A DNA stretch of 62,567 nt, filler included, from Aduncisulcus paluster (taxonomy: Eukaryota), in the NCBI GenBank assembly GCA_024181965.1. It is 14 parts of 14 records of this genome, joined end to end, with 100 filler letters (N's around TTAATTAATTAA, not from the genome) between each part and the next. Parts side by side here need not be neighbours in the genome. Positions count along the whole stretch, not along the records: positions 13,034 to 15,891 come from BQXS01011491.1; 13 more parts are not named here. One strand, given 5' to 3'. Shown here piece after piece: positions 1-62,567 of the stretch. Under the pieces are notes generated by a model. That model was not told the origin of the DNA. It saw only the letters and a program-made list of their open reading frames with translations, and ran no database searches. The translations under genes and the position numbers were made by a program. The first letter of the stretch is position 1, and every line of letters starts with the position of its first letter.

Positions 1-1751
1 CCAACAAATGGTTCAAACAATAATAATGTCTGATCATTACCTCCTTTCTCTATGACTTTCTCTTCTTCTTTGACTTTGAAGACCTTTGAACTTTGGCAAT
101 TAAAATAATAATTCATAGTCTTGGCAATAAGAATAGATTCAACGGTTGAATTATTGTTTTTTTGTTCTTTCTCAAACAATGTCTCATCCACGACTGGGCC
201 GGTAAAAGTACCGGCTGAAACCGAAGAAGAAGAAGAAGAAGAAGAAGAAGAAGAAGAAGAAGAAGAAGAAGAAGAAGAAGAAGAAGAAGAAGAAGAGAGA
301 AATGAGGAATTTGATGATGATAATTGCAATTTCTTTTTTTGAACCATTAACATACGTACTTCCTCTTCTTCACTGACAGCATTTGAGACTTTAATAGCTT
401 GAGAAACAATATATTGAGCCTTGTTGAGCTTTATGAGGGAATAAATCGGGAGAAATTGGAGCAGAAGAAGAGAAAGAGAAGAGAAATGAGCAATTGAAAG
501 TTGAAAAGGAGAAAAGAATAGCAAAACAACAGAGTCAGCTATTGAAGAAGGAGAGTGAAGAGAGAGGAGAGGAAATGAACAGGAGTTATGGGACACGGAC
601 CAATATTTCATTCGATTTGTTATACCACTATCATCCTTACAAACTTCAGTATCATCAGCAGTAAGGGTAGCAGTAAGGGTATCAGTTCCCAGTGTTTCTT
701 TCTTGGATATGCTTGTAATGTTTGTTGTAATATCTGTTGTGATGTTTGTTGTGATATCTGACTTGCACCATTTGTTCATGTATTGGCATATTTCAGAGCT
801 CCACTTCCATAACTGAGTCTCCACTGACTCAATAGAGACACAGACCGTGTTAAAACTATCAAAACAATCGAATATAATAGCCCAAGTATCAGAACTATAC
901 ACAGATATGGAAGGCTCAAAGGTAGAATATAACGAATTAAAGAGAGACTCAGTCACATTCCATAAAAGGGTAGGAGAGGTTGGGGACACGCTCTGTTGAA
1001 CGGTAATATCATCATTCTGTGGAGTATTTGCAACAGCAAGCATATAGACCACGGAGAGACGTTGAAGATGAATCGAAGACAGTGAAGTGGATTTGGAGTG
1101 CTCTGAAGCTTCTGCAAGGACTCCATCAATATATTCTTCTATTTCTAGTGGTGTAAGGGAGTAAATGGTAGAGAAATGTTTGTGAAGAAGATATTTTAAA
1201 TGGAAGAATATGGGGATTGGGAAAGATTTCTTCGAATGAAGTGGGGAGGCTAAGAAAAGGAATAATGCGATATTTGAAGGGGATATTTTCTTCATATCAA
1301 AGGATTTATCTTCAAAAATACGCTGAATTAAAGACTTTATCGACACTTCATTCTCATTGAGGGTGGAAAGTTGATAGCAGCGTTGAACGTATAAAAAGGA
1401 CAATAATGATACACATTCTAGATAATCCATGTCATTATTTGAGTAAGATATCGCCAATTCTAGGGAACGAATAACGTGAAGATGGATATATCGGGATATC
1501 GAAATAAATTGAGTATCGGAAAGACATAATACCAAGTAAACCAACAATTTATGATCTAGAATAGAATATTTTCCGGATTCAAATAGATTATGGATAAATA
1601 ATACCTTATCTCTTTCAGAATATTCATTTTTTTCCCATGCGCTATCAATTTGCTCTGAAGATGATTTACACTGAAGAGCCTTTTCACATATGGAAATTAA
1701 TTCGTCATAAGATGAGATACATGCATTTAGAATTCGGTATGGAACATACAT
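1..1751 (-). CDS. Hypothetical protein, 3'-partial (runs off the window start; absent from the ORF track)
   Basis: My translation of the minus strand is open from ATG at 1751 (MYVPYRILNACISSYDELISICEKALQCK...) to position 1 with no stop. It includes a poly-Ser run encoded by the (TCT)n tract. No domain recognised. Confidence 0.7.
   Translation of the reverse strand, partial: MYVPYRILNACISSYDELISICEKALQCKSSSEQIDSAWEKNEYSERDKVLFIHNLFESGKYSILDHKLLVYLVLCLSDTQFISISRYIHLHVIRSLELAISYSNNDMDYLECVSLLSFLYVQRCYQLSTLNENEVSIKSLIQRIFEDKSFDMKKISPSNIALFLFLASPLHSKKSFPIPIFFHLKYLLHKHFSTIYSLTPLEIEEYIDGVLAEASEHSKSTSLSSIHLQRLSVVYMLAVANTPQNDDITVQQSVSPTSPTLLWNVTESLFNSLYSTFEPSISVYSSDTWAIIFDCFDSFNTVCVSIESVETQLWKWSSEICQYMNKWCKSDITTNITTDITTNITSISKKETLGTDTLTATLTADDTEVCKDDSGITNRMKYWSVSHNSCSFPLLSLHSPSSIADSVVLLFFSPFQLSIAHFSSLSLLLLQFLPIYSLIKLNKAQYIVSQAIKVSNAVSEEEEVRMLMVQKKKLQLSSSNSSFLSSSSSSSSSSSSSSSSSSSSSSSSSVSAGTFTGPVVDETLFEKEQKNNNSTVESILIAKTMNYYFNCQSSKVFKVKEEEKVIEKGGNDQTLLLFEPFV
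223..294. repeat. (GAA)24 microsatellite; poly-Ser in the minus-strand ORF
   Basis: Perfect GAA tandem repeat read directly. Confidence 0.95.
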
Positions 1752-1954
1752 GTCACAAAAAAACTGTTTTTATGATTTGTGATACAGTGCAAGAGCAAAT
1801 TTTATTTCCTATCCATTATTTCACAATTATTTCCTCATGGAAAGTGAAATAGTATCTTCTTTTCCAGTAACTCCAATCAAACAATCCTTGTGGTTGACAG
1901 AAGAGCTTATTGTCGCTGCTGATAATAACAAGAAGTTATATTTGATTAAAATGT

Positions 1955-3704
1955 ATGTTCCATTGCCATAAAATCATAATTTTTGAATTATTTTTACCTT
2001 ATTTTGAGTGGATTATAAGTATTTTTGATGCATTTCCTAAACCATCATTTGTTATTCTTCAAACTATTTTTCATGCCGATTTCATTGCTTCGATAACATT
2101 GGAACCCAAAAATAATATTTTATCTGTTTTATGTCCTCAACATTGTGTTATAGTTTATCAACTCACTTCAAATCCTCAACCTTTCCATCTTGTAAAACTT
2201 CATTCTTTTTGCCCATTATTCTTATCTGAACCATCACATCCGCTGTCTCAATCCTTTATCATTTTCGACGATCTCATATTTCTTGCCATTGGTCACCAGA
2301 AAGTCAACAGTATCTCAATCTTTCATGTTTTTTCCGGACTCTTAGTTTGTTCTTGGACAAATCGACAAAAAACAAAGGGTTCTGTCAAAGATATCCTTTN
2401 NNNNNNNNNNNNNNNNNNNGTTATAGTTTATCAACTCACTTCAAATCCTCAACCTTTCCATCTTGTAAAACTTCATTCTTTTTGCCCATTATTCTTATCT
2501 GAACCATCACATCCGCTGTCTCAATCCTTTATCATTTTCGACGATCTCATATTTCTTGCCATTGGTCACCAGAAAGTCAACAGTATCTCAATCTTTCATG
2601 TTTTTTCCGGACTCTTAGTTTGTTCTTGGACAAATCGACAAAAAACAAAGGGTTCTGTCAAAGATATCCTTTGGCTTGATGGATATCATGGATATCTAGC
2701 CATTTTAACTGGTGATTTTCTTCGAATCATTGATTTTCGCTCTGTTTTGAGCCAATATTGCCGTGAATACAAGAAAAATAGTCAATTTATGGTTGATTTG
2801 GAAGCTGATCTTGAAATGTCGAGACATTCTGCTACTTCACCTCTTTTAGTTGAATCAATACATTCCCCATATGATACTGATGATGATGAAATATCCAAAT
2901 ATAGCCACATTGAGAAAGAACAAGAAGAACAAGAAGAACAAGAAGGTTATGATGATTATATTCTCGATGGTGTTGTTCCACGATCCTTTATTTCCTCCAA
3001 AAAAGATATCTCATTCAAACACCGACCATTCCATTCATCATCATGTCATCATTCAACTTCTATCTTTCCCATAATACTATATAATCACATTTCTTGGTCT
3101 TTTCCTCTTGAAAATCCTTCTTTAAATCAGTTTTGTAGGATTTTTTCTGTTGTTAATAGTTCATATATTCTTCTCCAACGTTTTAATCCCTTGAATTATC
3201 ATCATAATCGGTGTCAGCATAATCGGTGTCAGCAACATTTAGAAGGGTGTCGAAAAGAACCATCTTCTCGACAAGAAAAAAAGGATAAAAATAGAATTTC
3301 AGTGTATCTGGCATTTAAATCATTTGATCCAAGTATTTTCTCCTCAAAATATCCAAGTTTAGAGATATTTCAACCAGAGTCAGAGACGAATCGAACAGAA
3401 TATCAATATATTCAAAAGAAAGAAGAAGAGAAAGAAGAAGAGAAAGAGAGAAAGGAGAAGAGGAAAAGGAAGAAATATTTGAGAAGAACAAAAGAAAAGA
3501 AATTTGGGGAAAGTAAGCTAAAAATAGATCAGAAACTAAAAATAGATCAGAAGGAGTCTTGTCAATATCATCATGTATCATACACTGATTCTAAAATTAG
3601 AGATGATTCTAAAATTAGAGATGATTCTAAAATTAGAGATGATGATATATTATTAGCTGGGAAAAGAAGATCTTCCAGCTCATATGTTCCCATTCCTCAC
3701 ACAG
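1955..3704 (+). CDS. Hypothetical protein, 3'-partial; contains an assembly duplication across the gap at 2400-2419
   Basis: Long ORF with a beta-rich N-terminus, acidic/basic tracts and an 18-bp DDSKIR repeat x3. No confident domain. Confidence 0.55.
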
Positions 3705-3804
3705 NNNNNNNNNNNNNNNNNNNNNNNNNNNNNNNNNNNNNNNNNNNNTTAATTAATTAANNNNNNNNNNNNNNNNNNNNNNNNNNNNNNNNNNNNNNNN
3801 NNNN
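3705..3804. other. Artificial contig spacer (N-run, TTAATTAATTAA, N-run); 13 such spacers in the window
   Basis: The same 100-bp linker, with stops in all six frames, starts at 3705, 8945, 12934, 15892, 19203, 21964, 38536, 43937, 47040, 51072, 53495, 56363 and 59677. Sequence on either side is not contiguous. Confidence 0.97.
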
Positions 3805-4116
3805 AATATCTCGATAATAAGAATTCGAAAATAGAATGATATTGATATATTCAACAATATAATCGTCTTCTTATTATTCAATAGGTAGTTTGGAATTTTC
3901 TATCTTCTTCTCATGTTTTGAAAAGAAATTCATTGTCTATTGTAAGTCTAGAATCATATATAAATGCCAATGATTTCATTTTATACAATACCATCTTATC
4001 TTTCTCGTCAATTGATTGTCCATGTTTTATTTTATTTTTCGGCTTGAAAATGACATCAAATTGTTGGACAATGTACATAAACCATGCATGGAATTACATG
4101 AATTGTTTAAATAAGA

Positions 4117-4560
4117 TTATATATGAGCCGATGACCTTGTTTCTTCACTTCCATCATTCGTTGATGATTTTCCAGCAATATCAGCGACAGGTTGAGGTGG
4201 AATCGTGGCATGCAATAGAGATAGATCGTCAGATGTGGTCACATTTGTTTGTAGAATTGATGTGGATGAAGAAATGTCTGGTTTTTCCTGGCCAATGTCA
4301 AACCCAGCTGATGTAGATTTGTTAGAGCTGCGCGAATAAGTGCTATAAAACGATTCAACGTCAGCAGGTTTAATTAAAGAGGATTTTTCCATCCGTAACA
4401 ATTCTTCTAAACTGTCCTTTTCTCGATCGTTGTCCTTTTTCATCTTAATACGACGAATTAGACAAGTGACAAGGATAACAATAATGATTATGGCTGCAAT
4501 TTCAATACAAATGATAATGACTTTGTTATGGCTGCATGAATCACCAAACCATATTTTCTC
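4117..4560 (-). pseudogene. Orphan C-terminal fragment (EGF end, TM helix, cytoplasmic tail) of a surface-protein gene
   Basis: The frame is open from a TAA at 4561-4563: EKIWFGDSCSHNKVIIICIEIAAIIIIVILVTCLIRRIKMKKDND... WFGDSC resembles the (W/Y)(Y/F)GxxC EGF ends in the LRR-EGF genes here. There is no ATG before the TM helix. Confidence 0.5.
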
Positions 4561-4614
4561 TTATCATAAGAAAAAAATGATTTTTTGTCTAATATTTGCT
4601 AATTTTGATTACAA

Positions 4615-5561
4615 ATGGACTCTGACATTCCATTCAAAGAGTTGGAATTATTTAAAACTATTGGAATTAGGACAGTTGGACGTTGTTTCAACACACCTAA
4701 GTTAGGCTCTGTCACCATACTATGGGCGTCGTACGATAAACAATGATTATCTTGCTTTGAAGTCTGTTCACAAGAAATCCTTGATAACTTTATCTCAAGT
4801 TGACCATATTATTGATGAATTACGAGTATTAAAGGAAGTCTCCTCACATCGCTTTATTGTTTCCCTTAAAGGTTCCTATCACGATAAAGACTGTGTTCAC
4901 ATGTTGTTTTAGTTCGTTCTGGGCGGTGAGTTCTTTACATATTTAAGAAAAGCTGGGAAATTTCCCCTTGAAGCTGCTAAATTTTATGCTGCAGAGCTTG
5001 TCACAGTTTTGGAGTTTCTTCACTCCAAACGAATTGTATATCGAGACCTAAAACCTGAAAATGTATTAATTGACAAACAAGGATATATTAAGCTTGCAGA
5101 TTATGGTTTTGTTAAGAGAATTAAAGATCAAACATATACTCTTTGTGTGTGGGATTCCTGAATATCTTGCTACAGAGATTATCCGAAGTTTTGCGAGATA
5201 GATTGTTGGGAACAAGGCGGAACGTTTGGGCAGTGTGCGTGCCTCAGAGGTTCTGAAACATCCCTGGTTCAAAGTGTTACGGATGGTACACAAAGGAGTC
5301 GAATGGAGATGGCTGAGAATACGGTTAGTAAGACCTCTAAACTGTACTCCAATCATTCCAAGGGTTAAAAATGCCGGAGATACGTCCAATTTCGATGATT
5401 TTGCTGAGGATGATTCTGCCTTGTTGATTCATTCTCTCCCAAAGTCAGCTCTTAAAGGTTGCAAATGTCCCTATTCAAAAGAGACCTTGGCCAAGGCTTG
5501 GAGAAGATATGGGGCGAATAATTCGACATGTAATATATTTGTTTTAAATTTTATTTATTAA
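4615..5561 (+). pseudogene. Decayed PKA catalytic-subunit-like (AGC) kinase
   Basis: Recognisable pieces are [87 protein letters not shown] (frameshift) [23 protein letters not shown] and the AGC tail PIIPRVKNAGDTSNFDDF. Lesions: in-frame TAG at 4910-4912, two frameshifts, a mutated Gly loop and loss of subdomains IX-X. Confidence 0.9.
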
Positions 5562-5896
5562 TATATTAATTGACAGTATCATACTTGTATATATCGTAAA
5601 AGAAACTCCTGAAGAAACCACATCTCGTGAAGCAAGATAGAAACTATGGTTTGAAGCTCCAGTTGTGAAACAAAAGTTCTCTCGTTGTGTTGTATTCTCT
5701 CGTTTTTACTGAACACGGGGAAATCGTTGCTGTGAACGATTTTATCATGTGATTCTCATGTCATGGAAGCCATGTGATTCTCATGTCATGGAAGCATTTC
5801 AAAGATGATATTGTCTCTGATTTGAACAAGCAAAATGATGATGGCCACCAGCATAACCTTGTTATGGATTAGTAAATTTTGCGTAGTATAACACAA

Positions 5897-6112
5897 TGTT
5901 AGTATGATGGTATTACAATGTTGTTTATTTATTATTGACAGAAACTATTATTATTATTTATTATTTTGAAGTTATCATCTTATTATATTAAAGGATTAAG
6001 AATGTTTTATTTTTTGGTTCCGGTTTGGTTTCAAATCCAAAAACTGGGAATTTATATTTTATTTCAAAATAGTAAATTTGCTCCAAGCATAAATTCTGTA
6101 GAACAGCTAACA
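5897..6112 (+). mobile_element. Solo LTR (216 bp) with a 4-bp target-site duplication ACAA
   Basis: TGTTAG...CTAACA termini; matches 9259-9474 with no difference I could find; ACAA at 5893-5896 and 6113-6116. Confidence 0.9.
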
Positions 6113-6552
6113 ACAACCTGACATTACTAGACTAGTAGAAAACATTATTCAGGAAAAGACTGATGACTTCTCACTGAGGAGTCCTCAGCTAGAAATCCAA
6201 AATTAAAAAGAGTCTTACTCAAATCGATAAGAAAATTGATTTATTATTCAGAATAAATTGGATAGGCGCTTCATTTTAGTAGAAAACTTAAATTTACACA
6301 AGTCAAGCATGGAATTATTCATGAATCGTTTTAAATAGATAATATCTAAGATAGTGAACGATTATTTCATGAGATTCCAGAGATGGAGTAAGAGAGACTG
6401 TTCAAACAAGCCGATGAATCATCTTGTATTGTCTCAATGTAATGAACTGGGACAAACTTGTAGATCAATCTATGATATGAATATATAAATAATAATATAA
6501 ACACATGTCATTATATTATCAGTATAGTACAGTATAGTACAGTATATTGAAA

Positions 6553-8944
6553 TCATGCAGAAGTGTGACGTTTCTTAATTTCTGACCCGTTTGCTGTCTT
6601 CTTCTTTGCTCGTGTGGACGAATGATGTGTGGTTGATCTATGTCCAAAATGCGACTTGCTAGTCAAATCTCTTCGAGGAGATTGGAAAGATCTCGGAGAA
6701 GCTGCTGTTCGAAGCGTTGAAGAAGAGAAAAATTTTGATGATGAGAACATTCGATCAATGACAGCCTGGGCTTCTTCCCGTTTCTCTTGTGATGAAGAAG
6801 ATGCCACTTCTTCTTCCTCTTTCTTTTTAATACTAATTGGGGATATATGATCACTCCGCTTGGCTGATGGTTCAAGTTCATCAATGGAAAAGGAAGGACC
6901 ATCTCCAATAACAGTGGCAACACTTTCCTGAGATAAAGTGGAAGGAGAATGGTGCTTATTCTTAATAATCCCAGCCGATGGGTTATCATCCTGTTCTTTC
7001 TCATCGATTCTATTTTTAGTTAAATTCTGAGTAGTTAATGATGTTGTTGTTGATGCTCTGAGAGACTCTGCTCGTTGTTCTTCAAGTACTTTTTTCTTCA
7101 GAACATCCCTCACACGACCTCTTTCGGCAACACTAAAGAGCATTCTAACAGGGATTGTAAATTTAAATCTATTCTTCTTACTTCCTTTAATGACAGCTCC
7201 AACCCTTTGAGCAGCTGTATCAAAGGTAGAAATCAAGCTCTGACGTTCCTCAAAGCGTGCATATGCCACAGACAACTGTTTCTGTGAGAGAGTCAAAGCA
7301 GAGGGTGGTAAGAGAAGTAGAGAGGATCGAGTCGAGGAAATGAGCTCCATTTGCTTTGTCCACGTCCTGTACCGTTCTGTTTCGGCCAAAAACGATAGAG
7401 ATTCGAATCTATTTTTCTTGAATGAGGTATAAATGTCATGATAATCGTCAGGAACATCTTTCAATGATCCATTAGAAGAAGAAGAAGCGATAATTGCTTT
7501 ATCAACCTCAGTATCAGCAATAAAACCCCAAGCTTCCTTTCTCTCTCTCTCTTCCTCTTGTTTTTCAAGATATAACCCTATCTTACGTGATTTTTCAAGA
7601 GCGGAAGTGTAAATTTCCTGCTGTCGATCATATTTCTGACGCATTCGATGTAACCTTTTTCTAATTTTAGATACATTTGTCTTGCTACTGAGAAACTCTA
7701 TCGAACAACGAACACAAGTATCGACATATTTCTCAAACCTAACCATATCGTTTGAGTAAGACGTAATCATAGCCTTGAGAGCATTCACAAGACCTGCAGA
7801 AGTGCAAGATATATCTCCAATCTGCACGTACGGCGAGTGAGATGTCAACAGAGTGTGTGAGAAAGAAGATGAAGGAGAAGAGAAAGGCATCGAGGGGTGG
7901 AGAGAAGAGAAACCAAGAGGGTTGGTCTTCTTCAGCAAGGATGAAGAAGGGAAAGGAGAACTGGCAGAAGCTGGCAAGGGTGACATCTGATGGAATGTAT
8001 TGTGTGTTGGAAGAGGACGAGCCAAGAAAGAGGAAGAGAAAGAGGAAGATGATATCTGTGAACTTGATGCGTGTCGTCCATCATGCTTTCTTTCATTACT
8101 GGGCGTACCTATCTGTCCGAATGAGGGAGAATGAGAGGAGAACGCAGATGATGTATCTTTCTTGGAATCCAAGGAAGAAGGAGAAATATGAGAAGATTTC
8201 GGAGAGGTGGAATTGTCAAAGGATCTCATTTCCATTGACGATGACGGCATTCCACCAGGAAGAGACTCGGAATGTGAAGGAAGAGCAAAGCCAACTCGAC
8301 GTGCTTGAGCTTGTGAACGACTCTTCTCCTCCTCTTTTTCTCTATCGTACGATTCGAATATTTTCCCCCTCTCTTCTTCATCCTTCAAAGCTCTCTTAAG
8401 AACGGCAGTAACATCATCGTCCGTCTCAATAAACCTTCCATCTTGAAGTGTAGTACCTTCATGACGTACAGCAAGAGCAGTGAATGCTTCTCTCTCTCTC
8501 TCAGAATGGGTCTGCAGATGTGTATGGGTGTGTGTATAAGCTTTCAGATGCGAGTGAGTTATCCTGGACTTAAGTTCACTTCTAGCTGTACCAAGAGAAC
8601 TCCTTGTGCCACGACCTTGCCGAGAAAAGGAAGAAAAAGACGAGCCTCCACTTCTTTGTTGAGATGAATGTTGAGCACGCATTTGTGCATATGTTTTCCG
8701 ACCTGATGTTGGATATGTCTTACCTTTAGCTTGATTTCCAACAATGCCTTTTAGACGTAGCAAAGGATTAATCTCCATTACAGGGATATCCACAATATTT
8801 GAATCTTGGGCAACAACTGTACCATCGACACATTTCTCTTCCTGTTGTTCTTGCCTTTCCATTCCTTCATGTGTGAGATCAACAGGAATATCACGTGTGC
8901 CATCAATTCCCATGGTTTCTCTCTCTCCATCAATGGCACTGCCA
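6553..8944 (-). CDS. Hypothetical Ser-rich, coiled-coil protein, 5'-partial
   Basis: ORF of more than 786 aa open to the contig edge; low-complexity Ser tracts and a helical centre. Confidence 0.7.
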
Positions 8945-9044
8945 NNNNNNNNNNNNNNNNNNNNNNNNNNNNNNNNNNNNNNNNNNNNTTAATTAATTAA
9001 NNNNNNNNNNNNNNNNNNNNNNNNNNNNNNNNNNNNNNNNNNNN

Positions 9045-9474
9045 GGTACAGACAAATGGGAACCATTACCAAAGGTTATTGGAACATTACCATTAGAGAA
9101 ATTTATTATCTCGCACCCGGAATTAATATATCGAATTGCTGAGCAAGGTTCGAAATATAAAATTAAAAGAAAACCTGGTAGGAAAAGGAAAGGATAGTCT
9201 GATTAATGGAAAAAAAACAATCATCATAATACGAGAATTATAAAAAGAAAGAAGGTAGTGTTAGTATGATGGTATTACAATGTTGTTTATTTATTATTGA
9301 CAGAAACTATTATTATTATTTATTATTTTGAAGTTATCATCTTATTATATTAAAGGATTAAGAATGTTTTATTTTTTGGTTCCGGTTTGGTTTCAAATCC
9401 AAAAACTGGGAATTTATATTTTATTTCAAAATAGTAAATTTGCTCCAAGCATAAATTCTGTAGAACAGCTAACA
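9045..9474 (+). mobile_element. 3' end of an LTR retrotransposon: integrase/chromodomain-like tail, polypurine tract (PPT) and 3' LTR
   Basis: 9045-9197 reads GTDKWEPLPKVIGTLPLEKFIISHPELIYRIAEQGSKYKIKRKPGRKRKG* (WEP motif). The PPT AAAAAGAAAGAAGGTAG directly precedes the LTR at 9259-9474, which matches the solo LTR at 5897. Confidence 0.8.
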
Positions 9475-10111
9475 GTATCTCATCCAAATTCAGCATCTAC
9501 AGTGTAGATTCTACACCGAGATTTATTCTATTCCATCGATATGAGAGTCTTGCATGTCAGATTGAAAATTCCATAAAAGATAACCCATCTAAGCCTCAAA
9601 ATCTGAAGAAAATCATCATTTTTGCTCAGAGAAGTTTCGCAATGAATAAAAATACTTCAATAAATATTTAAAACAGTATAAAATTAAGAGATATACTGAA
9701 ATTGTCATAGATAAATAAATAATGAGCAAAATAAAGATGGATATTTATAGATAATGAGAAAAATAGAGAATCACATAACACCAGAAAGAGGAAGGATTAA
9801 ATATAACCGATAAACGATTATTTATAAGACTTAAAAATTGCTAATTTGCCTATAAATCAAAATCAAAAAGAAATCTCTCACAAGTTAAATCAATGACATC
9901 TAAACAAGAGAGAAAAATATAACAAATAATAATCAATCGAAAAATATTGACAAAATAACCATAACTAGATAAAATTAAAACTTAAAATAATCTCATATTA
10001 ATCTAAGAATACATTTCTTGCTTAAAAAGGCATAATTCAGATTTTTTAAAAACATAACAAATTGTTAAAACAACTTAATAAAAAACACTGTACAACACAT
10101 ATTCATTCAAT

Positions 10112-12933
10112 TTAGTATACAGTTCCATTACATCTCACACATTTTCCCTTGTATTTCATGAACCCACAGTCAGAACACAGCCTTGCTAGAGTGAATTTTT
10201 CAAAACATGTCTTCCCACACTTGTTACACTGGTCAAATTTAGATCCAAAAGCGCACGATGAACACCGCTTGGCAGGCTCGGAAGAAGCACCACCAGCATA
10301 CTTTCCACACAAAATACACTTATCTCTTCCAGAAAATGCACAAGATTGGCAAAGAACAGCACGGGTCTCAGCTTGGCGGAGGATTTTCTTGTGTTCAGGA
10401 TCTTCACTTTTCTTGGCATCATCTTTCTTAGCACTGGAAGAACTAAACATGGCTCCAGAAGCACCCATGCAGGCGAGCTTATACATTTTGGTCTGGAAGG
10501 CCTGGTCTTCTTCCCATTCTTTCTTTGCGCTGAGGTAATGCCCGAAGATCTGATCGAAAAAGCTCAAGAAAAAGCCAAAATGCGGAGGAGTGTGTGTTTG
10601 AATTTGCTTAATAACCTCTTGGCAAGCAACAAATCCTTCTTTTGGATGCTCAAATTTCAAAGGAGAGGCTCCAAACCCAACCTCACATTCCACATGAGTA
10701 GGGTGGAATGAAATGAGAGGATAATTTACAAATGGCAACTTAGGTGAGAACATCATCTTTGTGCCATCGGTGCTCGGGGAAAGAATGAATGAAGGAAGTA
10801 CTTGAGGGGGAACAGCACGAATTAGAGCCTCTTCTTCGTCAATTTCTTCTTCAATACCTTCCCTCATCTTCTCCTCTTTCGCTCTGGTGGCTTCGAGCTC
10901 CTTTTGGGCCTTTTCTTCCTCACTAAGCATACCTGTACACCTAACAACACCAACAAGAACCTTTTCGCTGGCATCAGACTCTTTATCACCATCGTCAACC
11001 ATCTCTCTGGATTCAACTGACCATTCCCATGTCCTTCCGGCATTCTTGGATGAGAAAGTCTTTGGGAAGGCAGAGATATAAGTTGTTCGAAGAGTTTCCC
11101 GGGCAATCCTCTTTCGTTCTTCCTCTTCTTTCTTCTCTCTCCACTCACGCTCTCTCCGCTCTCTCTTTTCCCTCTTCTCTCGCTCGATTCTCTCAATCCT
11201 CTTCCTTTCGATCTCTTCTCTTCTTTTTCGCAAAACATCCTCACCAACAAGGGCGCAATCCATTAATTTCTGCTCAAATTCCATCAGTTGATGTNNNNNN
11301 NNNNNNNNNNNNNNGATGAGAAAGTCTTTGGGAAGGCAGAGATATAAGTTGTTCGAAGAGTTTCCCGGGCAATCCTCTTTCGTTCTTCCTCTTCTTTCTT
11401 CTCTCTCCACTCCCGCTCTCTCCGCTCTCTCTTTTCCCTCTTCTCTCGCTCGATTCTCTCAATCCTCTTCCTTTCGATCTCTTCTCTTCTTTTTCGCAAA
11501 ACATCCTCACCAACAAGGGCGCAATCCATTAATTTCTGCTCAAATTCCATCAGTTGATGTTCATCATACTCACGGAGTCTGAGAAGGAACATGGAAACCT
11601 CCGAGTCAGATCCACAAGAGGCATTTATAGATGAATAATACGTTGGAGAGAAAGGATCAAGATCGCCCAAGGAAACAACGTTGGATAGACATTTCCTCAC
11701 GAGTTCTGCCCAAACTTTGCCCCTTTGAACTCCCTTTTTAACCCATCTCAGAGCATAGTTATCAGCATCGGAGAGCATCTTTTCCCTCACACTCATTGAG
11801 ATGTCATAAGCAGGCGATAGTAAAGGATAAGAGAAGGTAAGAGCCTCTCTGAGAATGATTGGAAGTCTGTCAATGCCTATCCTTGAGGAAATACCATGTC
11901 GAACTCCAAGGACATGAGAATCGTGAGTGGCACAGTGGGATAGAATCTTGGAGCAGCATTCTATCGCATATATCCAGAGGTATTCCCCATCACAACGCTC
12001 GAATGTCGGTAATATGGAAGGGAATCCTCTGATATTAATCTCCAAGCGTTCAGGGGGAAAGTCTTCAGCCTGACTCTTGAACCACTCGTCAGTGCCTTTC
12101 TGTATATTGGATACGAGTGCAGGAAGCACGTCAAGAGCTGGACTGACTTTTTTCTCTTCCTCAAGAGCAGTACAGATACCAGGAACAACGGAACTAACAT
12201 CTGTCATCAAATTAATAGCTGCTGAACTTGCCAATGCTAGATGTTTGATAAGATACATTCCACACTCTTCTCCATGCTTCTCTAAGTTCTTACGGATACT
12301 GGCGGAGAACTTGCCAGCTGTTAATTCATTTGCATAGGGAGTGACATTCTTTGTGAAACTTTGGGCAGTACTGTTCTTCTTTGCGCATAAATCAGACAAT
12401 GCAACGAGAGACAAGGCATGTTTGATGGCAAAATTTGATGAGGAAGAGAGGAATGAACCCAAACCTGCAGGGGCTTCACGAGCGAGAGGAGGAGGAAGAG
12501 GGGTGATGGCGAAACATGAAGGAAGGGAGAGAGAAGGGAGATGGAAATTGTTTCCAACAGTAGACTGGTCCAAGGCAGTTTTTGACGAAGCTCTTTCAAA
12601 CAAGGCTCTGTCAACTCTCGATAAGACTGACAAAACGTCATTGCCTCTCCATAATCCACTCCTAAGATTAACACACTCTAGAGCAGCGGAATCAATGTCA
12701 CCTTTATCCAAATACTCTTGAACTAGCTTGAGAGAAGCAGCAGACTGTTGCTGGATGAAGGGGGAGACTGGGATGGGATACGGAGTGGACATGATTTCAG
12801 TGACAATTGGGGGGAAAGATTTCATCACAATGGAATATGGATACACAATACACATCATACAATCCAGTAGATGAGAGTGGATAATGGCAGAAATGAAAGA
12901 GTCTTCCTTGTTATCCTTTCTTCGCTCTGAATA
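10112..12933 (-). CDS. Large protein with a coiled coil, an SPRY-like domain and a C-terminal PHF5/Rds3-like zinc knot; 5'-partial; one gene across the duplicated gap at 11295-11314
   Basis: ORFs 11284-12858 and 10112-11410 join once the duplicate is collapsed. SPRY-like motifs WEWSVE, VLVGVV, YPLISF and EVGFGASPLKF; six CxxC pairs at the C-terminus. Confidence 0.75.
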
Positions 12934-13033
12934 NNNNNNNNNNNNNNNNNNNNNNNNNNNNNNNNNNNNNNNNNNNNTTAATTAATTAANNNNNNNNNNN
13001 NNNNNNNNNNNNNNNNNNNNNNNNNNNNNNNNN

Positions 13034-13640
13034 TTGATTACAAAAAGCAAGAGCGGCATCTTTATCAGCAGATTTCAATTTCACAACATAAACACCGTTT
13101 GCTGGCTTCAAGTCATCAGATTTATCAATTACAGTAATAAATCTAACTTCTGGCATAGTAAAATCAGAGTGGCGTACTTGGCTTGTCAAGAAACTTGACT
13201 TCATTTCACTACGAACTTGAACTGGTGTTTTATCAGTAAAAACATGGCGTTCAGCATCACTCTTAGAAGAAATTATGGCCTTAGAATCATCTTTTTCCTT
13301 TGAAATTCCATCATCGGACAATAAATCAGACTTTTCCTTTTCATCAGATTCTTTGGCATTTTCACCATGACTGGCATCACTATCATGGCGTTCAGTTGGT
13401 AAATCACCAACAATTTCAAATTCTTCATCATTTTCACCTGTATTGGCGTTTTTCAATTGGCTTCTTGTTTGTACCATTTTAACAGAAAAAATTTGGCGTC
13501 AATTATACAATAAACTTTAGTTTGATAGGATTTTGATCAAAATGTGGCCAAACTATACGATAATGCGGTCCAATTTATTAATAAACAGATCTCGAGCGAA
13601 CCAATCTATTTTTAGAATGTCCCTGAGAATGGTCACCACA
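13034..13640 (-). mobile_element. LTR retrotransposon A, 5' end: 98-bp LTR (13543-13640), palindromic junction and gag start
   Basis: On the minus strand the LTR is TGTGGTGACC...GGCCACA and is near-identical to 46452-46548. The ORF MVQTRSQLKN... starts at 13477, 65 nt downstream of the LTR. Confidence 0.8.
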
Positions 13641-14272
13641 ACCCCACCTCAAAACTTTTTATAACACGATATTTCTAGAACAATATTCATTTTTATTATT
13701 ATTTATTCGAATTATGTTTATTTTATATATTTATTTTATATTCTCTGTCTCATAATTTGACATGTAATTGATTTCACAAGAATCAATCTGATCTCCCGCA
13801 AACCAATAAATTGTATCTAACGTTGACGAATCGTCTCCGTGTTATTCGCTTATTTAGTGACTAACACCACAATTTGATCAAATTTTAGAGAATTTTTTTA
13901 ATTACTGTTTAGTAATTCGGTGTTTCTTCTTTTTGCTCGGTGTGCAAATCTATTAGAAGATATTAGTGTTTTACAATGGGAAAAGGTTCCAAAGCAAAAA
14001 CAACGAAAGTTACGGACGTTTCTTCTGGAGAAACTACTAAGGGAAAATCAAAACTCGGAACAAAGAAATCTGGTGTAATTGCTGACGTTCCTAGTGATGA
14101 CTTGATGGTGGAACACGAACATAGCGAAACGAAAAGTCACGAATTGGGTAGTGAGGTGACGGGATCAACTTTTTCCGATGGTGTTCGCAACAACACGCTG
14201 AGCCGTGGTGATTTGGGCTCTACAGCACTTGTGAGGCGTTGGATAAGTATCTAGAAAGTAATAAGGCATTAA
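13641..14272 (+). mobile_element. LTR retrotransposon B, 5' end: 5'-truncated LTR of about 230 bp ending CACCACA at 13871, palindrome, disrupted gag-like ORF (13976-14254)
   Basis: AT-rich LTR-like segment with AATAAATTG, ending ACCACA like LTRs A and E. It is followed by AATTTGATCAAATT and the ORF MGKGSKAKTTKV..., and is cut off by element C. Confidence 0.6.
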
Positions 14273-15504
14273 TGTTATGGTACATCATCATTTAACTGTT
14301 TTATTCTCAGTTCTATTTTTAGACACTTTATTTCATTTGATTTATAATAAATTGCATTACGGTAACAGTATTAATACTCTTTCGATGCAAACAAACAAAG
14401 ATTCTATCACTATTTTGCAACCTCCCTATCTGCGGGAGTTTGATTCTAAGAAGTGGCTTCAGTTCCAACGTGACCTTAGGGTTTATGAGGCCAGAGGCGG
14501 AAGTGCCGAGTGGACAACTTTGGTAGAGCCAAGTTTATTGAAATCACTACGTCTGACTGCTCAAATTGCTGAGGAGGCAACGGGAACTGACCTGCAAGAA
14601 GCGTTAACGAAAAAGTTTGCGGCGACGACGACCCAAGCGTATTACGACCAGCTAAAGGCCTTAAGACTTGATATACTTTCGGCCACAGCATTGGTGAAAT
14701 TTACAGCGGATTTTCAGGAAATTGTGGACCGGCATCCTGATTTTGGCGATGATGAACACGTCACCGGAATGTACCTAAGAGGTCTAAAGATACCCAGACT
14801 ATCAGAAAGGACACGCTCAGAAATCGATACGGCTGGGAAGAAAGATGACCTTACATTCGCGATGAGACAAGCTTTCACAGAATTAGAGGAGATGGTGGCG
14901 ATAAAGGATGAAGTGTTGAAACATGCAACTTCTTTTGGACTCAGCGTACGTACATGCCGTTCATTGGAGACAGGGGGTAAGCGAAGGACCCATACACCCA
15001 TGGGTGGTATACCTGTCAGAAAACCAATAAGGTGCCACAAAGTGGCAAGCTGGGCCATAAGGCTTTTGAATGCCGTACGAGCAGCCCCGGAGTTAGGCCA
15101 GGGCAACAGCAGGGAAAACCAATTACTTACGCTGCGAAAGCCAATGCGAGTAAAGGTTTTGCTGTTTATCTGGAAGTTTTTAAAAGTCAGCTCGCACTGA
15201 GCGGTGTTAAATTCATGGGTTTAATTGATTCGGGAGCTGAACTAAATTTTATAAGCGAATCTGAGTATGAGAAGCTCGACCCGAATCACGAAGCAATATC
15301 TGAAGGAATAGCACTGACTATTGAGTTAACAGATGGTTCCAGGCGAAAGGTATCTACAAGAGTCAGCCTTTTCGTTAATGGTCAGGGCCATGGATAAATC
15401 TCTTGAGTTTTGGATGGATTTCATTTTGTTAGAGATGGAAAGAAACGTCAGACATAAACTGATCATTGGAAGTCAGTCAGCTTTGGACATTGGACTTTTG
15501 GATA
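14273..15504 (+). mobile_element. LTR retrotransposon C: 95-bp 5' LTR (14273-14367), gag, zinc knuckle and protease; decayed
   Basis: TGTTA...TAACA termini; ATG at 14385 (MQTNKDSITILQPPYLREFDSKKWLQF...). The knuckle CHK(C)GKLGHKAFEC is broken by a frameshift near 15040. Aspartic protease motif LIDSGAELNFIS, then a stop at 15397. Confidence 0.88.
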
Positions 15505-15891
15505 TGTAATAATCATGATCTAATTATAGATCTGCTTCTCAATGATCTAATTATAGATCTTTACTTTAATAAATTTGCTCACTATAAAAGTCAACAAGAC
15601 ATTACAATATTAATATTGATTGTGTTATGACTACTCCACAACCTACCAAAGAAAAAGCAACGATTCTCACAGCCGAACGAGGTCCGGACAGCCCCTACTT
15701 GGAAGTGCTCACGACTGCTACCTGGGCGAAGTTTATTCGGGAATATCGACATTACCGAAGCTTAGGCGGTAAGAAACTCTGGCCGGAATGTGTTACTGTG
15801 ACAATACTGGGTGTGGTGAAGGATCTAACAGGCGTCCCCGTTCTCACTTCAAAAGAGAACAGAAAAAAGGCCCTCGAGGCCATGGAAAAGG
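15505..15891 (+). mobile_element. LTR retrotransposon D, 5' end: 102-bp LTR (15505-15606) and gag start
   Basis: TGTAAT...ATTACA termini; ATG at 15627. SPYLEVLTTATWAKFIREYRHYRSLGG aligns with element C gag PPYLREFDSKKWLQFQRDLRVYEARGG. Confidence 0.82.
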
Positions 15892-15991
15892 NNNNNNNNN
15901 NNNNNNNNNNNNNNNNNNNNNNNNNNNNNNNNNNNTTAATTAATTAANNNNNNNNNNNNNNNNNNNNNNNNNNNNNNNNNNNNNNNNNNNN

Positions 15992-17173
15992 GTTGAGGAA
16001 GAAGAGAGAGAAGAGGAAGAGAGAGAAGGGGAAGAGAGAGAAGAGGAAAGAAGAGGATTGAAGCAACACCAAACATCAACTATGAGTAATATCCAACAAT
16101 GCATAGGTCTAAGTTCACAGCTTCTACCGCCTTCACCTCCATTGGGGGCTTCTGAAGTTCTTCTCCATTCACATGATGACAATATAAATGGTTGCATCGA
16201 TGCTTATGGTTCTATTCGATTAACTCAAGATGACCAAGATACTGTAAGAACTCCAATTCGTTCTTCTTCTGCCATCCTTATAAATGTTCCTCCCTTGACA
16301 GCAGATCCTTCATCGATATCCACTCAAATAATCCCCGATAAGTCCCCTCCATCGACTGTTCCATTGGTTAAAATGACACAACGATTTGTCATGGAAACTC
16401 CAAGTCGCGATGTTCATTCTATATGCTGTTCAGGCCAAGAAACCAACGATGCCATTCATGGACCCATCCAAAAAGATATTATCCCTTCTTCTCTATTTTT
16501 ATCTCAAAATACCCCAACTCAATATTACCATTCAGACTTGCATGGCACTAAGGATAAGGATAAAGTCACTACTTCTTCTCTTCCCTGCCATTCTCCGATA
16601 ACTATGTCAATGTTCTCCAAACACACAACTATTCCATTGTCTCATACATCAATATCCACACCGATTCATCAATATAATCCTCAAACTCACACCGATTCAT
16701 CTTCTACAATAGCTCTTTCCCCTTCTTCCCTTCCCATCTTAAGATCATTGCCTCCTTCACTTCCTATATATTCATTGTACGGCGATTATATGAAATTATC
16801 AGAGCTGTTAGCCATGTCAAAACTTAGTGAAATGCATTTGAAATGTCCCATCGAACACCCCAAAGTATTTCACGATTTTGGTAAAAGTTCGATTCTTATT
16901 CGACTCAATCAAGAATCTAAATATAGAAAACAAACCGAATTTCGGCAGAAAAGAATGAGTATGTTCAGTCAGATGTTGATCTCGGAATGTGAGTCTCATA
17001 TGCCAACCGAGCCTTCAACCAGACATAAATTTGGAGAAATGAATTGTGAAGAGAAAAAGAATTTATTAAGACAAACTACATCAAGCTTTATGCAGCATTC
17101 AATTGTTAAAAGGAAAAAGTTAAAAGGAAAGCGGAATTACATCTCGAAGATCCTTTTTGATCAAATGGATTGA
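15992..17173 (+). CDS. Hypothetical Ser/Pro-rich protein, 5'-partial
   Basis: ORF of more than 371 aa open from the contig edge; no domain recognised. Confidence 0.55.
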   Translation, partial: VEEEEREEEEREGEEREEERRGLKQHQTSTMSNIQQCIGLSSQLLPPSPPLGASEVLLHSHDDNINGCIDAYGSIRLTQDDQDTVRTPIRSSSAILINVPPLTADPSSISTQIIPDKSPPSTVPLVKMTQRFVMETPSRDVHSICCSGQETNDAIHGPIQKDIIPSSLFLSQNTPTQYYHSDLHGTKDKDKVTTSSLPCHSPITMSMFSKHTTIPLSHTSISTPIHQYNPQTHTDSSSTIALSPSSLPILRSLPPSLPIYSLYGDYMKLSELLAMSKLSEMHLKCPIEHPKVFHDFGKSSILIRLNQESKYRKQTEFRQKRMSMFSQMLISECESHMPTEPSTRHKFGEMNCEEKKNLLRQTTSSFMQHSIVKRKKLKGKRNYISKILFDQMD

Positions 17174-17424
17174 ATAGGACTTTTAACTTCTTTAATACAG
17201 TTTTATGGCATATAAACATATCGTATAACAAAAGAAACATTTTCTATTCCAACATTATTCAATATTTTTGTAGAATGAGCCAAAATATTTCTTCTCCAAT
17301 ATTTGTCTAAAAAATGATAAGTTTACTTCTACAAATAAATTAACAACACCGAAACATGTGAAAGGGTAACGTTATTTCCAATATTGCTATATAATTTGTC
17401 TGCATAAATTCAAATTTAGATAAA

Positions 17425-17507
17425 CGGCGCGAGTGGGGTTCGAACCCACGCGTGCAATGCACAATTGTTTTCAAGACAACCGCCTTAGACCACTCGGCCA
17501 TCACGCC
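17425..17507 (-). tRNA. tRNA-Ser(UGA)
   Basis: Acceptor stem GGCGTGA/TCGCGCC with discriminator G; D arm GCC-GAGTGGTCTAA-GGC; anticodon arm GTTGT-CTTGAAA-ACAAT; long variable arm; T arm GTGGG-TTCGAAC-CCCAC. Confidence 0.96.
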
Positions 17508-18371
17508 TGATCAGAACTTTTTATTCTTATCCTATACAATTTACTAATATTAAAAACATCTTCAAAATAGAATTTCATTATATACATAATAATTAACAAA
17601 TTACCAATTGCAAATTTCAATGTTCTAAATCGGCTGAGAATTTTACTCATCACTGATCTCTTTTCATCCATTGGGCATCGATAAAACAAACAAACCACAC
17701 CGCAACGTAGTCACGATTGGCTTTCTAATGAAGCAAAATATACAAGGTATCAATATGGTTGGGAGAGATCAATGATATTATTAGTATTCAAAATGATGAA
17801 GTATAGTAGGTTTTGTGAAATCAAGGGGCGAAAGATGAGAGGAAGAAAATAGGTGTTCATGAACTTCATGTTCAAAAATAAAACAAATAAAACAAAAAAC
17901 AAACGATTTTCCATTTCCATAAATCTTGCGAGTGGGAAGAATTTGAGAATGTGGAAATGTCTATTTGTAAGCGAATATCAATATACAAAAAGAATGTGGA
18001 TATNNNNNNNNNNNNNNNNNNNNGATTGGCTTTCTAATGAAGCAAAATATACAAGGTATCAATATGGTTGGGAGAGATCAATGATATTATTAGTATTCAA
18101 AATGATGAAGTATAGTAGGTTTTGTGAAATCAAGGGGCGAAAGATGAGAGGAAGAAAATAGGTGTTCATGAACTTCATGTTCAAAAATAAAACAAATAAA
18201 ACAAAAAACAAACGATTTTCCATTTCCATAAATCTTGCGAGTGGGAAGAATTTGAGAATGTGGAAATGTCTATTTGTAAGCGAATATCAATATACAAAAA
18301 GAATGTGGATATATATTGCGTGTAGAAATAACATAATATATGTAACAAACTATGATTCATCTTAGTAAGTA

Positions 18372-19202
18372 TTACTGTAAGAAATCGTCGAATGCTGGCA
18401 TTTGACTTGGAAGGGCAAGCATATCAAGTGAATTATTCGCAAGATTTCTGTTTGAGTAACGTTGTGGGGTTGGAAAAGCACGACGTTGGACCTGTATTTG
18501 CATTGGCATTTGCATCTGTTGTTGCATAGGCATTTGCATCTGCTGCATTTGTTGTGGCCGTCTGAGTTGAGCAGGAGGCACTCCAAATCCGATAGATTCC
18601 CTTGGTTTGAGGAATTGTACCTTCAATGCTGCAGACACTTCACTTCCATCTTTCCGCAGAGCATCAAACAGTTTCCCACATACTTCCTCGCCAAACACTC
18701 CATGGACTTTCTGAAGGAATAATCTAAACCCAATCCCTCCCATGTTTGCCTTGATAGCCTTTGAGAAGTGGCACAAATGTTCGAGCACAGATGGATCACA
18801 GTCAGACACAGAGAGACGGTATGTTAAGTTGACTTGACCAAGTTCCTCACATTGCACAGCAAGAGCACATCCACACACGGCATATACACTTCGAATATCA
18901 TTGAAGGCTTTCTTGGTGGCAGGTTGTGTATCCTCTCTGAAACTGGAAGATTTATCAAATTCATCAATTTCTTTTGTCTCCTTGTCTTCCTTTCCTTCCT
19001 TTCCTTCCTTACCCACAGAACTCTTCAGGACAATAGAATCCCTCGAGATGACACGATCAACAAACTCAATGAGTGCATGATGATCCACAAGGGAATAGTC
19101 AGAAGAGGACACACCATCAAGACACACGGCTCTGACAGCCAACTGAGCAATCTTAACTCCACCGACAAGCTCAGGAAAACTCCAGTCATACATGCGTGTC
19201 CC
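18372..19202 (-). CDS. Hypothetical helical protein C-terminus with a Q/M-rich tail, 5'-partial
   Basis: ORF of more than 273 aa open to the contig edge; QQMQQMQMPMQQ tract. Confidence 0.65.
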   Translation of the reverse strand, partial: GTRMYDWSFPELVGGVKIAQLAVRAVCLDGVSSSDYSLVDHHALIEFVDRVISRDSIVLKSSVGKEGKEGKEDKETKEIDEFDKSSSFREDTQPATKKAFNDIRSVYAVCGCALAVQCEELGQVNLTYRLSVSDCDPSVLEHLCHFSKAIKANMGGIGFRLFLQKVHGVFGEEVCGKLFDALRKDGSEVSAALKVQFLKPRESIGFGVPPAQLRRPQQMQQMQMPMQQQMQMPMQIQVQRRAFPTPQRYSNRNLANNSLDMLALPSQMPAFDDFLQ

Positions 19203-19302
19203 NNNNNNNNNNNNNNNNNNNNNNNNNNNNNNNNNNNNNNNNNNNNTTAATTAATTAANNNNNNNNNNNNNNNNNNNNNNNNNNNNNNNNNNNNNNNNNN
19301 NN

Positions 19303-21963
19303 CCTCAAGACACTCTCCGCTGGCTTTGTCAAGATAGTACCCATTCCAGCACTCGACAGCCCAACGATCGGGATACACTTCACGACACACTTGGTGAGCT
19401 GCAGAAGACACGGATGCAGAACAATGGCATGTTTGGTCTGAGTAGGTAATCGAGATTCCAGTGGAGAAATAAGTTTCCAATTCATCAACCATTCCTTCAA
19501 TATCACAGATATTATTATCACTGATGTCAAGAGTTGTGAGGAAATTATTTGGGAATATCGATTCTGTGATGAGAACAGATACATCAGAGATGGAGTTGTT
19601 TGAGAGATCTAGGGATGTCAGTTTGAATTGGTCTGTGGTTGAGTCTCCAGAAGCAATGGGAGTCAAGTCAAGCACATCACTGATAGCACTCAATCCACAG
19701 CCACTCGCAGATAATATCCTCAGACCAGAATCAATGGGTGCATACGTCACAGCCTTTGCCAAGATCTGAACAACCAACTTATCATACTCAGCATTGGAAT
19801 TAATATCTCCACTCAAGTCATACCCATCAAGGGTCAGAGAGGTCAGTGAAGTGGCATACTCAAGACCTTGCAGAGTCGTGATATTGTTCACAGTGGTAAT
19901 GGATGAATAAGCGATCTTGATGACCGATGAAAGAGACAATGAGGAAGAAGAGCATGTCAAACCTCTCATCGTGGGAACACTAATGATGCCATTGGATTCA
20001 AGGTCAACATTTCCATTGGGGAGGCAATTAGCAATCAAGTATTCACGAATTAGATCATCATGGACAGTGTAACACTTGCCATCAGAAGACTTGGCAATGA
20101 ATGCACATTGTTTCTCATTCACACCATCCACACTGTTGAACACCTCATTCAGAACTATTGAAGGGCATGACGCATTTGAAGTATTACAGTTATATGGGGA
20201 GTTTCCAGGATCAGTATTAAGAGGACAGCTATTTGGAATAAAGTATATTTCCTTATTGTCGGACTCATGAAATGGAAAGACAGTCGTTATAAATGTCCAA
20301 TAATCGGTATTATCTTCTGATCTACAGAGAGGTATGAATGCAGAATCATATGTATTCGCAATATACATCTCAGACAATCCAACATTTCTAAATGAGAAAG
20401 ATATATCATAGATTTGTTCATTCCCATAAATATACAATAAATGAAATCTATTCAATGTGAATAAAGAATTGAGATCATAAATATTGCCATTAAAGGTAGT
20501 TGAATTCTGATAAAAATATAAGTATGATAGTTGTTCAAGGAAAGAAATAGGATAAACTGATGTTACATCTGTATTTGCTCCATGGAAATAATAAATATTT
20601 ATCAAATACTGAGCACCTTCAAAGGACGTAATATGGGAATTAAATGAATAAATATACCCACTTATCCCAGCCATCTCAAACTCTGTGACATCACACAATG
20701 GATCGACTGTAATATCATATCCGGCATAATCACACACTTTACCTCTGAACAACTTATCAGGGATATGCACGGAATATAACTGGTCACAATCGTCACCATA
20801 CCAAGCAGATCGACACTCAGCAGTTGGAGTTGTATCACCATCTACGAGCACACACATGTGATAGTCATCATTAATGGATGGACAAACATATGTAGCATCT
20901 TCAGCATAACATGAATAATTGGCCTCATCGTAATAATACCCATCCTCACACTCGGCTGCATAACGACCAGGATATACCTCATTGCACTCCAAATGGTCAT
21001 CAATGGTGAATGTACGATCACATTCAGGGGAGTATACAGGAACAAGAGTTGAGCATGAAGCATCGTCATACCAAGTGTCACACTCACATGCATGATCGGT
21101 GGTGTTACAACTTCCGTGACCAGAACATACTTCACCTCCAACAATTGGACACTCACTCGAGCAGTCGTCTCCATACCAGCCAGATAGACAGGGAGAAGCA
21201 CACAGGACAGACGAACTTACGGAATCATAAATGGCGACGACATCTTCTTTCCTCTCACACACTTGACAACGGATAACATTGTCATCCTCAACACCAAGAT
21301 CCTCTGCACATGTCTCGCCAGTGATATCGGATGGGTTAACCGAATAACCACTGGTACACGCTTTTATACATGTATTCGTGTTTTTATCCAAGTAATACCC
21401 ATGCCAACACTCAACTTGGTAATCGCCATCAGAGCGTTGGCGACACGTCTTGTGAGCAAAAAAGGACACATCAGCTCCAGACTCGGAACATGGGCAAGTG
21501 GATTGGTTAGATGCAGTGAGGGTGGTAAGATTTGTGAAATACGATTGGAATGACATCACAACGGAATTAATGTCACAGATGGAGTTACCATTGATATTCA
21601 GAGAAGTCAAAGAATCGCCAGGGGAGATAGATGATGTGATGAGAACAGATACATCAGAGATGGAGTTGTTTGAGAGATCTAGGGATGTCAGTTTGAATTG
21701 GTCTGTGGTTGAGTCTCCAGAAGCAATGGGAGTCAAGTCAAGCACATCACTGATAGCACTCAATCCACAGCCACTCGCAGATAATATCCTCAGACCAGAA
21801 TCAATGGTTCCAGACGTCACAGCCTTTGCCAAGATCTGAACAACCAACTTATCATACTCAGCATTGGAATTGATATATCCACTCAAGTCATACCCATCAA
21901 GGGTCAGAGAAATCAGTGAAGTGGCATACTCAAGACCTTGCAGGGTCGTGATGGAATTCACAG
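19303..21963 (-). CDS. LRR plus EGF-like Cys-rich surface protein, internal fragment
   Basis: LTSLDLSNNSISDVSVL-type LRRs; EGF-like CSGHGSC..CECD and GWYGDDC; a near-identical module at 19565-19882 and 21635-21952. Confidence 0.88.
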
Positions 21964-46451: not shown

Positions 46452-47039
46452 TGTGGCCAAACTAACTATAATGCGGTCCAATTTATTAATAAACAGATCT
46501 CGAGCGAACCAATCTATTTTTAGAATGTCCCTGAGAATGGTCACCACATCCTCCTCTCACTTGAAGAGGGCATCTCATGGCCGAAACCCTGTTCTCCTCT
46601 TCGTGATCATTCTCTTGGCGTAACAAACAACTATTATTTAAGCAAACAACACTCTTTGACCCGTTTATAGTAGCATATACCGGCTACAGACGGTATTCTG
46701 ATCAAAATGGGCGCATGACGCATACAGCATCAATGCAAACATGAACACACATACAATCACAATCAAATGGCGTACACATACAACACATAACACGACATAT
46801 GGCGTACACACAACAACAACAACACAACAACAACAACACAACAACAACACAACAACACAACAACAACACAACAACAACACAACAAATGGCTTCGACACAA
46901 CAGAATCCAACACAACAACAACATATCCAGGGACACGACAAACAACAACAACAACAAACTTGCAGCTATCATATGGCATTGGCTTTTATGGAATCTTCGG
47001 ATGCACCGACCCGTGGCTTACAGTGCTGTCCGTGGCATT
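46452..47039 (-). mobile_element. Family-A element 3' end: GT-rich 3' region, PPT and 97-bp 3' LTR (46452-46548), inserted into the gag of element F
   Basis: The LTR is near-identical to 13543-13640. The minus-strand PPT GAGAGGAGGA directly precedes TGTGGTG. A (GTT)n-like tract lies at about 46810-46960. Confidence 0.85.
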
Positions 47040-47139
47040 NNNNNNNNNNNNNNNNNNNNNNNNNNNNNNNNNNNNNNNNNNNNTTAATTAATTAANNNNN
47101 NNNNNNNNNNNNNNNNNNNNNNNNNNNNNNNNNNNNNNN

Positions 47140-48267
47140 TGTGCTCAACTGAGTTCCATCTACACCAAGCTATGTCCGCCAAGACAATCATTCATGCCAT
47201 TGTGGCCTTACAGTGTGTATGGTATGCTGAGTGATGGAAATATTTCTGGACTGTGCATGAAAGCGAAGAATGGAGAGTGGTATGCAGATGTGTATGCAAA
47301 TATCCCATTCATTGGATGTTATCGTTTGTTCAACGTTCAATATGCTGCGTTATTCGAGACTGATCTTTCTGATGGGAATGTTGAATCCACACCACTTATC
47401 CCAACGACACTGTTCAACCTCCCCCGTTGTATCACTCATGGGCAATGGAACTCCGATAGTCCACTTCTCCACAAACATGCTCTGAAAGGTGAGATGCTTA
47501 AGATGGCCTCACTATTATACAATTACATGATGCGTAAAGCTTGTTCCCTTGCAGGTTCGTCCAGGACACCAAGTAAGCTATCCGCTCTGATGTGTGAAGT
47601 GAATGATATTTGCATGAAAGTGAACACTCTCATTTCTTCCATCCCTGCCTTGACCACGTGTCTCCCACATGTGGAAGCATTTGGTGAAGAATACGAATGG
47701 ATCGTTGTGCCAGATGCCCCATCAATGTATTCCAATGGTGTGTGTGATGCTGTGTTGTATGATAGCAAGGAGTTGTGTGGAGAAAGAACAAATTCGTCTT
47801 TGGGATTTCGTGATTATATGTCCCATAGTTTTACTGACTTCACTGCTCCCAAGGCTGAAAGATTATTCCCATCATCCGAGTATATCTGGATTACACAGCC
47901 ACATAATCCATTTCAAATTAGCGATTATTCTGTTGCTTTATCTTCTATCTGGGGTACCAATGATACCATTGTGGATGTCGGTGGGATTAAAGATTCTGGT
48001 AAAGCCATCCCCTTCGGCATTCTTTCGAAACCTCTGGCCCTGTCCAGTCATGTTGCCCTTGTTCAAGTTGACACTCGTGAGACTGTGTGTGTCCTCGTGT
48101 GTGATAAGTTGCACCATGAACTGATGCACATGGAGAACAGTGCATGTGTATCCTTGTCTCATGCTATTCAACATGTCGAAGAGAGGAAACCATTCCTTCC
48201 CCATTGTGCAGAGATGTTTGGAGTTATTGATGAAATCAAAACAATGTTCTTGAAGGTTATTGAGTGA
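47140..48267 (+). CDS. Hypothetical protein, probably 5'-partial
   Basis: ORF of 357 aa or more with a globular composition; no motif recognised. Confidence 0.6.
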   Translation, partial: CAQLSSIYTKLCPPRQSFMPLWPYSVYGMLSDGNISGLCMKAKNGEWYADVYANIPFIGCYRLFNVQYAALFETDLSDGNVESTPLIPTTLFNLPRCITHGQWNSDSPLLHKHALKGEMLKMASLLYNYMMRKACSLAGSSRTPSKLSALMCEVNDICMKVNTLISSIPALTTCLPHVEAFGEEYEWIVVPDAPSMYSNGVCDAVLYDSKELCGERTNSSLGFRDYMSHSFTDFTAPKAERLFPSSEYIWITQPHNPFQISDYSVALSSIWGTNDTIVDVGGIKDSGKAIPFGILSKPLALSSHVALVQVDTRETVCVLVCDKLHHELMHMENSACVSLSHAIQHVEERKPFLPHCAEMFGVIDEIKTMFLKVIE

Positions 48268-48655
48268 ATATTCCCAACCTTAGCTCGCTCGATGATGATT
48301 TATAAGCTCTTTTGTTTCCGCAGTATTTTCTTCCTTTTCTAAGATCTGATTGTTTGATTCAAAGTGAGAGAGCGGTCAAAAATAATCAATTATATCACAA
48401 AAGAGAATCATTCTTTTCATAGTATGAGCGACTGTGTGACACAGTCTGTGTCAACTTGTCTTGAACAGGAAATCGACTTCAAACTCGTACAATAAATATA
48501 TACTCAGCATCAATAGGGATTGACCCATGGATGTGGACAATGGGAAGTGTGATTTCTAATTCAATCTGAATGATTAGAGATCTAGAATAAAAGTTTCATT
48601 CTTGCACCAGAACCAGTAGTTAGCAATAATAATTGAACTCTATTTGCATTTAAAA

Positions 48656-51070
48656 ATGGAAGATATTCAAGCCAAAATCAAAAAATTTCAAAAGAAATCG
48701 TCAATCAGCCAACAAAGATTCGATATTAAAGAACTATCCATAAAAACCTTGGCACATCTTAAATCCAGGTATTCAAAGATAGAATCTGATCTTACCTCTC
48801 TGTATAAATCAATTTCTAAATATGATTCTTCAATATCTAACCCCATTCATATGATTGCTGATCTTGGGGGGAAACATGTTGAAGTTCAAAATAAGATCAT
48901 AAAATACAGAAATTTATCATCAAAGTTAGATATAAAACAATGTTTGTTACTTTGTAATGAAAAAGAAACTCAAATTCAAACTGCATATGATAAGTTGGTG
49001 TTGACAAACAGTTCTTGGATTGAATCTAGTTCTAACACATTTTATTGGTTGTTTGAATCCATTTCAGCAAGTATTTATGACATTTTTGCGTCTTCAACAT
49101 ATTCCAGTGTCTTGAAGGAATCTACACACTCTGATTTTTCTCCGCCATGTTCATCAAATTCTGATATTATTATGAGTCCAATAGAAAATCCAATATCTTT
49201 TGTTTCTCAAGAATCATTTCCCCATGTATCTGCATGTATTGAGTCAATTATTGCTGATGCAGAGGTATTCGATAAAAATGTGCATGATATTCTATCATCT
49301 TCTCCACGATATTCACTCCCTCCTTCATTTTCAAGTATGTGGATATGTGGAAGTCCATTATTGTCTCTTTGTCCGATTCACAACTTTCAGATATCGGATG
49401 AACCCTCTTCCAGAGTTTTTGTTACCGAGTTTGAAACAGGTTCTGCATCCCTTCCTTTTGAATTGCAACATCAATCCATTCATGGACTTAAGAATTGTCC
49501 TTGTGGATGTCTTGGCTTCGATTTTGAGTGTATTGGTCCTGAAATGGATAGTCTCATAACTTCTCATCTCCGGTCACCTCCCTTATTTTTTTTGCCCAAT
49601 TGTTCCAAAGAAATTCAAATAGGATTAACTTTTTTCCCAATTCTTATGAAGCTTCGAAGGCCTGGAATTACTCCTTCCCGTCGATTGGATGAAATTGTAC
49701 ACCATATTACCAAAAGTTGGAATCATATTGAGTCTAANNNNNNNNNNNNNNNNNNNNTTCCTTTTGAATTGCAACATCAATCCATTCATGGACTTAAGAA
49801 TTGTCCTTGTGGATGTCTTGGCTTCGATTTTGAGTGTATTGGTCCTGAAATGGATAGTCTCATAACTTCTCATCTCCGGTCACCTCCCTTATTTTTTTTG
49901 CCCAATTGTTCCAAAGAAATTCAAATAGGATTAACTTTTTTCCCAATTCTTATGAAGCTTCGAAGGCCTGGAATTACTCCTTCCCGTCGATTGGATGAAA
50001 TTGTACACCATATTACCAAAAGTTGGAATCATATTGAGTCTAAATCGATGTCAATTCATCCAAAATCTAAATCAAAGAGTGTTTCGTTGTTTGATTATAT
50101 TCGTTCGTTATTTCAGACTCGCCAATTTCTTTGTTCGACACTCGAGAAGAGAGAACAGCGAATCAAAGACCTCAGTTCACGGTGTAGAACATTACTTTTT
50201 GAAGCTTTTCAACTTGATATCTTGTACTTTTCAAAGAAATCGGAACAAAAACAACTTCTACGACGAAGGCAAGATCTCATTCATCAAATCTCTCAAATGC
50301 GGGAGGAGAATGATATTCTTGAGGCATATTTTAAGAAAAAGGCTCAAGAGGAATTGGATTTAAAACGTGAAGAACAGATAAAGCGTGAGAAAAAAGAAAA
50401 GACTCGGCAAGCACAGCAGAGATTGGCTGTAGAATCATATAAAATTCAGAAATCGCAGAAAATATCCCGTCAAAATGCCTTGGACACCAAACGACTGTTG
50501 CTGGCAAGCCAACAAAGGAAACGGAACATTCTAGCATCTGCCAAAAAAGTGTCAGAAAGACAAATTGAAGCAGAAAAAACGACAATTCAACGTACTGCTC
50601 ATCCACGAATTGTTGCTGAATCTGCAAAACAACGAAAAGAATATTTACGTAAAGTTGCTGCAAAATATGCTCCTGACATGTCGGAATATTCCAAGGATCA
50701 TATCCATTCTTTGACTGGGTGTTTTGATAGGTATGTGAAGTTAAGTGAGGAGGAGAGAAGGGCTGCAATGGACGAGGAAATATCCCTTGCTGATGCAGAT
50801 GGAATTGTGAGAAAGAGTGTTAGAAAGGCAGGAAAGGGTCTTTGGGGGGGAGGATTTGCTGTAGAAACAGGGTTTTCGGATTCCACAGTAACTTCTGATC
50901 CTCGCTACAAATTGGCACTTAGACTCTATGAACAAGGAATTGCTGGAAACAAATATGCCTCACATATGATGAAAAACTATTTTGTGTACAAACCAGATCG
51001 GATTGGAGAAGGAAGGAGAATTCAATTCCAACAAATGAAGCATCAGATTCATAAATTTGATGGAATCTGA
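48656..51070 (+). CDS. CCDC148-like coiled-coil protein; assembly duplication at gap 49738-49757
   Basis: The C-terminal GFSDSTVTSDPRYKLALRLYEQGI...YA resembles the CCDC148 tail; long coiled coil. Confidence 0.6.
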   Translation: MEDIQAKIKKFQKKSSISQQRFDIKELSIKTLAHLKSRYSKIESDLTSLYKSISKYDSSISNPIHMIADLGGKHVEVQNKIIKYRNLSSKLDIKQCLLLCNEKETQIQTAYDKLVLTNSSWIESSSNTFYWLFESISASIYDIFASSTYSSVLKESTHSDFSPPCSSNSDIIMSPIENPISFVSQESFPHVSACIESIIADAEVFDKNVHDILSSSPRYSLPPSFSSMWICGSPLLSLCPIHNFQISDEPSSRVFVTEFETGSASLPFELQHQSIHGLKNCPCGCLGFDFECIGPEMDSLITSHLRSPPLFFLPNCSKEIQIGLTFFPILMKLRRPGITPSRRLDEIVHHITKSWNHIESXXXXXXXXPFELQHQSIHGLKNCPCGCLGFDFECIGPEMDSLITSHLRSPPLFFLPNCSKEIQIGLTFFPILMKLRRPGITPSRRLDEIVHHITKSWNHIESKSMSIHPKSKSKSVSLFDYIRSLFQTRQFLCSTLEKREQRIKDLSSRCRTLLFEAFQLDILYFSKKSEQKQLLRRRQDLIHQISQMREENDILEAYFKKKAQEELDLKREEQIKREKKEKTRQAQQRLAVESYKIQKSQKISRQNALDTKRLLLASQQRKRNILASAKKVSERQIEAEKTTIQRTAHPRIVAESAKQRKEYLRKVAAKYAPDMSEYSKDHIHSLTGCFDRYVKLSEEERRAAMDEEISLADADGIVRKSVRKAGKGLWGGGFAVETGFSDSTVTSDPRYKLALRLYEQGIAGNKYASHMMKNYFVYKPDRIGEGRRIQFQQMKHQIHKFDGI

Positions 51071-51171
51071 GNNNNNNNNNNNNNNNNNNNNNNNNNNNNN
51101 NNNNNNNNNNNNNNNTTAATTAATTAANNNNNNNNNNNNNNNNNNNNNNNNNNNNNNNNNNNNNNNNNNNN

Positions 51172-53494
51172 AGAGAGGAGACACTGCTCGATGAACACGT
51201 CAGAGACGAGGATGCAGGGATGCTCTTCAAGGAGGAAACTCCAAACGCATACGTCCCATCGCCAACAGAAACCTTGTCAGCAGCATCGATCAGGTCGGAC
51301 ACACAGCCATGCAAGCCCACATCAGGCACAACACTAGCACACCCATGAGTACCATCGGAGTTCACACGGCATTCGGAGCCATACTCACACCCACCAGAAC
51401 AGTCGGCAGAACGTGTGCATGTGAATGTGTCCGAATCAAAGTACGTGTAATATGAGTCGCTCATGCAGGTCACATTCCAGGTGTCGGAGGAAGGAGCAGT
51501 CTCAGAGCACACAAGACGTTTAGAGATGGCTGCAATGGTGCTGTCAGAGTCAGGGTCAAGAGAAGGACAGTTGCAGGTTTGATCAGAGGAATCAATAGAA
51601 ATGTTATCGGACTCAAACAATTCAATCAAATCATCTTCATCTTCATTTCCGAAGCAGAGATTATTTGAACTCATGTCAAGTAAATACAGATTAGAAAGAT
51701 CAAAGAGAGGAGAAATGTCACTGATGGTGTTCCCATTGAAATATACTTCTATCAAATCTTTGCTTGAAGACAAAGCAGAGGTATCATAAATCATATTATA
51801 AGAGAGGTCCAGATGAATGAGAATATTAAGAAATGAAAGAGGTGAAATGTCGGATATAAAATTATCATCTAAATCTAACCACTCAAGAGATGTCATCCCA
51901 CTGAGAGGAGAGATATCCTCAATAGAGTTACCATCAAGATACAATTCCTTCAGAGAAGAGCATGAAGGACAGGATTCGGTTGAAAGGAATGAAATATCTG
52001 ATAGCGAATTGTCTCCAAGATCAAGAACCTGAAGACTGGTCAAGGATGACAAGTCTGGAGCAGTGGTGATACCAAGACCATCTAGAATACACTCTCTTAC
52101 ATTTGGAGGAAGAATGGCTTCAGACATGTCATTCCACGTTCCACTTATATTTAGATATTTTAGACTCGTAACTGAACCCATTGAGAATGTGGAAGAGGCG
52201 GGGGTAGATACTTTTATGCTAAGATCTGTCAAACTTATCATGGAGGATAGAACAGAGGAAAGTTGTGTGGCATCAGATAAACTACAATCAGAGAAAACAA
52301 TTGATTGGAGTGCTGGAGCAGTGGATAGGTTGGAGAAGTCTGAAATAGAAGAATCATTCCAGGAAAACACACGCAACTTGGGTACTGTGGAGAGATCGGG
52401 AACAACAGAGGAAGAAGAATTAGGTAGGCTCAAATACTCAAGGGAAGGAAGGGAAGGAATGGATACATCGGAAAGTTTATACATATCACTCATATTCAGA
52501 GTCTTGAGAGAGGAAAGAGTAGATAGGAGGGAGATGTCAGAAGGGTAACTACTAGAAGATTTTGCACTCAGCGTTAAGCTTTCCAATTTAGACAATTGAG
52601 CGATATTCTGGAGATCAGTATCTTCAAGAGTATAAAATTCAATCATCAATTGTTGGAGATTGGGAAAGTTGGACGTATCTGGGAAATCAGAACTATAATC
52701 GACACTCAGAGATTCTAAGTATGTTGCTATTTTGAGAAAAGAAAGAGAATCATTTTGATCCCAACAATCATAAATTTTGAGAACTTTCATATTTCCAATA
52801 TTGACTAAATTAGAACTATTAAAGCCGAAAAGAGGTGTGCCATCTAAATTTAAATTTTCAAGTTTTGGAAGTGATGATATCCAAGATACATTCCAACTGC
52901 CAAAACTCGATCCATGTAAATCAAGACTTATCAAGTTAGAAAATGATAGTTTAGGTGGAGTAATATATGTACTCACGTTTGAGAGTCCCAAATATTTGAG
53001 ATTAACGAGCTGAGAAAGGGCAAAACAGTTCCCATAGATCATTCCATAAGAGATACTCAAATGTTCAAGTGTATCCTTCACATGTGAAATTTTGGAAAGA
53101 TCAAGGATAATACAACCAAACAAATCCAAATATTCAAGGTTTGAAAGATTTTCAATGAAATCCAAGTTGTAAACTAGTGTCAATCCAACGCTTAGAGCAG
53201 TGATAGAAGATGGAATTGAATTGAGGTCACGGGGATGAATACCAAGATATAATAAATATTTTTCACTTATATCATCCAAAATAAAACCTGCCAAATCCAA
53301 TGACGTAACAGTTGCTGGCACAGGAGACAAGTCATACACGCTCGTGCCACTCAGATCCAACGTCGTCAGCGCGGGGAGGGCTGACCCATCGGACAGGGCA
53401 AGACTCGAAAAGAACCCGGGGAACGTGACGTTCGTGCGCCCAGAGATGGAAAGCGTGGTCAGGGACGATGGGAACATGCCTTGCACAGTCACAT
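51172..53494 (-). CDS. LRR-rich Cys-containing surface protein, internal fragment
   Basis: Many LxxLxLxxNxIxDIxxL repeats followed by a Cys-rich module. Confidence 0.88.
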
Positions 53495-53594
53495 NNNNNN
53501 NNNNNNNNNNNNNNNNNNNNNNNNNNNNNNNNNNNNNNTTAATTAATTAANNNNNNNNNNNNNNNNNNNNNNNNNNNNNNNNNNNNNNNNNNNN

Positions 53595-56362
53595 GCAAGA
53601 AACAAACGGCTCTAACTCAGCATAAGATGAGAGAAAGTGTCGTGGAACTTGTGAAGCTTGAGGAAGAGATGAAACGCACTGCTCAGCGGGAAGAACTTCG
53701 TGCCGAATATGAAAAGAAGGAAAGAGGACTCATCGAATCCGTCGATAAACTCGAACGTGACTTGATCAGCCTTGTCGACGAGAATAAGGAAGATGTCTCC
53801 AGAGGATATGAAGCTGGGCTTCGTGAAGAGGTTCTTCGTTTGAGACAGGTCATTCTCACACAATCCCATGATCTTGAGCAGTTGAAACGAAGATTTGATG
53901 ATGAGAAGGCTGAGAGAATCAAGGCTGAGAAGGACAGGAATGAAGCTCTTCGTTCTCTTGAAAATATGCACAAACAACGTGTCCGTGAGACATGTGAGAT
54001 TGTCAAAGGCACTGAGGGACTTGATGATGAGGTCGTGAGAGCTGTGTTATTCGAGGAACAGCGTGAAGAACGTGAGGGAACCCTTGGGAGCACATCTACT
54101 GCTGCCCCTACTGGATCATCTTCATCATCCCTTCGTCTCCTCTCATGCACTGTGTCTCGTGTTCAGCGTGAGATGCTCGAGGAACGTGCCCGTTTCACCC
54201 GTGAGATCAATGAGCTTAAGACTCGTCTTGAACGTGATGGTGCAACTGTGATGTCATGCAAGGCTCTGGAGGCATACAAGCGTGCTTCAGATGAGATGAA
54301 CAACCAACCTATTCCTAAGAGTCAGTTCGGTGACGCTGTCGACATTGTGAGTGATCTCTTCGACTCAATGAGTGAGTGTGCCAGATTGAAGGATGAGGTT
54401 CAGAAGTTGAGAGAAAGTAACATCTTTTTGCGCCAACGAGTGAGCGTGATCGATGATGTTAATCTGCAACTCAGTCATAGTAGATTCATCGATAAGGGCC
54501 AAATCGTTGAAGACATCATGAAGAGCACAATATATCCTGATGACTCTGATGTCACGGCTCCATCGAAGCTCTGTCCTCCTTGGTTGGATGTTGTTGATGA
54601 TGTTGCCAGTGTCCTTGCCCACACCGAGCTTGAGACCAACGCTGGGAACTCTGCCATTGTGTCCGAGTGTATCTATGGTGTTATTAATACAGAATTACAG
54701 ACTCTTGAAAAGAATATTTCACACATTGGAAAGCAGACTCTCAAGAAGGATATCATCCAATCAGAGAAAGCCTCGACGGCTCCCTCAAAGGGGAGGAGAA
54801 CATCCGATGAACAGTCTGGACCTTCTCGTGAAGATGCCACCTTCCTTGGTACGACCATGCATTCGTCTCTCTCCAGCCCGCAAGAATCCCCATCCATGCC
54901 TACGTTTATGACACACTCTCTCTCGCTCATTCAAAAACTCCGCACCCACTTCTGGCGTCTTGTATGTGTTGAGGATACGTACAAACAACGTCTGGCTCTC
55001 TTAAAGAAGTATATCTCAGATTTGACTGGCACTTGTGAGAGTGTCATGAGGGAAACAATTACCAGCGCGACAAACACTCAGCTCAAGGCCGAACAGGAGC
55101 TTCAGCAGGCCCGTGAGGCTTTGCTTATTGCTGAACAGGGATCTTCTCAGGAAAAATCGATGCTTCAGGTCAAACTCACTCTCTGTGAGGCCAAGTGTAA
55201 GGATATCAAGGATGAATTGGATGAGACCTTCAAAGAGCTTGATACGACACGCAGAAGGGTTGGAGACTTCGAGGACAAGAAGCTTGAGGGCTACAAGAAA
55301 CGCATCAGATTGCTTAGAAACCATATCAGCAAGTACAAAGTACGTGAAGGTCTCTGGAGAAAGCTTGTCGAGGCTCAACGTAACTTTGTTGGAATCACAG
55401 AGGATCTTGCTCAAGCCTCTGTTCGCGCCAAAGAGAACGAGGGCACTGAGCTTGAGAGTAGCTCTCTTAAGCGTGTAACTGAGCTTATCAAGAACAGAGA
55501 CCAGCTCGACTATGACGCTGCTCGTCTTATTGAGCAACTGAGTGCCCTTTACAGTGGAGATGGCACGGATGGTGAGAAGAAATCTGATGACTCCCGTAGT
55601 AACCTTCTCGCTTCTTCTGTTGGAGACTTCTCGGTCGGTCAACACTCAACCATTGATGATTTTGGACTCACTACTCCCTCCACATCAAAGGCTGCTTCGA
55701 TCTCCAGAGCTCCTTCATCGGCTGCCGTGTCTGACGGTGCTTCTGCACAACTTTCTGCCCTTGATGGGGACCTTATTGCTGCTGCTACTGCCACTCTTCG
55801 TGAGGAACTGAGCAGCAGCCGTAAGAACGCTGAGATATTGCGCCGTAAGCTTGAAGAAATGCGTGGAATTGTCAATTCAACCACTGTCAACCTTGAGCGT
55901 GAGAAGCAGAGAAACATTAGCATGGAGGATCGTGTATCGGTTGCCGAAGCTGAGCGTGACCGTGTCGTCTCTTGTTTGCACTCTGAGCTTGAAGAGATCC
56001 GCGTGAGAATGGGTTCAATTGCCAAGGAGAATGTTGAGCTCAAAGGTCAAGTGAAGATGCTTCGTCAACAAATGGAAGAAGGACGGGTCTGTGAGGAAGG
56101 CAGAAAGGTCATTGGTGTGTCCGAGAAGGACAGAGAGGTCAAGGAGAGTGACGAGATGCGTGAGAGAGAAGAGAGAAGAGAGAGAGAGGAGAGGAGAGAG
56201 AGAGAGTATCGGAAACTTCACTTGCCGACTTCTACAACTTCCTCGAGATATGGTTATCCTTTCTCTTCCTTATCTGGATTCACTCTATCCTCTCCCGCCA
56301 AGTCCAATCAATCTGCTCACAGAATGTCCTTCTCCAGTAAGGACGATAGGAACAAGGAGATT
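53595..56362 (+). CDS. Long coiled-coil protein, partial
   Basis: ORF of more than 900 aa, rich in E/K/R/L with a heptad pattern. Confidence 0.75.
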
Positions 56363-56462
56363 NNNNNNNNNNNNNNNNNNNNNNNNNNNNNNNNNNNNNN
56401 NNNNNNTTAATTAATTAANNNNNNNNNNNNNNNNNNNNNNNNNNNNNNNNNNNNNNNNNNNN

Positions 56463-56702
56463 ACCATCAAAGAGTTCTCTAACAAGAGGGTTCTTCTCAT
56501 AAATATGAACAAGGACTTTTAAAGCAACATCCTTGGTCGGAATATTGTAGTTAATATCTCCAACTTGGAACTTCCTTTGGGAACCAAGAGAAACCAAGAT
56601 CCCAAGATCAGTTAGGAGGTTGGGGATATTGCTAGCAGAAAGTGACTCAAAAAGGCGACTAATTTCGCCCGTTTCAATGGAGCTCTGCGCTTCCTCAGTC
56701 AT
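56463..56702 (-). CDS. Hypothetical protein N-terminus; paralogous segment of 23737-24390
   Basis: MTEEAQSSIETGEISRLF followed by the shared 62-aa block. Confidence 0.6.
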
Positions 56703-56909
56703 TTAGAAAAAAGGTGTGCTGAAACCTAGAAACAAATAAAAATATTATGTAATTAGGTAACTAGAGCTAAAAAGCAATACAAAATCAGTATCAAAAAGGA
56801 AACTAAAATTTGTATGGTGAGCCTCTTGTTTATTCTCGTGTGGTATAGAATAAAAAGTGATATATAAAGATGAATCTCCAATTTTATTAATTTTGGGAAA
56901 CTAATATAC

Positions 56910-57350
56910 ATTTGATCTTGTGTAACTCCCTTCAGGCGAACCACAAAGTGGCTCCACCATATATTACCGCCTCGAAAGGCAAAATAACACAGGGGGTGAA
57001 AAATAAATGCTCATTGATCAAGGTCAAGAACAGGGCGCTTAGAAGAGCCTCCCAAAAGAATCTCCCGCCTGAAAAATGCGTTTTTTACCGCCGGCGGTTC
57101 ACATATTCCGAAACGTCAGGTTGGGGAAACATCCACTAGGATCAAGGTCTCCATAATCAGAATGGAAATCCATTTTTGGAACAAGAGCAGGGGCTTTTTC
57201 TTAGACTAAGAATCTTAGTTTACCTGAAATAACTCCCGACTCCACAAAGAAGAAGAAGAACACACGAACAAGGCGAATAAATGCCCTCGGAAAAAGGTTG
57301 GGCAAGTGGCAAAAGACAGAATTATGCCAGGTACTACACGACTAGTAGTC
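56910..57350. ncRNA. Candidate structured ncRNA or ncRNA cluster, unidentified
   Basis: Intergenic island with higher GC, many complementary stems and repeated motifs. No credible ORF and no family confidently matched. Confidence 0.35.
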
Positions 57351-57380
57351 TTCAAGAGAGTTTGAAATTTAAACTTTAAG

Positions 57381-59658
57381 TTAAACGGAGAGCTCAGAAG
57401 ACTCTTCATCACCAAATTCATCGCTTTCTTCGAGGAGAAGCCGAACACTCTTTGACAAATCATTATTATCATCAACTTTCAGAGCGGTTGAATCAGTCAA
57501 ATCTCCAACTTCAAGTTTCTCAGGTTCTATTTTTAGTTGTTTCGGTTTTACCATCTTAAGAGTTGTAGAAACGCCAGATAATCCAATATCATGCAGACTG
57601 ACATTCTTCACGCCACTTACATTTCTCATTGCTCCACTCTTAGTCATATCACTGACTTTATCACTGACTTTATCACTGACTTTATCACTGACTTCACCGG
57701 CTTCCTCCTCTTCTTCTTCCTCTTCTTCTTCTTCTTTCTCTCTCTCTCTCTTCTCTCTCTCTTCTTTCTCTTCTCTCCCTTTCCTCTTCTTCCTTCTTCT
57801 TTCTTTCCTTTTCTTTCCTTTCTCTTTCTTCCTCCATTTTTCTCTTCTTTTCTCTCTCTTTCTTTCTCTCTTCTTCTTTCTTTCTCTCTTCTTCTTTCTT
57901 TCTCTCTTCTTCTTTCTTTCTCTCTTCTTCTTTCTTTCTCTCTTCCTCTTTCTTTTGATATATTTTTCTTTCTTCTTCCTTTTTCTTTCTTATTTTTCTT
58001 TCCTCTTCTCTCTCTCTCTCTTCTCTCTCTTTTCTCTCTTGTTCTATTTTCTTCTTTTCTTCTTCTTCTCTTTCTTTCTTCTCTCTTTCTTTCCGCTCTC
58101 TTTCTCTCTCCTCTTCTTCTTCCTCTTCTTCTTCTCTCTCTCTTCTTCGAGCATTTAAATCTCTTTCTCTCTTCTCTCTTTCTTTTTGCATACGATCTTC
58201 CTCCCTTGTGTCGTGAACAGCAGCCTTCCTGTTAATAATAGTTTGGGAAGAAGAAGGAAGAGTGTGTCGATCAATGGATTCTCGACGCGCATTATCTCTA
58301 AAAATAGAACCAACCTCATCATACCTTTTCCATCTTATGGGATTGGTTGGACGTCTCACTATCTTCTCCAGCAATGTACTTTTGCATCTCTCAGCTTCCT
58401 CGAGTGACAGTCCTTTCCGATCGTTACTAACTCCACACTCCTTCATTACAGAATCCATTTCACGGGCAACCTCTTCTTTCACACGTTCGAAATCTTTAGG
58501 TCTTGATGACAAATATCGTTGCCAATGTTTTGTAGTCGATTCCAAAAAGTCAGCATCGCATGAGTCGGAGGAGATCCTTCCTTTTGATGACGCAGTAATC
58601 GTTGAATGTTGTTGAATATATGGTATATGAGAGCTATGTTGGAGTGGTGGATGGGCTGAAGTGGAAAGAGGTGGAGCAGGAAACTCCGATATAGTGAGAT
58701 CGAGTTGTTTCCTACCCATGATCTTGTTCTTATTTGTATTGTTATTGTTATCACCGTTACTTCCATGAATACAAACTGAAGAAGAGAATGATTCGTCTCC
58801 TTCTCCTTCTTTTTCTTTTTCTTCTTCTTCTTCTTTTTCTTTTTCTTCATGTAGATGTTTTTCTTTGAGGATAAGTTCTTCGGGGATAATTGGATTGGAA
58901 GATGCACTCTCGGATGAGGAAGAGGTTGGAATTGATGGAGAAACATGACGTTTGGCTTCAACTAATTGCTCTTCAAGTATTGTGATTTGTCTTTTGAATT
59001 GAAGTATCTCAGCAAGATGCTCATCATGAATAGTCGATAAATGTTCGTCTTTTTTGGCAGATAAGGACCGTTCTTTCTCAAGAAGGCCTGAGATATATCT
59101 ATTTTCAGCTTCAAGGGTTTCATATTGGCTCCTTGAGACGTGAAAAGGATCAACAAGAGCTTGTTTTGACGGATGTTCAGATTTACAATGAACAAACATG
59201 CTATCATAATCATAAAATATTTTAGGAGGGCTACAATAAGTGCACTTGTACTTTTTAAGTGGAATTTTTTCCCAGAGTGCAAGAGACTTCACTGCATTCT
59301 TATGTTGGGTACGCAACTTATCTCGCTCTTTTCGCATTTTTTTAAGCCGAGATTCATATTTTGAAAATGTTTTTGATACAGTTTCATTCTTTTCTTCAAG
59401 TTTTTGAACTTTTTGAACCAAAAAATATTGAACGAATAATAAATATTGAATTGAGAGTTGGGACAGCAATAATAACTTGGTAATTGGATCATGCGCATCC
59501 GTTTTGTCAGATGCATTTCCATAAGCTAATGTTTTGAGCACTGAATTAAGAGCTGGAATATCTCTATCGGAAATAATCTTTTGCACATCGATTCCTGATA
59601 TAAGTTTCCAATCTATATCTTCTTTTCCTAACTGGAAGGAAAATAAATCATCTTCCAT
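57381..59658 (-). CDS. DZIP1: DZIP1/Iguana-like cilium assembly protein; probable frameshift error in the E/R/K tract, true end likely 57381
   Basis: IDWKLISGIDVQKII..RDIPAL..., KLLLLSQLSIQYLLFVQ and the C2H2 finger CTYC...HCKSEH. The 57381-57647 ORF continues in the alternate frame (EEEAGEVSDKVSDK...). Confidence 0.82.
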
Positions 59659-59776
59659 TGGAATTTTTTTTTGCGANNNNNNNNNNNNNNNNNNNNNNNN
59701 NNNNNNNNNNNNNNNNNNNNTTAATTAATTAANNNNNNNNNNNNNNNNNNNNNNNNNNNNNNNNNNNNNNNNNNNN

Positions 59777-61445
59777 GGAGGAACATGATCGGGAAGGTAT
59801 GCCCCAAGTTGGAGATACTCCCGGGGATGATGTTATTTCCGAGCAAGACAATGTCCCCAGTTCACATGACTCTGACAGCTATGTTGGTTCGGACTCTGGT
59901 GTCTCAGTGGAGCATGACAATGTTGAGTCTGTGGAAAGGACTGATGTAGCCCCTGCACAGATCGAGCTCACGGATAAGCACACTGTTGAGCAGGGAAAGG
60001 ATACTCAATGTGGGGATGGAATGGGTGAGAGTGTACGTGCACAAGAAACAAGCAAGGACACACAGGACTTGGGCAAGGATACACATGAGACAGACAGTGG
60101 GAGTGCACAGGTGACTAGAGTGGACAAGAGTAGGAAGGAGGAAGAGGAAGGGGAGGAAGGAGAAGAAAGAGGGGAGATAGAAACAAAGGAAGAGGAGATC
60201 AAACTTGAAGAGGAAGAGGAAGAAGAGGAAGAGAAAGAAGAATTTGTATTACCGGTCGAAGATGGGCACTTAGTACCTCTTGAATCTGAAACTAATATCC
60301 AAGGAACCTCAATACAATCAGGGTCTGGCGAAAAAGATGTTGACACCCTGGAATTACTATTAATAGAACTTGAGACAGATGAGAAAGATTCACCTGATGT
60401 TATTCCAACTGAAAAGGATCTTCCCAAAGAAGATGTTAAGAAGTTCACTCTTTCCTATGGTCTTACCTCTACTAGTTCAAACGTTCAGCAAGAAGAAGAG
60501 GAAGAAGAGGAAGAGAAGGTTGAGGAAAAGAAAGAAGAGGAACAGGAAGAAGAGGAACAGGAAGAAGGTGATATGGCATCTTCCTCGGAAAAGGCACCTC
60601 TTGACGCTTCTGTGAGTACCTTGAAGAGTTCAGAGACATATTCAAAGCCTCCTGGATGTCGTTTAGTTTCTCCAACAGTGAAACAGATGCAAACAACGCC
60701 TGAAGTTCGCACCCCCTTTCGATTAAGTTCATCAAACTTTGTCCCTGTGTGCGCTGTTGAATCTAAGCCCCCTGCTCGTTTTACTCTGCTTTCCCCACGT
60801 GTGAATGTCCAACAATCGTCAACTTCAGTCACAGAATCGACTGAACAGACAATCACACCACCTCCTTCAGCCCAGGGTTCCACCGTGTCTCTTGTTGGTG
60901 AAAACTCAAGTGTTTCACTCAGTGCAACCACTCTTCGCTCGCCTTTCACATATGGGAAAATCCAGCCTAAAATACACTCTCTCTCGTCCTCTGTCATCGC
61001 CCGTGGAGCCACTGAGGCTGCTGTTAAGGCTACTGTTGGAGATGATATTATGATGAAACGGGGATCCTTGGATATTCCTCATAAAGGGAGTGGAATTATC
61101 TCTTCTCCTTCTCACCCTCTGTATTTCGTGTTGAAACACTCTATTTTGTCATCCTACGCAAGTGTAAACGATGCTTCGAAAGGATCTTTGCCTCTCTTCT
61201 CCCTTAAACTTGGTACACTCCATAATACTAACATATACTCCAATCATTTGTCACACACCCTTATCGTTTCTCGGCGGGGAGAAGCCGGTGGACTTGGACG
61301 GCGTGTTCCCAGTGGTGAAATTGCTGAGGCTGGTGAGATTGCAGTTCATTGTGGAAGCGTTGATGAAATGAAAGCCTGGAAACGAGCTCTTGAAAGAACT
61401 GTTGAAAGGAACACAAAGAAAGAACAAAGAATGAGAATTGTGTAA
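59777..61445 (+). CDS. Acidic low-complexity protein with a C-terminal PH-like domain, probably 5'-partial
   Basis: KRGSLDI...YFVLKHSILSSY...AVHCGSVDEMKAWKRALE, ending in the PH-type terminal helix with Trp. Confidence 0.72.
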
Positions 61446-62567
61446 TAATATCTCAGACAATCTATTTTTAGTTTTATCTCCAAATTTCAATCCCATTGAT
61501 TTTTTTATTGGAAATTTTGTACATTTTTTTTATTAATTGGCCAATCGTAACGGTTATTGATATTTCATAATGTATTGTTTCATCTGAAGTATGAGAGTCT
61601 CGTGAGATTGTTTTTTTTTATTATTGTTGTTAGTTTTGATTGCTCTTCAAACAATGCTTCAAAATGTTTAGTCAAACTTTCAAACAATTTCTGGCAAATA
61701 ATTATCAATATCGTTGAGTTAAAGTAATCTGAGGTTTGTATCCTACTTGTAACCAGTAGTTCTTCTCTTCAGAATCTACATGTAACACTTGAAATATTCA
61801 TTATCACTGGTCAATTTCTTCAAATAAAATAATTCGTTCCGAAAGTTTGTTCTTGCCCAAGTGCATGGTCTGGTTTCGATTGTACAACCAAACATATTGC
61901 CCGAAGCAATGTAATAATTATTGTCGTTGGTCTTCTTTGCATATTATAACTATTGTATATACCATATGTGCAGAAAAATGCATTATATGAGCTTTATCAT
62001 CCATGTCATAGTGACCGTGTCACTACACCAACAATACTTAGACGGATGCAGTTTCAGATGACTACAAAACATCACAGTTTGCTCTGGATCAATTTGGGAC
62101 AACTAGAACTGTTCCACAGCCAATTCAAACGACTGTATAACTCCTTCAACCTGAGGTGATTGATACAACAAATGTTGAAATAGATTTAGCAAATAGTGTT
62201 TAATGATGAAGAATTATGAAATCGAAACATCGTATCTTTTCAAATAGATGATAGCTTAGTGGTCCATTGTTTTGTTTGCCAAACTAATAATCAGTTTGAA
62301 AATAAAATTAGTAATTAAAATTAAATAATTCGTTCCTTACTTGATGTTCTTTCACATTTGAGTTAGTTCTATCTCTTATATCTTGTAAGAATTGAGTTGA
62401 TCTTTTTCACCACTCAAACATTCCGAATGTTGGAGAGTCTCCATCTTCCATACATTGAGAAATACTATCTCCCTCTTGACAACTTGTTAATGGCAAGCTA
62501 TATCGATAGAGGTTGAAGGAATCGCTTCTTTAACATGGAAAGTTTCTGTTCTTCGATTTCCACCATG

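What the first reader, a model, noticed from the sequence alone, without database searches (positions are those of the whole stretch)
13530..15618. Four different LTR retrotransposons have a perfect palindrome where the tRNA primer-binding site should be
Seen: every 5'LTR-to-gag junction lacks the canonical TGG primer-binding site (PBS) and carries a perfect palindrome starting on the LTR's terminal A or CA. A: ATTTTGATCAAAAT (13530-13543, minus-strand element). B: AATTTGATCAAATT (13871-13884). C: AGTATTAATACT (14367-14378). D: CAATATTAATATTG (15605-15618). The four sequences differ, but symmetry, length (12-14) and position are kept, which implies compensatory change. Established: Ty3/gypsy elements normally prime from a tRNA 3'-CCA. 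The Tf1/sushi group self-primes from the transcript 5' end, but I found no complement of these palindromes inside their own LTRs. Inference: a self-complementary PBS would let two genomic RNAs (or a 3' copy) anneal, and cleavage after the palindrome would leave a 3'-OH at the U5 boundary. This would be tRNA-independent, dimer-coupled priming. I do not know of this being described.
Basis: partly seen in the sequence, partly recalled or inferred. Interest (0 to 1): 0.92.

Follow-up and report, generated by a model that had tools for sequence, protein, structure and literature searches.

The report
Palindrome replaces primer site in retrotransposons
Four nested jumping genes of a little-studied flagellate carry a short perfect palindrome exactly where such elements normally bind a tRNA to start copying themselves, a rare feature seen once before in fungal elements and still without a known mechanism.

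Summary
Contig 13034-15891 contains the 5' ends of four nested LTR retrotransposons. Each 5' LTR runs directly into a perfect 12-14 nt palindrome that starts on the LTR's last A or CA. None has a TGG primer-binding site.

- LTR A is delimited by a second copy. Neither of the two 3' LTRs in the window is followed by a palindrome.
- The symmetry is kept through changes on both sides: 27 of 28 central pairs are Watson-Crick.
- There is no Tf1-type complement in the elements' own LTRs, while a control element shows one.
- C and D belong to a Ty3/gypsy, chromodomain-bearing lineage. Its nearest named proteins are from Aduncisulcus paluster.
- Two families carry a conserved near-copy of the palindrome 136-146 nt upstream of the 3' LTR. 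It departs from symmetry only by G·U pairs on the sense strand.

The feature is not undescribed. Fungal GalEa copia elements have a palindrome that includes the LTR's final A in place of the primer site (PMC5445492), and its mechanism is also unknown.

Best reading: an RNA-level, tRNA-independent site primed by the element's own RNA. This is inferred, not shown.

The parts
13034..13477 (-). Element A: N-terminal 148 codons of its gag-like ORF, running to the contig end
   Evidence: ORF. It is 96% identical to the first half of the 296-aa protein P0121. The rest of P0121 carries a gag-type FIRGLRP..F motif and matches a gag-like stretch of P0001 (E 5e-8).
13530..13543 (-). Palindrome A, ATTTTGATCAAAAT. 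Its first base on the element strand is the LTR's terminal A.
   Evidence: 7 of 7 pairs Watson-Crick. It sits inside a longer imperfect inverted repeat, TAGTTTG..CAAACTA (I6, 61).
13543..13640 (-). Element A 5' LTR, 98 bp, TGTGGTGACC...GGCCACA
   Evidence: 98% identical to 46452-46548, with both ends of the match at TGTGG/CCACA. Very high summed depth in run X1.
13641..13871 (+). Element B 5' LTR, lacking its first 7 nt where A's LTR abuts it
   Evidence: The loose end GTGTGGTG before 13641 in another contig of run X1 gives the native start TGTGGTG+ACCCC. The end ...ACACCACA is shared with A and F. Depth is 5-10 times that of B's interior.
13871..13884 (+). Palindrome B, AATTTGATCAAATT
   Evidence: It differs from A at the paired positions 2 and 13, a change on both sides.
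13976..14254 (+). Element B: first ORF (92 aa)
   Evidence: No Pfam match. C's LTR starts 18 nt after its stop. Whether the stop is original is unknown.
14273..14367 (+). Element C 5' LTR (95 bp, TGTTA...TAACA). The limits are inferred.
   Evidence: Terminal inverted repeat read. Depth is 6.7k in bin 14282-14377 against 1.2k from 14378 on.
14367..14378 (+). Palindrome C, AGTATTAATACT
   Evidence: 6 of 7 central pairs. The gag ATG follows 6 nt later.
14385..15504 (+). Element C gag, degenerate zinc knuckle and aspartic protease (LIDSGAE), with two frame shifts, cut off by D's LTR
   Evidence: The gag is homologous to the gag of Ty3/gypsy-order polyproteins. There is a weak RVP_2 hit.
15505..15606 (+). 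Element D 5' LTR (102 bp, TGTAAT...ATTACA)
   Evidence: Joint to 15505 and loose end at 15504 in run X1. Terminal inverted repeat. Internal 19-nt direct repeat (D6).
15605..15618 (+). Palindrome D, CAATATTAATATTG, starting on the LTR's CA
   Evidence: 7 of 7. A-T where C has G-C, a change on both sides.
15627..15891 (+). Element D gag N-terminus, running to the contig end
   Evidence: 32% identical to C's gag N-terminus and matches the gag N-terminus of P0001 (E 2e-5).
46452..46548 (-). Second copy of LTR A, read as a 3' LTR. It is followed by GAAGATT..., not by a palindrome.
   Evidence: The purine tract GAGAGGAGGA (46549-46558) lies directly upstream on the element strand. Downstream lies the 5'-truncated gag of another element.
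46695..46708 (-). Near-copy of palindrome A (ATTTTGATCAGAAT on the element strand), 146 nt upstream of A's 3' LTR
   Evidence: 1 mismatch; conserved island; 6 Watson-Crick pairs plus 1 G·U.
44108..44121 (+). Near-copy (ATTTTGATCAGGAT), 136 nt upstream of the 3' LTR of a further family, F
   Evidence: 2 mismatches; 19 of 20 nt, CCCATTTTGATCAGRATAC, shared with A's 3' region while the flanks do not align; 5 Watson-Crick pairs plus 2 G·U.
44258..44485 (+). LTR of family F (228 bp, TGTGGTGACC...ACCACA), read as a 3' LTR. It is followed by CCTGGACC..., not by a palindrome.
   Evidence: A purine-rich tract at 44241-44257 lies directly upstream. The LTR interrupts the reverse transcriptase of element E.
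44455..46449 (-). Element E: 5'-truncated gag with zinc knuckle, protease and reverse transcriptase. It was used to place the lineage.
   Evidence: Pfam RVT_1 and aspartic protease. 54% identical to the 1679-aa polyprotein P0001.

Best explanation
The contig is a nest of four LTR retrotransposons. A and B lie head to head, C is inserted in B, and D is inserted in C. The host is a fornicate flagellate. In each element the tRNA primer-binding site is replaced by a 12-14 nt perfect palindrome that overlaps the last one or two bases of the 5' LTR.

I read the palindrome as the RNA-level start site of minus-strand DNA synthesis, primed by the element's own RNA rather than by a host tRNA. A palindromic site can only be matched by an RNA carrying the same sequence. 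Each family has its own palindrome, so the simplest donor is the element's transcript.

The most coherent geometry works in trans:
1. The palindromes of two co-packaged genomic RNAs pair.
2. An RNase H-type cut is made in one RNA, as many bases before the palindrome's end as the LTR reaches into its start.
3. That cut leaves a 3'-OH opposite the first base after U5 of the other RNA.
4. This 3'-OH is extended through U5-R.

The conserved near-copy upstream of the 3' LTR would let the two ends of the RNA pair as well, which would help the first strand transfer.

Shown: the anatomy, the conservation of symmetry, and the absence of a TGG site or a Tf1-type site. Inferred: the priming role, the trans geometry, the nuclease and the role of the 3' copy.
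For: - Position: 4 of 4 5' LTR ends run into a perfect palindrome, against 0 of 2 3' LTR flanks.
- Conservation of form: the central seven pairs are 7/7, 7/7, 6/7 and 7/7 Watson-Crick, while six of the seven pair positions differ among the families. There are changes on both sides between A and B, between C and D, and between the two groups.
- RNA level: the two 3' near-copies depart from symmetry only by G·U on the sense strand, 3 of 3 changes. They lie in a 19-of-20-nt conserved island within regions that otherwise do not align.
- No alternative primer site: there is no TGG. The best duplex of the site with its own LTR is no better than with shuffled LTRs (fraction of shuffles at least as good 0.33-0.66), and the longest exact complement is 0-7 nt. 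The same test finds an 11-nt Tf1-type complement in the metagenome relative L004 (-13.6 against -7.8 +/- 1.8, about 1 of 300 shuffles). Relative L003 shows the canonical TGGTATCAGAGC.
- The site is compatible with amplification. Family A has summed depth 300k-585k against 1.2k for the apparently single-copy interior of C (the tool warns this is not a copy number). No variant of 5% or more is listed at any palindrome position (8 rows were hidden).
- Precedent: fungal GalEa elements have a palindrome that includes the LTR's final A at the PBS position, and their authors propose that it plays the PBS role (PMC5445492, sections 10-11).
- Predicted homodimers through the palindrome are 11-13 kcal/mol more stable than two monomers. 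This is expected for any palindrome and so is weak evidence.
Against: - Nothing shows priming. No RNA ends, no strong-stop DNA and no transcripts were available.
- Only four junctions from one 2.9-kb contig were seen. They form two related pairs, so there are at most two to four independent cases.
- The LTR ends of B, C and D are inferred, not delimited by second copies.
- Host tRNAs and small RNAs could not be searched. Only one tRNA lies in the window, and it has no complement.
- The palindromes are A+T-rich, so the duplexes are weak.
- A 3' near-copy is not needed for a pure primer site. It fits a dimerisation, cyclisation or packaging signal equally well.
- The cut in an RNA-RNA duplex is assumed by analogy with Tf1 (recalled).
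- 3' ends of B, C and D were not available, so the 3' copy is known only for A and F.
Confidence: 0.42

Rival explanations
1. The palindrome is a dimerisation, cyclisation or packaging signal of the genomic RNA, like a retroviral dimer initiation site or the Ty1 and Ty3 5'-3' interactions. Minus-strand priming would then use something else that is still unseen.
For: Palindromes are the classical dimer initiation motif. A conserved near-copy lies near the 3' end of two families and G·U pairs are tolerated. That fits 5'-3' or RNA-RNA pairing without any priming role. Ty3 uses a 5'-3' bipartite site and a 12-nt palindrome for dimerisation (PMC5371799, passages read).
Against: The site abuts and overlaps the LTR end exactly, in 4 of 4 families, which is the place fixed by the start of minus-strand DNA. 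No other candidate primer site was found between LTR and gag, and only 6-8 nt remain before the ATG in C and D. Known dimer sites occur in addition to a PBS and sit in hairpin loops (PMC5445492, section 11).
Confidence: 0.2
2. The site works in cis as a hairpin, like the Conserved Hairpin Site proposed for fungal GalEa elements. The hairpin would recruit reverse transcriptase or snap back to prime.
For: A, and after bulges C and D, can form 38-42 nt imperfect hairpins centred on the palindrome (I6, 46, 61). GalEa elements are described with a larger hairpin that has an internal loop at the LTR junction (PMC5445492, section 10).
Against: No second copy of the core with 2 or fewer mismatches lies within 110 nt downstream in any of the four elements, so the CHSeq1/CHSeq2 design is absent. 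Only A has a clear outer stem in register. As a hairpin the palindrome leaves a 5-bp A-U stem. A cis cut after the palindrome would also separate the PBS from the rest of the template (my reasoning).
Confidence: 0.12
3. A host RNA, such as an internal tRNA fragment as in copia or Ty5, or another small RNA, primes at these sites.
For: Half-tRNA primers are known (PMC5371799, introduction passage). tRNA arms can be palindromic: the T arm of the window's own tRNA-Ser reads GGGTTCGAACCC. The host tRNA set was not available.
Against: Four families have four different palindromes, with changes on both sides. That would need a different, equally symmetric host RNA for each. The cores TTTGATCAAA and TATTAATA do not resemble conserved tRNA loops (recalled). 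The one tRNA in the window has no complement of 5 nt or more.
Confidence: 0.1
4. The palindrome acts as double-stranded DNA, as a binding site for a dimeric protein. That protein could be a transcription factor just downstream of the LTR promoter, or a factor acting on LTR ends.
For: Perfect palindromes are typical sites for dimeric DNA-binding proteins. The LTRs also hold other palindromic hexamers such as CTCGAG, AGATCT and TTTATTAATAAA.
Against: The sequence differs between families while the symmetry is kept, which fits pairing better than a common protein. The 3' near-copies are symmetric only if G·U is allowed, which has meaning only in RNA of the sense strand.
Confidence: 0.06
5. Chance in A+T-rich DNA, or an assembly artefact.
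For: The window as a whole has no excess of palindromes. The contig is short and made of repeats.
Against: A palindrome at the LTR end in 4 of 4 cases has a chance of about 1e-6 or less (observation check). The palindromes are shorter than an assembly word and lie inside contigs. Contigs of run X1 cover the region and bridge the B/C and C/D junctions (record 7), although that run may be the source data.
Confidence: 0.01

Closest known systems
Conserved Hairpin Site of fungal GalEa (Ty1/copia) retrotransposons (Donnart et al. 2017, PMC5445492; sections 10 and 11 read)
   Same: No tRNA PBS. A conserved palindrome lies directly after the 5' LTR and is palindromic only when the LTR's final A is included. 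The cores are related ((A)CTGATCAGT and (A)CTAATTAGT there; TTTGATCAAA and TATTAATA here). The LTRs are short and end TGT..CA. No Tf1-type complement was found. The mechanism is unknown.
   Different: Here the lineage has Ty3/gypsy domain order with a chromodomain, in a metamonad rather than a fungus. The palindromes are 12-14 nt instead of 10. There is no downstream inverse-complementary CHSeq2. A near-copy lies near the 3' LTR. Additional files of that paper could not be seen, so the range of its variants is not known to me.
Tf1/sushi-type self-priming chromoviruses (Tf1 of S. pombe; mechanism recalled, cited in passages of PMC5445492, PMC5006619 and PMC6934838)
   Same: Ty3/gypsy elements with a chromodomain and no TGG site. 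The primer would come from the element's own RNA after an RNase H-type cut.
   Different: Tf1 pairs its PBS with the first 11 nt of its own transcript, inside the LTR. That complement is absent here but present in the control element L004. The Tf1 PBS is not palindromic (PMC5445492, section 11).
Skipper elements of dictyostelids (Spaller et al. 2016, PMC5006619; passages read)
   Same: [quoted passage not shown]
   Different: Skipper has a polypyrimidine tract after the LTR, not a palindrome.
Ty3 bipartite 5'-3' primer-binding site and palindrome-mediated dimer (PMC5371799; passages read)
   Same: Related sequence elements near both ends of the RNA. A 12-nt palindrome links two initiation complexes.
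   Different: In Ty3 the palindrome is in the tRNA primer and the sites bind tRNAiMet. Here no tRNA site exists and the palindrome is in the element.
Retroviral dimer initiation sites (as summarised in PMC5445492, section 11)
   Same: A short palindrome in the 5' leader that can pair two genomic RNAs.
   Different: Those sites lie in a hairpin loop downstream of, and in addition to, a tRNA PBS. Here the palindrome occupies the PBS position itself.

Membership tests
LTR retrotransposon (general) | Direct long terminal repeats ending TG..CA | tested here: met
   LTR A has two copies, 98% identical, TGTGG..CCACA. B, C, D and F show TG..CA ends with short terminal inverted repeats. Both LTRs of one and the same element were never seen.
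LTR retrotransposon (general) | Polypurine tract directly upstream of the 3' LTR | tested here: met
   GAGAGGAGGA lies before the copy of A at 46548. AGAAAGTAAGGGGTGAG lies before F at 44258.
LTR retrotransposon (general) | tRNA primer-binding site (TGG...) within a few bases of the 5' LTR | tested here: not met
   No TGG follows any of the four LTR ends. Control relative L003 shows TGGTATCAGAGC.
Ty3/gypsy (Metaviridae), chromovirus branch | Domain order gag-PR-RT-RNase H-IN, with a C-terminal chromodomain | tested here: inconclusive
   The copies in the window stop at PR (C) or within gag (A, B, D). Full-length proteins sharing C's gag type (P0141, P0142, P0148) have RT, then RNase H, then IN, and 2 of the 3 have a chromodomain. 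D's gag matches P0001. The pol of A is unknown (one search found nothing) and B was not searched.
Tf1/sushi self-priming group | PBS complementary to about 11 nt at the 5' end of the transcript, inside the 5' LTR | tested here: not met
   Longest exact complements are 0, 7, 5 and 6 nt. Duplex energies lie within the shuffled range. The positive control L004 has 11 nt.
GalEa-type Conserved Hairpin Site | Palindrome directly after the 5' LTR that includes the LTR's final A | tested here: met
   Here the palindromes are 12-14 nt and D's includes CA.
GalEa-type Conserved Hairpin Site | Second 9-nt sequence 12-41 nt downstream, inverse-complementary with one fixed A/A mismatch | tested here: not met
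   No copy of the 10-nt core with 2 or fewer mismatches lies within 110 nt downstream in A-D.
GalEa clade (Ty1/copia) | Copia domain order (PR-IN-RT) and GalEa motifs | tested here: not met
   Relatives of C and D have RT before IN. This was not testable for A and B.
Retroviral dimer initiation site | Palindrome exposed in a hairpin loop, present in addition to a PBS | tested here: not met
   No PBS is present. In predicted folds the palindrome forms the stem rather than a loop. This is prediction only.

The most novel reading that the evidence does not exclude
These elements start reverse transcription by a mechanism not yet demonstrated for any retroelement. The palindromes of the two packaged genomic RNAs pair. 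One RNA is cut within the duplex and sacrificed as the primer for the other. A G·U-tolerant copy near the 3' end brings the acceptor for the first strand transfer alongside. The same principle would explain the unexplained palindrome of fungal GalEa elements. It would then be a third general way to prime LTR retroelements, after tRNA priming and Tf1-type cis self-priming, and one that arose in both the copia and gypsy superfamilies.
Probability: 0.28. Interest if true: 0.85.

Novelty: new variant of a known kind. Interest (0 to 1): 0.62.

Why it matters
How minus-strand synthesis starts is one of the few steps of LTR retroelement replication with known alternatives: the tRNA 3' end, a half-tRNA, and Tf1 self-priming. 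A palindrome at the primer site was reported once, in fungal copia elements, and left unexplained.

Finding the same design in gypsy-type elements of a distant protist points to a real and recurrent strategy rather than a fungal oddity. The symmetry here is maintained by compensatory change, and a conserved second copy lies near the 3' LTR. The sense-strand G·U pattern indicates that the site acts as RNA.

The model is directly testable with half-site mutants that can only pair as heterodimers. Independence from tRNA would also free such elements from host defences that target tRNA-primed elements through tRNA fragments (abstract of PMC7472051, seen in the search listing).

Tried and rejected
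- Further copies in the window: tblastn of seven retro-ORFs found only themselves. A self-BLAST found only the second copy of LTR A.
- Related DNA elsewhere. A viral-contig scan with E's pol found none. A metagenome scan with A's ORF found none. A metagenome scan with P0148 returned 7 distant loci (27-33% identity) and not P0148's own contig. These loci served only as controls.
- Pol of family A: a search for longer proteins with P0121 residues 150-296 found nothing.
- Pfam on the A, B, C and D ORFs gave nothing above threshold.
- Rfam and ARAGORN on the window found only tRNA-Ser.
- One DNA run holds the contig. It may be the source data, so it is not independent. Parts without listed variants prove nothing.
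- Reading 13530-13884 as one unit with 16-nt terminal inverted repeats (I7) was rejected. The 98-bp LTR A recurs alone with its own ends, and depth differs about tenfold between the two halves.
- An LTR-LTR circle junction as the source of the palindrome was rejected. Such a junction would read CCACA|TGTGG, which is not what is seen.
- A MAFFT alignment of the six sites put C and D out of register, so pairs were counted by script from each centre instead.
- Earlier findings of the scan: none for this genome. One unrelated Ty1 note turned up.
- Literature: searches found no paper on retrotransposons of Aduncisulcus. They found no other report of a palindromic PBS substitute beyond PMC5445492 and its citation in PMC6934838. 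Subscription journals are not covered.
Full report
**What the window is.** The 62.6-kb window is a chain of small contigs joined by N44-TTAATTAATTAA-N44 linkers. Its genes are long, uninterrupted reading frames of a eukaryote with about 38% G+C. They include leucine-rich-repeat proteins, glucose-6-phosphate dehydrogenase, a Dzip1-like ciliary protein and a kinase. The nearest named proteins of its retroelement genes come from NCBI records of Aduncisulcus paluster, a fornicate metamonad, at 54-96% identity. No whole genome is held. The finding lies in one contig, 13034-15891.

**The observation.** All four perfect palindromes are present at the stated coordinates.

The contig reads as a nest:
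- **Element A**, on the minus strand, has a gag-like ORF (13477 down to the contig end), a 52-nt leader, the palindrome, and a 98-bp LTR (13543-13640).
- **Element B**, head to head with A, has an LTR (13641-13871), the palindrome and a 92-codon ORF.
- **Element C** is inserted after B's ORF. It has a 95-bp LTR, the palindrome, then gag, a degenerate zinc knuckle and a protease with two frame shifts.
- **Element D** is inserted in C. It has a 102-bp LTR, the palindrome and the start of gag.

The evidence for the LTR limits varies in strength:
- LTR A is firmly delimited. A second copy at 46452-46548 is 98% identical over 98 nt, and the match begins and ends at TGTGG and CCACA.
- On the element strand that second copy is preceded by GAGAGGAGGA, a polypurine tract. 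It is followed by the truncated gag of another element (E), not by a palindrome. It is therefore a 3' LTR, which fixes the orientation of A.
- A further LTR, of family F (44258-44485, plus strand), is also preceded by a purine tract and followed by unrelated sequence.
- Contigs of the one public run that holds the region give B's native start: a loose end GTGTGGTG before 13641. They also give D's start, from a joint and a loose end at 15504/15505.
- C's limits rest on its TGTTA..TAACA ends and on a drop in depth.

All four LTRs carry AATAAATT(T)G.

**More than chance.** The window as a whole has no excess of palindromes. It holds 24 non-linker palindromes of 12 nt or more against 18.7 expected, and 5 of 14 nt or more against 5.0 expected. 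A palindrome starting within three positions of a given LTR end has a chance of about 1e-3. Four of four 5' junctions have one, and neither of the two 3' LTR flanks does.

Counted outwards from each centre, the seven central pairs are Watson-Crick in 7/7, 7/7, 6/7 and 7/7 cases, yet six of the seven pair positions differ among the families:
- A and B differ at one pair on both sides.
- C and D differ at one pair on both sides (G-C against A-T).
- The two groups differ on both sides at the three innermost pairs.

At protein level C and D are only 32% identical at the gag N-terminus, and A and B are not detectably similar. These are diverged families that kept a symmetry, not a sequence.

**What the elements are.**
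- E has a zinc knuckle, a protease and RVT_1 in that order.
- C's gag is homologous to the gag of P0001 (E 1e-8 and 2e-4, colinear). D's gag N-terminus is too (E 2e-5).
- A full HMMER search with C's gag found 32 proteins.
- The three long ones examined (P0141, P0142, P0148) have RT, then RNase H, then integrase. Two of them end in a chromodomain.

C and D therefore belong to a Ty3/gypsy, chromovirus-like lineage, not to copia. The gag of A can be extended by P0121 and carries a gag-type motif. Its pol was not found, and B remains unclassified. A, B and F share LTR ends (TGTGGTGACC...CCACA).

**Tests of known priming modes.**
- No TGG follows any of the four LTR ends.
- For Tf1-type self-priming I looked for a complement of the 14 nt after each LTR within its own LTR. 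The longest exact complements are 0, 7, 5 and 6 nt, and the best duplex energies lie in the middle of the shuffled distributions.
- The test works. L004, a distant relative fetched from a metagenome, has an 11-nt complement 69 nt before its LTR end, at -13.6 kcal/mol against -7.8 +/- 1.8.
- Another relative, L003, has the canonical TGGTATCAGAGC.
- The only tRNA in the window (Ser-TGA) has no complement. The host's tRNA set could not be examined.

**A second copy near the 3' end.** A search for A's palindrome with up to two mismatches found six sites against 1.8 expected. Two of them lie in the internal regions just upstream of the two 3' LTRs:
- ATTTTGATCAGAAT, 146 nt before A's 3' LTR.
- ATTTTGATCAGGAT, 136 nt before F's 3' LTR.

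The two regions do not align otherwise, but they share a 20-nt island, CCCATTTTGATCAGRATAC, with 19 of 20 positions identical. All three departures from perfect symmetry are A-to-G changes that give G·U pairs on the sense strand. On the other strand they would be C·A mismatches. This points to pairing of sense-strand RNA and to some interplay of the 5' and 3' ends. The 3' ends of B, C and D are not in the window.

**What is known.** Donnart et al. 2017 (PMC5445492, sections 10 and 11 read) report that fungal GalEa copia elements lack a PBS. These elements carry a conserved 9-bp sequence directly after the 5' LTR that is palindromic when the LTR's final A is included: (A)CTGATCAGT or (A)CTAATTAGT in 85% of families. 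It is followed 12-41 bp later by an inverse-complementary sequence with a fixed A/A mismatch, and together they form the 'Conserved Hairpin Site'. The authors found no Tf1-type complement and state that no described model fits. A paper on bivalve TRIMs cites this (PMC6934838, passages).

The present case differs from it in five ways:
- the superfamily, which has gypsy domain order with a chromodomain;
- the host, a metamonad;
- the length of the palindrome, 12-14 nt;
- the absence of a downstream partner;
- the near-copy close to the 3' LTR.

[quoted passage not shown] Ty3 offers a precedent for a 5'-3' bipartite site and for a palindrome-linked dimer, but through its tRNA (PMC5371799, passages). 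Five literature searches found no other report and nothing on retrotransposons of this host. Subscription journals and supplements were not covered.

**Most likely mechanism (inferred).** A palindromic primer site can only be matched by an RNA that carries the same sequence. Since each family has its own palindrome, the element's own RNA is the simplest donor.

If the palindromes of two genomic RNAs pair, the base opposite the first nucleotide after the LTR lies as many bases before the palindrome's end as the LTR reaches into its start. A cut there leaves a 3'-OH that can be extended through U5-R of the partner RNA. This geometry explains why the palindrome must begin on the LTR's last base or bases, as it also does in GalEa.

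A cut in cis would separate the primer site from the rest of the template, so I favour the trans version. The 3' near-copy could hold the acceptor end close for the first strand transfer.

Predicted homodimers are 11-13 kcal/mol more stable than two monomers, but that is true of any palindrome. Family A's very high summed depth in run X1 suggests the design supports amplification: 300k-585k against 1.2k for C's interior, although the tool warns this is not a copy number.

None of this shows priming. The rivals remain open: a pure dimerisation or cyclisation signal, a cis hairpin, a host RNA primer, or a DNA-level protein site.

**Verdict.** The feature is a new variant of a rare, known but mechanistically unexplained kind. 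Interest is 0.62. It remains substantial because the feature recurs in a second superfamily and a distant host, with RNA-level covariation and a 3' copy, which makes a new priming mode directly testable.

Noticed in passing
window 2400-2419, 11295-11314, 18004-18023, 29179-29198, 36677-36696, 49738-49757: Each of the six 20-N gaps is flanked by a direct duplication, 99.6-100% identical, of 246-305 bp (for example 2147-2399 = 2420-2672). The two sides of each gap overlap and were not merged, which looks like a scaffolding artefact. Reading frames that cross these gaps are therefore artificially duplicated.
   Followed up: partly
window 13574-13585 and 46482-46493; 44316-44323: LTR A itself holds a 12-nt palindrome, TTTATTAATAAA, overlapping its AATAAA. 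The octamer TATTAATA, the core of the palindromes of C and D, occurs 9 times in the window against 1.3 expected, and 5 of the 9 lie in LTR elements.
   Followed up: partly
window 26070-26140: An intergenic stretch starts TGTGGG, contains AATAAATTTAATG and ends TTTACA directly before TATTAATA. It resembles a very short LTR end with a palindrome core, but may be chance.
   Followed up: no
window 13641 (junction of A and B): B's LTR lacks its first 7 nt (TGTGGTG) exactly where A's LTR, in the opposite orientation, ends with the reverse complement CACCACA. A seems to have inserted 7 nt into B's LTR, or the two recombined at their shared ends.
   Followed up: partly
L004 309-487 and 6211-6389: A metagenome Ty3/gypsy element has 179-bp LTRs and no TGG. 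An 11-nt complement of the sequence after its 5' LTR lies 69 nt before the LTR end, so it is a Tf1-type self-priming candidate.
   Followed up: partly
P0001 residues 1391-1677: After its integrase, the 1679-aa polyprotein model from the nearest named organism carries a second gag-like stretch of A's type, a zinc knuckle and an integrase zinc domain. It is probably a gene model run across nested elements.
   Followed up: no
window 46760-46960 (minus strand): The internal region upstream of A's 3' LTR is a long (TGTTG)n-like low-complexity tract without an obvious reading frame. Family A, the most abundant one, may be non-autonomous.
   Followed up: no
window 9259-9474 = 5897-6112; 56463-56650 ~ 23864-24051: Two further repeats are shared between different contigs of the window. 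One is 216 bp at 100% identity and the other 188 bp at 98% in inverted orientation. Their nature is unknown.
   Followed up: no
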